Of a stretch of 64,000 nt of DNA, positions 1 through 64,000 are shown piece after piece. Within the stretch, counting starts at the first letter, position 1; each line of letters opens with the position of its first letter. This stretch comes from Candidatus Entotheonellaceae bacterium. Its GTDB lineage: Bacteria > Tectomicrobia > Entotheonellia > Entotheonellales > Entotheonellaceae. The stretch lies in assembly GCA_965238075.1 (NCBI GenBank), contig OZ250173.1, positions 96,001 through 160,000 of the forward strand, given 5' to 3'. Made by a program: the position numbers and the translations under genes. The notes under the pieces are model-generated. The model made no database searches. It saw nothing but the letters and a program-made list of their open reading frames with translations, and had not been told where the DNA came from.

Positions 1-237
1 CTCAACTGGCTTCATGCCGCCGAGGACGACGAACTGATCGCGGATTTTCTCGATGCGCGCCTCCACGCCGGGCTTGCGGCTGAAAGTCCAGATGGTGAAG
101 ACGCCATCCTTGACGTACAAGCCGACGCTGATGTCGCCGAAATTCGGGTCCATCGGGACGAGTTCCAGGCATTTGCCGTATTGTTCAAGAACGTCGGCAA
201 CGCGCGGTTTCGACGCAGCCTTAGCTTCAGCCATCAT
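1..237 (-). CDS. Hypothetical protein, N-terminal 79 codons (runs off the window edge)
   Basis: ATG at 237 overlaps the upstream gene's TGA (ATGA coupling). Open frame MMAEAKAASKPRVADVLEQYGKCLELVPMDPNFGDISVGLY... to position 1. Confidence 0.7.
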   Translation of the reverse strand, partial: MMAEAKAASKPRVADVLEQYGKCLELVPMDPNFGDISVGLYVKDGVFTIWTFSRKPGVEARIEKIRDQFVVLGGMKPVE

Positions 238-1142
238 GTCTTCCTTCTGAGAGTCTCAACGAGCGTGCGGATATGATCGGGGGCCGTGCCGCAGCAGCCG
301 CCTACGATGTTGACCCCCACGTCACGCACCAGCGCTGCAAAGCGTTCGGCCATGTAAGTCGGGGTTTCGGGATAGACGATCTGGCCGCCCTTGATCGCCG
401 GGATGCCGGCGTTGGAATGGATGAGCAGATAGCCGTCGGTGGCCGCCCGCAACTCGCGTGCCAACTCGACCATCACGTCAATACCGTTGCCGCAATTGGC
501 CCCGACGATGTCGGCACCGGCGCCTTCCAGTTCTTTGACCCCCCGCTCCGGCGACACCCCCATCATGGTGAAAAAGCCGCGCGGCCCTTTGTCGAACGTC
601 ATAGTGGCAATCACGGTGAGGTTGGTATGCTCACGCGCGGCCCTGATGGCCAGGGCAGATTCCTCCACGGCAGTCATGGTCTCGATGACGACGCCGTCGG
701 CCCCACCCTCATCCAAGGCGGTGATCTGCTCGACGAAGGCGTCGTACATTTCTGCCTCGCTGACCTCGCCAAGCGGCTCCAGGAACTCACCGGTCGGCCC
801 CACGGAGCCGATCACGTAGCATCCCGCCGGCGTTTGGCTGCGGGCGTGTTCTGCCGCCAAGCGGTCAAACTCGCGGACGCGGTCGCCGAAACCGTATTTC
901 TTCTGCATGAACTTGCTGCCGCCGAAAGAGTTGGTCAGCACCATGTCGGAGCCGGCATCGAAGTACGCCTTCGCCATGCCCTTGACGACATCCGGATGCG
1001 TGGCGTTGAACGCCTCCGGGCAACCGCCCGGCTCCAGCCCGTGTTGCTGCAGGTAGGTCCCGGTGGCGCCGTCCGAAATAAGGAAACCACCCTGCGCCAA
1101 GCGTTCCGGGATGGTTAGCGGTGCGGTGTCGGTTTCAGGCAT
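234..1142 (-). CDS. Homocysteine S-methyltransferase family protein (stand-alone MetH N-terminal/BHMT-like domain)
   Basis: DGATGT, TNSFG, GSVGPTG, IETM, GANC and GGCCG Zn-binding motifs. GGAGAG RBS before ATG 1142. Confidence 0.9.
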   Translation of the reverse strand: MPETDTAPLTIPERLAQGGFLISDGATGTYLQQHGLEPGGCPEAFNATHPDVVKGMAKAYFDAGSDMVLTNSFGGSKFMQKKYGFGDRVREFDRLAAEHARSQTPAGCYVIGSVGPTGEFLEPLGEVSEAEMYDAFVEQITALDEGGADGVVIETMTAVEESALAIRAAREHTNLTVIATMTFDKGPRGFFTMMGVSPERGVKELEGAGADIVGANCGNGIDVMVELARELRAATDGYLLIHSNAGIPAIKGGQIVYPETPTYMAERFAALVRDVGVNIVGGCCGTAPDHIRTLVETLRRKT

Positions 1143-1163
1143 ATCCAAGCTCTCCACAAGCTC

Positions 1164-1502
1164 CTATTCAATCCAGTGGTCGGCGGTGCCCGGACGCGGG
1201 TCGCGCTGGCCGGCTGCGTGCAGGTCGCGTATCCGGGCCGCAAAATCGTGGGGGAAACCGTTGTTGTAACGCTTCGCTACCGCTGCGGCAGCCTCTTCCG
1301 CGCTGCCTTCCACTTCCGTCTCGCCGCCCCACTCCCAGGCCATCAGGTAGTCGTCGCTGCCACTGCTGCCGTCGAACATCGAAATGGCGTCGACGCCCTG
1401 CTGAAAGCGCTCGTGCAGCGGTTTGGAGACCTGGCCGTCGTCGTCTTCGGCCTGGACCTGCACTGGGACTTCTTTCCAATACATCACACGCACGGTTGCC
1501 AC
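1164..1502 (-). CDS. 'Virulence factor' (PF13769-like) small protein, typically associated with split methionine synthase clusters
   Basis: YWKEVPVQV...L.ERFQQGVDAISM...DDYL..W pattern; adjacent to the HMT domain gene. Confidence 0.7.
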   Translation of the reverse strand: MATVRVMYWKEVPVQVQAEDDDGQVSKPLHERFQQGVDAISMFDGSSGSDDYLMAWEWGGETEVEGSAEEAAAAVAKRYNNGFPHDFAARIRDLHAAGQRDPRPGTADHWIE

Positions 1503-1927
1503 GGACCCCTCACGTTTCCCTGTTGTTCAAGCGGCGCCTAGAATACATGATAACCGGCAGCCTGCAAAGCCCCGCCGTGTGTGTGGTAGTGTGTCAGTTC
1601 GTAATTACCGGCTCATAATCCCCTGGTAGGGGGAAGGGAAAAGGGGTTGCTCCCTTTCGTTTGGAGGGGGACGGCGGAGGTAAGGGGGGAATTGGAGTGA
1701 GACTCTGTCAGGGCAAGGAGCCTGCTGGATAATCATGATTTCGGATTCATTCCCGTTCCCCCGCCATCTTCCACAAACCATCACGCGGCCCGGCGGTAGC
1801 GGTAAAGGATAGATACGCGAAGCGGTGGCGGATGGCTTCCCGTGCGTCGGATCACCGGATTGACCGATTCGGGGCGTTGGATAAAATTCTTTGGCATATT
1901 TCAAGCAGACTGTATGGACGTGTGAGA

Positions 1928-3103
1928 TCACGACAGAAATTGCTGCATCAGCGCAGTCTGCCAATGCAGCGCCAGACCCGTCAATCCCGCCGTTAACACC
2001 AGACTTACCACGACAATCACGCCGAGTTCCGCCGCCACCAGTTCCACCATTTTGAGGCGGCTGCAGCCGAGTTTGTACATGGTCTCGATTTCGGACTGAC
2101 GCAAGCGCAGGGAGAGCGCGATGATCAGGATGATCGTCAGCAGCATGGCAACGCTGACCACGGCGAAAATGATATTGAGCACCCGTTGAATCTTGAAGAT
2201 GTTCTGCAGCAGCGCCTTCACCACGCCGAGGGGTTTGATCAACAGGAACGTACTGGTTTCGGGAAGATAGCGGCCCATGAGTAGGGTGGCGGATTTGTCG
2301 TCGTGCGGCACCGCAATGACCGAGGTGAGCGGGAACTGGCCCGTGTCGCCGTGAAAGTGAAACGAATCCATATTCTCCTGCGTGATTTCGGTGTACTGCA
2401 CGATTTTGGCGCTGGCGACGAGCTTGCCGTCTTCCTCTCTCAGCACCACTTGCGGATCGCGGGTCGCCGCCACGTCCTCATGCCCGTGTCCGAGTCCTTC
2501 GATGACCCAGGCGGTTCTGACATCGACGAACACCGCCCGGTCATCCGGCGTATAACGGGCCTTGAGTACCCCCACCACCTGCATTTTGAGCGGATACACA
2601 CCGGCCAAGTCAAACGGGTTCTCCGGCGTGGATATGAGTGCGTCGCCGGGGCCAAGGCCGAGCTGGTCCGCCACCGCCGCGCCCAAGACGCACTCGCCCA
2701 GAACGGCCAGCATGCGCCCGGAGGCGACCTCAAGCCGTCGGAAGCTCATGTAGTCCAGCGTGGTGCCGACAATCGGAAAGCCTCGGGCCGTGTACCGGTT
2801 GTAAATGGGAATGGCGAAAGCAAAGCCGGTCTCGTCAATGCGGTCAGCTTCGTCCATGCTGATGGTTTCGGGCGGCTTTGAGGCGAAATACAGCGTGTTC
2901 ATCACCAAGTCCAGGGCGCTGCCCTTTTGCCCCAGGATCAACGGCGTGGCCTGGGAGCGGTCGAGCATTTGCACCTCGCTGGCGCGCACCAGGATGTGCA
3001 CGGCGAGCGGCAGATAGGTAATCAAGGTGAGCGCAGCGATGAGCACGGCGGCTTTGACTTTGTGAAACCGCAGATACTGCCACGCCACGTACAGACTGTG
3101 CAT
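1928..3103 (-). CDS. ABC transporter permease, MacB/LolE/FtsX type, with His motifs
   Basis: N-terminal TM, large periplasmic domain containing GLGHGHED and SFHFHGD, C-terminal TMs with R..EI...KLG motif. Confidence 0.85.
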   Translation of the reverse strand: MHSLYVAWQYLRFHKVKAAVLIAALTLITYLPLAVHILVRASEVQMLDRSQATPLILGQKGSALDLVMNTLYFASKPPETISMDEADRIDETGFAFAIPIYNRYTARGFPIVGTTLDYMSFRRLEVASGRMLAVLGECVLGAAVADQLGLGPGDALISTPENPFDLAGVYPLKMQVVGVLKARYTPDDRAVFVDVRTAWVIEGLGHGHEDVAATRDPQVVLREEDGKLVASAKIVQYTEITQENMDSFHFHGDTGQFPLTSVIAVPHDDKSATLLMGRYLPETSTFLLIKPLGVVKALLQNIFKIQRVLNIIFAVVSVAMLLTIILIIALSLRLRQSEIETMYKLGCSRLKMVELVAAELGVIVVVSLVLTAGLTGLALHWQTALMQQFLS

Positions 3104-3105
3104 GA

Positions 3106-3795
3106 TTATGCTCGCTGCGGGCGATCAAAGGCTTGAAAGTCGACAACCCGGTCGAAGCCGCTGAGTAGGCCGTGGTCGTGGGTGACCGCCACGAGCGTCG
3201 CCCCGGCCTCATCGACGTATTGAAAGAGGTGCTGCAGAATGTGCGACTTGTTGGCCGGGTCCAGATTGCCGGTGGGCTCATCGGCGAGGAGCAAAGGCGG
3301 GCGCGTCACCAGAGCCCGGCAAATGGCGGCGCGCTGCTTTTCCCCCTGGGACAGATGGTGGACGTGACGCTTGAGCTTGTCCGCGATGCCCATGATGTCC
3401 GCCAGGTGGACGGCATAGTCGCGCACCTGCGGCGTCAGGTTGAGGGCACGATTGATCCGGTAGGGATGCAGGATGTTGTCGAGAATGGTCAGGTAATCCA
3501 GCAGCGCAAAGTCCTGGAACACAAAGCCGATGTTGGCAATGCGAAAACGCCGCCGCTCGGCATCGCCGAGCTGATCCAGCGACGCGCCATGCACCCTGAT
3601 CTGGCCGCTGACGGCCGGCACAATGCCGGCCAGCAAATTGATGAGGGTCGTCTTGCCCGACCCGCTGGGTCCAATGACGGCCGCTTTCGTCCCGGCGTCG
3701 ATGCAGAGGTCAGGAATGTGGAGATAGAAATCGCCCTCCGGGTACTGAAAGGTCAACCGCTCAATGGCGATGAAGGGAGGCTGCGCATCAGTCAT
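3106..3795 (-). CDS. ABC transporter ATP-binding protein (LolD-like)
   Basis: [34 protein letters not shown] 3795 overlaps the upstream stop. Confidence 0.92.
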
Positions 3796-5534
3796 GGCAG
3801 GCGGCGTTCTTCGATGACGTCCAGAGCGACGATTTTCCAGTTCTGCTCGATGGGCTGGATGGTGATCATGGCGTCGTATCGATTGCGGCGCTGGTGGGTG
3901 TGCCCCCAGTGGTTCACCGTACCCGTGATACGCCAGGCGCATTGGAACGTCAGGCGCTGCCGCTTGCCTGGAGGGCCGACCTGAACGGCGTCCAGGAGCT
4001 GAACGTCTTGCACCTTGGCGCGTGCGCCGCCCTGCTCTTCCATCACCAGGCGTTGGCGGCTTTGCAAATAGATGTCCGTGATTAAATCGCCCGCGGCGCT
4101 GACCGCCAGTTTGTCGTAGACGTCGTTTTCGGCGCGAAAATCAAAGGCGCGATAGGTGTTTTGCAAGAGCCCTTGGAGAATCAACAACGACTCGACCTCG
4201 GGTAGCTGATAGGGCGCCGCAAATGGGTTGCGAACCGCAATCCGTCCAAACGACCCCACCCCTACGGCCACGACGAAAATCAAGGCAACCGCGGTGATCC
4301 GATAGACACCGTTGAGCGCCAGAAAACCGCCAAAGCCAGCGAGTAGTGCCGCGGCGAGGCAAAGCAGGACGCTTGCCAAAGGAATTTCGAGCCGGTTGGC
4401 AGCCTGTGCGGCAATCGCGTCAATGGTGGCGACCTGGTAGTTGTATTCGTCCAGCATATTGGTCCAACGCAACGTGGGCTGCGCCGGTGTCACGTCGTAA
4501 GGCAATTGACTGACAGGGTCGATGACCGTGGACGGAATCGAGGTGATCTGGTCGTCAAAATGCGTCCAGTCCACCGTCACCTCTTGCGGTGGTCCGGGGG
4601 TGACGTAGGCAAGAATAACGCCCACCAATGCGGTGTGAAACGTCAGCCGCTCAGCCGTGTCAAGTGTCTGGATGCCCTGCGGGGTGACCCTGACAAATTC
4701 GACGCGGTCGAGCAGCGGGCGGGACTTCACGCCATCGATCCGCACTTGGCTTTGTTGCAAAAGAAATTGGCCGATCTGTTCGCGCAGCCGCGCCTGCTGC
4801 TCTGGCTCGATCGGCTTCTCAATCGGCACGTCCAGTGACATCCACGACGCCAACGCTTTCAATCGGATGAGAATTTCAAACCGCACCTCGTACGGCTCGA
4901 CGTAGAGAAACGTCATGAGCGGCGCGCTGTGATGCCGTTTCAGATCGGCGTTTTCGAAGGCGGAGTACCAGGGGTCGTCCCAGTCCAACCGCAGGGTCTC
5001 CGGGCGCACCAAGTATTGGAAGTCGATGACCGGAATGGTTTCGTGATACACGATAAAGCCGATTTCGGCCGCCGCCTCATCACTCCCGATTCGCAGTGGC
5101 GGTGTCAGCGTCAGCGTCGCAGGAAGCACTGCCAGGTTATAAACTACCTCGACATAGGTCACCTCGGGGCTGCCCGATATCTGGACGGCGGTCGATTGGG
5201 ACGCCGTGGAGCGGTCCGTGCGCGGCCGACGCTCGATGACCTTCACCTCCCCCGCCAGCGGCGTACCATCATCGCCGGTCAATATCAGATCCAAAGGAAC
5301 CTCATTTTGTGTGGAGGCTTCGTCATCGAGCAAATCGGCAAATGTCTCCTGATCCAGGTCGCCGATCTCCAGCCGCAGCGTGATGCGCTCTCCATCAATC
5401 CATATCTCGGCCACCGTGGAGCTGTGTTCGGCGCCCGTGTACTTCGTCAAGTGGGCCTGCGCTGTCCGTGCAAGCGCCAACAGGCTCAGCATCAGACACA
5501 ACAAGCAGATTACTGGCCATGACCTGATGATCAC
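3792..5534 (-). CDS. Exported/membrane protein of unknown function, probably metal-related
   Basis: Signal peptide ending AQA-H, two TM helices near aa 385-430, C-terminal HWGHTHQR. Confidence 0.75.
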   Translation of the reverse strand: MIIRSWPVICLLCLMLSLLALARTAQAHLTKYTGAEHSSTVAEIWIDGERITLRLEIGDLDQETFADLLDDEASTQNEVPLDLILTGDDGTPLAGEVKVIERRPRTDRSTASQSTAVQISGSPEVTYVEVVYNLAVLPATLTLTPPLRIGSDEAAAEIGFIVYHETIPVIDFQYLVRPETLRLDWDDPWYSAFENADLKRHHSAPLMTFLYVEPYEVRFEILIRLKALASWMSLDVPIEKPIEPEQQARLREQIGQFLLQQSQVRIDGVKSRPLLDRVEFVRVTPQGIQTLDTAERLTFHTALVGVILAYVTPGPPQEVTVDWTHFDDQITSIPSTVIDPVSQLPYDVTPAQPTLRWTNMLDEYNYQVATIDAIAAQAANRLEIPLASVLLCLAAALLAGFGGFLALNGVYRITAVALIFVVAVGVGSFGRIAVRNPFAAPYQLPEVESLLILQGLLQNTYRAFDFRAENDVYDKLAVSAAGDLITDIYLQSRQRLVMEEQGGARAKVQDVQLLDAVQVGPPGKRQRLTFQCAWRITGTVNHWGHTHQRRNRYDAMITIQPIEQNWKIVALDVIEERRLP

Positions 5535-5598
5535 AGTTGATGTCCCAATGGCTTGAGGGTGCTACGGGAACGGTCGACGTGCCCCGACTGACTGTGCC

Positions 5599-6429
5599 TC
5601 ATGGTCCTGCCGGCAGTTCGAAGGTTAGAGACGCCCAATAGCTGCGCCAATCCTCTGTGGCTTGCACCGCAGCAGGAATCATGTGCACCGCCTTCACCAA
5701 CCACAGGCCGCTGCGGCGCAAATTGAACTCGGCGCGTCCATCCGAGCCGCTTTGGGCTCGCTGCACCTCGTTCGGCGCGCTCTGGTTCAGCGCCATGACT
5801 AGCGCGCCGCTCACGGGCTGGCCCTCGTACAGCAGTTGCACCGTCAATGGTGCCGGGGCTTTCATGTGGTACGGGTTCGTTTCGGGAAGGAGTTCCAGGG
5901 TCAGGCCGACCGGCTTGTTGTGGCGGGACGAGTCGCCCTCGGTTGATCCGCCGCCGACCCATAAAAGCGATTTGGCACAACGCGAGTAGGCTTCCTTGCC
6001 GGGTTGGTCACTCGCCCCGGCTTCGTGACGGGCTTCTAATATCGCTTCAAGCCCCTCGGCCCGCAGGTATCTGTTGAACCGCTCGGCTGGGAGTTCAAGA
6101 TAGGTGGGCATGTTCTCAAAGCTCACCACCTGCAAGCCGCTCTCCATCAGCCGGGCCATGCCGGCCGGGTCGCGCTGCAACGGCAGCACCTCGAACCGAC
6201 GGGTGGCACTATCAATGTGAAAGCGTTTCACCCGCGCGATGGAAAATGTCGCCGGCTCGCCGTTGAAATTCTCGCCGACCCGCAGATAGAACAATACCCT
6301 GCCCTCCGGCTTGAGCTGAAAACTCGAGGGCTCAATCCAATAGTCGTGCGCCGCCGCGAACGGCACGGAGAACAGCACCAGCATCAGGCACAGCCAAGCG
6401 TAGGGCATCCTTGGCTTCTCGGTGGACAT
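5599..6429 (-). CDS. DUF4198 family periplasmic protein (Ni/Co-transport associated)
   Basis: Signal + AHDYWIEP, GLTLELLPETNPY, G.WLVKAVHM, SYWASLTF. Confidence 0.85.
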   Translation of the reverse strand: MSTEKPRMPYAWLCLMLVLFSVPFAAAHDYWIEPSSFQLKPEGRVLFYLRVGENFNGEPATFSIARVKRFHIDSATRRFEVLPLQRDPAGMARLMESGLQVVSFENMPTYLELPAERFNRYLRAEGLEAILEARHEAGASDQPGKEAYSRCAKSLLWVGGGSTEGDSSRHNKPVGLTLELLPETNPYHMKAPAPLTVQLLYEGQPVSGALVMALNQSAPNEVQRAQSGSDGRAEFNLRRSGLWLVKAVHMIPAAVQATEDWRSYWASLTFELPAGP

Positions 6430-6563
6430 TTTTTCCTGCCTTCCTTGTTGTCGGGAGCGGACGAAACCCCTGAGCGTACGATGGCAATAGTTACAGCGTT
6501 AAGGTACTTGCGACAACCGCCCTTCGTCAATGAGAGACCCGGCGGCGAACCGCCGCCGTACGG

Positions 6564-7460
6564 CTATTGGAACGCTTGCTGGAGACGCGCCACATTCTGC
6601 TGCATGACGCTCAGAAAATCGCCTTGCTCCGGCGTATTCCCACACGGATCGAAGACCAGGCTCTTGACTCCGAGCGCCTGCAGTTTGTCTGCGGAGGTCG
6701 GCAAGGGGTCACCTTCCCATAACATCCAGGCGGCCGCATGCCCCTGCAGAATGGACTTCAACCTCTGCCACTCCTCGTCATCCGGCATCGCCTCGGGCTC
6801 CCACAAGACGCTTTGAAGATTCAAGCGGTAGCGTTTGGCCAGGTACTGATAGACCGGGTGGGAGGCAAGCAAGGGTTGCGTGCGCTGCCGGGCCGCAATC
6901 GTGTCGAGGCGCTCATCCAGAGCCAGCAGGTCTTGTTCGAGCTCGGCGTAACGCCGCTCAAAAATGTCTTTATGCTCCGGGAGCATGCGACTCAGCCCCT
7001 CCGTGACCGCTTGGGCCTGGTGCACAGCTTGGCGAAAGTCGAGCCAAGTGGTAAACGCCGTGCCGGCGTGCGAGTGTTCCCCGGTCGGACCGTGGCTGTG
7101 CGTATCCGTGTCTTGAATCTCGATATAGTCCGCTTTGAAACGCCTGGACGTATCGATCATTTTCGACTTCGGTAACGAGGCGGTTTTCAACCACCTGGCA
7201 TAGGCGGCGCCGTTGATGAGGATCAAATCCGCCGCTTGAAACGCCGCAATCGTTTCCACATCCGGTTTCCAGAAGGCCGGATCCTCGTCAGCCGGAGCCG
7301 GGAACACCACGTGCACCTGTTCGGCCCCGATCCGCTCGGCAAAATACTGCAACGGATAGTTCACGACGTACACCGTCGCCCGGGCCTGGCTCTCCGTCCA
7401 CGCCATCAAGGTGATGCTGATTCCCAACCATGCGAGTATCCCTGAACGCATCAGAGACAT
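6564..7460 (-). CDS. Metal ABC transporter substrate-binding protein (ZnuA/TroA, cluster A-I)
   Basis: VVNYPL, DPAFWKP, ADLILINGA, HSHGPTGEHSH loop, TWLD, HPVYQYLA. GGAGG RBS before ATG 7460. Confidence 0.88.
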   Translation of the reverse strand: MSLMRSGILAWLGISITLMAWTESQARATVYVVNYPLQYFAERIGAEQVHVVFPAPADEDPAFWKPDVETIAAFQAADLILINGAAYARWLKTASLPKSKMIDTSRRFKADYIEIQDTDTHSHGPTGEHSHAGTAFTTWLDFRQAVHQAQAVTEGLSRMLPEHKDIFERRYAELEQDLLALDERLDTIAARQRTQPLLASHPVYQYLAKRYRLNLQSVLWEPEAMPDDEEWQRLKSILQGHAAAWMLWEGDPLPTSADKLQALGVKSLVFDPCGNTPEQGDFLSVMQQNVARLQQAFQ

Positions 7461-7678
7461 CCTGAACCTCCAGTGGCTTTGTTGTTGCGCGATCACAGAC
7501 CGCAGATTGGCGAATTGCCGGAACCGCTTTGAACCCTTGCTGGCAAAATTCAGTGACGGCGAACTCTATCCTGCTGCACGTCGCCTTGACCCACCCCGGC
7601 CGCTTCCATAGAATGCGACGACCTGATCCCCGCACCCGAATCTCCCCGGCCCCGAACAACCCAATGGAGAGGTCCCAA

Positions 7679-9112
7679 ATGGCAGCAGCACCCTTGCATT
7701 GGCAGACGATCCGTCAGTTATCGGAACAAATTCACAGTGGTCAATTATCGCCCGTCGAGTTGATGGAACATCTTCTCGACCGCGTCGAGGCGCTCGATGA
7801 CCGCCTGCACGCTTTCCGTCTGGTGCCGCGCGAACGCGCCGCCGCAGGCGCCCAGGCTGCCGAGTTGGCGCTGCGGGCCGGGCGAGACACCGGGCCGCTG
7901 CATGGGATTCCATACGCCGCCAAGGACATCATCGACGTGCAGGGCCTGCCCACCACCGCCGGATCGCCCTTGCTGGAAAACGCCATCGCCGACACCGACG
8001 CCACCGTAGTGCGCCGTCTCAACCAGGCCGGCATGGTGCTGCTGGGCAAAACCCACACGGTGCAGTTTGCGCTCGGTGCGCCGGGTGTCAACCACGATCA
8101 CGGCACGCCGCACAACCCCTGGCACGCCACCCACCACGTCCCCGGCGGCTCCAGCAGCGGTTCGGGCGTTGCGGTGGGGGCCGGTCTTGTGCCCGCCGCC
8201 TTGGGCACCGACACCGGCGGCTCCGTGCGCATTCCGGCGGCCCTGTGCGGTACCGTCGGCCTCAAGACCACCGTCGGCCAGGTCAGCCGGCACGGCGTGT
8301 TTCCCTTGAGTTGGACGTTGGATTCGGTTGGCCCCCTGGTGCGCTCGGTAGAAGACGCCGCGTTTCTCTATCAGGCCATGCGCGGCCCGGACCCGTTCGA
8401 TTCCACCACCCACGACGCCCCGCCCCAGGACGTGCTTACCGGCCTGCACGACGGGGTGCGCGGCCTGCGCATCGCTTTTGTCGAAAACGTCTTCTGGGAG
8501 GATACCGACCCCGAAATCACTAGCGCCGTGCGTGCTTGCGGCGAGGTGTTTGCCAATCAGGGGGCGCACGTGGATAGCCGCCCGTTGCCCGAAGCCGATG
8601 CCTCCCAGGAAGCCAATCAGAGCGGCGTCATCAGTGCCACCGAAGCCTACTTCGCCCATTTGCAGCGCATGGGCGAGCACTTCGAGGAATACGATCCGGT
8701 CGTCGCCTACCGCATTCTCCCGGCCAAAGACTTTTCTGCCGCCGATTACCTGCGCGCCCTGCACGCCTGCACCACCCTGCAGGCCAACATCGCCCGCGCC
8801 CTGCAGGACATTGACGTATTTCTCGCTCCAACCACGATGATCCCCACCGCGCCGTTGGGCGAGGTGGATGCATCGCTGGACGCCTACACGCCCTTCAATC
8901 TGCGGTATTCGCGCAATACCCGCGTGGCCAACGTGCTCGGACTCTGTGCCCTCACCGTGCCCTGCGGCTTCACCAGCGAGGGGCTGCCTATCGGCCTCAT
9001 GATCCACGGCAAGCCGCGCGACGAGGCCATGGTGTTGCGCGTCGGCCAAGCATTCGAGCAGGCTACCGACTGGCATCAGCGAACCCCTGACCTGCAGTGG
9101 ACCGAGCGGTAA
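7679..9112 (+). CDS. Amidase signature family protein (GatA-like)
   Basis: GPLHGIPYAAKD, PGGSSSGS, LGTDTGGSVRIPA. Confidence 0.92.
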   Translation: MAAAPLHWQTIRQLSEQIHSGQLSPVELMEHLLDRVEALDDRLHAFRLVPRERAAAGAQAAELALRAGRDTGPLHGIPYAAKDIIDVQGLPTTAGSPLLENAIADTDATVVRRLNQAGMVLLGKTHTVQFALGAPGVNHDHGTPHNPWHATHHVPGGSSSGSGVAVGAGLVPAALGTDTGGSVRIPAALCGTVGLKTTVGQVSRHGVFPLSWTLDSVGPLVRSVEDAAFLYQAMRGPDPFDSTTHDAPPQDVLTGLHDGVRGLRIAFVENVFWEDTDPEITSAVRACGEVFANQGAHVDSRPLPEADASQEANQSGVISATEAYFAHLQRMGEHFEEYDPVVAYRILPAKDFSAADYLRALHACTTLQANIARALQDIDVFLAPTTMIPTAPLGEVDASLDAYTPFNLRYSRNTRVANVLGLCALTVPCGFTSEGLPIGLMIHGKPRDEAMVLRVGQAFEQATDWHQRTPDLQWTER

Positions 9113-9157
9113 GGAGCAGACAGACGATCCATCATCAACCAGGAAGGAACATCACAC

Positions 9158-10261
9158 ATGAAAGCTGCCGTCCTTTCGGAAGTGGGCGGACACCTGCAAA
9201 TCGAGGCCATTCCCCGCCCGCAACCCAAGGCCGGCGAGGTGCTGGTGCGGGTGGCGGCCTGCGGCGTCTGTCACACCGACCTGCACGTCGTCAAGGGCGA
9301 GGTCAACTTTCCGATGCCGTGCGTGTTGGGTCATGAGGTGTCCGGCACCGTGGAAGAAGTGGCGCCCGACGTATCCACCGTGCGCCCGGGCGATGCCGTG
9401 GTGTGCGCCTTCATCATGCCGTGCGGTTTCTGCGACCACTGCGCACGCGGCCGCGACGAACTGTGCACCACCTTCTTTGCCATGAATCGCTTGCAGGGCG
9501 TCCTGTACGACGGCGAGAGCCGCCTGCGGCGGCCCGACGGCTCCAAGCTGGCGATGTACAGCATGGGCGGCTTGGCGGAATACGCCGTGGTGCCCGCTAC
9601 CGGTGTGTTTGCAGCGCCCGCCGGCGTAGCGTTGTCCGACGCCTGCATTATCGGCTGCGCCATGATGACGGCGTACGGCGCCGTCAAAAACCAGGCGCAG
9701 GTGCAGCCGCGTGATACCGTGGCGGTGGTGGGCGCCGGCGGTGTGGGTTCCAACGTCATCCAGGTCGCCCGCGCCTTCGGCGCCGGACAGATCATCGCCG
9801 TGGACGTCCGGGACGACAAGCTGGAAGCAGCGCGCGGCCTCGGCGCCACGCACACGGTGAACGCCGCGCAGGACGACCCGGTTGCCGGGGTGGCGGCGCT
9901 TACTGACGGCCAGGGGGTCGATATCGCCATCGAGGTGCTCGGGCGTCCGGAAACCGTGCAGAACGCCTTTATGATGACCCGCGACGGCGGCCGCACGGTG
10001 ATTATCGGCGTCGCGCCGGGCACTACCACCGCGGCCATCGAGATCACCCGGCTGGTGCGGCGTGGCATCCAGGTCCTCGGCTCATACGGCAGCCGCGTGC
10101 GCACCGACTTGCCGGAAGTCATTGCCATGGCGGCGCGCGGCCAGTTGAGCGTCTCGCAGCCCATCACGCGCCGCTACACCCTCGACCAGACAGACGAAGC
10201 CTATGCCACCCTGAACCGCGGCGACATTATCGGGCGCGCCATTATCACCATGGATGCGTGA
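9158..10261 (+). CDS. Zn-dependent alcohol dehydrogenase (class III-like MDR)
   Basis: CHTDLH, GHE, C-x2-C-x2-C-x7-C structural Zn site, GAGGVG. Confidence 0.93.
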   Translation: MKAAVLSEVGGHLQIEAIPRPQPKAGEVLVRVAACGVCHTDLHVVKGEVNFPMPCVLGHEVSGTVEEVAPDVSTVRPGDAVVCAFIMPCGFCDHCARGRDELCTTFFAMNRLQGVLYDGESRLRRPDGSKLAMYSMGGLAEYAVVPATGVFAAPAGVALSDACIIGCAMMTAYGAVKNQAQVQPRDTVAVVGAGGVGSNVIQVARAFGAGQIIAVDVRDDKLEAARGLGATHTVNAAQDDPVAGVAALTDGQGVDIAIEVLGRPETVQNAFMMTRDGGRTVIIGVAPGTTTAAIEITRLVRRGIQVLGSYGSRVRTDLPEVIAMAARGQLSVSQPITRRYTLDQTDEAYATLNRGDIIGRAIITMDA

Positions 10262-10280
10262 TGCTTCGGGCGATGTCCCT

Positions 10281-11072
10281 TCACGTCACCAGCCGCCGTT
10301 TCAGCAGGCGAATCGCAATCGGCAAAATGACAGCCGTGAGACCCATCATGTACAGCGCTGACCACAGGTGTGTCAGCGCCAGTTGGCCTCTTGCGAACCC
10401 CTGCGCGATGTGCACGCCTGGCGTCAACGGCAGCACCCAGGCCAGGGGTTCCAGAACGTCGGGCAGCACGGCGATCGGGAAGAACGAACCGCTGAAAAAA
10501 TAGAGTGGCGTTGCCACCACGGTGAATACCAGGGAAAGCGTGTGCGTGTTCGGTGACAGCGCCGCGAAGATCAATCCGATAGCGCCGATCTCCATGCCAA
10601 CCAGTATGGCCGCCAGCAGCATGCCGACCGCCCACGGCGACGTGATCCAGCCGAACGCGGCGGCCACTAGGCCCACCGAAACCGTCGTCAACAGCGCGCG
10701 GGTCATCGCCCATGCCACGTCCCCCAGGGCGAGCTCGGTGACGGTGACAGGCGCGGTCAGCACGGTCTCGTAGAACCCGCCGGTGATGCGGTAGAAGACC
10801 CCCCACGAACACTCAAATATAGCGTGGATCATGGCCGAGGCCATGATGATGCCGGGGGCTACGAACACGGAATAGCGCATGCCGTCCTCGACTTCCTCCA
10901 CTAGGCGGCCGATGCCAAACCCCACCGCCACCAATGCGAATGCCGGTTCAACAAGGTACCAGGTCGTCGCCACCTTCCAGATGCGCTTGAGCGCCACGGC
11001 ATGCCGCAGCCACAGCGCCTGCACGCTGCGCCACCGCACGCCGACAATCATGCGTGTTCCTGGTGTCCTCAT
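10281..11072 (-). CDS. ABC-2 type permease (NodJ-like)
   Basis: Six TM helices, FVAPG, FFSGSFFPI, LPLT. Confidence 0.85.
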   Translation of the reverse strand: MRTPGTRMIVGVRWRSVQALWLRHAVALKRIWKVATTWYLVEPAFALVAVGFGIGRLVEEVEDGMRYSVFVAPGIIMASAMIHAIFECSWGVFYRITGGFYETVLTAPVTVTELALGDVAWAMTRALLTTVSVGLVAAAFGWITSPWAVGMLLAAILVGMEIGAIGLIFAALSPNTHTLSLVFTVVATPLYFFSGSFFPIAVLPDVLEPLAWVLPLTPGVHIAQGFARGQLALTHLWSALYMMGLTAVILPIAIRLLKRRLVT

Positions 11073-12061
11073 TCGCCTCCGAGCCCTCTGCCCGCCACCG
11101 CCAGAAACACGTCCTCCAGGTTGCCGGGTCGATAAATGACGCGCGTGCCTTGCAGTGGCGGTATCTGCGGCCGTTGGCCGTTGCGGCCCGCAACGTGAAT
11201 TACCGCGCCGGCCTCGCGCCAGGCGTAGCCGGCCGCGGTCAGCCTGGCCCGGACCTCAGCCCGCGCATCCGTCGTTACGCGTAGCTGCGCCACCTCGTTG
11301 CTGGCGTGCCGCGCGATCAACTCGTCCGGCGTGCCCTCATCCAGAATGCGGCCCAGATGCATGATAGCGATGCGGTCGCACAAGGCCGCTGCTTCCTCCA
11401 TGTAGTGTGTGGACATCAGAATCGTGACGCCCGATGCCTTCAGGGCGGCCAACTTATCCCACACAAGGTTACGGCCCTGCGGGTCCAATCCGGTGGTTGG
11501 CTCGTCGAGGATGATGACGTCCGGTTCCATCATGAAAGCGCGGGCAATCGCCAATCGGCGCTTCATGCCGCCTGACAAGTGATCGATGTCGTCGTTGGCC
11601 CGGTCGCTCAATCCGAAGAACGCCAGCACCTCGGCAGCCCGCCGGCTCGACTCGCGGCGCGACAGGCCCGAGAAGTAACCGTACGTTTCCAGGTTCTGCC
11701 GTACCGTCAGATCGGTATCGAGGCCGTCCTGCTGCGTCACCACGCCGAGCCGCTCGCGCACCGCCCGGCCCTGGCGCGTGACGTCAAGCCCCGCCACTAC
11801 AAGCTCGCCGCTGCTCAGCGGCGACAGGGCGCTCAGCAGGCGCATCAGCGTGGTCTTGCCGGCACCGTTCGGTCCCAGCAGGCCGTAGGTCTCACCCTTC
11901 ATGACGTCGAACGTTACGCCGTCCACGGCCGTCGTGTGGCCAAAACGCTTCACGATATCGCGCCCCCGGATCATCACCTGCGGCTCTGGTCTGAGGGCCG
12001 GTCCAATTGAAATGTCGGTCAATGGATAATCTCGACGGAGTTCAGGGAAGAGATACGTCAT
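11069..12061 (-). CDS. ABC exporter ATP-binding protein (NodI-like); start uncertain
   Basis: GPNGAGKTT, LSGGMKRRL, LDEPTTGLDPQ, THYMEEA. Confidence 0.88.
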   Translation of the reverse strand: MTYLFPELRRDYPLTDISIGPALRPEPQVMIRGRDIVKRFGHTTAVDGVTFDVMKGETYGLLGPNGAGKTTLMRLLSALSPLSSGELVVAGLDVTRQGRAVRERLGVVTQQDGLDTDLTVRQNLETYGYFSGLSRRESSRRAAEVLAFFGLSDRANDDIDHLSGGMKRRLAIARAFMMEPDVIILDEPTTGLDPQGRNLVWDKLAALKASGVTILMSTHYMEEAAALCDRIAIMHLGRILDEGTPDELIARHASNEVAQLRVTTDARAEVRARLTAAGYAWREAGAVIHVAGRNGQRPQIPPLQGTRVIYRPGNLEDVFLAVAGRGLGGE

Positions 12062-12973
12062 CTGCTTGTCGGGAGGCAGCACGGAGAACTGTATTTTTGC
12101 TCTTCGGGTTTGTCAAATTCCCATGTGAATCTTGAACGTCGCGCCCTCGCCGCGTATGATGCCCCCAAATTTCGCGATTCAGAAAATACGCCAACTCCCC
12201 AGCGTTATTTTTCAATTGGAAACTTCATCATTATGCCTTTTTTGCTGCCACCCCTCTCTCGGCATGGATCGGATTCGGCGTCAGTCTTGCCGTCTGTGGC
12301 CTGATCGTGCTGACCAAGGGCTTGCATGGCTCTTTCACGTTCGATACGGAGGTCGGACCGCAGAAGTTTCATGAGAAAGCCACCCCACGCATCGGCGGCG
12401 CGGCGTTATTGCTCGGCTTCTGGGCGGCCGCCCTATTCACCCCACCGCCCACGCGGCAATTGCTGAGCCTCCTCGGCCTGTGTGGTGCCATAGCATTCCT
12501 GGTTGGTTTCGGTGAGGACCTTTGGAAAAAGACTTGGCCTGTTGTGCGCCTGGGGGCGACTGCCGGAGCCGCCTTGTCGTTTTGCCTCCTCACGGGTTAC
12601 CGCGTGACGCGTCTTGAACTCCCGATTGCTGATGAACTGCTGGTGTTCCCGTTTATCTCCATCGCCTTTACGGTCTTTGCCATTGCCGGGTTGATGAATG
12701 CCGTCAACATCATTGACGGATTCCACGGCCTGGCATCGGGCTCCGTCATTCTCATGACGGGCGCTTTCGGCGTTGTTGCCGCGGTCGTCGGGGACACCCA
12801 ACTCTTTCTGGTCGCGGTCATAGTCCTGGCCGTCTTGTTGGTATTCTTGATGTTTAATTTCCCGTTCGGCTACCTTTTCTTGGGAGACGGCGGCGCCTAT
12901 CTATCCGGATTTTGGCTGGCCTGCCTGGCAGTCATGCTGCCGGAACGCAATCCTGAGGTGTCGGCTTGTCTTA

Positions 12974-13899
12974 GAACTTATCCTTAAATAGAAATAATCT
13001 TCCTGTACGTGATGATAGCAGCGGCCAATTGCAGCAGGGCGACATGGGTCGCATGGTATTTCTCGAACCGAACCAGGAGCTTGCGAAACCGGTTGAACCA
13101 TGAATGGCTCACTTCAACAATCCATCTCCTGGCCTTATAGCCAGGATTGGCTTTTTTCTCCCGAATCTCTTCACCCCGTTGCTTCACGTACGGCACGTAG
13201 CCATGCGAGACGATAATCCCTAAGGCCGCTTTACCACTGTAACCTTTGTCCGCACACAAGTGCTGTTCAAGACCCTGGGGTCGAACCATGACGATTGCTT
13301 CCAAGACCCTTTCGAGTTGGCTGACATCATGCCGGTTCGCTCCAGTTACGACGAGCGATAGCGGGGCGCCACGACCGTCGACCAACAAGTGACGCTTGCT
13401 ACCTTTTTTTCCCCCTGTCGGTGGGGTTTCGACCCACGCTTTGCTGGGCCAGTGGGGCTTTGACCATGGCGCCGTCTATGCTTTGCCATCGCCAGGCGAT
13501 GCCTTCCATGTCGTCGTATTCGGCTAGCCCGGCTCGCCACAAAGACAAGAAGAACCCCGCTTCGGTCCAGCGCATAAAATGGGCATGGATGGCACTGGGG
13601 CTGCCATATGTTTCCTTGGGCAGGGCTTTCCATTGACAGCCGGTGCGCAAGACATAGACGATGGCCTCGAAGACACGTCGTGGCGCTATGGGTTTTCTAC
13701 CGGCGCCGGGTTTGCGCTTGTAGGTCTTGTTCGGGTCGCGTTTGGGGAGTGGTATGAGGGGCTCGACTTTAGCCCAGAAGGAATCCGATACTTCCCACGA
13801 GTGTAGGGTTGCCATAGAGTCTCCATGCGCTCCGGGTTGAACGTGAAGACGAAGACAGGATAGGACATACCAAATACCATGCTATTTAAGGATAGGTTC
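12974..13899 (-). mobile_element. IS5-family insertion sequence, 926 bp, two-ORF type
   Basis: 18-bp TIRs GAACTTATCCTTAAATAG / CTATTTAAGGATAGGTTC (1 mismatch), TTA duplicated at 12971-12973 and 13900-13902. Confidence 0.93.
12984..13815 (-). CDS. IS5 transposase, ORFs 13399-13815 and 12984-13388 joined by a frameshift at G5A7 (13404-13415)
   Basis: YVLRTGCQW, IDG, DRGKK/GSKRHLLVDGRG, ADKGY, RWIVE...WFNRFRKL. Confidence 0.88.
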
Positions 13900-14362
13900 T
13901 TAGTCTCCTCATCGTTATCTATCCGGTGATTGAAACGATGTATTCGATTTTTCGCAAGATCGTTCGCCAAAGGCGTAGTCCACTGCAGCCAGTTGGGTTG
14001 CACCTGCACATGCTCGTGCACCGCAGTTTCGCCAAGTCGATAGGTCAAGCCTCGCGTCGTCCCCAGTTGATCAACCCATCGACTAGCGCCCTGCTTGGTG
14101 CCTCTGCCTGCCGGGGCTGCTGATCGCCATTGCCGCGCCGCACCAACAACTGTGGCTGATCGCCGGCATTGCCCTGCAAATTGCGCTGTATTCGGCGGTT
14201 TACCGCGGGGCCTTGGCTTTCCGTTCCTTCCGCTTGGTGCAGTCCACCACCAACGGGCAATATCCCGTGCTATCAGGCAAGGCATCCAAGACGTCACAGC
14301 AAGCTGATTGAGTGCGTAGTGCCGCCTGCTGTTCCTTTCGAAACCCTCATTTAGGAGAACCA

Positions 14363-15505
14363 ATGGGACCGCTCAAGGGGGTGAAAATCATTGAATTCGG
14401 TGGCATCGGACCGGCGCCCATGTGCGCGATGCTGCTCGCCGATATGGGCGCAGAGATTCTGCGCATCGACCGCCTGCAGCCGTCCAACCTGGGCATTCCG
14501 GTGCCGCCGCGTTATGCGGTGATGGAACGCAGCCGCCGCTCGATTGCCGTCGATCTCAAGAATCCCCAGGGGCTGGAGGCCGTGCGGCGCCTGCTGGATC
14601 AGGCGGATGCGTTGATCGAAGGCTTTCGGCCCGGCGTGATGGAGCGGCTGGGACTCGGCCCCGAAACGTGCCTGGCGCGCAACCCGCGTCTCGTTTTTGG
14701 CCGCGTGACCGGGTGGGGACAGGAAGGCCCGCTGGCGCAGGCGGCCGGGCACGATATCAACTACATCAGCCTGACCGGCGCTGCGCACGCCATTGGCAGA
14801 CCGGGACAGCCACCGCCGCCGCCTCTCAATCTGATTGGCGATTTCGGCGGTGGGGCGCTGTATCTGGCGTTGGGCATCGTCGCGGCGCTTCTGGAAACGC
14901 GTAGCTCGGGCAAGGGCCAGGTGGTGGACGCCGCCATGGTGGATGGCGCCGCGTCGCTGATGGCCTCGACCTACGGCATGTACGCCGCCGGCCGGATTGA
15001 CAACCGCCGGGGTGAGAACCTCCTGGACGGTGGCGCCCACTTCTACGATGCCTACGAAACCGCCGACGGCAAGTACATTTCCATCGCCGCAATTGAGGCC
15101 AAGTTCTACGCCGACCTGCTGAACCGCCTCGGCTTGTCCGACGAGGACCTGCCGCCTCAGATGGAGCGCGACCGCTGGCCCGAACTCAAGGAGCGTCTGG
15201 CGAAACTCTTCCGCGCCAAGACCCGCCAGCAGTGGTGCGACATCCTGGAAGGCACGGACGTCTGCTTTGCGCCGGTTCTCGACCTCGACGAGGCGCCTCG
15301 GCATCCCCACAACGTCGTTCGCCAGACGTTCGTCGAAATCGAGGGCGTCAAACAGCCGGCTCCCGCCCCGCGCTTCAGCCGCACCCCGGCGCGCATCCAA
15401 AGCGCACCGGCGGCCCCGGGCCAACACACCGAGGAAGGTCTCCGGGATTGGGGATTTTCTCAGGAAGAGGTGGCCCATTTACGCGCCGCCGAAGCCATCG
15501 CATAG
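14363..15505 (+). CDS. CaiB/BaiF CoA-transferase family III protein (alpha-methylacyl-CoA racemase-like)
   Basis: [49 protein letters not shown]. Confidence 0.92.
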
Positions 15506-15535
15506 GCAAAACGCAAAACGCAAAACGCAAAACGC
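15506..15535 (+). repeat. Heptamer tandem repeat (GCAAAAC)x4
   Basis: Four perfect copies directly after the stop codon. Confidence 0.9.
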
Positions 15536-15558
15536 GACATATCAAAAGGAGAGTCAGA

Positions 15559-15984
15559 ATGGATTTTCCCCAGGCCCGCCCGTTTCTCGAACATCATCAC
15601 TGGGGCATCGTGACCACCCATCAGCGCAACGGCGCCGCTCAAAACAGCATTGTTTACTGCGGCGCGTACCAGGATCAGGCTGTGTTCGTGGCGGTGTACG
15701 GAAAGTCCGCCAAGGTGCGCAACTTACGTCGTGACCCGCGCTGCACCGTGCTTGCCGTATCCAAGGACTGGCGCAGTTGGGTGACCGTGGAAGGCGAAGT
15801 GGAACTGTTTGATTATGCCAACATGGAAGCCGAGAAAATGCGGGTTTTGTTCCGCGAGATGTTTCGCGCCTGCGGCGACCACGAGCATCCCGATTGGGAA
15901 GATTACGACCGTGCCATGGTGGACCAGGGGGCCGTGGGCGTGTTGGTTCGCCCGCAGCGGGTGTACGGCCTGCTTCGCAACTGA
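15559..15984 (+). CDS. PPOX-class (possibly F420-dependent) oxidoreductase
   Basis: T..RNG..Q.S, AKVRNLRRDPR, WVTVEG, H.DWEDYDRAM. AGGAG RBS. Confidence 0.82.
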   Translation: MDFPQARPFLEHHHWGIVTTHQRNGAAQNSIVYCGAYQDQAVFVAVYGKSAKVRNLRRDPRCTVLAVSKDWRSWVTVEGEVELFDYANMEAEKMRVLFREMFRACGDHEHPDWEDYDRAMVDQGAVGVLVRPQRVYGLLRN

Positions 15985-15992
15985 CCCTCGCC

Positions 15993-16811
15993 TCATGCCT
16001 GCGCGACGATAAACAATCGGCGGAAGGGATACAGGGTTTGCCCCCCCGGTCGTTGCGGATACGCGTCGCGCAGCGCCCGCTGGTACGCGTCAAGAAATAC
16101 CCGCCTGTCGGCCTCCCTGAGGCCGTTCAAAATGGGGCGCAAGCCGGTGCCTTTGACCCACTCCAGCACCGGGTTCTGGCCTGTCAAAACCTGAAGATAC
16201 TCTGTTTCCCAAATGTCGAGCCGTTTGCCAAGCGGCGACAGCAGGTCGTAGTAGACCTCGGCGTCCTCGACCCACTTGCGCCGCACCGCGGCCAGCACGG
16301 TTGCATCGCCCACCGGCGTACCGTTGGGTCCGCCGTGTTCGAGGGTATGCCGCATCAAGCGGTGCGACGGTATATCCCAGCTCAGCGGCATCTGCACGGC
16401 CAGGCAGCCGCCAGGGTTGACGCAGCCCATTAGGCGTGGAAACAGGTCGCGATGGCCGTCGAGCCACTGCAGGGTAGCGTTGGAATAAATCAAGTCGGGA
16501 GCCTGGCGCGGCACCCAGTCGCGGATATCGGCCTCCAGCCAGTGTACCGGCGACGGCTCGGCGGCGGCCTGGGCTAGCATTTCCGGTGATTGGTCGAGGC
16601 CGTACACGGTAGCTGAGGGCCACTGTTGCGACATCAGACGTGCGATGTGCCCGGAACCGCAGCCCAGGTCATAGATCACGCACGGCGCGGCAAGGGGCAC
16701 CCGGCCCAGCAGTTCCAGCCCCGGGCGCAGGCGGTGGTCGGCGAACTTCAGGTATTGATTCGGATCCCAGTGCGTCCCGGCCACTTCACCCTGGTGCGGC
16801 CTGCCCGACAT
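15993..16811 (-). CDS. tam: Trans-aconitate 2-methyltransferase
   Basis: WDPNQYLKF, DLGCGSG, SNATLQW, LAVQMP, WVKGTGLRP, PFRRLFIVA. Confidence 0.88.
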   Translation of the reverse strand: MSGRPHQGEVAGTHWDPNQYLKFADHRLRPGLELLGRVPLAAPCVIYDLGCGSGHIARLMSQQWPSATVYGLDQSPEMLAQAAAEPSPVHWLEADIRDWVPRQAPDLIYSNATLQWLDGHRDLFPRLMGCVNPGGCLAVQMPLSWDIPSHRLMRHTLEHGGPNGTPVGDATVLAAVRRKWVEDAEVYYDLLSPLGKRLDIWETEYLQVLTGQNPVLEWVKGTGLRPILNGLREADRRVFLDAYQRALRDAYPQRPGGQTLYPFRRLFIVAQA

Positions 16812-16925
16812 GCTTTCTCCTCTCTCGTACTGTGCCTTGACACGATTTAACGGGGCTGTGATAGTTGCTCCCCGCATTTTGGTTTTCGACCTCTCGACCC
16901 CACCGTGGAAACAGGAGCGCATCTT

Positions 16926-17348
16926 ATGCAGGACTCCAAGCCATCCCGGAGCCGCGGCATTGGCTTCGTCATTGTCTGTATCGTCGTGCTCGGCACTGGC
17001 GTTTACCTGAACGTCGGGTTCAACGGCAAGATCGCCGACTTGCAAGCCGACCTCCATGAGCGTTTCAAAGCGCTGTCAGAGGAAACCACCGGCGTCAAAC
17101 CCGAAATCCAGACGAACCGGGGCGCCTTGACACGGCTTGATGACGGTCTCATCTCTCTCGAATCCCGGGTCAAAAGCGTCTCGGCACTCGCCACGCAGAC
17201 GCACGACATGCTGTTCCAACAAATCGGCATGCAGAAGGAGCGGGACGCCACCCTCAGTGCTCTGGTTGAAACCAACCGCGAATTGCAACGTCAGATCGAC
17301 ACCCTGCTCGGTATTACGCAAGCACAGCAAGAGCAGGCGTCCGAGTAG
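16926..17348 (+). CDS. Single-TM coiled-coil hypothetical protein
   Basis: AGGAG RBS, N-terminal TM (IGFVIVCIVVLGTGVYL), heptad-rich remainder. Confidence 0.65.
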   Translation: MQDSKPSRSRGIGFVIVCIVVLGTGVYLNVGFNGKIADLQADLHERFKALSEETTGVKPEIQTNRGALTRLDDGLISLESRVKSVSALATQTHDMLFQQIGMQKERDATLSALVETNRELQRQIDTLLGITQAQQEQASE

Positions 17349-17384
17349 TGCGACGGTCAATTCGTTTGCGCTTCAGGGCTTCCG

Positions 17385-18737
17385 TCATCCGTTCCTGGCG
17401 TGCCGGCGGTAGATTCTCTTGATCTGCGTCTCCGCCTTTTTCGCTGCCTGCTCCGCCGTCATGCGGCCCGTTGCGTGTGCCGCTGCGACGTCCGGGATGA
17501 TGAACTGATTCGCCACGGCCTGTGCCGCCGCGGTCGGTACGCCGGGCCATCCTATCGCATGAACATAGCTGGACATGTACGGCGCGAAGTAGAACTTGGG
17601 ATTGGAGGCATAGATCGGGTGCATCGAGAATGCCTTCAGGAACGGCTGGTTGTATCCGAGGCTGGCGGTGAGGAATTTCTCCTGCTGTTCCTTCTCGAAG
17701 TGCCATTCGAAAAATTCCTTAGCGAGCTCTTGCACTTTCGACCACTTCCAGATGCCGATGCCGATATGCCCCGCCGGCCCGTGCCGCCCCGCCGGTCCCT
17801 TGGGCGGCATGATGTGGTTGATAACCGTGTGGATGGGGCGCTCGGTACCCGGAATCATGGCGTTGTCCTGCCGTGCCGAGTTGTAGGCGCTGATCGGATT
17901 GAGAATCATGCTGCACCTGCCGGAATTGAGGCACACGTTGTTGTTGCGGTCGTCCCAGGCGAGCACCTCTTCTTCCATGCAGTCCTGATAGAGCGCCTTG
18001 ATAAATTTCAACGCCTCGATGGTCTCCTTGGAATTGATGGCCACCGTCTTGCTGTCGTCCTCGACGAGCTTGCCGCCCCAACTCCAGATGATGGCACGCA
18101 TCGAGCCGTTGGCGTCGGCGCCGTGAGATAACGGAAATCCAACGGGATGGCCCTTGGCCTTCAGCTTTTTGCCGATGCGGTGTACGTCCTCCCAAGTGTC
18201 CGGCAGGTTCTCGCCGATCTCTGCGATCAGGTCCGTTCGTAGTGCCAGCGGGCCGGTGATGAAGTACCACGGCAAGGCGCGGTAATGGCCGTCGCGGCCC
18301 TTGCCGACGATGGTGTTGCTATAACCGCCGGCGCGGCGGCCGATTTTGTCGTGCAGGTCGTCGAGATTGACCAGGTGTTTGGAGTACAAATGCGGGTTGG
18401 CATCGGCGGCAATCGTGATGTCGTGGCCCTTCTGCCCCTGCACCTCACTCGCCATGATGGCGGGCAACTGCAGGTGGGCCACGCGGTCCATGCGCACCTT
18501 GACACCCGTCATCGCGCCGAACTCCTCGAGTTGCCGCTTCAGTTCGGCGTCCGAAGTCGGCACGAAGTGGGACCACGTCAGCAATTTCAGTTCCCGCTCC
18601 TGCGCCATCAAGGGGGCTGTCTTGGCCAGCAGCATACCGGCGAGGCCGGCCGTCGCTGCCGTCGAGGCGCGCAGAAACGCCCGCCGCTTGAGGGAATTGT
18701 CATCGGATCGGACCGTGTGGGACGTTTCGGGTAGCAT
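17385..18737 (-). CDS. Tat-exported extracellular solute-binding protein (sugar-type, SBP_bac_1/8)
   Basis: KRRAFL Tat motif, LLTWSHFVP, PDTWED, WDDRNNN. GGAGG RBS. Confidence 0.88.
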   Translation of the reverse strand: MLPETSHTVRSDDNSLKRRAFLRASTAATAGLAGMLLAKTAPLMAQERELKLLTWSHFVPTSDAELKRQLEEFGAMTGVKVRMDRVAHLQLPAIMASEVQGQKGHDITIAADANPHLYSKHLVNLDDLHDKIGRRAGGYSNTIVGKGRDGHYRALPWYFITGPLALRTDLIAEIGENLPDTWEDVHRIGKKLKAKGHPVGFPLSHGADANGSMRAIIWSWGGKLVEDDSKTVAINSKETIEALKFIKALYQDCMEEEVLAWDDRNNNVCLNSGRCSMILNPISAYNSARQDNAMIPGTERPIHTVINHIMPPKGPAGRHGPAGHIGIGIWKWSKVQELAKEFFEWHFEKEQQEKFLTASLGYNQPFLKAFSMHPIYASNPKFYFAPYMSSYVHAIGWPGVPTAAAQAVANQFIIPDVAAAHATGRMTAEQAAKKAETQIKRIYRRHARNG

Positions 18738-18887
18738 GCGCCACCTCCATGTAAAGACTGTTTACGCTGTTACCCGCAGCGCGGCGTTGTTGGCCGGCCG
18801 GCTGAATGGCCCGCGGCTTGAGGGCGCATATTGTAGCACCATATACCGCTGCGGCTGGCTTGAACCGAACAGCCACATAAGAGGCGC

Positions 18888-18916
18888 TTGACACGGCCAG
18901 AAAATTTGGCTACGTT
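18888..18916 (+). promoter_or_regulatory. Sigma70-type promoter
   Basis: TTGACA (18888-18893), 17-bp spacer, TACGTT (18911-18916). Confidence 0.65.
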
Positions 18917-18977
18917 ACCGCCCGCAAGTCACTCGTAACGAGATTTGTTCACATTTCGCAATTGCAAGAGGGAGACA

Positions 18978-19217
18978 ATGGTGAAGAAGGTACTGACTCT
19001 CATCCTGGCGTTGGGCCTGTTGGTGGCCTTTTCGAGTGTTGCGGTTGCCGGCATATGCGGCGGGCCGAAGATTACCCTGACGCAAGCCAATGCTGACCCC
19101 ACCAACACGCAGCAAAACGACCAGATCGTCGTGGCTCAGGCGGAAATGACGCAAGACACCTCCCCCGTCGAGGGTACCGACGACGAGAAAACGGACGACG
19201 AGAATACCAGCAACTAA
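18978..19217 (+). CDS. Small secreted acidic protein (79 aa)
   Basis: GGAG RBS, Sec signal MVKKVLTLILALGLLVAFSSVAVA, low-complexity T/Q/D/E mature part, own promoter and terminator. Confidence 0.72.
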   Translation: MVKKVLTLILALGLLVAFSSVAVAGICGGPKITLTQANADPTNTQQNDQIVVAQAEMTQDTSPVEGTDDEKTDDENTSN

Positions 19218-19234
19218 CCGTCCCACCGTTTTTG

Positions 19235-19271
19235 CAGGCCCTAGGCGGCTCCCGCTGCCGGGGCCTGTTTT
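19235..19271 (+). terminator. Intrinsic terminator-like hairpin
   Basis: CAGGCCC..GGCGGC-TCCC-GCTGCC.GGGCCTG followed by TTTT. Confidence 0.6.
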
Positions 19272-19385
19272 CGGTTTGATTTCCTTCAGCACGTCAATGA
19301 ATCGCAAGCCAATCCGATATTCCCCGGCGTTTTTCCTTTGCACACTTGACACTGCCAGCCTGCAAATTCTTACCCATTTGCCGCG

Positions 19386-20813
19386 ATGAAACCATCGAAC
19401 ACGTTTGTCCCGAACCGGTTCGAAGCCGATGCGCTGGCGCCTCGACTTCACGCTCTTGTGGAAGCGGGGGGTATCGAAGCCGCCCGCCACCGGTGTTCGC
19501 TTCTGGTCAGCATGACCTTCGAATGCCCCCCGGTTTTGCCGTTATCCATTTTTCGTCAGGCGCAACCGCCACGCCTCCTTTGGCACCAACCCGATGAGGG
19601 TATGGCCATGGCGGGGGTTGGGTTTGCCGTTTCGCTTATGGGGTCCGGCGAGGGTCGATTCACGCAAGTAAATGCGGCGTACCGCCGATTGGTTTCGGAA
19701 GCACAGATCGATACCTGTCCATCCTATCCGTTGTCGGCCCCCGTGGCCCTCGGCGGTTTCGCGTTCGATCCCTCGGCGCCAGCCAACCCCGTCTGGGAAG
19801 CGTACCCGGACGCCCTTCTGATCGTCCCGCGATTCTTTTTCATGTCTGCTGAACATGCCGCCTGGTGTACGATCAATCTGCAGGTTTCGGCGGGCTGTGA
19901 TCCCGATGCTGTGACTGACGATATCGTATGCGAGTTTGCGGCGTTGATGCCGGTCGATGCCGATCCTGTCGCCGATCGGCAGCCCGCGATGTGGGCGCCG
20001 ATGAACGACCCGTTCGGCGCGTGGGAACAGCAGGTGCACGACATCGTGCAGGCCATTCAACGGGGCGCCGTGCAGAAAGTCGTGCTGGCGCGGGAGTTGC
20101 ACCTTCGGGCGCAAGCCGATTTTGACGTAGACATAGCGCTGCGACGATTGGCAGCGGCGGATAGGCATTGCACCCTCTTTGCCCTGGACACCGGTTCTGG
20201 CTGCATGATAGGCGCAACCCCGGAGCGCCTGGTCCGCCTGCAGGGCCGGACCGTGCAGGTGGATTGCCTGGCGGGCTCCACGGCGCGGGGTGACACCGAG
20301 CACGCGGACCGCCTGCTTGGGGAAGCCTTGCTTCACAGTGACAAGGATCGCCGCGAACATGGCCTGGTTGTGCGCACACTTCACGAGGCCCTGTCGTCGT
20401 ACTGCCTGTCCCTGCAGGTTCCCGATGCGCCTCGGCTACTCCGACTACCCGAGGTTCAGCACCTGCACACGCCGTTGCAAGGTACCCTGCCCGCTGGTTC
20501 CAGTATCCTGGATTTGGTGGCGCAACTGCATCCGACGGCTGGCGTTGGCGGTGTACCCCGCCCAGAGGCGCTCGACCTGATCCGGGAGCAGGAGCGCCTG
20601 GGCCGGGGCTGGTATGCAGGGCCGGTCGGCTGGATCGACGCGCACGGCGGTGAGTTCGTGGTTGGCATCCGGTCGGCTTTGGTCCGCGGCAGCGAGGCTT
20701 GGCTGTACGCCGGCTGCGGTATTGTGAAGGGTTCGGATCCTCGCAGCGAATACGAGGAATCCTGTCTGAAACTGCGCCCCATGCTGGCCGCGCTCAGCGA
20801 GACGGCATCATGA
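19386..20813 (+). CDS. menF: Isochorismate synthase
   Basis: GGFAFD, KVVLAR, GATPERL, LAGS, KDRREH, VQHLHT, LHPT, RGWYAGPVGW, YAGCGIV. Confidence 0.92.
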   Translation: MKPSNTFVPNRFEADALAPRLHALVEAGGIEAARHRCSLLVSMTFECPPVLPLSIFRQAQPPRLLWHQPDEGMAMAGVGFAVSLMGSGEGRFTQVNAAYRRLVSEAQIDTCPSYPLSAPVALGGFAFDPSAPANPVWEAYPDALLIVPRFFFMSAEHAAWCTINLQVSAGCDPDAVTDDIVCEFAALMPVDADPVADRQPAMWAPMNDPFGAWEQQVHDIVQAIQRGAVQKVVLARELHLRAQADFDVDIALRRLAAADRHCTLFALDTGSGCMIGATPERLVRLQGRTVQVDCLAGSTARGDTEHADRLLGEALLHSDKDRREHGLVVRTLHEALSSYCLSLQVPDAPRLLRLPEVQHLHTPLQGTLPAGSSILDLVAQLHPTAGVGGVPRPEALDLIREQERLGRGWYAGPVGWIDAHGGEFVVGIRSALVRGSEAWLYAGCGIVKGSDPRSEYEESCLKLRPMLAALSETAS

Positions 20814-22594
20814 CCCAGGCCAGTGCCCTGCGCACCTTTGTTGATGCCTTTGTCGATGAATTGGCCCGCTGTGGTCTGCAACACGCCTGTATCTGCCCCG
20901 GCTCCCGCTCCACCCCTCTGGCGGTCCTGCTGCACCAACATCCCGGTATCAAAGTCTGGATGCATCTCGACGAGCGTGCGGCGGCATATTTTGCCTTGGG
21001 CCAGGCGAAGGCTTCTCGGCAACCCGTGGCAGTACTGGGCACGTCGGGCACTGCCACGCTCAACTTCGCGCCGGCGGTTGCGGAGGCGTTCTACGCCCAC
21101 GTGCCGCTGCTGGTTCTCACCGCTGATCGTCCGCCGGAATTGCAAGAGGTCGGCGCTCCGCAAACCATTGACCAATCACGGCTTTATGGACGCCATGTGA
21201 AAAGGTGCGTCGAGATGCCGCTGCCGGAAGGCGGTCTGGTTGCGGTGCGCTACGTCCGCACCACCGCCAGCCGAGCGATGGCGGACTGTCGCGCCGAACG
21301 TCCCGGACCGGTGCACGTCAATTTCCCGTTTCGCGAGCCATTGATCCCCATTGGGCAAGATGATGCGACGACCCAACGCGGCACGGCGCCTTATGTGACT
21401 GTCACTCAGGGGCTGCAGGCACTCCGCCCCCCCGAGGTCACAATGCTGGCCGCCCAACTGCGTGGCGTGCAACGCGGCCTGATCGTTTGCGGTCCGCAAG
21501 ACGACCCCGACTTTCCCGGAGCGGTTGTGCAGTTGTCGAAGGAGCTACAGTTTCCCCTGCTGGCAGACGTGTTGTCCCAGGTGCGCCGCGGCACGCACGA
21601 CACGTCCTATGTTATCGACAGTTACGACGCCTTTTTGCGGGACTCGCAAACCGCGCGCGATCTGGTCCCGGAGCTCATACTGCGATTTGGCGCCACGCCG
21701 GTTTCCAAGCCGCTGCAGTTGTATCTGCAATGCTTGACGGCCAGCCGCCAAATGCTGATCGCGCCGGCAGATGACTGGCACGACCCGGCGCTGGTCGCAA
21801 CCGACAGGTTGCAAGTTGCTCCCCATGCTCTCTGCGAGTCATTGCTGCCGATCTTGGAGAAAACACCTCGTCAAGGCATCACCGCCAGCGCTTGGCGCCG
21901 CGAGTGGGAGCGGCTGAACGCTCAAACACGCGCCGCCCTGAAAGAATGCCTGAGCGAGAATCCCGCCTTGAGCGAACCGAAGGTCTTCGCCGATCTGGAC
22001 GCGGTGCTGCCGCCGAACGCTACCCTTTTCGCCGGTAATAGCATGCCGGTGCGTGACCTCGATTCCTTTTTCGCCGCGGGCGCCCGACCGGCCCGCTTCC
22101 TGGCCAACCGAGGCGCCAGCGGCATCGACGGTGTGGTGTCAACCGCCCTAGGCGTCAGTTCCGTGAGTTCAGGTCCCTGCGTGCTGGTCATTGGCGATCT
22201 GTCCCTCTACCACGACATGAACGGTCTGCTGGCAGCCAAACAGCACCGTCTTCAGGCGACGATCGTGCTGCTGCACAACGACGGCGGCGGCATCTTCTCG
22301 TTCTTGCCGCAAGCCGAGGCCGTAGAGTCGTTCGAAGACCTGTTCGGCACCCCGCACGGCCTGGATTTTCGCCACGCGGCACAACTCTACGACCTGGACT
22401 ATTGCGAACCCGGGGACAGCCAGGCGTTTCGCACGGCCCTCGAAAAATCCTTCCACACCTCGGGCGTCACGATGATCGCCGTCCATACCAACCGGGACGC
22501 CAACGCCCGCCTGCATCGGAACATCTGGCAGATCGTGTCGCAACGGTTACACTCGACCACTCCACCAGAGCCAGCGTCATGCGCCTCACCGTGA
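20810..22594 (+). CDS. menD: SEPHCHC synthase
   Basis: CPGSRSTPL, DERAAAYFALG, TSGTA, GPVHVNFPFREPL, NSMPVRD, NRGASGIDG, GDLSLYHD. Confidence 0.95.
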   Translation: MTQASALRTFVDAFVDELARCGLQHACICPGSRSTPLAVLLHQHPGIKVWMHLDERAAAYFALGQAKASRQPVAVLGTSGTATLNFAPAVAEAFYAHVPLLVLTADRPPELQEVGAPQTIDQSRLYGRHVKRCVEMPLPEGGLVAVRYVRTTASRAMADCRAERPGPVHVNFPFREPLIPIGQDDATTQRGTAPYVTVTQGLQALRPPEVTMLAAQLRGVQRGLIVCGPQDDPDFPGAVVQLSKELQFPLLADVLSQVRRGTHDTSYVIDSYDAFLRDSQTARDLVPELILRFGATPVSKPLQLYLQCLTASRQMLIAPADDWHDPALVATDRLQVAPHALCESLLPILEKTPRQGITASAWRREWERLNAQTRAALKECLSENPALSEPKVFADLDAVLPPNATLFAGNSMPVRDLDSFFAAGARPARFLANRGASGIDGVVSTALGVSSVSSGPCVLVIGDLSLYHDMNGLLAAKQHRLQATIVLLHNDGGGIFSFLPQAEAVESFEDLFGTPHGLDFRHAAQLYDLDYCEPGDSQAFRTALEKSFHTSGVTMIAVHTNRDANARLHRNIWQIVSQRLHSTTPPEPASCASP

Positions 22595-23412
22595 ATCGCG
22601 TGACCTATCACGTTGAGATGCAAGGAAGCGGCCCTGCGGTCTTCTTCCTGCACGGTTTTACTGGTAGTAGCGAGAACTGGACGCCGCATCTGGCGGCCCT
22701 GAGGGCGTTTACGACCGTTCGCGTCGACTTCTTGGGGCATGGCCGCTCCGACGCACCGGCCGCCATGCATCGCTATGGCATGGAAGCTTGCGTTGACGAT
22801 GTCCTGGCGATCCAGGATCACTTGGGCATACAGTGCTGCGCCATCGTGGGCTATTCGATGGGCGGCCGGGTCGCCATGCGAGTCGCCCTGCAGGCACCTG
22901 AACGCCTGTGGGCGTTGGTGCTGGAAAGCGCGTCCCCCGGCATTGCGAATCCGACCGACAGGAAGGAGCGGGTGATTCAGGACGCGAGGCTGGCGGAACA
23001 AATCAGAAAGGAAGGCGTGGCGGCCTTCGCGGATTACTGGCAGGCGCTGCCACTTTTCGCCAGCCAGTCGCGTCTGCCGGAGACGGCCCGGCAGGTATTG
23101 CGGGACCAACGCCTGCAACACACCGCAGAGGGCCTTGCCAATAGCCTGGAGGGTCTCGGCGCCGGTATGCAGGAGCCGGTGCTGCAGCGTTTGCGGGGCC
23201 TGCGCCTGCCCGTCCTGTTGTTGGCGGGGGCGCTGGATGGCAAATACTGCGGCTTGGCCAATGAGATGGCGAACAGGCTGCCGTGTAGCCGCGTGCACAT
23301 CGTGGCGGACGCCGGCCACGCCGTACATCTGGAGCGGCCCGCGGCATTCGATGCCGCCGTGCGAGACTTTCTGCAGGCGCATGCCCCAATCCCATCCGAG
23401 CCCTTGCCATGA
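22579..23412 (+). CDS. menH: SHCHC synthase
   Basis: LHGFTG, GYSMGGR, LESASPG, D.K, AGHAVHLE; follows menD. Confidence 0.92.
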   Translation: MRLTVNRVTYHVEMQGSGPAVFFLHGFTGSSENWTPHLAALRAFTTVRVDFLGHGRSDAPAAMHRYGMEACVDDVLAIQDHLGIQCCAIVGYSMGGRVAMRVALQAPERLWALVLESASPGIANPTDRKERVIQDARLAEQIRKEGVAAFADYWQALPLFASQSRLPETARQVLRDQRLQHTAEGLANSLEGLGAGMQEPVLQRLRGLRLPVLLLAGALDGKYCGLANEMANRLPCSRVHIVADAGHAVHLERPAAFDAAVRDFLQAHAPIPSEPLP

Positions 23413-24518
23413 GAGTGGCCAGACTCGCTTGCACGCCGTATTGCATACCGTTTCGCCGGCCGTTTGCCACCGCGCACGGCATCCAGACCGAGCGTCGCGG
23501 CGTCCTGCTTCAACTGCATACGGATAATGGCCTGGTTGGCCTAGGCGAAGCGGCGCCGATACCGGGCAGCGCTTCTCGGGCGTGGTCCGATGTGGCAACG
23601 CTTCTTGAGGCTGTGCAGGTATCGTTGCCCGGCAAACGGTTGGAAGAAATGATGGACGTTATGAGGCCGGTGGGCCATCTGCATCCCGCTGCCGTCGCTG
23701 CCGTGCGTTGTGGTCTCGACACGGCAGCCTGCGACGTGCTGGCGCAGGCTGCGGGCACGCCGGTGGCGTTGTGGCTGCAGAGGGAATCCTCCGAGACGGT
23801 GCCGGTGAACGCCACCATCGCGCTTCCCAACGCGGCGTCAGCGGCCGATGCGGCGGCAAAGGCACGGGCGTCGGGCTTCCCATGCGTCAAGTTGAAGGTC
23901 GGTATGGCGGCGGGTGTGGAGGCGGAACGTCAACGCGTCGCGGCAGTCAGGAAGGCTATCGGGAATCGGTTGAAATTGCGCCTCGACGCCAATGGCGCGT
24001 GGGATGTGGAACAGGCCATTTGTACGATTCAGGCCCTGGAACCGTACGACATCGAACTCGTTGAGCAGCCGGTGGCCTGCGGGGATGTTCAGGCGCTGCG
24101 GCAGGTGCTGGCGGCCGTGGGTACACCCATTGCCGCCGATGAGGACGTCGATAGTGTTGCGGCGGCAGAGCGTGTGCTGGGAGCCGGTGCGGCTCAGGTG
24201 CTGGTCATCAAGCCGATGGTGGTTGGGGGATTACGGCCGGCCCGCCAGATCATCGAACGCGCTCAGTCCCAAGGGGTCTCGTGCATCGTGACCACAACGC
24301 TCGATGCCGGCATTGGCACCGCCGCGGCACTGCACCTCGCGGCCACCCTGCCCACCACCGGCTTGGCCTGCGGCCTGGCGACCGGCGCCCTTCTGACGAC
24401 CGACCTGCTAACGACGCCTCTGACCGTCCGTGATGGCGGCATGCAACGGCCCAGCGCCGCCGGGGTCGGCGTGCGGCTCGACGAGGAAGCCGTTGAACGC
24501 CACCGCCAACCGTTATGA
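23409..24518 (+). CDS. menC: o-succinylbenzoate synthase
   Basis: Enolase superfamily: GEAAP, VPVNA, KLKVG, RLDANGAW, EQP, AADE, IKPM. Confidence 0.88.
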   Translation: MRVARLACTPYCIPFRRPFATAHGIQTERRGVLLQLHTDNGLVGLGEAAPIPGSASRAWSDVATLLEAVQVSLPGKRLEEMMDVMRPVGHLHPAAVAAVRCGLDTAACDVLAQAAGTPVALWLQRESSETVPVNATIALPNAASAADAAAKARASGFPCVKLKVGMAAGVEAERQRVAAVRKAIGNRLKLRLDANGAWDVEQAICTIQALEPYDIELVEQPVACGDVQALRQVLAAVGTPIAADEDVDSVAAAERVLGAGAAQVLVIKPMVVGGLRPARQIIERAQSQGVSCIVTTTLDAGIGTAAALHLAATLPTTGLACGLATGALLTTDLLTTPLTVRDGGMQRPSAAGVGVRLDEEAVERHRQPL

Positions 24519-25811
24519 CACCTGTGCCACCTGTGCCATGGCGGCGTCGAATACCTTTGCCGTTTCGGCCAGGTCCGCATCGCTGTGCACCAGCGAGGCG
24601 TAGCCCTTGGCTGACGGCTTCAGTACGCCGTTCGCCATCAACGCATCGTGAAAAACCCGATTCTTGTTGGCGTCGCCTGTCAGGCTGTCTCGGTAGCTTC
24701 GTACGGGTTGATCCGTAAACATCAAATGAAAGACGGGCCCCTCGCCCAACACCTGCCCGGGCACGTCGTGCTCCCGCAGCGTGGCCTGAAGTTGATCCCG
24801 CAGCCGCTGACCGACCTCGTGCAGGCGTTCATACGAGCCGGGGCGCCGCAAGATTTTCAATGTCGCCAGACCGGCAGCCGCGGCGACCGGGTTGCCGTTC
24901 AGCGTGCCGACCTGGGCAATCGGCAGGCCGCGCGCATCGGGCTGCGAAAAATGCGACATCATTTCCGTTTTACCCATCACCGCAGCTAATGGATAGCCGC
25001 CGCCGATGATCTTGCCCATAGCGGCCAGATCTGGCACCACGCCGTAGTACTCCTGCGCCCCGCCGTAGGCGAAACGGAATCCCGTCACCACCTCGTCGAA
25101 GATCAGCGGAATGCCGTACTGCGCCGTTGCCTCGCGCAGCCCTTGGAGGAATCCGGGCAGCGGCGACAAGGCGCGCTGAAACGGCTCGATGATCACCGCG
25201 CCCAAGTCGTCGTGATGGCCTTCGATGATCGCCGTGGTGCGTTCGAGGTCGTTGAACGGTGCAATCAATACTTCCTGCTCCAGGCATTCGGGAATGCCCG
25301 ACGAGCCGCGCACGCCGTACGGACCCTCCGATACGGCCTGCCCCTCGGTGCTCATGACGGCATAGTCGTGGTTACCGTGATAGCCGCCCTCGAACTTGAG
25401 AATTTTGTCGCGCCCACGGAACGCGCGCGCCGCCCGCAGCGCGAAGAAGGTGGCCTCAGAACCGGTGGAGGTGAAACGAATCTGATCGGCGCAAGCCACC
25501 GCGTCGATGATTTCGCCGGCCAGTTCGATGGCCTTGTCCGTCAGGTTGAAAAACGTCGAGCCGTTGTCGAGCTGCTCCCGCACCGCGGCGTTGACCTCGG
25601 GATGCGCATGGCCGACGATCATCGGGCCGGAGCCCAGCAGGTAATCGATCCAGCGGCGGCCATCCGGGTCATAAACGTGCGCCCCCTGCCCGCCGGCAAT
25701 CACAAAGCTGTGTTCTCCCGACAATGCCGCGTTACCGTTGGAAGCGCCGGGAAAATACTGCTGCGCCCGCGCCATCAGGGCCTCGTGGTCCGCTGACCGA
25801 GCCAATGCCAT
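24513..25811 (-). CDS. Class III aminotransferase, glutamate-1-semialdehyde aminomutase-like
   Basis: GP.IVGH, TGSEA, KFEGGYHG, LIFDEVVTGFR, GKIIGGG.P, GTLNGNP. Confidence 0.88.
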   Translation of the reverse strand: MALARSADHEALMARAQQYFPGASNGNAALSGEHSFVIAGGQGAHVYDPDGRRWIDYLLGSGPMIVGHAHPEVNAAVREQLDNGSTFFNLTDKAIELAGEIIDAVACADQIRFTSTGSEATFFALRAARAFRGRDKILKFEGGYHGNHDYAVMSTEGQAVSEGPYGVRGSSGIPECLEQEVLIAPFNDLERTTAIIEGHHDDLGAVIIEPFQRALSPLPGFLQGLREATAQYGIPLIFDEVVTGFRFAYGGAQEYYGVVPDLAAMGKIIGGGYPLAAVMGKTEMMSHFSQPDARGLPIAQVGTLNGNPVAAAAGLATLKILRRPGSYERLHEVGQRLRDQLQATLREHDVPGQVLGEGPVFHLMFTDQPVRSYRDSLTGDANKNRVFHDALMANGVLKPSAKGYASLVHSDADLAETAKVFDAAMAQVAQVS

Positions 25812-25857
25812 GCCTGCTCTCCTTCTGTCCGTGTAAGAGTTGGAGCGGTCCACTCAG

Positions 25858-26388
25858 CTAGGTCGGCAGGCTGGTACGAATCGGCTCGCTGCCGTCCCAC
25901 GTACGTGCCGCTTCGGCGATGCTTGCGAACACTTCCTCGCGCCCACTGCTCATATCAAACAGCTCCACCAGCGTCCCGGGATGGCTCTCGGTCAGGAGAT
26001 ACACGAACGCTCCGCGTCCGCCCACGCTGCCGGAATGGCCGATTTCGTACCCGGCCTCGACATAGCGTGCGACGTCGGCGTCGAACTGATGCGTGCCGTA
26101 GCCGACGTGTTGCAGGCCCTCATGCCCGGCGGCGATGAAGTCGCGGTACAACGACGGGGCGTCGTTGCGCTGCTGGATCAGCTCCACCTGGAAATTGCCC
26201 GAATTGGCAAGGGCGAGCGATACGTCCACCGGCGACGGCTCGCCCTTGTAACGAAAATCGACGAACGGGATGCGCTTGAAGTAGAACCACGGCCCGACCT
26301 CAAGCACCTCAATCCAGTGGCGCATGGCGGCTTCGATGTCGCGCACCACGAACCCGTTCTGCAGAATGCTGCCAAATAGACGACTCAT
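25858..26388 (-). CDS. VOC/glyoxalase family protein
   Basis: QNGFVVRDI, GVGPW-like motif, QVELIQQ, GLQHVG, LVEL. Confidence 0.85.
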   Translation of the reverse strand: MSRLFGSILQNGFVVRDIEAAMRHWIEVLEVGPWFYFKRIPFVDFRYKGEPSPVDVSLALANSGNFQVELIQQRNDAPSLYRDFIAAGHEGLQHVGYGTHQFDADVARYVEAGYEIGHSGSVGGRGAFVYLLTESHPGTLVELFDMSSGREEVFASIAEAARTWDGSEPIRTSLPT

Positions 26389-26411
26389 GGATGTTCTCCT
26401 TGTTCAACCGT

Positions 26412-27611
26412 TCAGACCCCGCAACCGGGCGTGGCGGCGACGTTGCCGAGGCGCTCCACCACGGCCAGGCCGCCATTCACACCCCGCGCGACCATCACCT
26501 GCATGGCAGCGTGCTGCGTGCCGGCGTCGATGGTGACCGGACCGGTCGGCGACACAAAGCCCAGTCCGCGCAAATTGTTCATGGCCGCCGCCGCGCCGAG
26601 GTCGCCGGCCTGATTCCAGGCCGCCTGCAGGGCCTTCACGGCGTTGTAGTGCGTGAGCGCCATGTAGCTGACCGGTACCTCAGAACCGTGCAGCCGCCGG
26701 ACGCCCGCCACAAAGGCCGGCACGCCACCCTCGGTGTCGCTGGCAACAAACGGCGTGGTGGTCGCAATACGCGCCAACTCGTCGGCCCCCAGGCCGTCGG
26801 CCAGGGTCTCGTTAAAGCCGATCCAGCCGATCGTCACTTGCTCCAGCAAGCCCATCTCGCGTGCCTGGTGAATGAACTCGCGGCCATGGTAGCGGGTCAC
26901 GCAAAACATCACGATCTCCGCGCCGCTCTCCCGAATCCAGCGGATGACGGGGCGGAAGTCGCGTTCGCCGGTATCGGTCAACGCCTGCCCCTGCACGTGC
27001 CCGCCGAGCGGTCCGATGGTGAAGCGCAGGCGCCGGAACATACTGTTTTGCCAGCTTGGATACGAGCCCAGCAGGAAATACTTCTTGCCGGCCCCGGACG
27101 CATCCAGGTAACGCACCAGCGGCTGGCTGTCGTGGGCCATGGTCGGCCCCAAGGAGAACAACGCCGGATTGCAAAACCCGCCTTCGTGGTTGGTGGCGTT
27201 CAGGAGCGGCACGTTGAACTTTGCCAGTGTCCGGGCGGCGTAGCGGCGCCCGGCCGCCGCCCACGGGCCGATGATGGCGGCGGCGCCCCAATCCGTCACG
27301 AGTTCCCGGCAATGGCCGGGCAGGACGTTGGGGGTGGTTTCCGAATCGCGGTACGCCGTTTCGAGCGGTCGGCCAAGCACGCCGCCGGCCTCGTTGATTT
27401 CCGCCACTGCGGTTTCGATGCCCATCCGCATCTGACGGGCATAACTGTCGACGTCGCCGGTAAGCGGCAGCAGCACGCCGATGCGCACCGCTTCATGGGT
27501 TTGCGCCAGGACCGAAAAGCCCCGTCCCAGCGATGCCGCCGCGCCAAATGCCGTCAGGCCCGTCAGCAAACTGCGCCGGGTGATCGGTCGTCGCACGTAT
27601 GCGTTGTTCAT
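26412..27611 (-). CDS. Tat-exported branched-chain/urea/amide-type substrate-binding protein (UrtA/AmiC-like)
   Basis: TRRSLL, IGVLLPLTG, AVAEINEAGGVLGR, HEGG, SPTG.VTID. Confidence 0.85.
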   Translation of the reverse strand: MNNAYVRRPITRRSLLTGLTAFGAAASLGRGFSVLAQTHEAVRIGVLLPLTGDVDSYARQMRMGIETAVAEINEAGGVLGRPLETAYRDSETTPNVLPGHCRELVTDWGAAAIIGPWAAAGRRYAARTLAKFNVPLLNATNHEGGFCNPALFSLGPTMAHDSQPLVRYLDASGAGKKYFLLGSYPSWQNSMFRRLRFTIGPLGGHVQGQALTDTGERDFRPVIRWIRESGAEIVMFCVTRYHGREFIHQAREMGLLEQVTIGWIGFNETLADGLGADELARIATTTPFVASDTEGGVPAFVAGVRRLHGSEVPVSYMALTHYNAVKALQAAWNQAGDLGAAAAMNNLRGLGFVSPTGPVTIDAGTQHAAMQVMVARGVNGGLAVVERLGNVAATPGCGV

Positions 27612-27686
27612 TTTGTCTCCTTACAGCGGGGTGGATTGAGCACCAGGGACCGACAGGTGGGCAAACGTGTGCATCGCCTGGGGGAT

Positions 27687-28637
27687 TTACTGTCGGGCTT
27701 GCGCCCGTAATTCGTCATACGCCTCACGAATCACCGTCAGATGCCGCTCTTCCTCCTCGGCGAATTGCTCGAAGATGGCCCGGCCTTGCGGCTTGTCGAC
27801 CTGGTTGGCGTAGTGGCGGAAAAATTCGTATGACCGGCGCTCAGCGTCCATGGCCGCCTGCAGGGCTTCGGTGGGGCCGGCCGAGAGTACCATTTGCCGG
27901 ATGTGCTCACGGCCTTTCGGGAAGATGCTTTCGAGACGTTCGTAATCGAACTGCAACAACGCCGGTTCGTCGTCCAGCCAGGCGTGGCTCTGCCGCAGGG
28001 CGTCAAACTCTGCCTGCAATACTTCCAGGTGCTCTCTCTCCTCAACGGCCAGGCGCGAAAAAACCTCCCGCGTCATCGCGTCACCCGTGGCCTCCAGGGC
28101 ATGGTTGTAAAAATGCAAGCCCTGCTGCTCATTGGTAATAGCCATTTCCAGAGCGTCACGGGCGAGGATGACTTCCAATTCCCTGCCCGTGCCGTGGCGG
28201 CTGGACGGCGGCGCCACCTTCTTGCAGTCCGTGCACACGCTGAGGATACGCACCGCGTGGGACTGCGGCGTGAAATCGTGCTGCTGCTGCGCCTGACGGA
28301 GCAGGGATTCCAACTCCGGGCTGAGAAACTCGACGGTGCGGTTGCAGGAGGAGCAGATGATGTGGTGATGCTCGAAGCGGTTGGGTTCGTAGCGTTGGGT
28401 GCCGTCGCCGTAGTCCATGGAACGCGCCAGGCCGCAGCCCTCAAGAAGCCGCAGGGTGCGGTAGACGGTGGCGAAGCCAACGCGCGGGCTCTTCTGGCGA
28501 ACCTGCTCGTGCAGTTCCTGGGCGGAGAAGTGCCCCTTGGAGGCGAGAAACACCTCCAGAATGTCGCTGCGGGGTTTGGAATGTTTGAGGTTCTGGCTGC
28601 GGAGATAGTCTTCGAAAATCTCGAATTCATCAGGCAT
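27687..28637 (-). CDS. Fur-family regulator fused to a C-terminal rubrerythrin/ferritin-like domain
   Basis: Fur: HFSAQEL, GFATVYRTL, RYE, EHHHIICSSC, VEF, CTDC. Ferritin-like: ALEMAITNE...FY, EEREH, ALQAAMDAE, EEERH. Confidence 0.9.
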   Translation of the reverse strand: MPDEFEIFEDYLRSQNLKHSKPRSDILEVFLASKGHFSAQELHEQVRQKSPRVGFATVYRTLRLLEGCGLARSMDYGDGTQRYEPNRFEHHHIICSSCNRTVEFLSPELESLLRQAQQQHDFTPQSHAVRILSVCTDCKKVAPPSSRHGTGRELEVILARDALEMAITNEQQGLHFYNHALEATGDAMTREVFSRLAVEEREHLEVLQAEFDALRQSHAWLDDEPALLQFDYERLESIFPKGREHIRQMVLSAGPTEALQAAMDAERRSYEFFRHYANQVDKPQGRAIFEQFAEEEERHLTVIREAYDELRAQARQ

Positions 28638-28797
28638 GAGGATACCTTTTTGGCGGGGTAGACGTCGTTGTTTGACCGTTCCCAACACGCGACGCGGAAG
28701 GCGCTATTGTACTTAAGGCGGTTGAAACGGGTCAAGCAAGGGCCCGGACGGCTCAGCCCGTTCAGCTGCCTGGCGCAGAACACGCCCTGTTTTGTTC

Positions 28798-28814
28798 TTG
28801 AAAACGGTTCTCAA
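28798..28814. promoter_or_regulatory. Fur-box-like operator upstream of the Fe3+ transporter
   Basis: TTGAAAAC-G-GTTCTCAA near-palindrome overlapping a TTGAAA -35-like hexamer. Confidence 0.75.
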
Positions 28815-28880
28815 CATCATAATAATACCCCCAATGCGCACCTACCCGTTTATCCCACTCTGTGGAGGGAGTCGAAACCC

Positions 28881-29942
28881 ATGCCTGATAGAAGAGCGGC
28901 CCATTTTGCTCGTGAAACTGCAGCGGCGCGGCGCGGCGCTCTGCTGCGGGGCCTGATCGCTCTGACCCTGCTGGCGCTCATCGGCTGGCCGGTGATCGCC
29001 CTGTCACAAACGCTGATCGTCTATTCCGGTCGGGGAGAGAGATTCACCAAGCCCGTGTTGGAGGCTTTTACGAAGCAGACAGGTATCGCCGTGCAGGTGC
29101 AAACGGGTGCCTCCGGCGCGTTGCTGGCCAAGCTGCAGGTGGAAGGCGAGCGTAGCCCGGCGGATGTCTTCATTACCAATTACGTTGGTGTGCTGGAGGA
29201 GGCGCGGCGGCATGGCTTGCTAGCGCCGGTGATCGCACCGACGCTGACGCAGATCGCCCCCGAGTTTCGCGCTGTGGATGATACCTGGCTGGCATTCTCG
29301 GCGCGCCTGCGGGTCATCGTGTACAACACCGGCATGATCCAGCCCGGCGCCATCACCTCGCTGCTGGAGCTTGCCGATCCCAAATGGCAGGGTCAGGTGG
29401 GCACGGTGACGAGCGGCAACCAGTCGTTTATCGGCGGCCTCAGCGCCATCTATGCGCTGCAGGGCGAGGCGGCCACCGAGGCGTTCCTGCGCGGCCTCAA
29501 GGCTAACTCGGAGGGCCGGGTGCTGCCGAAGCACACGCCGGTGGTTTCGGCCGTGGCGGCTGGGCAGTTTCCCCTGGGCTACGTGAATCATTATTACTAC
29601 TACCGTCATAAAGCCAAGGAACCGGACGCGCCGCTGGACATCCTGATACCGGACCAGCAGGACGGCCAAATGGGCGCCGTGGTCACGGTTGCTGGCGCCG
29701 CCGTTCTTAAGGCAGCCAAGAACCCGGAGGCGGCTCAGGAATTTATGGCTTTCCTGATTTCTCCCGCCGGCCAACAGATATTTGCGGCGGTCAACTACGA
29801 GTACCCCGTCAACCCGAGCGTTCCTGCCCATGAGGCCGTCGTTCCGCGCGACCGCATCAAGATCGCGCCGGTCAATCTGTCGATGGCGCACGCCAGCCGA
29901 GACAAGGCGATTGGGTTGATCGACAAGGTTGGGTTGGACTAA
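28881..29942 (+). CDS. fbpA: Fe3+ ABC transporter substrate-binding protein (FbpA/FutA-like)
   Basis: VYSGR, EGERSPADVF, R.RVIVYN, LADPKW, VNHYYY, NYEYP. Confidence 0.88.
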   Translation: MPDRRAAHFARETAAARRGALLRGLIALTLLALIGWPVIALSQTLIVYSGRGERFTKPVLEAFTKQTGIAVQVQTGASGALLAKLQVEGERSPADVFITNYVGVLEEARRHGLLAPVIAPTLTQIAPEFRAVDDTWLAFSARLRVIVYNTGMIQPGAITSLLELADPKWQGQVGTVTSGNQSFIGGLSAIYALQGEAATEAFLRGLKANSEGRVLPKHTPVVSAVAAGQFPLGYVNHYYYYRHKAKEPDAPLDILIPDQQDGQMGAVVTVAGAAVLKAAKNPEAAQEFMAFLISPAGQQIFAAVNYEYPVNPSVPAHEAVVPRDRIKIAPVNLSMAHASRDKAIGLIDKVGLD

Positions 29943-29945
29943 ACC

Positions 29946-31574
29946 GTGCACGGGCTTGCTACCGCCCAGGTTTCATGGCCGCGCCATGCCGGCCCTTGGC
30001 ATCTCAAGCCGCTGAGCCTGATCGCGTTGGTCGTGGCACTGCTCACCGTTATGCCGCTGGCCTACGTGGTGGGCAATGCTCTGCTGGTGTCGGGCGACGT
30101 GTGGGTGCAGCTATGGCAGGGTCGGGTGCCGGAACTATTGTTCAACACGCTGCGTTTGGCGGCGGGGGTGGCCGCGGTGACTCTGGTATCGGGGGTTGGT
30201 CTGGCATGGTTGGTGGTGCGCTACGACTTTCCCGGACGCGGGGTGTGGACCTGGCTGCTGGCGGCGCCGCTCGGCATCCCGCCCTACATCATGGCCTATG
30301 TGTATACGGAGATGTTCGCCTATTGGGGTCCCTTGCGGCCCCTTGTGCAGGGCGTCCTGGGAGCCGACGCTCAGCTGCCGGCTCTGTACGATTCATTTCC
30401 GGGCGCTGTGCTGATCCTCAGCCTCGCCACCTATCCTTACGTTTATTTGTTGAGTCGCGCCGCCTTTCTGCGGACCAACGTGGCCTACGAGGAGGCCGCA
30501 CGGCTGTCCGGTGCGGGGCGCTGGCGCGCCTGGCTGCGGGTGGTGCTGCCGATGCAACGGCCAGCGGTTGCGGCGGGATTATTTCTCGTCTGCCTGTACG
30601 TCATGGCGGACTTCGGCGCCGTGTCGATTCTGCGCTACTCGACGTTCACGCGGGCGGTGTACGTGCAGATGACCGGGCGCTACGACCTGACGGGCGCCGC
30701 CGCCCTGAGCCTGATGCTGGTGGTGCTAAGCCTCGCCTTCTTTGCGGCTGAGCGCCATTTTCGCCGCCGTAGCCGGTTCTTTCAGACTACCGCGGGATAT
30801 CGTCCCGGCAGCCGCGCGGCGCTGACGCGCTGGCATGCCGCCTTGGCATGCTGCGCCTGTACGGCTGTGCTCGGGCTGGCCTTCGGCGTCCCGGTGGCAT
30901 ACCTGGGCGTGGAGGCCGCGACCCACATCAGCGAGGGCGCTCTGGACGGCGCCTTCTGGGGCTACGCGCGCAACAGCTTCCTGGGCGCGGCCGCGGCCGC
31001 TACGGTTGCCGTCGCCTGCGCCGTGCCGATGGCCTACGTCGCCCTGCGCCGTCCGAGTCGCGGCCACAGCCTGTTACTGCATGCCGCCTACGCCGGCTAC
31101 GTGTTGCCGGGACCGATCGTCGCCTTGGGTCTGATCTTCTGCACGGCGCACCTGATGTCCCCGATCTACGGGACCGTGGCGGTCGTCGTGCTGGCCTACA
31201 TGGTGCGTTTCTTTCCGCAGTGTTTGCAGGCCGGGGAGGCGGCGCTGCACCAGATCACCCCCGCGCTTGAGGAAGCCGGGCGCTGCGCGGGAGCTCCCCT
31301 CTGGCGGGTGTTGTGGCGGGTCACGCTGCCGCTCATGCGCCCGGGATTGATCACCGGCTGGGTTCTGGTCTTCGTCAACGCGATGAAGGAACTTCCTGCC
31401 ACGCTGTTGCTTCGTCCTGTCGGTTTTGACACCCTGGCGGTCCGTATCTGGATCGAAACCAGCGAGGAATTTTACGCCCAGGCGGCGCCGGCGGCGTTGC
31501 TGCTGATTTTGGTAACGCTTCCCCTCTTGGCCTTCGCGCTGTCTTACGGCAGTGTGGAAAGGAGCACGGCATGA
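29946..31574 (+). CDS. fbpB: Fe3+ ABC transporter permease (FbpB-like)
   Basis: Duplicated permease, YPYVYL, EEAAR..G, DFGAV, KELPATLLLRP.GFDTLA. Confidence 0.9.
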   Translation: MHGLATAQVSWPRHAGPWHLKPLSLIALVVALLTVMPLAYVVGNALLVSGDVWVQLWQGRVPELLFNTLRLAAGVAAVTLVSGVGLAWLVVRYDFPGRGVWTWLLAAPLGIPPYIMAYVYTEMFAYWGPLRPLVQGVLGADAQLPALYDSFPGAVLILSLATYPYVYLLSRAAFLRTNVAYEEAARLSGAGRWRAWLRVVLPMQRPAVAAGLFLVCLYVMADFGAVSILRYSTFTRAVYVQMTGRYDLTGAAALSLMLVVLSLAFFAAERHFRRRSRFFQTTAGYRPGSRAALTRWHAALACCACTAVLGLAFGVPVAYLGVEAATHISEGALDGAFWGYARNSFLGAAAAATVAVACAVPMAYVALRRPSRGHSLLLHAAYAGYVLPGPIVALGLIFCTAHLMSPIYGTVAVVVLAYMVRFFPQCLQAGEAALHQITPALEEAGRCAGAPLWRVLWRVTLPLMRPGLITGWVLVFVNAMKELPATLLLRPVGFDTLAVRIWIETSEEFYAQAAPAALLLILVTLPLLAFALSYGSVERSTA

Positions 31575-32629
31575 CTCCGGTATTATCGCTGCAGGCAATC
31601 GGCAAGGCGTTCGAGCCTGGCATGCCGGTGCTGCAGGACGTCTCGCTGCGCATCGAGCCCGGTGCCATGGTCTGTCTGCTTGGTCCCAGCGGCTGCGGCA
31701 AGACCACGCTGCTGCGCCTGGTCGCGGGATTCGAGGAGCCCGACGCCGGTGCAATTCACTTGGGGGGCCAACTGGTCAGCCGTCCCGGCCACGTGGTGGC
31801 GCCGGAAAAACGCCACATAGGCATGGTTTTTCAAGACTACGCCCTCTTCCCACATATGACGGTGGCCCAGAACATTGTGTTTGGCCTGTTTCGCCGCCCG
31901 GCTACCCACCGCGACCGCCGCCTTGCCGACCTGCTGCAACTGGTGGGTCTGCAGGACATGGCCAAACGTTATCCGCACGAGCTCTCCGGCGGCCAGCAGC
32001 AACGCGTCGCTCTGGCTCGCGCTCTGGCTCCCGGTCCGCAACTCCTGCTGCTCGATGAACCGTTCAGCAATCTGGACGTCAACCTGCGTCGCCAGCTTAG
32101 GCAGGAGATGCAGGACGTTTTGCGGCGTACGGACATGACCACCATTCTCGTTACCCACGATCAGGAAGAAGCCCTCAGCTTGGCTGACACACTCGCTATT
32201 CTCGATCAGGGCCGCGTCGTGCAGTACGACACCCCGGAGGCCATCGTGCAGCGCCCCTGCACCCGTTTCGTGGCCGAGTTCCTCGCCCTCGGGCACTTCC
32301 TACCCGGCGAAATCCGCGACCACTGCATCGTCACCGAAATGGGTCCCGTCCGCCTCGACCCCGACATGCCCACTGTCCCGGACGGCTGCCGCGAAGTCGA
32401 CCTCCTGATTCCGCCCGAATGCCTCACGCTGTGCGACAACGGCCACGGCACCCGCGCCCGGGTAACGCAGATTACCTTTCAGGGCACCCGCAAGCTCTAC
32501 ACTGTCCGCCTTCCCTCCGGGGCCCACTTGCAAGGCCTCTGCGCCCACGATGCCCCCCTGCAAACCGGCGCGCAAATCAACGTGCGCTATGAACCCACGG
32601 TTCTGATTACCTTCCCCAGCGAGCCTTGA
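31571..32629 (+). CDS. fbpC: Fe3+ ABC transporter ATP-binding protein (FbpC-like)
   Basis: GPSGCGKTT, VFQDYALFPH, LSGGQQQR, DEPFSNLD, C-terminal TOBE-like region. Confidence 0.9.
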   Translation: MTPVLSLQAIGKAFEPGMPVLQDVSLRIEPGAMVCLLGPSGCGKTTLLRLVAGFEEPDAGAIHLGGQLVSRPGHVVAPEKRHIGMVFQDYALFPHMTVAQNIVFGLFRRPATHRDRRLADLLQLVGLQDMAKRYPHELSGGQQQRVALARALAPGPQLLLLDEPFSNLDVNLRRQLRQEMQDVLRRTDMTTILVTHDQEEALSLADTLAILDQGRVVQYDTPEAIVQRPCTRFVAEFLALGHFLPGEIRDHCIVTEMGPVRLDPDMPTVPDGCREVDLLIPPECLTLCDNGHGTRARVTQITFQGTRKLYTVRLPSGAHLQGLCAHDAPLQTGAQINVRYEPTVLITFPSEP

Positions 32630-32653
32630 ACGACGCGTCATTGACTTGGTTTT

Positions 32654-32917
32654 AATGTGCCAGGCTATCGCAATGCAAGCGAGAGAAACCGAAATGGCCG
32701 AGTACATGGGCGAACGTTTTCTCGGTATCGAGAAGCGCATGGAGCAGGGATTTGCGCATGCCGAAATGGCGCGGGAACAGGACTTTGTTCATATCAACCC
32801 GCGTCTGGACGACATGAACAAGCGCTTCGACGCCTTGAGGAATACGATGCTGATGCTTTACATCCCCGTTGCCTGGCCATTTCGGGCGCGGTGGTGACGT
32901 ATCTTTTCTTCCAGTGA
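32654..32917 (+). pseudogene. Small coiled-coil/C-terminal TM protein (DUF1640-like), apparently frameshifted
   Basis: ERF..IEKRMEQGF...RLDDMNKRFD heptads. Hydrophobic tail MLMLYIPV continues as LAISGAVVTYLFFQ in another frame (~32871). Confidence 0.5.
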
Positions 32918-33014
32918 CATATAAACCCCTCCCCCACCAGAGCAGCGTGCAGCGCAAATAACGTCAAAATACCCACTCATAAAGAGGTTGCCAGCAGATG
33001 CCTCCGGTTGTATA

Positions 33015-33033
33015 AATGATAACGGTTTTCATT
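33015..33033. promoter_or_regulatory. Second Fur-box-like operator, upstream of the XRE gene
   Basis: AATGATAACGGTTTTCATT. Its 15-bp core is 13/15 identical to the box at 28799-28813. Confidence 0.75.
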
Positions 33034-33079
33034 ATTATATTTCCGGCGAGTAACTCCGCCGGCGCCGGAGGGACCCCCT

Positions 33080-33328
33080 ATGGATTCGGTTGTTGCAGAC
33101 ATACAGGAGAGCCTGCTTCAGGACTTCGGCAGCCGGCTGCGGCAAATGCGCAAGATGCGGCGGCTGCGGCAACTGGACATGGCCTCGTTCGGGTTGAGCT
33201 ACAAGTACTACCAGCGGATCGAGGCGGGCCAGGTGAACCCCACCTTGATCACCCTGCATCGGCTGGCATCGGCGTTCAATGTGTCGGTGTACGATTTCTT
33301 CCGCCCGGAAGTGACGACGGAAGCATGA
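33080..33328 (+). CDS. XRE-family helix-turn-helix regulator (82 aa)
   Basis: FGSRLRQMR...Q.DMA...YYQRIEAG.VNPTL.TL.RLA.AF; GGAGG RBS. Confidence 0.9.
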   Translation: MDSVVADIQESLLQDFGSRLRQMRKMRRLRQLDMASFGLSYKYYQRIEAGQVNPTLITLHRLASAFNVSVYDFFRPEVTTEA

Positions 33329-33608
33329 GGCTGCCCAATTTACGCAGGCCGTACACCGTTCGGCGTTAAGCGCTCCGCTTCAGGCTCATTGAACAAAGTG
33401 CCTGACACGTCCTTCCTCCCTACGTGCAGGCGCGCCCGGCAGGGGTCGGCGGAGGCCCCTGCCACTCCCTGAATCACCCTGAGCGGTGCGATCCGCAACA
33501 ACGCACCGCTCTCCCAAACCTGGGTGCAATTTCCGGCCACTCACCTTATACTGCCCTGTCTTTTCGGACAGCCAGTCAACCCGCCCAATAAGGTGAATCC
33601 TCGCTCTG

Positions 33609-34730
33609 ATGCTTGCCTACATCATTCGCCGCTTGATTCTGATCGTGCCCACCCTGTTCGGCATCATGCTGATCAATTTTTTCGTCATTCAGATTGTGCC
33701 GGGCGGACCGGTTGAGCAGTTGCTGGCAGAGCTCTCGGGCGAGGCCATCGAGGCGACCGCTCGCTTCGGCGGTGCGGCGTCGGACGACCCCATGGGGCGA
33801 CAGACCCAGGAGCAGGCTACGGGCGGCGCCTCAACCAGCGTCACCAGCAAATACCGCGGCGCCCGCGGGCTCGATCCGGATCTGGTGCGCGAGATTGAGG
33901 TCATGTACGGGCTGGACAAGCCGCTGCACGTGCGCTTTGTGGACATGATGCGCTCGTATCTCACCTTCGACTTCGGCGACAGTTTCTTTCAGGACCGGCC
34001 CGTGGTGGATCTCGTCCTGGACAAAATGCCGGTGTCCGTCTCCCTCGGCCTGTGGACCACCTTTCTCGTTTATCTCATCTCCATCCCGCTCGGTATCAGC
34101 AAGGCGGTGCGCGACGGCACCCGCTTCGACGTGACCACCAGCAGCGTCATCACCGTCGGCTACGCCATCCCCAGTTTCCTGTTTGCTCTCATTCTCATCA
34201 TCCTTTTCGCCGGCGGGCGTTACGTGTCGTGGTTTCCGCTGCGCGGCCTGACGTCGGAAAACTGGGCCGAACTGAGCGCCATGAGCAAGGTGGTCGATTA
34301 CCTGTGGCACCTGGTGCTGCCCATCATCGCCATGGTGATCGGCGGTTTCGCCACCCTTACCCTGCTGACCAAAAACTCCTTCCTGGACCAGATCGGCATG
34401 CAGTACGTCATGACCGCCCGCGCCAAAGGGCTGAGCGAGCGCCGGGTGTTATACGGCCACGTGTTTCGCAACGCCATGCTGATCGTCATTGCCGGGTTTC
34501 CGGGCGCCTTCATCAGCATTTTCTTCTCGGGCGCGCTGCTCATCGAGGTGATCTTCTCGCTCGACGGCCTGGGCCTGCTGGGGTACGAGGCGGCCATCAA
34601 ACGCGACTACCCCATCATGTTCGCCTCCCTCTACTTCTTCTCCCTGTTGGGCTTGGTGATGGGCATCGTCAGCGACCTGATGTACGCCTTCATTGATCCG
34701 CGTATCGACTTCGCCTCCCGGGAGGTGTGA
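33609..34730 (+). CDS. yejB: Peptide/microcin C ABC transporter permease
   Basis: MLAYIIRRL, PGGPVE, SKYRGARGLD, LTKNSFLD, HVFRNAML. Confidence 0.92.
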   Translation: MLAYIIRRLILIVPTLFGIMLINFFVIQIVPGGPVEQLLAELSGEAIEATARFGGAASDDPMGRQTQEQATGGASTSVTSKYRGARGLDPDLVREIEVMYGLDKPLHVRFVDMMRSYLTFDFGDSFFQDRPVVDLVLDKMPVSVSLGLWTTFLVYLISIPLGISKAVRDGTRFDVTTSSVITVGYAIPSFLFALILIILFAGGRYVSWFPLRGLTSENWAELSAMSKVVDYLWHLVLPIIAMVIGGFATLTLLTKNSFLDQIGMQYVMTARAKGLSERRVLYGHVFRNAMLIVIAGFPGAFISIFFSGALLIEVIFSLDGLGLLGYEAAIKRDYPIMFASLYFFSLLGLVMGIVSDLMYAFIDPRIDFASREV

Positions 34731-34733
34731 GCC

Positions 34734-35759
34734 GTGACGCCCTTGAATCAGCGACGCTGGGCCAATTTCCGAGCCAACCGGCGCGGCTACTACTGCCTGT
34801 GGATATTCACCCTGCTGTTCGTGGTCACCCTGTTCGCCGAATTTCTGGCTAACGACAAGCCGCTGCTCGTCTACTTCGACGGCGACCTGCTGGTGCCGGT
34901 GGTGGCGCAATTTCCCGAGACCCGCTTCGGCGGGGAATTTCCGACCGAAGCCGATTATCGTGACGAGTACGTCGTCGAGCTGATTGAAGCCAAGGGCTGG
35001 ATGGTATGGCCCCTCATCCCGTTCGCCTACGACACCATCGTGCGCGGCCGGCGGGCGCCGGCGCCGCCGTCGGCGGTGAACTGGCTGGGTACCGACGACC
35101 ACAGCCGCGACGTGCTGGCGCGCCTCATTTACGGCTTCCGCATTTCGGTGCTGTTCGGCCTCGTGCTGACGGTGTTTTCCATGCTCATCGGTGTCTCGGC
35201 GGGCGCCGTGCAGGGCTATTTCGGCGGCTGGCTCGATCTCACCCTGCAGCGGCTGATGGAGGTGTGGTCGTCCATGCCCACGCTCTATCTGTTGATCATC
35301 CTGTCGAGCGTCGTGCAGCCGAATTTCTGGTGGCTGCTGGGCATTCTGCTGCTGTTCAGTTGGATGGGCTACGTCGGGGTGGTGCGCGCTGAGTTTCTGC
35401 GGGCGAGAAACTTCGACTTCGTGCGGGCGGCGCGAGCGCTCGGCGTGTCGAACGCGGTGATCATGTTCCGCCACGTCCTGCCCAACGCCACGGTGGCCAC
35501 CATCACCTTCCTGCCGTTCAGCCTCAGCGGCGCGGTAACGGCCCTCACGGCGCTCGATTTTCTGGGCTTCGGCCTGCCGCCCGGCTCGGCCTCGCTGGGC
35601 GAAATGGTGACCCAAGGTCGCAACAATCTGCACGCCCCGTGGCTTGGGCTGACGAGTTTCTTCACTCTGGGAATCATGCTGATCTTGCTGATTTTTACGG
35701 GCGAAGCGGTGCGCGACGCCTTTGACCCCCGCAAGACCTTTGCGGCCCGGCCGGAGTAA
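34734..35759 (+). CDS. yejE: Peptide/microcin C ABC transporter permease
   Basis: LNQRRW.NFRANRRG, ANDKPL, NWLGTDD..RDVLARLIYGFR. Confidence 0.92.
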   Translation: MTPLNQRRWANFRANRRGYYCLWIFTLLFVVTLFAEFLANDKPLLVYFDGDLLVPVVAQFPETRFGGEFPTEADYRDEYVVELIEAKGWMVWPLIPFAYDTIVRGRRAPAPPSAVNWLGTDDHSRDVLARLIYGFRISVLFGLVLTVFSMLIGVSAGAVQGYFGGWLDLTLQRLMEVWSSMPTLYLLIILSSVVQPNFWWLLGILLLFSWMGYVGVVRAEFLRARNFDFVRAARALGVSNAVIMFRHVLPNATVATITFLPFSLSGAVTALTALDFLGFGLPPGSASLGEMVTQGRNNLHAPWLGLTSFFTLGIMLILLIFTGEAVRDAFDPRKTFAARPE

Positions 35760-35776
35760 TCCCCCTCGGAGGTCGT

Positions 35777-37405
35777 ATGGCGGCGTTGTTGGACATACAG
35801 GACCTGGCGGTGGATTTCCGTACCGAAGGCGGCGCCGTGCATGCCGTTGCGGGACTGTCCATGTCGATTGACCGCGGCGAAACCGTCGCCCTGGTCGGTG
35901 AATCCGGCTCCGGCAAGTCGGTCACGGCCCTAAGTGTTTTGCAACTGCTGCCCTACCCCACCGCCTCGCACCCCGGCGGCAGCATCCGGCTGGACGGCCA
36001 GGAGCTGCTTGGCGCGCCCGCTTCAACGATGCGTACAGTGCGCGGCAACCGCATCGCCATGGTCTTCCAGGAGCCCATGACGTCGCTCAACCCGTTGCAT
36101 TCCATCGACAAGCAGCTCGGTGAAACGCTGCGGCTGCACAAGGGCATGGGAAAGACGGGTGCACGACAACGAACCCTGGAATTGCTGCACCTGGTCGGTC
36201 TGGCCGAGGCCGAGAAACGCCTGACTGCCTTCCCGCACGAACTTTCCGGCGGCCAGCGCCAGCGCGTCATGATCGCCATGGCGCTGGCCAACGAACCCGC
36301 CCTGCTGATCGCCGACGAACCCACCACCGCGCTCGACGTCACCATTCAGGCGCAGATTCTGCAACTGCTCAAGAGCCTGCAGCGCCGGTTCAACATGGCA
36401 ATGCTGTTCATCACCCACGACCTGACCGTCGTGCGCAAGGTGGCCGACCGCGTCTGCGTCATGCAGCACGGCGTGATCGTCGAGACTGGCGCCACCGCCC
36501 GCATTTTCGAGACCCCCGCCCACCCCTACACCCAGCAGCTAATCCAAGCGCAGCCGAGCGGCACGGCACCGGCCGCCGCCGCCGCGGCGCCTCTGATACG
36601 GACCGAAGACCTCCGGGTCTGGTACCCCATCCGCGCCGGCCTGTTGCGCCGTACCGTCGATCACGTCAAGGCGGTGGACGGCCTGACGCTCACCGTGCAC
36701 GCCGGCCAGACGGTCGGGGTGGTCGGGGAATCCGGCTCCGGCAAGACCACCCTGGGCCTGGCGCTGCTGCGGCTCATTGCCTCGCGGGGCGTCATTCATT
36801 TCCGCGATACCCTCATCCAGGGATTGAAGTCGCGCGCCCTGCGGCCGCTGCGGCGGGAAATGCAGATCATCTTCCAGGACCCGTTCGGAAGCCTGAGCCC
36901 GCGTTTGTCGATTGCCCAGATCATCGAAGAGGGTCTCAAGGTGCACGGCACCGTAAGCACCGCCGAGGCGCGCGACGAAATCATTATCGCCGCGCTGCAA
37001 GAAGTAGGGCTCGACCCGGTAAGCCGGCACCGCTATCCGCACGAGTTTTCGGGCGGCCAGCGGCAGCGGGTGGCCATTGCCCGCGCTCTCGTGCTCAAGC
37101 CCGCTTTCATCGTCCTGGACGAGCCGACGTCTTCGCTCGACGTCAGCGTGCAGGCCCAGATTCTACTCCTGCTGCGCCAACTCCAGCGCGACCACAATCT
37201 CGCTTACCTGTTCATCAGCCACGACCTGAAGGTCGTGCGGGCGATGGCCAACTATCTGGTGGTCATGTACCGTGGCAAGGTCGTTGAAGAAGGCCCGACC
37301 GAGGCGATTTTCGAGCACCCCCGGGACGCCTACACCCAGCGCCTGTTGGCCGCCTCGCTTGACCTGGATTCCCCTCCGGACAATACAGTGGAGGGTGATC
37401 AGTAG
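35777..37405 (+). CDS. yejF: Dual-domain ABC ATPase
   Basis: Two GESGSGK Walker A motifs, two SGGQRQR signatures. Confidence 0.92.
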   Translation: MAALLDIQDLAVDFRTEGGAVHAVAGLSMSIDRGETVALVGESGSGKSVTALSVLQLLPYPTASHPGGSIRLDGQELLGAPASTMRTVRGNRIAMVFQEPMTSLNPLHSIDKQLGETLRLHKGMGKTGARQRTLELLHLVGLAEAEKRLTAFPHELSGGQRQRVMIAMALANEPALLIADEPTTALDVTIQAQILQLLKSLQRRFNMAMLFITHDLTVVRKVADRVCVMQHGVIVETGATARIFETPAHPYTQQLIQAQPSGTAPAAAAAAPLIRTEDLRVWYPIRAGLLRRTVDHVKAVDGLTLTVHAGQTVGVVGESGSGKTTLGLALLRLIASRGVIHFRDTLIQGLKSRALRPLRREMQIIFQDPFGSLSPRLSIAQIIEEGLKVHGTVSTAEARDEIIIAALQEVGLDPVSRHRYPHEFSGGQRQRVAIARALVLKPAFIVLDEPTSSLDVSVQAQILLLLRQLQRDHNLAYLFISHDLKVVRAMANYLVVMYRGKVVEEGPTEAIFEHPRDAYTQRLLAASLDLDSPPDNTVEGDQ

Positions 37406-37488
37406 TGGTTACCAAACAGCAACTATGTTCAGAAGAATCCGGCTGAATCCAATCAGTCCGTACGAACACCAATATGGAGGAATGACGC

Positions 37489-39327
37489 ATGAACCGATTT
37501 GGATGGTGTCTTGTCATGGTGGCGCTCGTGCTGCCGGGAATCAGCGCGGCGCAGGACGGCGGCGAGGTGCATCGGGCGCACGCCATCGCCATGCACGGGA
37601 CGCCGAAGTACGGCGCGGACTTTGAGCATTTCGAATACACCACTCCCGACGCCCCAAAGGGCGGCAGGGTCGTCTTCAGCGCGTTTGGGAGCTACGACAG
37701 TCTGCATCCGTTCATATTGAAAGGACAACCGGCGGCCGGCGTTGGCAACCTGTTCGAATCCCTCACCATGAGTTCGTCGGACGAGGCCTTCTCGCGCTAC
37801 GGCCTGCTGGCGGAATCGATCGAGTGGCCGGAGGACCGCTCGTGGGTGGCCTACACCCTGCGCCCGGAAGCGCGTTGGCACGACGGTCAGCCGGTGACCG
37901 TGGAGGACGTTATATGGTCTTTGGAGACTCTGAAATCCCAGGGGCACCCCGGCTTTCGCCAGTATTTTGCCAACGTTACCGGTGCCGAAAGAACCGGCCC
38001 GCGAACCGTGCGCTTCAGCTTCAGCGGTCCGACCAATCGCGAGTTGCCGCTCATCATCGGCGAGTTGCCCATCCTGCCCAAGCACTACTGGCAGGATCGC
38101 GACTTTCAGGCCACAACCCTTCAGGCGCCCCTTGGGAGCGGCCCCTACCGGGTGAAAGCGGTCGACCCGGGGCGGTCGATCACCTACGAGCTCGACCCGA
38201 ACTATTGGGGTAAGGACCTGCCGGTGAACCGCGGCAAGGACAATTACGGCATCATGCACTACGAGTACTACAGGGACCGCGGCGTGCAGCGCGAGGCGTT
38301 CAAAGCCGGCAAGATCGACTTCTTCTCCGAAAACGTCGCCAAGGAATGGGCCACGGCGTACGACTTGGCGACGGTCCGCAACGGCGTGATCAACAAGCGC
38401 CTGATCCCGCACGAAAATCCGCAGGGCATGCAGGCGTTCGTCTTCAACACCCGGCGTGAGATGTTCAAAGATCGCCAAGTCCGCGCCGCGCTGGCCTACG
38501 CCTTCGATTTTGAGTGGACCAATCAAAACCTGTTTTACGGCGCCTACACGCGCACCAGAAGCTATTTTTCCAACTCGGAGCTGGCGTCCAGCGATCTGCC
38601 AAGCGACGCCGAGTTGGCCGTTCTGGAACCCTACAGGGATCAATTGCCGCCCGAGGTGTTTACCCGGGCGTATGAGCCGCCCATGACCGACGGCAGCGGC
38701 AATCTGCGCGGCAATCTGCGCACCGCGCTGCGGCTCCTGAAAGGCGCCGGGTGGGATATCCAGGACGGCGCGCTGACGCACGGCGACAGCGGCCTCGTGA
38801 TGCAGTTCGAAGTCATGCTGATGTCGCCCGACTTCGAGCGCGTGGTGCTGCCGTTCACCAAGAACCTGGAACGTCTGGGTATTGTCGCGGACGTGCGAAC
38901 GGTGGACACGGCGCAATATCAGCAACGTATGGACAGTTTCGACTTCGACGTGGTCGTCGGCGGCTGGGGCCAGTCGCTGTCGCCAGGAAACGAGCAGCGC
39001 AACTATTGGCATTCACAGGCGGCGGACATCCAGGGCAGCCGCAACACCGCGGGCATTCAGAATCCGGTTGTGGATGACCTGATCGAACTGGTGATTTCGG
39101 CGCCGGACCGCGACAGCCTGATTGCCCGCACGCGGGCGCTGGACCGCGTGCTGCTGTGGAACCACTACGTCATCCCGCACTGGCACCTGGCCGCCTACCG
39201 CGTCCTGTACTGGGACAAGTTCGGCACTCCGGAGATCATGCCGAAATACGACCTCGGCGTGCAGTACTGGTGGATCGCCCCCGACCTGGACGCCAGTCTG
39301 GCCGAGCGCTGGGACGCCGTGCAATAG
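37489..39327 (+). CDS. yejA: Peptide ABC substrate-binding protein
   Basis: HAIAMHG.PKY, DAPKGG, YGLLAE, SPGNEQRNYW, RALDRVLLW. Confidence 0.92.
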   Translation: MNRFGWCLVMVALVLPGISAAQDGGEVHRAHAIAMHGTPKYGADFEHFEYTTPDAPKGGRVVFSAFGSYDSLHPFILKGQPAAGVGNLFESLTMSSSDEAFSRYGLLAESIEWPEDRSWVAYTLRPEARWHDGQPVTVEDVIWSLETLKSQGHPGFRQYFANVTGAERTGPRTVRFSFSGPTNRELPLIIGELPILPKHYWQDRDFQATTLQAPLGSGPYRVKAVDPGRSITYELDPNYWGKDLPVNRGKDNYGIMHYEYYRDRGVQREAFKAGKIDFFSENVAKEWATAYDLATVRNGVINKRLIPHENPQGMQAFVFNTRREMFKDRQVRAALAYAFDFEWTNQNLFYGAYTRTRSYFSNSELASSDLPSDAELAVLEPYRDQLPPEVFTRAYEPPMTDGSGNLRGNLRTALRLLKGAGWDIQDGALTHGDSGLVMQFEVMLMSPDFERVVLPFTKNLERLGIVADVRTVDTAQYQQRMDSFDFDVVVGGWGQSLSPGNEQRNYWHSQAADIQGSRNTAGIQNPVVDDLIELVISAPDRDSLIARTRALDRVLLWNHYVIPHWHLAAYRVLYWDKFGTPEIMPKYDLGVQYWWIAPDLDASLAERWDAVQ

Positions 39328-39354
39328 GACACATGGGCAGAGGAGGCCCGCCGA

Positions 39355-40134
39355 ATGGCTGAAGCAAAAAACGCCAGGCTCTCGCTGGCCGAGCAGGCGC
39401 GCACGTTGATGCACGTCGGGCGCGTCGGCATGCTGTCGACGCTGTCCGAGCGGCACCCCGACTGGCCGTTCGGCTCGGTGATGCCCTACGGTCTGGACGA
39501 CGAGGGCCGTCCGACGTTTCTGATCAGCTCGCTGGCGATGCACACCCGCAACCTGCTGCGCGACCCGCGGGCCAGCCTGCTGGTGGCCGAAGAGCGTGCC
39601 CACGAAGACCCCCTCGGCAGCGCGCGTCTCACCCTCCTGGGTTCCGTTGCCGAGGTGCCCGATGCCGACTTGGCAACCATTCGTGATAGCTACCTACAAC
39701 GCCATCCGCAAGCTGCGATGTGGGTGGATTTCGGTGATTTTGCTTTCTACCGGATGGACATTACGGAGCCGTACTACGTGGGCGGCTTCGGCGTGATGGG
39801 ATGGGTGAGGGCCAACGATTATCTCGCCGCCGAGGCCGACCCGCTGGCGGACCTTGCGCCGAGCGTCATACAGCACATGAACGACGACCACGCCGAGGCG
39901 TTGGTGTTGATGGCGCGGCATTTCGCGGGTTGTGCCGCCGAGTCGGTCACGATGACCGGCGTGGACCGCTTGGGGTGTGACCTGCAAGCGGTGTTGAAGG
40001 ATGGGGAACAGGACTTGCGGGTGTCGCTCATCCGGCCGGCGACCAACGGCAACGAGATCCGCAAGGTGCTGACGGAGATGTCGCAGCAGGCGCGGGCCGC
40101 ACTTGATCCCGGCGACAAGCCGGTCTCGCCATAA
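39355..40134 (+). CDS. HugZ-like split-barrel protein with DUF2470 domain
   Basis: PFGS, ISSLA.HTRNL..DPRASL, ARLTLLG, YVGGFG, HMNDDH, GVDRLG. Confidence 0.85.
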   Translation: MAEAKNARLSLAEQARTLMHVGRVGMLSTLSERHPDWPFGSVMPYGLDDEGRPTFLISSLAMHTRNLLRDPRASLLVAEERAHEDPLGSARLTLLGSVAEVPDADLATIRDSYLQRHPQAAMWVDFGDFAFYRMDITEPYYVGGFGVMGWVRANDYLAAEADPLADLAPSVIQHMNDDHAEALVLMARHFAGCAAESVTMTGVDRLGCDLQAVLKDGEQDLRVSLIRPATNGNEIRKVLTEMSQQARAALDPGDKPVSP

Positions 40135-40176
40135 CTGAGCGAGATTCGGTGCCACCACCCTTCTGAGGCAAGGGCG

Positions 40177-42540
40177 CTAAATTCGGTGAGCGGGATCCGG
40201 CGTTGAGGCAAGCCCGTTTTTGGCGCGTCTTGCGAGATAGCATCCCACCGCTGCTATCGTCATCGGCACCACGCCCAAGACGATGAAGACGAGATCTCCG
40301 GGAAGCCGCAGCCACTCCAGCGTTACCACCAGACGCTGATTCAGAAATGCCTCGCTTCGGGCATGCCAGTATCCGTTCTCGAGCACGTCGATGAGCTGAA
40401 GCACCCCAACAGGAAAGAGGTTGCTCAGTGACATGAGCGCCAGACCGATATTCAACCCCCAAAAACTCACTCGGACATAGCGCTCCAAACGATCCCACAG
40501 ATCTACCGGCGCAGCCTGACGCAGCGCAAACACGGTCAGGGCCATGGCCAGCATACCAAAGACGCCCATCATGGCGGTATGCCCGTGGTTGGGCGTGAGG
40601 AGCGTACCCGCTTCGAAGTAACTGACGATCGGCAAATTGATCAAGAATCCGAAAATCCCCGCCCCCACAAAGTTCCAGAACCCAACCGAGATGAGAAAAT
40701 AAAATGTCCATTTGTGGGGGACGGCAACCGACTCGCCACAGATATCGCACTCGGACCGCGTGAGCTTGATGAAATCCCAGGCATCCAGGGTCAGGAGGGT
40801 GAGGGGCACGACTTCCAGTGCCGAAAACACGGCACCCAGTGCCATCGTAACCGTCGGGTGTCCGGTCCAGTACCAATGATGTCCGGTTCCGATAAGGCCG
40901 CCGCCCAGATAGAGGATGGCGTCAAGGTAGACCACACGGGCTGCCGTCAGGGGTGTAATGAGACCCAGTTTGTTAAAGATGATTGCGACCATGACCGTGA
41001 CGAACAATTCAAAGAAGCCTTCGACCCACAAATGGATGATCCAAAATCGCCAGGTATCAACGACCGAAAAATGGCTGGAGCCATCAAAGAACATGGCCGG
41101 CAGGTAAAAAACGGGGATGGCCGCCGCCGTATACAGAAACAGGGAGGCGATTTCTCCACCGTCCGCCCGCTTTCGGGCCGGCGCCACGGCGCGGAACAGC
41201 AGGATGATCCAGAAGATCAGGGCGGCGGCGAGAAGAATCTGCCACAGGCGGCCCAGTTCGAGATACTCCCACCCTTGATGACCCAGCCAATACCACATGT
41301 TGCCAAGGAGTTGATGGAGCCCGAGAAATTCGCCCAGCATGCTTCCACCGACAACGACAACCAAGGCGCCAAAGAGGAGGTTGATACCCGGAACCTGCCC
41401 GCGGGGTTCGTGTCCGCCCATTGCATGGGCAAGCAGGAGCCCACCGGCCACATAGGCCGTCGCCACCCAGAACACGGCAAGTTGCAGATGCCAGGTACGG
41501 GCCAAGTGACTGGGCAACAGCGAAGAGACATCAAGCCCGTAAAAACTTCCCGGGTCCGCACGATAGTGGGCAGTGGCGCCGCCTAACAGGACCTGGGCCA
41601 GAAACAGGACCGTCACCAGAGCAAAGAATTTGAGGGTTGCCAACTGACTCGGGGTGAACTCGCCGGGCAGCATCTGAGGATGGGCGTGGTCGGTGGCGCT
41701 TTTCCATCCCAGGTAGTCGAATTTGCCAAACACGAATAAAACCCCGGCGATTCCGCCAAGTAGTGCGATCAAACTGAGAGCGCTCCAAAGGAGGGACTGG
41801 CCGGTGGGTGTATTCCCCGCCTCGGGTTCGTAAGGAAAGTTGTTGGTGTAGGAAGCTGAAGTACCCGGGCGCGTCGCAACTGACGCCCAGGCCGTCCAGG
41901 CAAAAAAGGCCGTGAGCTGCCTTAACTCTGAAGCATCAGTAATGTATCCGGCTGGCAAACCTCGACTGCGGGCGGGGTGGGCAAAATGATCTCGCCAAAT
42001 GCCGAGTTGTCGCTCGAAGGAATTGACTTCTGGTAGGGTGAATACCAGGGTTTCCGTGGCTGCGTCGTATCGATTCTGCTTTAGGAGCAGGGCAGTTCCC
42101 GCGCTAACGGTTCGAGAGGCGGTCGAACCTGGCGGGGCATCAGCGGGTGCCGATAGGGCCAAGTAGTCTCGTGTGTCCTCGACCAGGTAGTGCAGGTAAG
42201 CGGCCGAGAAATCGGGTCCAAGGTAGCCGCCATGCCCCCAAATCGAGCCGTTATCCATGAGGCCGTACCTGAGAAAGACCCGTTGCCCGGCAACAATATC
42301 GTCTCGGCTGAAGAGCGGCTCCCCGGTTGGCCCCTGAACCGTCTCCGGGATGGGCGGCGCGTGGGAATAAGACTGCACCGTCATCCAGATGAGGACGGCC
42401 AAGCCACCGATCAGGACCAAAATGACGGTGTGTTTCCACCAAGGCGAGAGTGTTTCAGTGCGTGGGATGGTTGTGCGCATCTGGAGGTATTTCCGGTTGG
42501 CACGGTTGTCTGGATGAGACACTGTTCCCTGGAACGCCAT
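40177..42540 (-). CDS. norZ: Quinol-dependent nitric oxide reductase (qNor)
   Basis: GSIWGHG.YLGPD, SYTNNFP, RTWHLQ, HLWVEGFFE, GTGHHWYW, SALEVVPL, HGHTA, YWHARS. Confidence 0.93.
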   Translation of the reverse strand: MAFQGTVSHPDNRANRKYLQMRTTIPRTETLSPWWKHTVILVLIGGLAVLIWMTVQSYSHAPPIPETVQGPTGEPLFSRDDIVAGQRVFLRYGLMDNGSIWGHGGYLGPDFSAAYLHYLVEDTRDYLALSAPADAPPGSTASRTVSAGTALLLKQNRYDAATETLVFTLPEVNSFERQLGIWRDHFAHPARSRGLPAGYITDASELRQLTAFFAWTAWASVATRPGTSASYTNNFPYEPEAGNTPTGQSLLWSALSLIALLGGIAGVLFVFGKFDYLGWKSATDHAHPQMLPGEFTPSQLATLKFFALVTVLFLAQVLLGGATAHYRADPGSFYGLDVSSLLPSHLARTWHLQLAVFWVATAYVAGGLLLAHAMGGHEPRGQVPGINLLFGALVVVVGGSMLGEFLGLHQLLGNMWYWLGHQGWEYLELGRLWQILLAAALIFWIILLFRAVAPARKRADGGEIASLFLYTAAAIPVFYLPAMFFDGSSHFSVVDTWRFWIIHLWVEGFFELFVTVMVAIIFNKLGLITPLTAARVVYLDAILYLGGGLIGTGHHWYWTGHPTVTMALGAVFSALEVVPLTLLTLDAWDFIKLTRSECDICGESVAVPHKWTFYFLISVGFWNFVGAGIFGFLINLPIVSYFEAGTLLTPNHGHTAMMGVFGMLAMALTVFALRQAAPVDLWDRLERYVRVSFWGLNIGLALMSLSNLFPVGVLQLIDVLENGYWHARSEAFLNQRLVVTLEWLRLPGDLVFIVLGVVPMTIAAVGCYLARRAKNGLASTPDPAHRI

Positions 42541-42653
42541 GAGAGAGAGTCATCTCTTACCCTGCAACTTCAGCTCTCAGCAAGAAATTCCGTGGCATCG
42601 ACTGATCCCGCAAGACCGCCGCCGCAGTCATGTGCTAGTTATGAGTCGTGAGC

Positions 42654-45600
42654 CTAATAGTCGATACGCCATAACAGATCGAGCGAGGTTTGCCCTTCGT
42701 CATTGCTGGTGCCCTTGAGCTTCACGTGGGGGCTCAGGCTGTACTCCACCCCCACGGTGTTGCGGTCTTGCTCGCCGAGTTGATGCTGGTAGGAGATAAA
42801 CAAATCTTGTGTGACGTAGCGACCGCCCGTCACGCTACCGCTACCAAACTCATCCTCCACGTCGACTTCCAGGGTGTCGAGTCCGAGGGTGCTGCCCACT
42901 CTTTTTTCCAGAAATTTCGAGATGACATTGCCCGCGACTTCTGCCGCGTGGCTGGAAAGAGCGGTTTTCTCCGAACCGCTCAGGCGGTCCCGGGTTTTGC
43001 CGAAGACAAGCAGCGACAAGATATCCTCTTCCGCAAGGTCCGGGGTGCTGCTGAAATTGAACTGGGGACGCTTGCTTTCGCCCTCGACATGCAGGGCGAT
43101 GCTGTAGCCAGAGACTTCGTGGCGGGCGACGACGTCGAGAAACGGGTTGAGCTCGTTAGCTCCCGTAAACGTCATTTTGCCGCGTTCGAGGTCGAATTTT
43201 TTCCCCATGAAGCCGACAAACCCACGCACAGTTTCGGCGCTGCCTCCGATAACGAAGGGCTCGTCGAAGTTCTTGGCGACGAGAAACGAACCCCGAAGCT
43301 CAAGGGCGGTTTCAGGGCCTACCAACCAGACGTTCTTGGGCATCCTGACGCTGAGTTCCGTTTGCAAATTCCGCGTGATGGACGATTCCGGCGCCGCCTT
43401 GTCGGCTTTCGCGGCATCGGTCTCTCCTTCAGGGTCACCGCCGTAGACGCCTGGCACGGTCAGATCAGAGGGTGACACGGAGACCGGACCGGCTCCGAAA
43501 TCATCGATGCGAATTCGCGCCCGCGCAATGGTCAGGTCGCCCTTGACCGTGAGCGCATCCAAGGAGCCTTGGGCTTCGACGGCGCCCGTTAACCGGGCTT
43601 GAATGGAAGGCGTATTCATTGCGGTAAAGTCGTGAGCCTGCAAGGAAAGTTGCAGCTGTTCCAGGCCGCCTCCGGTAACCTCCAGCCAGCCGTTCACACC
43701 GACTGTTCCGGTCTCTGATGCCATGCGTAAATCATCGATATCCAGGCGGTTGTTCGTCAATTTGAGCCGGGCCTGGATGTCGCGGTACGACTCGCCGATG
43801 ACGGCCAGCAGCAAGACACCGTCACGCAGGAAAATGTTGCCGTTTACCTCTGGAGCCTTGACGGTGCCGCCCACTCGCAACTGAGCATCCAGCCATCCGT
43901 TGCTCCGCTGGATCGCGTCGACGAAAGGGGCGAGCCTTGCGAGATCGAAGGACGACGTCACCTTCAAGTCCAGCGGGTAATTGTGCTGCAGCCCCACCCC
44001 GCCTTTCACGTCGAGAAGCGCCGTGCTGCCGTCGTGCCACTGTAAATGGTTGTCGACCGTGTCATCTGCCAGCCCCAAATCCAGGCGGATTTCACCGAGG
44101 GGCTGGTCCTTCAAAGTCAGGTCGCTCAGTTGCAAAACCCCAGCGGCTTCGGGATGTTCCACACTACCCTTTGCGGTTAGGCGGAGGTTCATCCGCCCAG
44201 CCGCAGGCACGCCCGGCACGAAGGTCTGCAGCCACGGTTCGATTTCTACCTGATTCAGGGAAAACGAGGCGGCGAGGGGGCCGGAGGGTCGCAAGGAACC
44301 GCTCGCGCGAATCGCCTGCTCACCGTATTGGAGATGGAAGTCCCTCAATAGAATCGTCCCGTTGGCCTGGCGAACCATCCGGATCGGGTTGGGATTCGTC
44401 CAGCGCCAGTGGCGATACTGCAGCCGCAAGATGTCAAGTCTGACGTCCTGATCCTCCTGCAGGGCGACGTGCCCGGCGATGCGCGTGTGCCGGTAAGGGC
44501 CATCGGTGACGGAGAAATCGACCTGAGCTTGTTGGTCACGGTAGCGCCCGTCGAACGTTACCGAGCTGGCCGGCAGAGCGCTTCCTTGAATGCCATCGAG
44601 GGAGGCGGTCAAGGTCGCGCGCGGATTTGTCGTCAATTCCTCTCCCTGGAACGTTACCCGAACCCGCTCCCCTTGGAAGTCGCCATAGCGCCAATCGTCG
44701 AGTTGCATCTGACCCTGAGCCTGGAGGGCGTCGAGAGCCCCGCTGAGCGAGCCGGTAAGGCCGCCGTTGGCCCGGACCGGTGTGCCAAGGTGCGGACCGA
44801 GCGGGGTGAGGTCTTTGAATAACACCTGGTAGTCAGCATGAAGTTGCCGCGTCTGCGATAACGCGCCTGCCGCCGTGAGTTGAGCGGGAATGCTGTCGAA
44901 GTGGAATTCATCGAGGGTCACGGCTGAACCGGCCAGCGCGGCCCGCACGACACCCGACAACTCTGGCGCCAGATTGAAGTCCTGGGAGTTGATGGTCAGG
45001 TGCAAATCGGCCCGGCGCTCGGACTCGGAAAATCCGCTCCCCTTCAGAGACATCTGCGCACTGAAGGTGCCGTCGGCAGCGGGCAGAAAAGTGGCGATGT
45101 CGAGGTCATTGAGCGTGATCTCGGCCGAGTACGCCGGGCGTTGCAGGTCGGCAGCCCCTTTCAGATGCACGTCGGTCTCCCCATAACGCAGGTGTGCCAT
45201 GAGCGTTGGCTCGGAGGTAGAGCCGCCAAGCTGCAGGGCACCCGTTACCTCACGAGAAAGCGAGGGCGGCCAAGAGGAGGCGAATTCAGTGAGATTCAGG
45301 CGAGGCACTTGAAGCCGCAGGTTGAACCTCCGATCAGCCAACGTCATCCGCCCGTGACCTTCAATACGACTCTTCGGGGTGATGATCCGCATCTGCCGCA
45401 GGTCGAACTGCGACGGGCTTATGTGAGCGCTTGCTGACAGCGTCGTCGAGGGTAGATCAAGGGCGTCGGTCGTAGCCTGAAAACGGTCAATGGTTGCCTC
45501 GAAGCCGTCGGGACTCCAAGCAGCATTCGCCTGTAGGCGCACATCTTTGACCGTGATGGGTTGCGCGGGTTGGTCCGGATCAGATGCGGGGAACTGTCCG

Positions 45601-48086
45601 CTGGCCGAGGCAATGCGGAGGTCGAGACGAGACACGCGCGGCTGCACCATGCCGGCTGTCAACGCCTGCGCCAGTTCGGGGACCGAGCCGGCGGTTTCGA
45701 GTTCGGCAGTCATGCGAATCGGCGCGTCGAGCGCCTCAATGGCGTTCTGTACGCCAAAGTTTTGTAGATCGATATCGGACGTTAACTGCAATTGTGCAAA
45801 GGTGCCGCGAAGCGTGACGTTGCCTTGCAGGGTACCAGACAAGGCCGGGGTGGGCACGATGGCCCGCAAAGAGACGAGCGAGGGCTGCAGGATTTGAACG
45901 GACAGGTTTACCGGTGCGTCGAGCAGGCGCTCTGAGAGAGGGACGTCGGCCAGCGCCAGGTCCAGCGGCGCCTCGACATCCACCCGCATCACGTCGCGGT
46001 TGTCGTGGCGCGCGGTGATCTGTCCGGTCAGTTTCTCCCCCTCATATCGCATGCTTGCCTGGAGACGGTCGAACAGCGACTCTTGCTCTGCGGGCGGGAT
46101 CAGACGGAGTTCGGCTTGGAATTGGGGCTCGGTCAACGTGCCGCTCGCGTACACGACGAGTGAGGCACGGCCTGCTATGAGATTCGATAACGCCAATTTG
46201 TCTTGTAAATACGTCAGGTCAACGGACGACGCTTCAAGACGCACGTTGCGAATGAACTCCTTTTCAATCCCGCCACTGAGCGAGACCGATTCCTCACCGT
46301 GTGCCAGTCGAAAAGACTTGATGTTGAAGGCCCCGGATTTCACCGTTACATCCCATGGCTCGGGGGCATGCCAAGTTCGGTCTTCAAAACGAAGCTGAAC
46401 GGTGTCGAGGACTACGTGTTGCACCCCCTCGTCCAGGGTGAGATGACCGGCCAGGTGACCTTCCATCCGGGTTGACTGGTTGAGTTGGGTGGCGAAAGTC
46501 ACCTTCCGTTGGACGCCATCATAGGTGGCTTGAAGCTGAGCGTCGGCGGCAGGGAATTCGCCAATCGACAGGTCGTGTAAACGCAGCTGGGCCGAGGCAC
46601 GCGGAGCCGTCCCGAGTTGGCTCGCCTGGTAATCGAGTTCGAGACGATGCAGGCGATGGGCATGGAGCTGCACCTCTGTGGCGGTCAGCTTGCCCGCCAC
46701 ATGGAGGTCCGGCCAAGTGCCTTTGACGCTGCCTTGCAGGCGCAGCCCGCCGTTGAGTGCGTCAACGCCGAATAGCGGCCTGAGCTGAGAGACCTGGGCT
46801 TTCGCCTCGTAGGTGAGATCAGACGTACCCTGAAAGTCGAGGGAGCCGCCTGCAGTGACGGTGGCCAGCGATGAGATGAGCTCAAAGGCTTCAACGTGAA
46901 CACGCTGTGATTGCGCCACGATGCGAATTTGTGAAGGGCTCAGGGTGACGTCGCCCAGATGGGAGGGCTGGATGGAGATGTTCAATTGCCCCTCAAGCGT
47001 TTGAGGCGACAGCCCTCTGGCATCGACATTCAACACCATGTTGAGATCGCTCTCCAGGTCTTGCCGGTTGGCCAATGCTGCTATATCGAGCTGGTGCACC
47101 TTGAGCGTGCCGCGGTATCGCGGAGGGCTGTCCGCCGCGTTGATGTGACCTTGAAATGTGACTTGGCCGGCTTCGGCGCGCAAATCCGCATCGAGGCGGA
47201 GATCGGCGAGAGGGCCTTGGGCTAGCAAATCCAGGTGAAGTTTCCCTCGCAGGGTGTCATCGGCCAGCAAGCGGCCAATTTCAGCCCCATCGACTGGGTG
47301 CAGCTTGGCGTTGAACTGAACCGGGTGAGGGTTGCCGGGCAGTATGAGGTTGAATTCCGCCTGCGTGTTCTTCGTCCGGAGTTGCAGTTGCTCGATTCGG
47401 AGCTGTTTTCCTGTCATGTGAAGCGTGCCGCGCAACCCGGTGAGATTCACCTGCGCCGGATGGGTCTGCGCGGTAAATTCCTGAACCGTCAAGTGAACGC
47501 CCGTGTCATCGGCGTGTCCTTCGAGCGTGATCTGCAAGCCTGAAATTTCGGTGACGCCTTTGAGGAAGCCGAGTGCAACCCGGCTGCGGCCGTCTTGTAC
47601 GCGAAGACGCTTGATTTGCACGGCGATCGGCGGCGCTAAGGAACCGCTTTGAGTCGCGGCGGAGTCGGCAGGCTGCGAAGTTGTTGGGACCAGACGGGCC
47701 AGGTTGAACGTCCCGTCGGGGGCCTGACTCAGGGCAAGGTCGGGGCGGATAATTTCGATATCGTGAATGACCAGCTTTCCACGCAGCAAGCTCGTTGGCT
47801 GATAGCGCAGGTGGACGGCATCGATGCGGGCGACGACGGCGTCCGTATGGTCGCGCACGACCACATTGGCGAGGCTGGGTGCGCTAAGCAGGGAACCCTC
47901 CAAGGCGCCGATTTCCAGGGTGCCATTGAGTCGGTGGGATATACGCTGAGCAGCCGTTTGAACAAGCCATGCACGGACGGGCGCGACAATGGGTCGAGCA
48001 GGCGTCGGAGCCGTGACCAGAAGTGTGAGAAAGAGAACAAGCAGCCCGAGACCCACACCTGCCGCAATGGATATCCTGCGCCACAT
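42654..48086 (-). CDS. tamB: TamB/AsmA-like translocation and assembly module protein (1810 aa)
   Basis: N-terminal TM anchor, long beta-rich repeats, C-terminal DUF490-like region (NPFLDV.A, FSSTP.L.EEDILSLL.FG, GRY, VEY.L). Confidence 0.88.
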   Translation of the reverse strand: MWRRISIAAGVGLGLLVLFLTLLVTAPTPARPIVAPVRAWLVQTAAQRISHRLNGTLEIGALEGSLLSAPSLANVVVRDHTDAVVARIDAVHLRYQPTSLLRGKLVIHDIEIIRPDLALSQAPDGTFNLARLVPTTSQPADSAATQSGSLAPPIAVQIKRLRVQDGRSRVALGFLKGVTEISGLQITLEGHADDTGVHLTVQEFTAQTHPAQVNLTGLRGTLHMTGKQLRIEQLQLRTKNTQAEFNLILPGNPHPVQFNAKLHPVDGAEIGRLLADDTLRGKLHLDLLAQGPLADLRLDADLRAEAGQVTFQGHINAADSPPRYRGTLKVHQLDIAALANRQDLESDLNMVLNVDARGLSPQTLEGQLNISIQPSHLGDVTLSPSQIRIVAQSQRVHVEAFELISSLATVTAGGSLDFQGTSDLTYEAKAQVSQLRPLFGVDALNGGLRLQGSVKGTWPDLHVAGKLTATEVQLHAHRLHRLELDYQASQLGTAPRASAQLRLHDLSIGEFPAADAQLQATYDGVQRKVTFATQLNQSTRMEGHLAGHLTLDEGVQHVVLDTVQLRFEDRTWHAPEPWDVTVKSGAFNIKSFRLAHGEESVSLSGGIEKEFIRNVRLEASSVDLTYLQDKLALSNLIAGRASLVVYASGTLTEPQFQAELRLIPPAEQESLFDRLQASMRYEGEKLTGQITARHDNRDVMRVDVEAPLDLALADVPLSERLLDAPVNLSVQILQPSLVSLRAIVPTPALSGTLQGNVTLRGTFAQLQLTSDIDLQNFGVQNAIEALDAPIRMTAELETAGSVPELAQALTAGMVQPRVSRLDLRIASASGQFPASDPDQPAQPITVKDVRLQANAAWSPDGFEATIDRFQATTDALDLPSTTLSASAHISPSQFDLRQMRIITPKSRIEGHGRMTLADRRFNLRLQVPRLNLTEFASSWPPSLSREVTGALQLGGSTSEPTLMAHLRYGETDVHLKGAADLQRPAYSAEITLNDLDIATFLPAADGTFSAQMSLKGSGFSESERRADLHLTINSQDFNLAPELSGVVRAALAGSAVTLDEFHFDSIPAQLTAAGALSQTRQLHADYQVLFKDLTPLGPHLGTPVRANGGLTGSLSGALDALQAQGQMQLDDWRYGDFQGERVRVTFQGEELTTNPRATLTASLDGIQGSALPASSVTFDGRYRDQQAQVDFSVTDGPYRHTRIAGHVALQEDQDVRLDILRLQYRHWRWTNPNPIRMVRQANGTILLRDFHLQYGEQAIRASGSLRPSGPLAASFSLNQVEIEPWLQTFVPGVPAAGRMNLRLTAKGSVEHPEAAGVLQLSDLTLKDQPLGEIRLDLGLADDTVDNHLQWHDGSTALLDVKGGVGLQHNYPLDLKVTSSFDLARLAPFVDAIQRSNGWLDAQLRVGGTVKAPEVNGNIFLRDGVLLLAVIGESYRDIQARLKLTNNRLDIDDLRMASETGTVGVNGWLEVTGGGLEQLQLSLQAHDFTAMNTPSIQARLTGAVEAQGSLDALTVKGDLTIARARIRIDDFGAGPVSVSPSDLTVPGVYGGDPEGETDAAKADKAAPESSITRNLQTELSVRMPKNVWLVGPETALELRGSFLVAKNFDEPFVIGGSAETVRGFVGFMGKKFDLERGKMTFTGANELNPFLDVVARHEVSGYSIALHVEGESKRPQFNFSSTPDLAEEDILSLLVFGKTRDRLSGSEKTALSSHAAEVAGNVISKFLEKRVGSTLGLDTLEVDVEDEFGSGSVTGGRYVTQDLFISYQHQLGEQDRNTVGVEYSLSPHVKLKGTSNDEGQTSLDLLWRIDY

Positions 48087-48151
48087 GCTTAGCGCTCCTT
48101 CTCTCGGTTAGGCGGCAGACCAGGGCAATAGGCATCCTGACGCCGATCGCC

Positions 48152-50059
48152 TCAAAAGGCCTGGATGATACTGAGCTCAACGCGGCCAAACGGTTCATCC
48201 GGGCGACGGTCCGTGATGAAGCCTACGTCGAAGCGGAGCGGGCCAATCGGGGTATCGTAGCGAATGCCCGGACCGACGGCATAACGCAACTGATCGAGAT
48301 GATAGACGAGTGACGATTCAAACACCTGGCCGAAATCCACAAAAAGAACCCCACCCAGATCGCCGATGAATGGAAAGCGAAGCTCCGCGCTTCCTTCGAT
48401 CAAGCTACGACCGCCAAGGGGGGCATTGCCGTCAGTGAGCGGTCCCACCCGGTTAACGGCGAAACCCCGGATACTGCCCGGGCCGCCGGCAAAAAAGCGG
48501 ACGTTGAACGGCGCTACCTCGCTGTCTCCGTAGAGCTGCAAGAAACCGAGCTTGAGGCGTGCGGCAAATGTCACTCGGCGCCAGAGAGGGAGGTAGTGGC
48601 GCCCTTCGATGGAAGCCTTGACGAAGTCGAATTCCGATAGCAGGCCGGTCGCTGAGTGCTCCGTACGAAGCAGGGCTATAAAGCCCCGTGTGGCGTTAAT
48701 GGCGCTGTTGCTCGTGTTCCACGTCAGCTCGGCAAACTGCGTGAACAAAAAGTGGTCTCTTGCGACCTCAGGGTCGAGCCGGCGGATGGCATCTGGATCG
48801 ACGTTGCTGAAAGCATTGACGCTGAGCTCGATACCGGCCGAGCCGCCAAATGCTTTGGTGAATTGATGATCCACGCGCGATTCTCCCCCATAGCGTAGCA
48901 CGTCGAAGGCGGGCTGGGCATCCTCGATCTCGAGTATCCGATCCGTCAAGCCGAGGGGGTCCGTGCTGATCTCTTTCTGGCTGTCGACGAAGACGGTCTG
49001 GGTGAACCGGGTGCGCCGGGTGACGAAGTGTGGCAAGTGAAAGCGCGTTTCGAAAGCGAGGCCGGGGGACGAGATTTTGCCGGCCAGCGACAAGTGCTCG
49101 GCGCCGCCGAAGACATTGCGAAACGTCCACTTGGCCTGCAGGCGAAATTGTTCGACGGTGCTCAATCCCAGCCCGATTTCAAAGCTGCGCGGCTGGCGCT
49201 CGCTGAGCTCGAATTCGATGTCCAAAGGCGCGTCCGTCGCTTCCAAGTTGAGGCTTCGGTGCGTCACGGTGCGAAACATCCCGAGGTCGTATATGGCGGC
49301 TTGACTGTCGGTCAATTCGGTCGGGCTGTAGATCTGGCCGGGCTGGAACGTCAGGCGCCGTCGAATGGCTTTGGCTTTGACGTTTTCGGCGCCTTGGATG
49401 GCCACTCGGCCGAATGCCGTGCGCTCGCCCGATTCGAGCGTGTAGGTAAGGAACGCCTCATGCGTCTCCCGGTCGACCTCCGTGCGTGGATGAACTTTGG
49501 CGCGTGCGTACCCGGCACGCTGCAGCGCAAGCAGCAACCGGGCTCTGCTGCCATCAAACGCCGCCTTCGTAATCGGTTTGTCCACGCGCAGCGGCAGGTC
49601 ATTTCTCAGCGTCTCGACCGGCGGCAACTCCGGCGGTGCCGGATCCTGCACCTTTACCTCTACCTCGCGCACGACCGTGACTTCGCCTTCCTCGATTCGA
49701 ATATGAAGCTGGACGGTGTTGTTGGCCTCGTTTTGTTCCACCTTGACCAGCGTGGCGCGAACGTCGAGGTAACCACGATCGAAATAGTATTTCTGCAGGC
49801 GCAATAAATCGTCGTCGACCGTCGCAGGATTGTAGTCGCTGCCGCGCTTCCACGGAGAAAGAAGCGGGCGTTGTTGAGTGGCCATCGCGTTACGCAGCCT
49901 GGCGCTACCGAACTTTTTATTGTCGAGAAAGACGATCTTGCGGACCTCCGGAAAGGCGCTCGGCGGTTCGGTTTCCGGAAACGGCGCCTTTTGCGAGGCG
50001 CAAGCACTGAGCATGACCACGTGCAACACGAGCACCAGGGTGTATCGTGCGGCTTTCAT
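48152..50059 (-). CDS. tamA: TamA/Omp85-family outer membrane protein with lipobox
   Basis: LSAC lipobox, POTRA motifs (YFDRGY, GY, LGMF), RFFAGG..SIRGF, TPIGPLRFD, terminal QAF. Confidence 0.88.
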   Translation of the reverse strand: MKAARYTLVLVLHVVMLSACASQKAPFPETEPPSAFPEVRKIVFLDNKKFGSARLRNAMATQQRPLLSPWKRGSDYNPATVDDDLLRLQKYYFDRGYLDVRATLVKVEQNEANNTVQLHIRIEEGEVTVVREVEVKVQDPAPPELPPVETLRNDLPLRVDKPITKAAFDGSRARLLLALQRAGYARAKVHPRTEVDRETHEAFLTYTLESGERTAFGRVAIQGAENVKAKAIRRRLTFQPGQIYSPTELTDSQAAIYDLGMFRTVTHRSLNLEATDAPLDIEFELSERQPRSFEIGLGLSTVEQFRLQAKWTFRNVFGGAEHLSLAGKISSPGLAFETRFHLPHFVTRRTRFTQTVFVDSQKEISTDPLGLTDRILEIEDAQPAFDVLRYGGESRVDHQFTKAFGGSAGIELSVNAFSNVDPDAIRRLDPEVARDHFLFTQFAELTWNTSNSAINATRGFIALLRTEHSATGLLSEFDFVKASIEGRHYLPLWRRVTFAARLKLGFLQLYGDSEVAPFNVRFFAGGPGSIRGFAVNRVGPLTDGNAPLGGRSLIEGSAELRFPFIGDLGGVLFVDFGQVFESSLVYHLDQLRYAVGPGIRYDTPIGPLRFDVGFITDRRPDEPFGRVELSIIQAF

Positions 50060-50256
50060 GTCTTCTCCGTATGGTGTCCGCGCTCCGAATGGCAGGAATT
50101 TGCGGGGAGGATGGGTTCCTGGAGCGTCAAGGCGGATTCCTCAACGGAAGCGATTTCTCCGGCTGGCTCGCCTTCCCATGGCAATCACGTCTCCCCGTCA
50201 TTCACGGATAGCCGAATCGAGGGTTGTGCGCCGTCTTCCAACTCGCCGATGTGGGG

Positions 50257-51381
50257 TTAGTGCCCTGTCCCCCGAGCCACAATGGGCCACAGGGCTTCCA
50301 CGCGGTTGTTGCGTAGGCCAACGTACCAGTCGTAGAGGTTGACCGTCGGGTCGCAATGACCCGGGATGAGTCGCAGCTTGTCGCCGATGCGCACTGGGCT
50401 GTCGGGGTCGTGCAGCAGGACCTTGCCGTGCTCGTCGGAAGCGCCGGCGTACTCGGCCTGCGGCACATCAGCCACCTGCGGCAGGCCGGAGTCCACGCTC
50501 AACGCCTTCAACCCGGCGTCGACCACCGCCCATTCGTTGTTCCGTCGGCTCATCACCGTGGCGTACACGAACAGGCTATGCTCAAACTCCCGCCACGGCG
50601 CGCCGTCGGCGGCGAGATTCCTGCCGTAATCCACATCCATGAAGATATACGAACCGGCCTGCAGTTCGTTGTAGACCTGGCTGGCGGCCTCGAACGAATA
50701 GGTGCCGCTGCCGGCGCCGGTGACGAGCTCGCATTCCAGGCCGTGCTGCGATAGCAGGTTCGTCGTGTGCTGCACCTGTTCGACGGCTTGGCCGATGGCC
50801 TGCTGGCGTTCCTTGAACGACCGCAGGTGCTGCGCCCGTCCCTGATAAGCCTGCAGCCCGGCAAAACGCAGCCCCGGCGCCTGATCGATTTGCTGCGCCA
50901 GGCTCAGTGCCGCTTTGCCCGGCTGCACGCCGCAGCGGTTGGCGCCCACATCGACCTCGACCAGTACCGGCAAATCAATCTTGTAGGCCGCCGCCACCTC
51001 GCTAAGGTCCCCAACGTTCCCCGCATCGTCGGCGCACACGTATATCTGCGCCTGCTGTGCCAGAGCCGCTAACCGCTTCAGCTTGGCGGCCCCGACGACC
51101 TCGTTGCTGACCAGAACGTTCGGCACGCCGCCGTACACCATGGCCTCCGCTTCCCCAACCTTCTGGCAGCACACTCCCACGGCCCCAAGCGCCATCTGGC
51201 GCCGGGCGATGACGGCGCACTTGTGCGTTTTGGCATGCGGCCGCAATCGCACCGAAGAACCCGCCACCGCCGCGGCCAGGTGCTGTAAATTCCGCTCGAA
51301 GGCATCCAGGTCGATCAGCAAGGCCGGGGTGTCGACCTCCTCGAGGGCCATCCCGATGTCCGCTGGTGGACGAGTCGTCAT
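50257..51381 (-). CDS. DSD1-family fold-type III PLP enzyme (D-threonine aldolase / 3-hydroxy-D-aspartate aldolase-like)
   Basis: TPAL, RPHAKTHK, CCQK..EAE, GLQAYQG, GSYIFMD, SDEHG, PGHCDPTVN; AAGGAG RBS. Confidence 0.9.
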   Translation of the reverse strand: MTTRPPADIGMALEEVDTPALLIDLDAFERNLQHLAAAVAGSSVRLRPHAKTHKCAVIARRQMALGAVGVCCQKVGEAEAMVYGGVPNVLVSNEVVGAAKLKRLAALAQQAQIYVCADDAGNVGDLSEVAAAYKIDLPVLVEVDVGANRCGVQPGKAALSLAQQIDQAPGLRFAGLQAYQGRAQHLRSFKERQQAIGQAVEQVQHTTNLLSQHGLECELVTGAGSGTYSFEAASQVYNELQAGSYIFMDVDYGRNLAADGAPWREFEHSLFVYATVMSRRNNEWAVVDAGLKALSVDSGLPQVADVPQAEYAGASDEHGKVLLHDPDSPVRIGDKLRLIPGHCDPTVNLYDWYVGLRNNRVEALWPIVARGTGH

Positions 51382-51654
51382 CGTTGCTTCTCCTTTGCGT
51401 GTCGGTGTGTGCCAGACCCGGTACAAGGCCGGATGTCCGATTATAGGACAATGCCGACGCATGTTAAGGCCCCGGACGGAATCCATCATGAAGGGCAGGG
51501 GCATAAAAGGCGTATTAGATAAAGAGCATCGGGGGTAATGAGTCAGGCAGCCACTTGCCATTCAATGGGCAAGCGCTCGGCCGTGTCCATCAAAGATGCC
51601 GTAGCCGAATCTGGCACTCTGTGACAGCCATGTTGTTACTGGGCCTACTACTTG

Positions 51655-51808
51655 GAGAGTGCCAAAAAGTGTGGGGCGATTGCGGATTTGTGCGGGTGGT
51701 GGCATAAGTTGAGGAGGTCGGGTCTGTAAGTATCCAAAGGTATTGTTCAAGAAGGGCCGACTGCTGGAGCTCAGCGCTGCACCCTCCCCTGCCTGTTTTG
51801 GCACTCTC
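51655..51808. mobile_element. MITE / internally deleted IS (tentatively ISKra4/ISAzba1-like ends)
   Basis: Perfect TIRs GAGAGTGCCAAAA / TTTTGGCACTCTC, no coding capacity. First ~54 bp match the element end at 61858-61911. Confidence 0.75.
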
Positions 51809-51809
51809 C

Positions 51810-51851
51810 ACCATTAACGAGACAACCGCCTGAAAACTGTCCGAAGTATTG
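51810..51851 (+). mobile_element. Terminal scrap (last codons + right end) of the DDE IS also present at 53923 and 59245
   Basis: ACC ATT AAC GAG ACA ACC GCC TGA (TINETTA*, cf. TISEMAA*/TIADRAA*) followed by CTGTCCGAAGTATTG. Confidence 0.7.
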
Positions 51852-52568
51852 CCAATGCAAGCTGTGCGAAAACTGACGTGGTCACCAAAACGGTGACCAC
51901 GTACCTCCGTGCTGACCAGTCTGCTTTGCTGTCATGTGCCATCCCGTGTTCTCCTTGGGACTTCCGACAATCCCGCCTCCTCTACTTTTGCCGATGTTAA
52001 CACCAGCTTCGTATAAGTCTCCAATATGTATACTTTGAATTGGCGCCATTACTGGCCGAAACGGCAGTCGCGGCAGGCGCCCTGCCGAAAATTTCCACCC
52101 CTAATAACGACGTAGACTGCGCCTCGAAACGGTGCGGCGAATTTGTCCTGAAAGGGCTGTCGTCCGGTCCTGAGTGGGGTACGGATGGGAGATTTTGACG
52201 CCGCACCCTGCCGTGGCGTTTCCCCAGTTGAAGGTCGCAACATCGCGCCTGACACGCCTGGATGGATAACCTCCCTCTGCCCGCTGACCCTCTGTCGGGC
52301 AAGGCTTCTCTCCAGACTCACGTCCAACTCCCCTGCTACCCCTTGATGATTCCTTCGATGCGGTTGTCCTGGCGTTCACAGTTGAGGTGACTCCTAGGGG
52401 TGTATCGAGGCGGTCGCTCGCCGCAAAATGATGCCTGGTTAGGCAATCTGCCCAGGTGGTTCTGATGCCGACAGTTAGACACAACCGGCAAGGGCTTTTC
52501 CACAGTTTGTGGGGAAAAATGGTGCCTTGTAGGGACTGATTCGGGATGTTATCCGCTCCGAAGTGGTA

Positions 52569-52847
52569 CTAAATAGGAACCTCTTCTGATTCCGCCAGTT
52601 TGAGGATGGCCCAGCGGATGGCGTTGAGCTTGCTGCGCCCGGTGCGACGCGCAAGGGCTTCCAGGCGAGCGTATTCGTAGGCGTTGAAGGGCACCCGAAT
52701 GGCCTTGTAGTTGTGGGCGGCGTGGGGGTCGGCCGGGGGGACGTCGACGGCCACAGCAGGCGGCCCGCCGTTGTCGGCGCCGGCGGCGAAGGCTTCCACC
52801 TCCTCCACGCTGGGCCGGTGGCCGGCGGCGGGTCGGCGTCTGATCAT
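52569..52847 (-). CDS. Small ParA partner (type Ib centromere-binding/RHH-like protein)
   Basis: Overlaps the parA stop; EAFAAGAD N-terminal motif and C-terminal IRVPFN.YEY.RL..LA...GRS fold pattern. Confidence 0.75.
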   Translation of the reverse strand: MIRRRPAAGHRPSVEEVEAFAAGADNGGPPAVAVDVPPADPHAAHNYKAIRVPFNAYEYARLEALARRTGRSKLNAIRWAILKLAESEEVPI

Positions 52848-53476
52848 GTGAACACCTCCTTAGAAAGCGACCGCACCTCGGCGACAGCCTTGCGGTTGTC
52901 CGTATCAACAACGCCGCGGCCGTCGCTGATGGCGTCGCGGTAGACCTTGCGGTCGCGGACGATGGTCGTCAGAAGCCGGATGTCGGGATAGTCCAGCAGG
53001 TAGGCGCGCGCCTCCTTGACTTCGCGCACCAAGGGATTGGTGGGGGCCATGGTGAGGACGCCGTAGGCCGTGAGGCCGGGATTGAGGTCCCTGGCCTGAG
53101 TAATGATGGCCTGCAGGGTCGGCAGGGTGTCGAGGTCAGGCTGTGAGGGGCGCATGGGCACGAGCAGGACGTGGGTGGCGATCATGCCGGTGCGCAACTC
53201 GCGGCTGTCGCGCCCGGCGGCGTCGACGACGACGTGGTCGTAGCGGCGGTCGAGGTCGATCAGGGCGTTGCGGATGTTGTCGTATTTCTGGACACAGTGG
53301 ACCACCGGCAGGCCGGGGTGCTCGGCGCGGTCCATGGCCCAGGTGGCGGCGGTACCCTGGCGGTCGGCGTCGACGAGGATGACGTCGCGGCCGCGTTTGG
53401 CGAGCTCGGCGCAGAGGTTGACGGCGATGGTGGACTTGCCGCAGCCACCCTTCTGGTTCCCGACGAGTACAATCAT
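52844..53476 (-). CDS. parA: Plasmid/phage-type ParA ATPase (short, type Ib)
   Basis: QKGGCGKST, VDAD.QG, VVVDAAG, P..PS..D, R.VYR.A...GRGV; no N-terminal HTH. Confidence 0.9.
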   Translation of the reverse strand: MIVLVGNQKGGCGKSTIAVNLCAELAKRGRDVILVDADRQGTAATWAMDRAEHPGLPVVHCVQKYDNIRNALIDLDRRYDHVVVDAAGRDSRELRTGMIATHVLLVPMRPSQPDLDTLPTLQAIITQARDLNPGLTAYGVLTMAPTNPLVREVKEARAYLLDYPDIRLLTTIVRDRKVYRDAISDGRGVVDTDNRKAVAEVRSLSKEVFT

Positions 53477-53922
53477 GGTACCGATTTCATATGAATTAAG
53501 CGGGATTCTTATATGGATTCTGTATGAATCCAATACGGAATTAGTACCAGAAAAGTATCAGCAAGGAACCGGGACGGTCAAGGAGAATCGGCGGCGCTGG
53601 TGGTTTTCCTCCTAGGGCTGTGGCGGTGATGCATGGCGTGTGGCTTGGGCGGGACGCACGGAATCGTATGCGGCGGGGTCTTGGTTCCGCATCAGGGTGG
53701 ACCCCTTCAAAGGGGGTGGGTCAGTACCACGCTCTCGATGGTATGGGGCTCGGTTGCGTTTGAGACCATGCAGCCCATACTGCCACGTCGTATCGTACCC
53801 TGTGTGGACAGGCGGGCTCCACGCTTCAAGACGTTACCCCCGCGGCTTCCCGAGTTCCGCCAGTTGACGTACCCCTAGACAACCCATATTGATGGACCGA
53901 ATAGTCTGCGGGGCATCTCTAA

Positions 53923-54400
53923 CAATACTGCGCACAGAAATTAAGCAGCCATCTCAGAGATGGTGCCATAGTTACACAGCTCTTGGTAATCGGGGCTGGA
54001 TTTTTCCAGGCTATGCCCCTGGGCTAAATGCTGAGAAATTCGCTCCAGCAGATGTTGGTTGAAGGCGCGGCGTTTGAGGCTCGCCATGGAAAACCCTGCC
54101 TGGGCGCCGCAATCGCTTTGCTGTCGCGCTTCCAGCTTGCCCAAGGTCAGAGCTACTCATACTGGCATTGAAGTGAAAATGCAGCTTCGCTTGGGAGCGC
54201 GTATGACAGGCATTCAGAGACGTAAACTGCTTGGCATCCCTGAAGAGAAACTCGATCTGGAAGCGTGCTTTGTACCCACGATAAAGCGTCTGCGCATCCA
54301 AGTCGGTATCGCTGCTGAACAGAATCGCCCGCCGCTGGGTATGGGTATCCACGACGAGCACGACGCGCAGGTTGCGCCGAAGATGAACGTGGTTGAGGAC
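53923..54400 (-). mobile_element. Truncated, frameshifted DDE transposase remnant with right end (IS4/IS701-like clan, possibly ISLbi1-like)
   Basis: YKARFQIEFLFRDAKQ, HFHFNAS; end CAATACTGCGCACAG at 53923; frameshift ~54154; cut by ISAs1 at 54400. Confidence 0.82.
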
Positions 54401-55658
54401 CAGGGCAATCGCTATTTTAACGATGCCAGTAGCGGGCTCTCTCCAAGCCCTATGATAGGTTTCTCAAAACGAATGACTCATCAGAGGAGCCAAGGCCATG
54501 GCGTGCATGCCCGACGTATCGATCGTTTCCCACTTCAAAGACCTGCCAGACCCGAGAATCGAACGCGCCAAGAAGCATCGCCTCATCGACATCATCGTCA
54601 TTGCTCTGGGGTCCATCATGGTCGGTGGCGACGGATTCCGGGACATGGAACTCTTTGGCAAAAGCAAACAGGCGTGGCTGCAGCAATTGCTCGACCTGCC
54701 CAATGGCATCCCCTCGCATGACACTTTTGGGCGGGTCTTTGCCCGCCTCAATCCCAAACACTTCCATCCGTGCTTCCTGTCATGGGCCCAGGCCGTCTCC
54801 AAGCTCACCCAGGGCGCCGTGGTCTCGCTCGATGGCAAAACCGTCAAAGCGTCGTTTGACCGGGCCACCGAACTGTCCCCCGTACATGTGGTATCAGCTT
54901 GGTGCTCGCAAAACGGCGGGCTCGTCATGGGCCAACTCAAGACACACAGCAAGTCCAATGAAATCACCGCCATTCCGGAACTCTTGAAGCTCCTGGCCAT
55001 CAAGGGTTGCATCGTGACGATCGACGCCATGGGATGCCAGAGAGCCATCATCAGGCAGATCCTCGACCAACAAGGCGATTATCTCGTCACGCTCAAGGGC
55101 AATCACAAAAACACCTACCGTGCCGTCACTCGTTACTTCCATGACCACGTCGAGCACAACTTCAGCCTGCGAGATGAGGACACCTTCTTCGATGCCTTCG
55201 ACGTCTCCCACGGTCGGCGGGTTCGACGACGCCTCTGGGTACTACGCGACCTTGGCGGCATTGCTGAACTGGAGAAGTGGCCCGGAGTCAACTCGATCAT
55301 TGCGGTTGAAACGATCCGTGCGGCGCACGGCCGCGCCAAGGTCACCAGCAACTATCGCTTCTACCTGTCCAGTCTGACTCGCTGCGCGGCAGACTTTGCG
55401 GCCTTGATTCGTCAACACTGGCACATTGAGAACAAGCTGCATTGGTCTCTGGACGTTGCCTTCAATGAAGACCGCTGTCGGATTCGTAAAGACCATGCTG
55501 CGGCGAACATGGCTGCCTTGCGGCGTCTGGCGTTGAATCTATTACGACAGGAACGCTCCAGAGCCCTCAGCGTCAGGCAGAAACGACTCCTTTGCAGTCT
55601 CGATGACGGGTACTTGTTACAAGTATTGGCAGGGGCAACTTGAAATGCGATTGCCCTG
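54401..55658 (+). mobile_element. ISAs1-family insertion sequence, 1258 bp
   Basis: TIRs CAGGGCAATCGC / GCGATTGCCCTG; no flanking duplication. Confidence 0.92.
54498..55643 (+). CDS. ISAs1 transposase (intact)
   Basis: DPR, GIPSHDTFGRVF, DGKT, KSNEITAIP, IDAMGCQ, KGN, HWHIENKLHW.LDV.F.ED. Confidence 0.95.
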   Translation: MACMPDVSIVSHFKDLPDPRIERAKKHRLIDIIVIALGSIMVGGDGFRDMELFGKSKQAWLQQLLDLPNGIPSHDTFGRVFARLNPKHFHPCFLSWAQAVSKLTQGAVVSLDGKTVKASFDRATELSPVHVVSAWCSQNGGLVMGQLKTHSKSNEITAIPELLKLLAIKGCIVTIDAMGCQRAIIRQILDQQGDYLVTLKGNHKNTYRAVTRYFHDHVEHNFSLRDEDTFFDAFDVSHGRRVRRRLWVLRDLGGIAELEKWPGVNSIIAVETIRAAHGRAKVTSNYRFYLSSLTRCAADFAALIRQHWHIENKLHWSLDVAFNEDRCRIRKDHAAANMAALRRLALNLLRQERSRALSVRQKRLLCSLDDGYLLQVLAGAT

Positions 55659-56970
55659 TCCCGTACCGCTCTTCCCAGAGATCGAAGGACGGTAGGGGGA
55701 GATGGGTGTCAGGGTCGCGGTGGGCGAGCAGGAAGTCAGCGGATTTGAGCACGAGCTTCTTGTACAGCGGCCCAATGAACTCAATATCCCTTGCGCGTTC
55801 GTGGTGTATCCACAGCGCCCAGAGCACCAATGCGTCGAGTCCTCCTGGATCGGGAGTACTTGGCGACCATCCACCAGCCAGGGGTGCCAGGAGCTAGCCA
55901 ACGACCCATCCGGATTGTAGTGCTGCATCAAGTATCCTTCGTCCGAGAGCACGTCTGCGCAATAGTTGAAGAACCGCTGACACACGTCGGCATACCCGGC
56001 CTTCGCGAGCGCGGCAGCCACAAACGCTCCATCGCGACCCCACATGTAGGAATAGGTATCCTTGCCGAAGCGCACGATATCCGAATCGTTCGCCGGGATA
56101 ATCGCGCCGCGGTTGTCGATCTGTGTTCTGAGAATAAGAAGGCTCCGATTGAACAGATCGGTTACCTCAGTGGGAAGGTCTCCGAAGGATCGGGGTTCCT
56201 TCTGAATCCATGCTCCCCAGTAGTTGGATGTGAGCTTGATCATCTCGGCGGGTGTCTTCTCGAGGACGATCTCATTGAGTCGCGTCACGTCCCCGTATCC
56301 TGTGCCAGCCGTCACCCAGTAGAACGCCGTGGCGCTTCGTCCGGGCGGGACGTCAAGGGATATGGCGATGGTAGAGTCGGGGAAGCCCCACGCGGCTGGA
56401 TTACGGCTGAGCTTGCCATCCTTCGGCGTCGGTCCACGATCCTTGCTCGCAGAGGTGGTCTTTGACCGCACACGCGAACTCCTTCACTCCCCACGACGCG
56501 ACCGTGCCTCCGTTGACGAGAAAGAATCGGTTGGCGTTGTAGTGCACGATAGAACTGGTCCGCGGATCGAAATACGCCGTGTCCCCGATGTCGTGGCCGT
56601 ACACGTGAAAGTCGTGCGCGAAGAAGAGCGTCACATGCCGCGCGGTCTCTTCCAGGTTGACCACGCGGAACTCTTTCAGATAGATGTTCAAATCGAAGTC
56701 GACAGCGTCACAGCATCGCAGCTCCAACCCGAGGGCCTGGTGCCTGAGCACCACATTCGTGACCAAACTATCGTCACGATACCGGAGATCCCGTGTCCAC
56801 TCTGACCCGATCCAGGCGAAGCGCCCATCGGCCCAGACACCGAACCGGGAGGGGTGCCCCTTGGAATGATTTTCCTGGCCGACGTGGGGAAAGTAGATGT
56901 CGCGAATCCGGTAGTCCGAGTCGAAATTCAGAAGGAAGTTGCCGTTGCTGACGGGAAGGTCCTTGGGCAT
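55659..56970 (-). pseudogene. Glycoside hydrolase family 15 (glucoamylase/trehalase-like), frameshifted twice and 3'-truncated
   Basis: IYFPHVGQENH, GAII.ANDSD, YSYMWGRDG, SSWHPW, IQED, SFDLWEER in three frames; ends at the ISAs1 TIR. Confidence 0.85.
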
Positions 56971-56986
56971 CGGCGGCTCCGCCTCG

Positions 56987-58246
56987 TTATCCGGCTACGC
57001 TCTCGAGGAGCAGCCGCTCGTGGAATCCAGGCTGACGGCGATGATAGTCGCTGATGACCCCGCGGTAGATGTCGGCGTACCTCGTCGCCATCCGAGTCGT
57101 GGAAAAGTGGGTGCCGACGTGCCGTCTACAAGCCTGCGGGTCGAGGCTGGCCAAGTGTGCTTCGGCCGCGACCATCTCCTCCATAGAGTTCACGACGAAC
57201 CCGGTACGGCCGGTGGCCACGATCTCCGACACAGCTCCCTCGTCGAACGCGAGCACGGGCGTGCCACAGGCCATGGATTCGAGCAGGACGAGGCCGAAGG
57301 GCTCCCGCCACCGAATCGGAAAGAGCGTGGCGCGGGCGTGCCGGTACCATTGTTTCTTCTGGTCGCCGCCGAGCTCGCCGATGTAGACGACCTGGCCGGA
57401 GCCCACCACGGGCTGAATGACACGTTCGAAATAGTCTGCCTCAACCGGAACCCGGCTCACGTCGACGCATGCGTCGAGCGAAGGCTCAAGGCCGGCGAAG
57501 AACGCGGCATCGTCTGACTTGTTCTGCACGCACCCGGCGATCACGAGTGTCGAACCCGTCCGCCGAGCGAGTTCAATGGCGCGATCCTGTCCCTTGACGC
57601 GTGACACCCTGCCGATCATGAAGAGGTATCCGCCGCGGGTGGGAGTCGTGTTGAACGGGAAGTCGTTGATGTCAATGCCGTGATGGACCGTGCCCCATGG
57701 CTTGACGATGGGCGCGTACTCCGCCGATTGACTATCGCTGATCGCTACGAAGTACACCGACTGCTTGGCGACGAGATCCCGGCGCAGGCCGCTTGCGGAT
57801 GCCGGGACGTGAAGAGTCATGACGATCGGCACAGGCGGGTTAAAGGTGCCGTCATAGATATAGTCCACCCACTCGTGCATGTGGATGATGTCGACATCGC
57901 CCATGGTCGTCCGGTCCAAGGCCGCCGACAGATGGCGTTCGATGAGGTCGCGTCGTTCTGCCGTGTCGTCGCACGCGTAGTTCCCAAGGCTCCGAGGCAC
58001 GGTGACGTGCCGCTCTCCCGAGATCCTCGCATCCGCGCTGCAGGCCACGATGGAGCGATGGCCGCAGGAACGCAGGCCCCGGTGAATGTTTTCGACGATG
58101 GTTTCGATTGGATTGTAGCCCAGATCTGTTCCGATCGGCTTGTTGAGAGTACCGATATGCAGCACCGTGAGCCTGCGGCCCTCCGGCTCCAGCGTCAACG
58201 GGGGTGGGGCCAGCCCATCCTGCTCAGACAGTACCAGCGCCGACAT
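56987..58246 (-). CDS. GT4-family glycosyltransferase
   Basis: DIIHMH, MTLH, AISDSQ, VHHGID, GRVS.VKG, PIRWREPFGLVLLESMACGTPV; AGGAG RBS. Confidence 0.9.
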   Translation of the reverse strand: MSALVLSEQDGLAPPPLTLEPEGRRLTVLHIGTLNKPIGTDLGYNPIETIVENIHRGLRSCGHRSIVACSADARISGERHVTVPRSLGNYACDDTAERRDLIERHLSAALDRTTMGDVDIIHMHEWVDYIYDGTFNPPVPIVMTLHVPASASGLRRDLVAKQSVYFVAISDSQSAEYAPIVKPWGTVHHGIDINDFPFNTTPTRGGYLFMIGRVSRVKGQDRAIELARRTGSTLVIAGCVQNKSDDAAFFAGLEPSLDACVDVSRVPVEADYFERVIQPVVGSGQVVYIGELGGDQKKQWYRHARATLFPIRWREPFGLVLLESMACGTPVLAFDEGAVSEIVATGRTGFVVNSMEEMVAAEAHLASLDPQACRRHVGTHFSTTRMATRYADIYRGVISDYHRRQPGFHERLLLESVAG

Positions 58247-58574
58247 GTGAGGCTCCTATCAAAACTCATGGACTGCGAGCGCCCTGGCGCGCCCACAGCG
58301 GGACAGCGACCCGAACGCGGCGCCGAGAAGAGCCAGTTCGCGGGGTCGAGAAAACAGTGCGAAGGCTTTGGTGAGGGTTGGAACTCAGGACTCGACGGGG
58401 ATGCCGAGGGTCAGCGACAGGACTCAATAAGGCGCCGAACTTCAAGAGTATACATCCATTGCTCGTTCACCGCTCGTTCACCGCCCGCAGCCGGTAACCG
58501 TGCGCCACGTGGTTGGTCAGCGCGAAGCCGTTCCCGGCGCCGGCGCGGTCGGCTGGGAGACACCTGGCATCTCG

Positions 58575-59245
58575 ACGACGGGGTTCGCGCCTTGGGGCTT
58601 CGCCAGATGGGTAAATTACGCCGTGACGCCAATCTGCGCTATCTCTACCAAGGAGTAGGGCGCCCGGGACCAGGGCGTCCCAAGACCTATGACGGCAAGG
58701 TCCAGTGGGACGACCTGTCACGCTTTGAGCGGGTGCACAGTGAAGACGACGGTATTGTTCTCTATCATCAAGTCCTCAACCACGTGCATCTTCGGCGCAA
58801 CTTGGGTGTCGTGCTTGTGGTGGATACCCGCACTCAGCGGCGAGCGGTGCTGTTCAGCACCGATACCGACTTGGATGCGCAGACGCTTTATCGTGGGTAC
58901 AAAGCACGCTTCCAGATCGAGTTTCTCTTCAGAGACGCCAAACAGTTTACGTCTCTGAGTGCCTGTCAAGCGCGCTCGCAGGCCAAGCTGCATGTTCACT
59001 TCAATGCCAGTATGAGTGCTCTGACCTTGGGCAAACTGGAAGCGCGACAGCAAAGCGGCGGTGCTCAGGCAGGGTTTTCCATGGCGAGTCTCAAACGGCG
59101 CGCCTTCAACCAACATCTGCTGGAGCGAATTTCTCAGTATTTAGCCCAGGGGCATAGCCTGGAAAAATCCAGCCCCGATTACCAAGACCTTTGTAACTAT
59201 GGCACGATCGCTGACAGGGCGGCCTAAATTCTGTCCGAAGCATTG
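58575..59245 (+). mobile_element. 5'-truncated DDE transposase remnant with right end (same IS as 53923-54400)
   Basis: GKLRRDANL, GRPKTYDGK, LFSTD, YKARFQIEFLFRDAKQ; stop at 59227; end CTGTCCGAAGCATTG. Left boundary approximate. Confidence 0.85.
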
Positions 59246-59329
59246 CAAGGTCTGAATTAGCTGAATTGAACGTTTGCCAGCTGATGGCATGCGCCCGCCG
59301 GGCCCGAGCCCGACAGGCGCATCGGCGGC

Positions 59330-60673
59330 TTACGCCTCGTAGATGGCCTTCAGTTCCCTTTCGGCCGATTCAATGACGCTCTGGGTCGAGTCGCCCCGTA
59401 CCGCCTTGGCGAACAGGTCGACGATGATGTACTTGGCGGCTGCCTCGGAAGACTGGCGGTTGTACGGCCCGGCGTATCCGTGGTTGCGCCCGTACTGCGG
59501 CAGCTCGCGGTAGATGGTGACGGCCGGGTCCTCCTCCCACATCGGGTGTTCCTGCCACTTGGGCAGCGGGCCGTTGATGTAGCCCTTGTTGATGACCAGG
59601 AACTTCTCGAAGTTGTCGTCCTGGTGAACGAAGCGGATGTAGTCGCGCGCCGCCTCCTTGTTGGGCGAGTAGCGGGCGATGCAATTGGAGGCCGGTCCGA
59701 CGTCGTGATAGCGTCCGTGCGGGCCTTCGGGAATCAGGAAGTGGCCCAGCCGGTCGGCGAAACCGGGGGCGACCTTGCGGGGGTCGTTGCGGGCGACAAA
59801 ATAAATGCTGGCGCCGTTCAGGGTGACGGCGATGGTTTCCGCCAGGAAGGCGCGGTTGTTGCTGGTGCCGTCCCACGCCAAGCCGCCTTCGTCGCAGGCG
59901 GCGGACCAGAACTCCTTGAGGAAATCAACCGCGTTGGCCGTCTCCCGGCTATTCAGGGCTACCCGCCCGTCCTCGTCCACTTCCTTACCGCCGAAGCACC
60001 ACAACAGGGTATAGGCGAAACCGGGGGCGTCCCCAAAGGTGTGAGCGAGGCTTTGCCCGACCGGCATGCCGATGTGTTTCAATTTCTTGCCGGCTTCCAG
60101 GTACTCGTCCCAGGTTTCGGGCGGACGGGCGATGCCGACTTCCTCGAAGATGTCCTTGCGGTAAACGTTGGCGCCGCCGCCGAAGAAGTTGGGCACGCCG
60201 CGATGCACGCCCTTCACGTCGCGCACGGCCTCGCGGATGAACGGGTAAATCACGTCGCCGCCGAGCTCTGCGATGAGGCCGTCGTGGTCATCGAGCCCCG
60301 CCGCGTAAAGCAGCGGGTAGTTGCCGAACAACTGGATGATATCCGGGCCCGTGCCGCCCTCGATCGCCGCCGTGGCCCTGGCCGGCAGGTCGTTGGCGTT
60401 GATGTGCTCGACGGTCACCTTCACGCCCGCCTGCTTGCCGAATTCCGCTGCCTGCCGATCCCGCTCGACGTCGGCCGGCGCGACGAAACTACTCCACTCC
60501 AGGACGTGCAGCGTTCGCTCCCGCGCAAAAGCCGGTGCCCGGCCCGCCAGCCGGTTCGTGCCGGCGACCGCCGCCAAGACCGCTCCGACCTTGCCCGTAT
60601 AGCTCAGAAAATCCCGCCGCCGCATCCGCCCGGGGATCGATTCACCCCGTTGCCGCCCTGCTTCGTGTACCAT
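59330..60673 (-). CDS. Tat-exported extracellular solute-binding protein, paralog of 17385-18737
   Basis: RRRDFL, LEWSSFVAP, PETWDE, WDGTSNN; GGAGG RBS. Confidence 0.88.
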   Translation of the reverse strand: MVHEAGRQRGESIPGRMRRRDFLSYTGKVGAVLAAVAGTNRLAGRAPAFARERTLHVLEWSSFVAPADVERDRQAAEFGKQAGVKVTVEHINANDLPARATAAIEGGTGPDIIQLFGNYPLLYAAGLDDHDGLIAELGGDVIYPFIREAVRDVKGVHRGVPNFFGGGANVYRKDIFEEVGIARPPETWDEYLEAGKKLKHIGMPVGQSLAHTFGDAPGFAYTLLWCFGGKEVDEDGRVALNSRETANAVDFLKEFWSAACDEGGLAWDGTSNNRAFLAETIAVTLNGASIYFVARNDPRKVAPGFADRLGHFLIPEGPHGRYHDVGPASNCIARYSPNKEAARDYIRFVHQDDNFEKFLVINKGYINGPLPKWQEHPMWEEDPAVTIYRELPQYGRNHGYAGPYNRQSSEAAAKYIIVDLFAKAVRGDSTQSVIESAERELKAIYEA

Positions 60674-60865
60674 GACTTACCTCCATAAGGCGCTCTCGCG
60701 CCTGACTATCGTGTCTGCCCATTGCCATCGGTGAGCGGTCTAATATTGTGTTTTCTCCTGCGCTGTCAAGTCGATGCACGCTCCTGGAGCAGGGTAAGCG
60801 CAGATTGGGTAGATCGGATTAGAGCATTTTTGGTTCTTATTGGATCTCTCAATGCTCCAAAGGAG

Positions 60866-60937
60866 GTCATTCCGGGCTTGACCCGGAATCCAGCGGCCCC
60901 CCGAAAACCTCTGGACTCCGGCTTTCGCCGGAGTGAC
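60866..60937. repeat. REP-like palindromic dimer (GTCATTCC.../dRS3-like)
   Basis: GTCATTCCGGGCTTGACCCGGAATCCAG ... CTGGACTCCGGCTTTCGCCGGAGTGAC. Confidence 0.8.
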
Positions 60938-61421
60938 ATGGACATAATGTCAAGCCATTATGGTCCGAAAGTTCTCTAGCCCCAGGCATAATCCGATCTA
61001 CAATTTGATCGGCAGGAAACGGAATGAGTGGAGCTACAGGGAGCGGAGGAACTGCAGCACGGCTTTGTTTTCTCGTAAGAAGCGATGCGTCATCTGGCAT
61101 ATTTTCACTCGTTTTCTTGACGGGAGGAAGCTGCGCAGCCCGAAGGTAAGCCGTCCAACGGACGTTGGGAGGCAAGCGGTCTCACAACCCCGGTTCCACG
61201 CTCAACAAGGTGAGTCCGTCTCAACTAATTGGGGCCTAGTCACACGTAATGTGGGCCGAAGGGAAATTGCAGCCAGATAATCTGGACCGAAAACGGAGAT
61301 GGTTACTCAAGTCGATACAGATAGGGTCAAGTTTCGTTTCCGACAAGGGGTGCTCTATGATCGGCGACCCGGCCTAATCAAAGATGGCAATCGGATCAAC
61401 ACCGAGGATAAGGAGAGCGGA

Positions 61422-61477
61422 ATGGGCCGGCTTGATGGCAAGGTCGCATTGATTAGTGGCGGCGTGTGCGGGCAGGC
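61422..61477 (+). pseudogene. N-terminal stub of a short-chain dehydrogenase
   Basis: AGGAG RBS + MGRLDGKVALISGG..GQ, then abrupt switch to antisense pRiA4b sequence. Confidence 0.7.
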
Positions 61478-61851
61478 CCCGGAGCCGCCGGTGCAGACGG
61501 GGTACGTTTTCTTCGGGTTCCGCTCCAGGAATTTCTCAAGACGGACCTCGTGCTCCCAGTAGTCGCCCATGTCGTAGAGGTAAGCGAAACGGTCATTGGC
61601 GCGAAATCGGAATTGCGAAAAGGCAATGTCCGGGTTTTGGGTAGACAACTCGAAGGAGCCGTAGTGCACGGCATGAATGTCGAAGTAGTAGAGATGAATG
61701 CCCCCCAGTCCATGCCCACCTGCAAGATGCCGTGCAACTCGCGCAGCGACACGGATGCAGGCAGCAGCACGCGCCGCCAGATCAAGGGGCTGATGTCCAG
61801 CAATCGGACCTTAAGTTGAACAATGCTCGTGGATTCTTCCGGTTTGGTCAT
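61470..61851 (-). pseudogene. Plasmid pRiA4b ORF-3 (TnpR-like) family protein, frameshifted and truncated
   Basis: QLKV.L..ISP.IWRR, LHGILQ..MDW, HLY.F, YLYDMGDYWEH, YPVC.GG.GACP; frameshift in the G run ~61703. Confidence 0.85.
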
Positions 61852-61857
61852 GGGGAC

Positions 61858-61911
61858 CTTATGCCATCACCTGCACGAATCCGCAATTGCCCCACATTTT
61901 TTGGCACTCCC
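61858..61911 (-). mobile_element. IS end preceding the pRiA4b gene
   Basis: GGGAGTGCCAAAAAATGTGGGGCAATTGCGGATTCGTGCAGGTGATGGCATAAG on the minus strand, near-identical to 51655-51708. Confidence 0.75.
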
Positions 61912-62038
61912 CTTCTGGGGGAACCTGTGCGGCCCGCTGTTTGCCGCGGAGATCAGGAAGCAGCGCATCGCCCGGCGTGGCTGCTCGAACCGGCGCTGGC
62001 GGGCGCCATGATGTGTCCCGCGCGATCCGGCTTGCCAA

Positions 62039-63550
62039 CTACGTGCGGAACAGGTCGCGCGACACGCCCGTGGTCTCGAACAGGTAATCGCGCGATGCCT
62101 CCAGTTCGCGCCGCAGCCTGGGAAGATCGGCGCCGAGAAGCGCGCCACGCCACTTCCTGATCTTGCCGGCTACGATGACGGTGTCGACATTGCTGCGCTC
62201 CATCAGCGTGACTACCGCGCCAGGCACGTGGTTGAGCGGGGCGACGTTGATGGCGTTCGCATCCAGAAGGACGATGTCGGCCTCCTTGCCCGGCGTCAGC
62301 GAGCCCACCTTGCCCTCCAGGCCCAGCGCCTTCGCTCCGTTCACGGTAGCGTAGTCAATGACGTCGCGCGACGTCAGAAGTTCGGGCAGATCCTTTTCGC
62401 CGGCAAGCGCCCGCTCGTTCACCAGCATACGTTGCAACGTCATCATGCCGCGCATCTGGGTGAAGAAATCGGCCGTCATGGTGCATTCGACATCGCTGCT
62501 GAGCGAAGGCTCGATCCCCAGCTCCATTGCTTTCAGGATCGGCGGCATGCCGTGGCGCATGGTCATCTCGATGGGCACCGCGATCGATACCTGTACACCC
62601 TTGTCGGCGACCGCCCGCCAGGCGCTGTCGGGCATCCCGGTCATGTGGATGAAGATGTTGCGCGGACCGATCATGTCCTGCTCGATCAGCCGGGCGAATT
62701 GCTTGGGAATGCCGAAATTCCCGAGCACGTGCGCGGCGATCGGCAAATCCAGTTCGCGGCCAATTTGCCATGCCGCGTCGTAACCGGGCAAATAGATCTC
62801 GCCGCCCATCACCATGGTCAAGAGTTGGTCGGCCGAGGCGAAATATTGGGACCGGATGCGTTTGGCGTCTTGCGGGTATCTGGTCCGGTCGCCATGCCCC
62901 TCGAAATAACCCAGTACGGCGCGGCGGCCGGAATCCCTGAGCCCGCCGATCGCCGAATCCGTGTGCGCCGGCGAGTGGTGGATCTGGGAGATATCGAGCA
63001 CCGTTGTCACGCCGGCGTCGAGCTGGCTCAGCGAGCCAAACAGCTCGGAGATGTAGACGTCCTCCGGCCGATAGGCGCCGGCGAACTTGCCCAGAATGAA
63101 ATCGAAATAGTTCACCTTGCCGTGCGGTAGGCCGTCATTGAACAACAGACCGTCCGCAAGGAAGCCACGCAACGCGGTCTCGAACTGGTGGTGGTGGGTA
63201 TCGATGAAGCCCGGCATGACGATCATGCCGTCGGCCTCGATCGCATCGGCGCCGCCGGTGTCGAGGTTGGGCCCCACCGCAGCAATCTTTCTGCCGTCGA
63301 CCAGCACGTCGTCGGCGGCGAAATCGCCGACACCGGAATCCATGGACAGCACCGCGCCGCCGCGGATGACGTAACGCCGGCCGGCAGCCCCGGTGTCCGG
63401 CGGCAGGGCCACGCCCTGCGCCCGGGCTGGCCGCGGGCCCAGAAGCACCGCGCCAATGGCGACGCCTCCGGTCGCCGCGGCGGTCATGAAGAAGTTGCGC
63501 CGTGACAGGCGCTGGACCTGCGGGTATCCGGCATCACACAGTTGGCACAT
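62039..63550 (-). CDS. Tat-exported metal-dependent amidohydrolase (MTA/SAH-deaminase-like)
   Basis: SRRNFF Tat motif, MPGFIDTHHH, AGVTT, AAH, IH, SSD, GSLTPGKEAD; AGGGAG RBS before ATG 63550. Confidence 0.88.
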   Translation of the reverse strand: MCQLCDAGYPQVQRLSRRNFFMTAAATGGVAIGAVLLGPRPARAQGVALPPDTGAAGRRYVIRGGAVLSMDSGVGDFAADDVLVDGRKIAAVGPNLDTGGADAIEADGMIVMPGFIDTHHHQFETALRGFLADGLLFNDGLPHGKVNYFDFILGKFAGAYRPEDVYISELFGSLSQLDAGVTTVLDISQIHHSPAHTDSAIGGLRDSGRRAVLGYFEGHGDRTRYPQDAKRIRSQYFASADQLLTMVMGGEIYLPGYDAAWQIGRELDLPIAAHVLGNFGIPKQFARLIEQDMIGPRNIFIHMTGMPDSAWRAVADKGVQVSIAVPIEMTMRHGMPPILKAMELGIEPSLSSDVECTMTADFFTQMRGMMTLQRMLVNERALAGEKDLPELLTSRDVIDYATVNGAKALGLEGKVGSLTPGKEADIVLLDANAINVAPLNHVPGAVVTLMERSNVDTVIVAGKIRKWRGALLGADLPRLRRELEASRDYLFETTGVSRDLFRT

Positions 63551-63567
63551 TCTCTTCTCCCTGTTGA

Positions 63568-63650
63568 TGAGATCATCATTGCTCATGGACGCGATGGATT
63601 ACAGTGTCATGTAACGGGTTCTGTGGACTGCCCACTCGTCGTTCTGTTCG
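63568..63650 (-). mobile_element. IS256-family transposase C-terminal fragment
   Basis: EQNDEWAVHRTRYMTL*SIASMSND resembles the EQNDEWAVQRARYMTLETIA tail of IS256 transposases. Confidence 0.65.
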
Positions 63651-64000
63651 ACATCCTGCCCCATTCCATGGTCGGGTTCGTCAAGACCTATAACAGGCCC
63701 CGAATAGCGGGGAGCCTCGATACGTAAGCGGCTGGGTTCTTCAGACATCGACTTCATTCCTTCTGCATAACGTTCCGCGGAGCGCGTGACAATACAAAAA
63801 TACTGGAAATGTGCCAGAATTTCTGTGTTGATGGCAGCAGAGGATGAAGTCAACCGAAAGGTCACATAAACAAACTGAGGAACAAGACCGATGATATTGA
63901 CACTACCTTGCCGGGCCGACCACGTGGGCAGTTTATTGCGGCCATCCCGGTTGAAATCGGCTCGCGCCGACTTTGAACACGGCAGAATAGATGCGGATGC

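Follow-up and report, generated by a model that had tools for sequence, protein, structure and literature searches.

A Fur Domain Fused to a Ferritin-Like Di-Iron Domain: A Probable Main Iron Regulator of Entotheonellaceae

Introduction

In Entotheonellaceae, a Fur-type repressor and a ferritin-like four-helix bundle are encoded in a single gene, the product of which probably serves the family as its main iron regulator. The gene was found in a stretch of 64,000 nucleotides from Candidatus Entotheonellaceae bacterium, hereafter the window (Table 1). Judging from the ligands, the box and the predicted regulon, the protein very probably represses iron uptake as an Fe(II)-Fur dimer acting via a palindrome. 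The fused bundle, from its ligand conservation, is likely to bind a di-iron centre, occupancy by Mn or Zn also being possible by sequence. That this built-in di-iron site modulates the iron response of the repressor is the reading we prefer, tentatively and at a little less than an even chance; the metal identity, DNA binding and domain coupling that it involves are what we infer.

Both modules are known and the architecture is already present in automatic databases, and the fusion itself is apparently unstudied. The earlier note on this DNA knew of no characterised example, and no description was found in the literature searched here, which lay largely outside the subscription journals. The available parts of the rubrerythrin survey PMC5114695 and of the Fur section of PMC11672702 mention no such fusion.

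Table 1. Features of the fusion gene and its surroundings (positions in the window)
Feature	Position	Strand	Basis or remark
Fur + ferritin-like di-iron fusion gene (P0001), 316 aa	27687..28637	-	ORF, Pfam, homologues, contigs of other runs
Fur domain, residues 1-140	28218..28637	-	winged HTH, regulatory site, Cys4 site
Linker, residues 141-157 (17 residues)	28167..28217	-	141-147 modelled with low confidence
Ferritin-like four-helix bundle, residues 158-316	27690..28166	-	six di-iron ligands and Y177
FbpA/FutA-type Fe(III)-binding ABC protein	28881..29942	+	best PDB matches ferric-binding proteins, E 3.5e-47
FbpB-type ABC permease	29946..31574	+	family level; iron role inferred from operon
FbpC-type ABC ATPase	31571..32629	+	family level; iron role inferred from operon
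Candidate operator TTGAAAACGGTTCTCAA, 7-1-7 Fur-type palindrome	28798..28814	.	between fusion gene and fbpA
Sigma-70-like promoter match TTGAAA-17-AATAAT, 10/12, toward fbpA	28798..28826	+	consensus match
Promoter-like match toward fusion gene, ~60 bases from operator	28706..28735	-	consensus match
Second candidate operator ATGATAACGGTTTTCAT	33016..33032	.	highest score in the genome
Small XRE/HTH_3 regulator gene behind second box	33080..33328	+	Pfam; box and gene recur in other genera

Integrity and Distribution of the Fusion Gene

Over positions 27687-28637, the plus strand is broken by stops and the single open frame lies on the minus strand, which confirms the 316-residue frame of Fur and ferritin-like parts claimed in the earlier note. 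Pfam FUR was matched at residues 15-131 (E 6e-32, 110.7 bits against a cut-off of 23.1) and Pfam Rubrerythrin (PF02915) in two stretches, also above the cut-off (E 3e-11). All the motifs quoted in that note were present, namely EHHHIIC (89-95), C95xxC98 and C135xxC138 in the Fur half, and ITNE170, EE200REH203, MDAE266 and EE296ERH299 in the bundle. The rubredoxin tail was absent as claimed; Pfam detects no such domain and the protein ends at helix D.

The weak points named in the note, homologues always occurring as two genes or a stop in the linker, were looked at and neither was encountered. In contigs from three other public runs, the linker is bridged and the gene has no insertion or deletion. 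At least 19 substitutions are listed inside the gene (55 less supported entries over the whole window were left out), and none of these 19 produces a stop. Among contigs from RNA libraries, X7 covers the gene whole and X17 covers it with a gap at 28209-28309, which does not imply transcription.

The joint FUR and Rubrerythrin architecture, whose distribution the note had wished to see checked, was borne out in homologues and genomes. The first search gave 198 homologues, 119 of the 120 listed carrying both Pfam domains in one chain; among the matches listed, those named by organism belong to Tectomicrobia or Entotheonella, one being called merely 'bacterium'. Within a phylum sample of 17 Tectomicrobia genomes, the fusion is single-copy and stop-free in 14/14 Entotheonellaceae genomes (6 genera); the remaining three, which belong to two other families, carry Fur genes of the stand-alone kind, and the C-terminal domain was not matched in them.

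An exhaustive search with the C-terminal part yielded distant fusions at 27-35% identity, named as Acidobacteriota. A profile of five distant fusions matched 846 proteins at E 1e-40 or better; both domains are carried by 118 of the 120 matches listed, the named ones again being Acidobacteriota. A second homologue search yielded, with few differences, the Tectomicrobia-type set of the first. In metagenomes, both parts lie in one frame in 80/80 loci of acidobacterial type, a count biased toward fused forms, as patterns from the C-terminal part served to locate the loci and a full-length query to rank them. Acidobacterial Fur-ferritin-like clusters are also present in the Atlas, where the architecture is visible in automatic annotation.

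The Acidobacteriota fusions have the same architecture as the Entotheonellaceae fusion at 31-41% identity, but they come from another phylum, mostly keep the site-3 His, and have no Entotheonellaceae box seen near their genes (see below). In trees of the two domains, which were quick, with SH-aLRT support only, midpoint drawing and long branches, all fused forms make one clade (SH-aLRT 99 for the bundle and 97 for Fur), and the Tectomicrobia fusions form a subclade within it (support 99). A single clade in both trees thus points to one origin and whole-gene transfer, for which Acidobacteriota would be the source if diversity is a guide.

The probability that two adjacent genes are merely read through, by accident or neutrally, or that the assembly is at fault, is close to nil. 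Three short proteins without the Fur part (P0131, P0149 and P0169) do fall inside the fusion clade, and one 162-aa cluster mate lies on a 25-kb contig. However, the short proteins start at or just after the domain start and look like truncated gene calls, and those three lie on contigs under 2 kb. The fused state in all 14 genomes and 80 loci, the one fused clade and the bridging of the linker in other runs also speak against read-through. The fusion is one real, conserved gene and not an assembly artefact.

Some neighbouring architectures were observed as well. A separate Atlas cluster of 91 members, commonest in Bacillota, joins Fur, rubrerythrin and rubredoxin in 313 aa and probably arose independently, with a classical rubrerythrin as the fusion partner. 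The ferritin-like bundle also partners other signalling modules; in P0158, a response-regulator receiver domain is joined to the same stand-alone-type ferritin-like domain. P0017 and P0050 have internal deletions in the bundle, one being without helix C, and are assembly errors or decayed copies.

The Fur Domain

The Fur domain comprises a winged HTH with T57-V-Y-R60, a regulatory site made of H36/E84/H90/H92/E103 and a structural Cys4 site made of C95/C98/C135/C138. Residue counts were taken from an alignment of 128 of the 131 Tectomicrobia-type proteins (3 under 300 aa were left out) and all 123 Acidobacteriota-type proteins, which are mostly without taxonomy and were typed by similarity. 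The five regulatory ligands are complete in 125/128 proteins of the first type and 123/123 of the second (248/251), and the four Cys are kept in 251/251. Glu stands at E84 in 249/251 and at E103 in 251/251.

As described in the available part of PMC4866751, Asp occupies positions 85 and 104 in PerR, Glu occupies 104 in Fur, and Zur combines Cys at 85 with the lack of His37. The Fur half is of the iron-Fur type because its His/Glu ligand set has Glu at the Asp104 position. It resembles PerR (B. subtilis 2fe3) in the fold, the equivalents of His37, His91 and His93 and both CxxC motifs, but it has Glu, not Asp, at both the Asp85 and Asp104 positions as well as a predicted iron regulon; the PerR label was rejected on these Glu residues. 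The Zur label was also rejected, as E84 and H36 stand where Zur has Cys and no His, respectively. Membership of the Fur superfamily was seen by Pfam, Foldseek and the Cys4 site, and the regulatory site is that of iron-Fur. The NCBIfam Fur equivalog cut-offs were not reached (80 bits vs 200) because these models are lineage-bound.

The fusion shares the fold of winged HTH and dimerisation domain, Cys4, the His3/Glu2 site and an AT-rich 7-1-7 box ahead of iron uptake genes with iron-sensing Furs (C. jejuni 6d57/4ets, M. gryphiswaldense 4raz/4rb1-3, H. pylori 2xig, B. cereus 9ire). The structurally known Furs are single modules of 131-170 aa, whereas the fusion adds a 160-aa di-iron bundle and has the site-3 His replaced. 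This residue, the first His of HHxH, is E89 here, Q in 108/128 Tectomicrobia-type proteins and Q/E/R/L in at least 126/128. It is kept in 78/123 Acidobacteriota-type fusions, and therefore making up for site 3 cannot have been what first brought the fusion about. Site 3 is not found in all Furs, a replaced first His of HHxH is allowed, and site 3 gives graded responses (section 3.2.6), according to the available part of PMC11672702.

Other Fur-family genes were also inspected. This genome has one, in which Pro replaces the His37 equivalent. Six genomes of the window's genus contain two Fur-family genes each, the second being without His37 in the four inspected. An extra gene with the PerR pattern (H/D/H/H/D) occurs in 7/14 Entotheonellaceae genomes. 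The PerR-type genes (L034, L063-L068) belong to family genomes of other genera, and none was seen in the window's genus, the genomes of which are small (3.4-4.3 Mb).

Structure Model

Structure prediction, another check proposed in the earlier note, agreed with the two domains described there. In the AlphaFold2 model of the full fusion (alignment of 42 sequences, mean pLDDT 83, pTM 0.55), a Fur fold is followed by a linker of low confidence at 141-147 and by four long helices (151-183, 187-217, 255-279 and 283-315). The contact between the domains is not fixed by the model because of the low-confidence linker and the overall pTM. Foldseek with the full model matched Fur structures at E 2e-9, with only Fur entries among the matches. 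A wide structural search with the C-terminal part found the COG1633 protein 2oh3 (Z 15.4, rmsd 2.7, 134 aligned) and, further, Dps-like proteins, 2fzf (Z 13.6) and TM1526 1vjx (Z 12.9); 1vjx is also the best sequence match of the domain (E 0.006). A fold of the C-terminal domain alone, made without an alignment, had a pTM of 0.44 and found helical hairpins only, and it was discarded for the alignment-based full model.

The Ferritin-Like Domain

The bundle has the four helices and the E..ExxH..E..ExxH pattern of the ferritin-like di-iron carboxylate type, with E170, E200xxH203, E266 and E296xxH299 as ligands. All six are complete in 125/128 Tectomicrobia-type and 114/123 Acidobacteriota-type fusions (239/251) over a range of ~35% identity, and Y177 is kept in 247/251. 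Among 15 pairs of six congeneric genomes, dN/dS is ~0.08 in both domains. By these comparisons, the di-iron ligand set is under purifying selection.

The earlier note called this domain a rubrerythrin. The four-helix bundle and the six ligands were indeed found; the type, however, is TM1526/COG1633-like and not that of a true rubrerythrin, which here is a Pfam label. A classical rubrerythrin (D. vulgaris, P. furiosus) shares the PF02915 match and the E/ExxH/E/ExxH pattern, and most rubrerythrins have a rubredoxin domain, as stated in part of PMC5114695. The fusion, on the other hand, is without rubredoxin and has Ser or Ala in 249/251 proteins, and never Glu, at the position of the seventh Glu (S269 here). 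We take this position, three residues after the helix-C Glu, to be that of the seventh rubrerythrin ligand, E97 of D. vulgaris. The seventh Glu and rubredoxin are features of peroxide-reducing rubrerythrins. Since it has neither, the domain is not a classical rubrerythrin, and that label was rejected; the Fur Cys4 site has a different fold from a rubredoxin Fe(Cys)4 domain. Pfam Ferritin scored 16.2 bits on the fusion, below the cut-off of 24.5, and a separate ferritin-family gene lies elsewhere in this genome.

The COG1633/TM1526 proteins 2oh3, 2fzf and 1vjx, structural-genomics entries titled uncharacterised, hypothetical or putative, are the best fold and sequence matches and have the same six ligands, but they are stand-alone. 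For residue comparison, we used 110 stand-alone relatives of 150-190 aa among the best 150 matches of the C-terminal search, three fragments of the fusion clade being left out. Their six ligands are complete in 105/110. At position 273, the symmetry mate of Y177 beside the metal site, they have Tyr in 100/110 and Phe in 9/110, whereas 250/251 fusions have Phe. Furthermore, R160, D161, P225, L228 and F292 are near-invariant in fusions only, the R160-D161 motif being absent from the nearest stand-alone relatives. Such fusion-specific invariance over ~35% identity suggests selection, and shared ancestry can explain part of it. The spacing from C138 to R160 is 18-22 residues in 251/251 fusions; this strict linker length together with the fusion-specific invariants suggests, from the alignment, a fixed contact between the domains.

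These features bear on the proposition that the bundle is a tethered enzyme without signalling, an independent ferroxidase or peroxide scavenger that shields the Fe-loaded repressor and nearby DNA from Fenton chemistry while Fur itself acts normally. The full six-ligand site with Y177, the common occurrence of the same site in stand-alone relatives, the flexible linker and the Dps-like and ferritin-like proteins among the closest folds are in line with it. MbfA provides a parallel in that its non-cage ferritin-like domain serves a fused iron-homeostasis partner and has ferroxidase activity, as reported in part of PMC7762939; its partner, however, is a VIT1-type membrane exporter and not a DNA-binding regulator. 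The MbfA NCBIfam model matched the fusion weakly, far below the cut-off. We consider a tethered enzyme unlikely, as an electron donor such as rubredoxin is neither fused to the bundle nor conserved in the neighbourhood, Phe takes the place of one of the site's two tyrosines, a low-copy regulator would be a poor bulk scavenger, and the strict linker and fusion-specific invariants suggest a fixed contact.

Among 79 full-length loci of acidobacterial type, 12 have E266N, or E170Q with E296Q/A, and the fusion is kept. An intact di-iron site is therefore not needed everywhere. The ligand-degenerate acidobacterial-type subclade has lost one to three ligands (L138, L139, L142-L144, L148, L153-L156, L162, L175; P0139) and is a natural control for experiments.

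The Candidate Operator and the Predicted Regulon

The fusion gene is divergent from an fbpABC operon. The -35 hexamer of the promoter match facing fbpA lies within the operator at 28798-28814; promoter-like matches, here consensus matches only, number 3 in the region vs 1.4 +/- 1.0 in shuffles. The two candidate boxes of the window, 4.2 kb apart, flank the operon, and TTGAAAACGGTTCTCAA is the only perfect match in the genome to its own palindromic consensus. Two other observations were made in the window. An 86-aa frame with no Pfam match lies between fbpC and the second box (32657-32917, +), and its presence varies among congeneric genomes, judging from spacing. At 19386-24518 (+), four genes appear by eye to be those of menaquinone synthesis, menF, menD, menH and menC.

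The box consensus is TGA(A/T/G)AA-n3-TT(T/C/A)TCA, and the 7-1-7 reading of the Fur box follows part of PMC7762939. Similar palindromes, one of them the textbook TGATAATGATTATCA, were found near the fusion gene in other genera, where the neighbours are genes for imelysin, DHOR, FTR1, ApbE with FMN-binding, ferritin-family, DUF2325 and FbpA-type proteins. A matrix of 10 sites from other genera gave 4 sites of at least 20 bits in this 3.35-Mb genome and 0 in each of 6 local shuffles; matches under 16 bits are at shuffle level. Two of the four sites are in the window, one lies before a second HTH_3 gene and one before a DUF2325 gene. The box was first defined from the window's site, and the training sites were chosen by their likeness to it; hence the linked sites are not independent, and the matrix result is only partly so.

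The exact degenerate pattern has 34 sites in 13/14 Entotheonellaceae genomes, against 0 for a reversed-pattern control. It was not found in one family genome (G005, 82% complete), nor in any of the three Tectomicrobia genomes without the fusion (81-95% complete). Of the 14 exact sites away from the fusion gene, 6 stand before genes of iron transport or storage (two of FbpA-type ABC, two of TonB receptors, hemP-exbB and the ferritin family), 3 before DUF2325 and 2 before HTH_3 genes. Iron uptake genes are thus preceded by an AT-rich inverted repeat, as is typical of Fur proper. The fusion protein, and not another protein, is probably what binds the box. The flanks of 80 acidobacterial-type genes (400,887 bases, not genomes) contain 0 matches to the Entotheonellaceae box at 16 bits.

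Several boxed genes may be recorded in their own right. An HTH_3 gene stands behind a candidate box in at least four genera (L039, L040, L041, L079), with a second boxed copy in this genome (G000:C1:187959-188162), and it may add a second tier to the iron regulon. The boxed DUF2325 gene G000:C1:1438425-1439698 (-) is split over two frames, by either a frameshift or an assembly error, while its relatives have one frame of 401-431 aa. A weak box of 12.9 bits at G000:C1:270078 (L098), 70 bases before an imelysin-DHOR pair, is a lead only; in G006, a strong box precedes this gene pair. In G001 (L041:9545-12888), the box is separated from the fusion gene by genes for ApbE, an FMN-binding protein and an outer-membrane protein, a set which presumably resembles flavinylation-linked iron uptake modules.

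If the bundle were a structural module, which dimerises or tetramerises the repressor for cooperativity or looping, its metal site would be structural or dispensable. The clustering of boxes (six within 18 kb of G006, besides the two here) would suit such a role, as would the survival of the fusion despite ligand changes in those 12/79 loci and in the 9/123 proteins without a ligand. Nevertheless, six ligands in 239/251 proteins over ~35% identity exceed what a scaffold needs, and we give a structural module only a slim chance.

The regulon also bears on a two-signal oxidant sensor, in which O2, H2O2 or NO at the di-iron site switches the repressor, which would take the place of PerR or of an NO sensor. 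Sites of the di-iron carboxylate kind are reactive toward O2, H2O2 and NO. The window's genus has only two Fur-family genes, with no PerR-type gene among those inspected, and the asymmetric Tyr/Phe pattern can be read as a site retuned in the fusion. Against this, no peroxide or NO defence gene was recognised among the box-preceded genes identified, and H/D/H/H/D paralogues of the PerR type coexist with the fusion in half of the family genomes. An oxidant sensor is, in our view, distinctly unlikely. The oxidative or nitrosative input put forward in the earlier note likewise lost ground to the iron-Fur ligands, the iron regulon, the separate PerR-type genes and the lack of the seventh Glu and rubredoxin.

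Proposed Mechanism

In our preferred reading, that of an iron-Fur with a modulating di-iron site, the protein would be an iron-responsive repressor, a dimer with a Zn-Cys4 structural site. Fe(II) bound at H36/E84/H90/H92/E103 would lead to occupation of the palindrome and thereby block the fbpABC and other iron uptake promoters. The fused bundle would hold a carboxylate-bridged di-iron centre, the loading or oxidation of which might alter how the tethered domains pack or oligomerise; alternatively, the bundle may hold and oxidise Fe(II) beside the repressor. As a result, repression would respond across a broader span of labile iron levels, or would depend on iron staying reduced. The bundle may also make up for the accessory metal site, which has degenerated in this lineage.

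A bolder proposition is a new class of one-component regulators, in which the redox state or a ligand (O2, peroxide, NO) of the di-iron centre allosterically gates an iron-Fur, and the loss of Tyr marks a change from catalyst to sensor. We regard it as rather unlikely. If the allosteric proposition were true, iron supply and redox state would together set iron uptake in one polypeptide in two largely uncultured phyla.

Significance

The present analysis adds a concrete candidate operator and regulon, a second phylum with the whole gene and a specific residue change. The candidate operator, the regulon and the residue signature make the design directly testable, with a soluble protein of 316 aa and a 17-bp site. 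The fusion spans Acidobacteriota, which are abundant in soil, and every Entotheonellaceae genome examined, from sponge symbionts and relatives. A Fur with its own di-iron centre would set the iron threshold, or tie it to oxygen chemistry, by a different route, and it would assign a function to the uncharacterised TM1526/COG1633 proteins.
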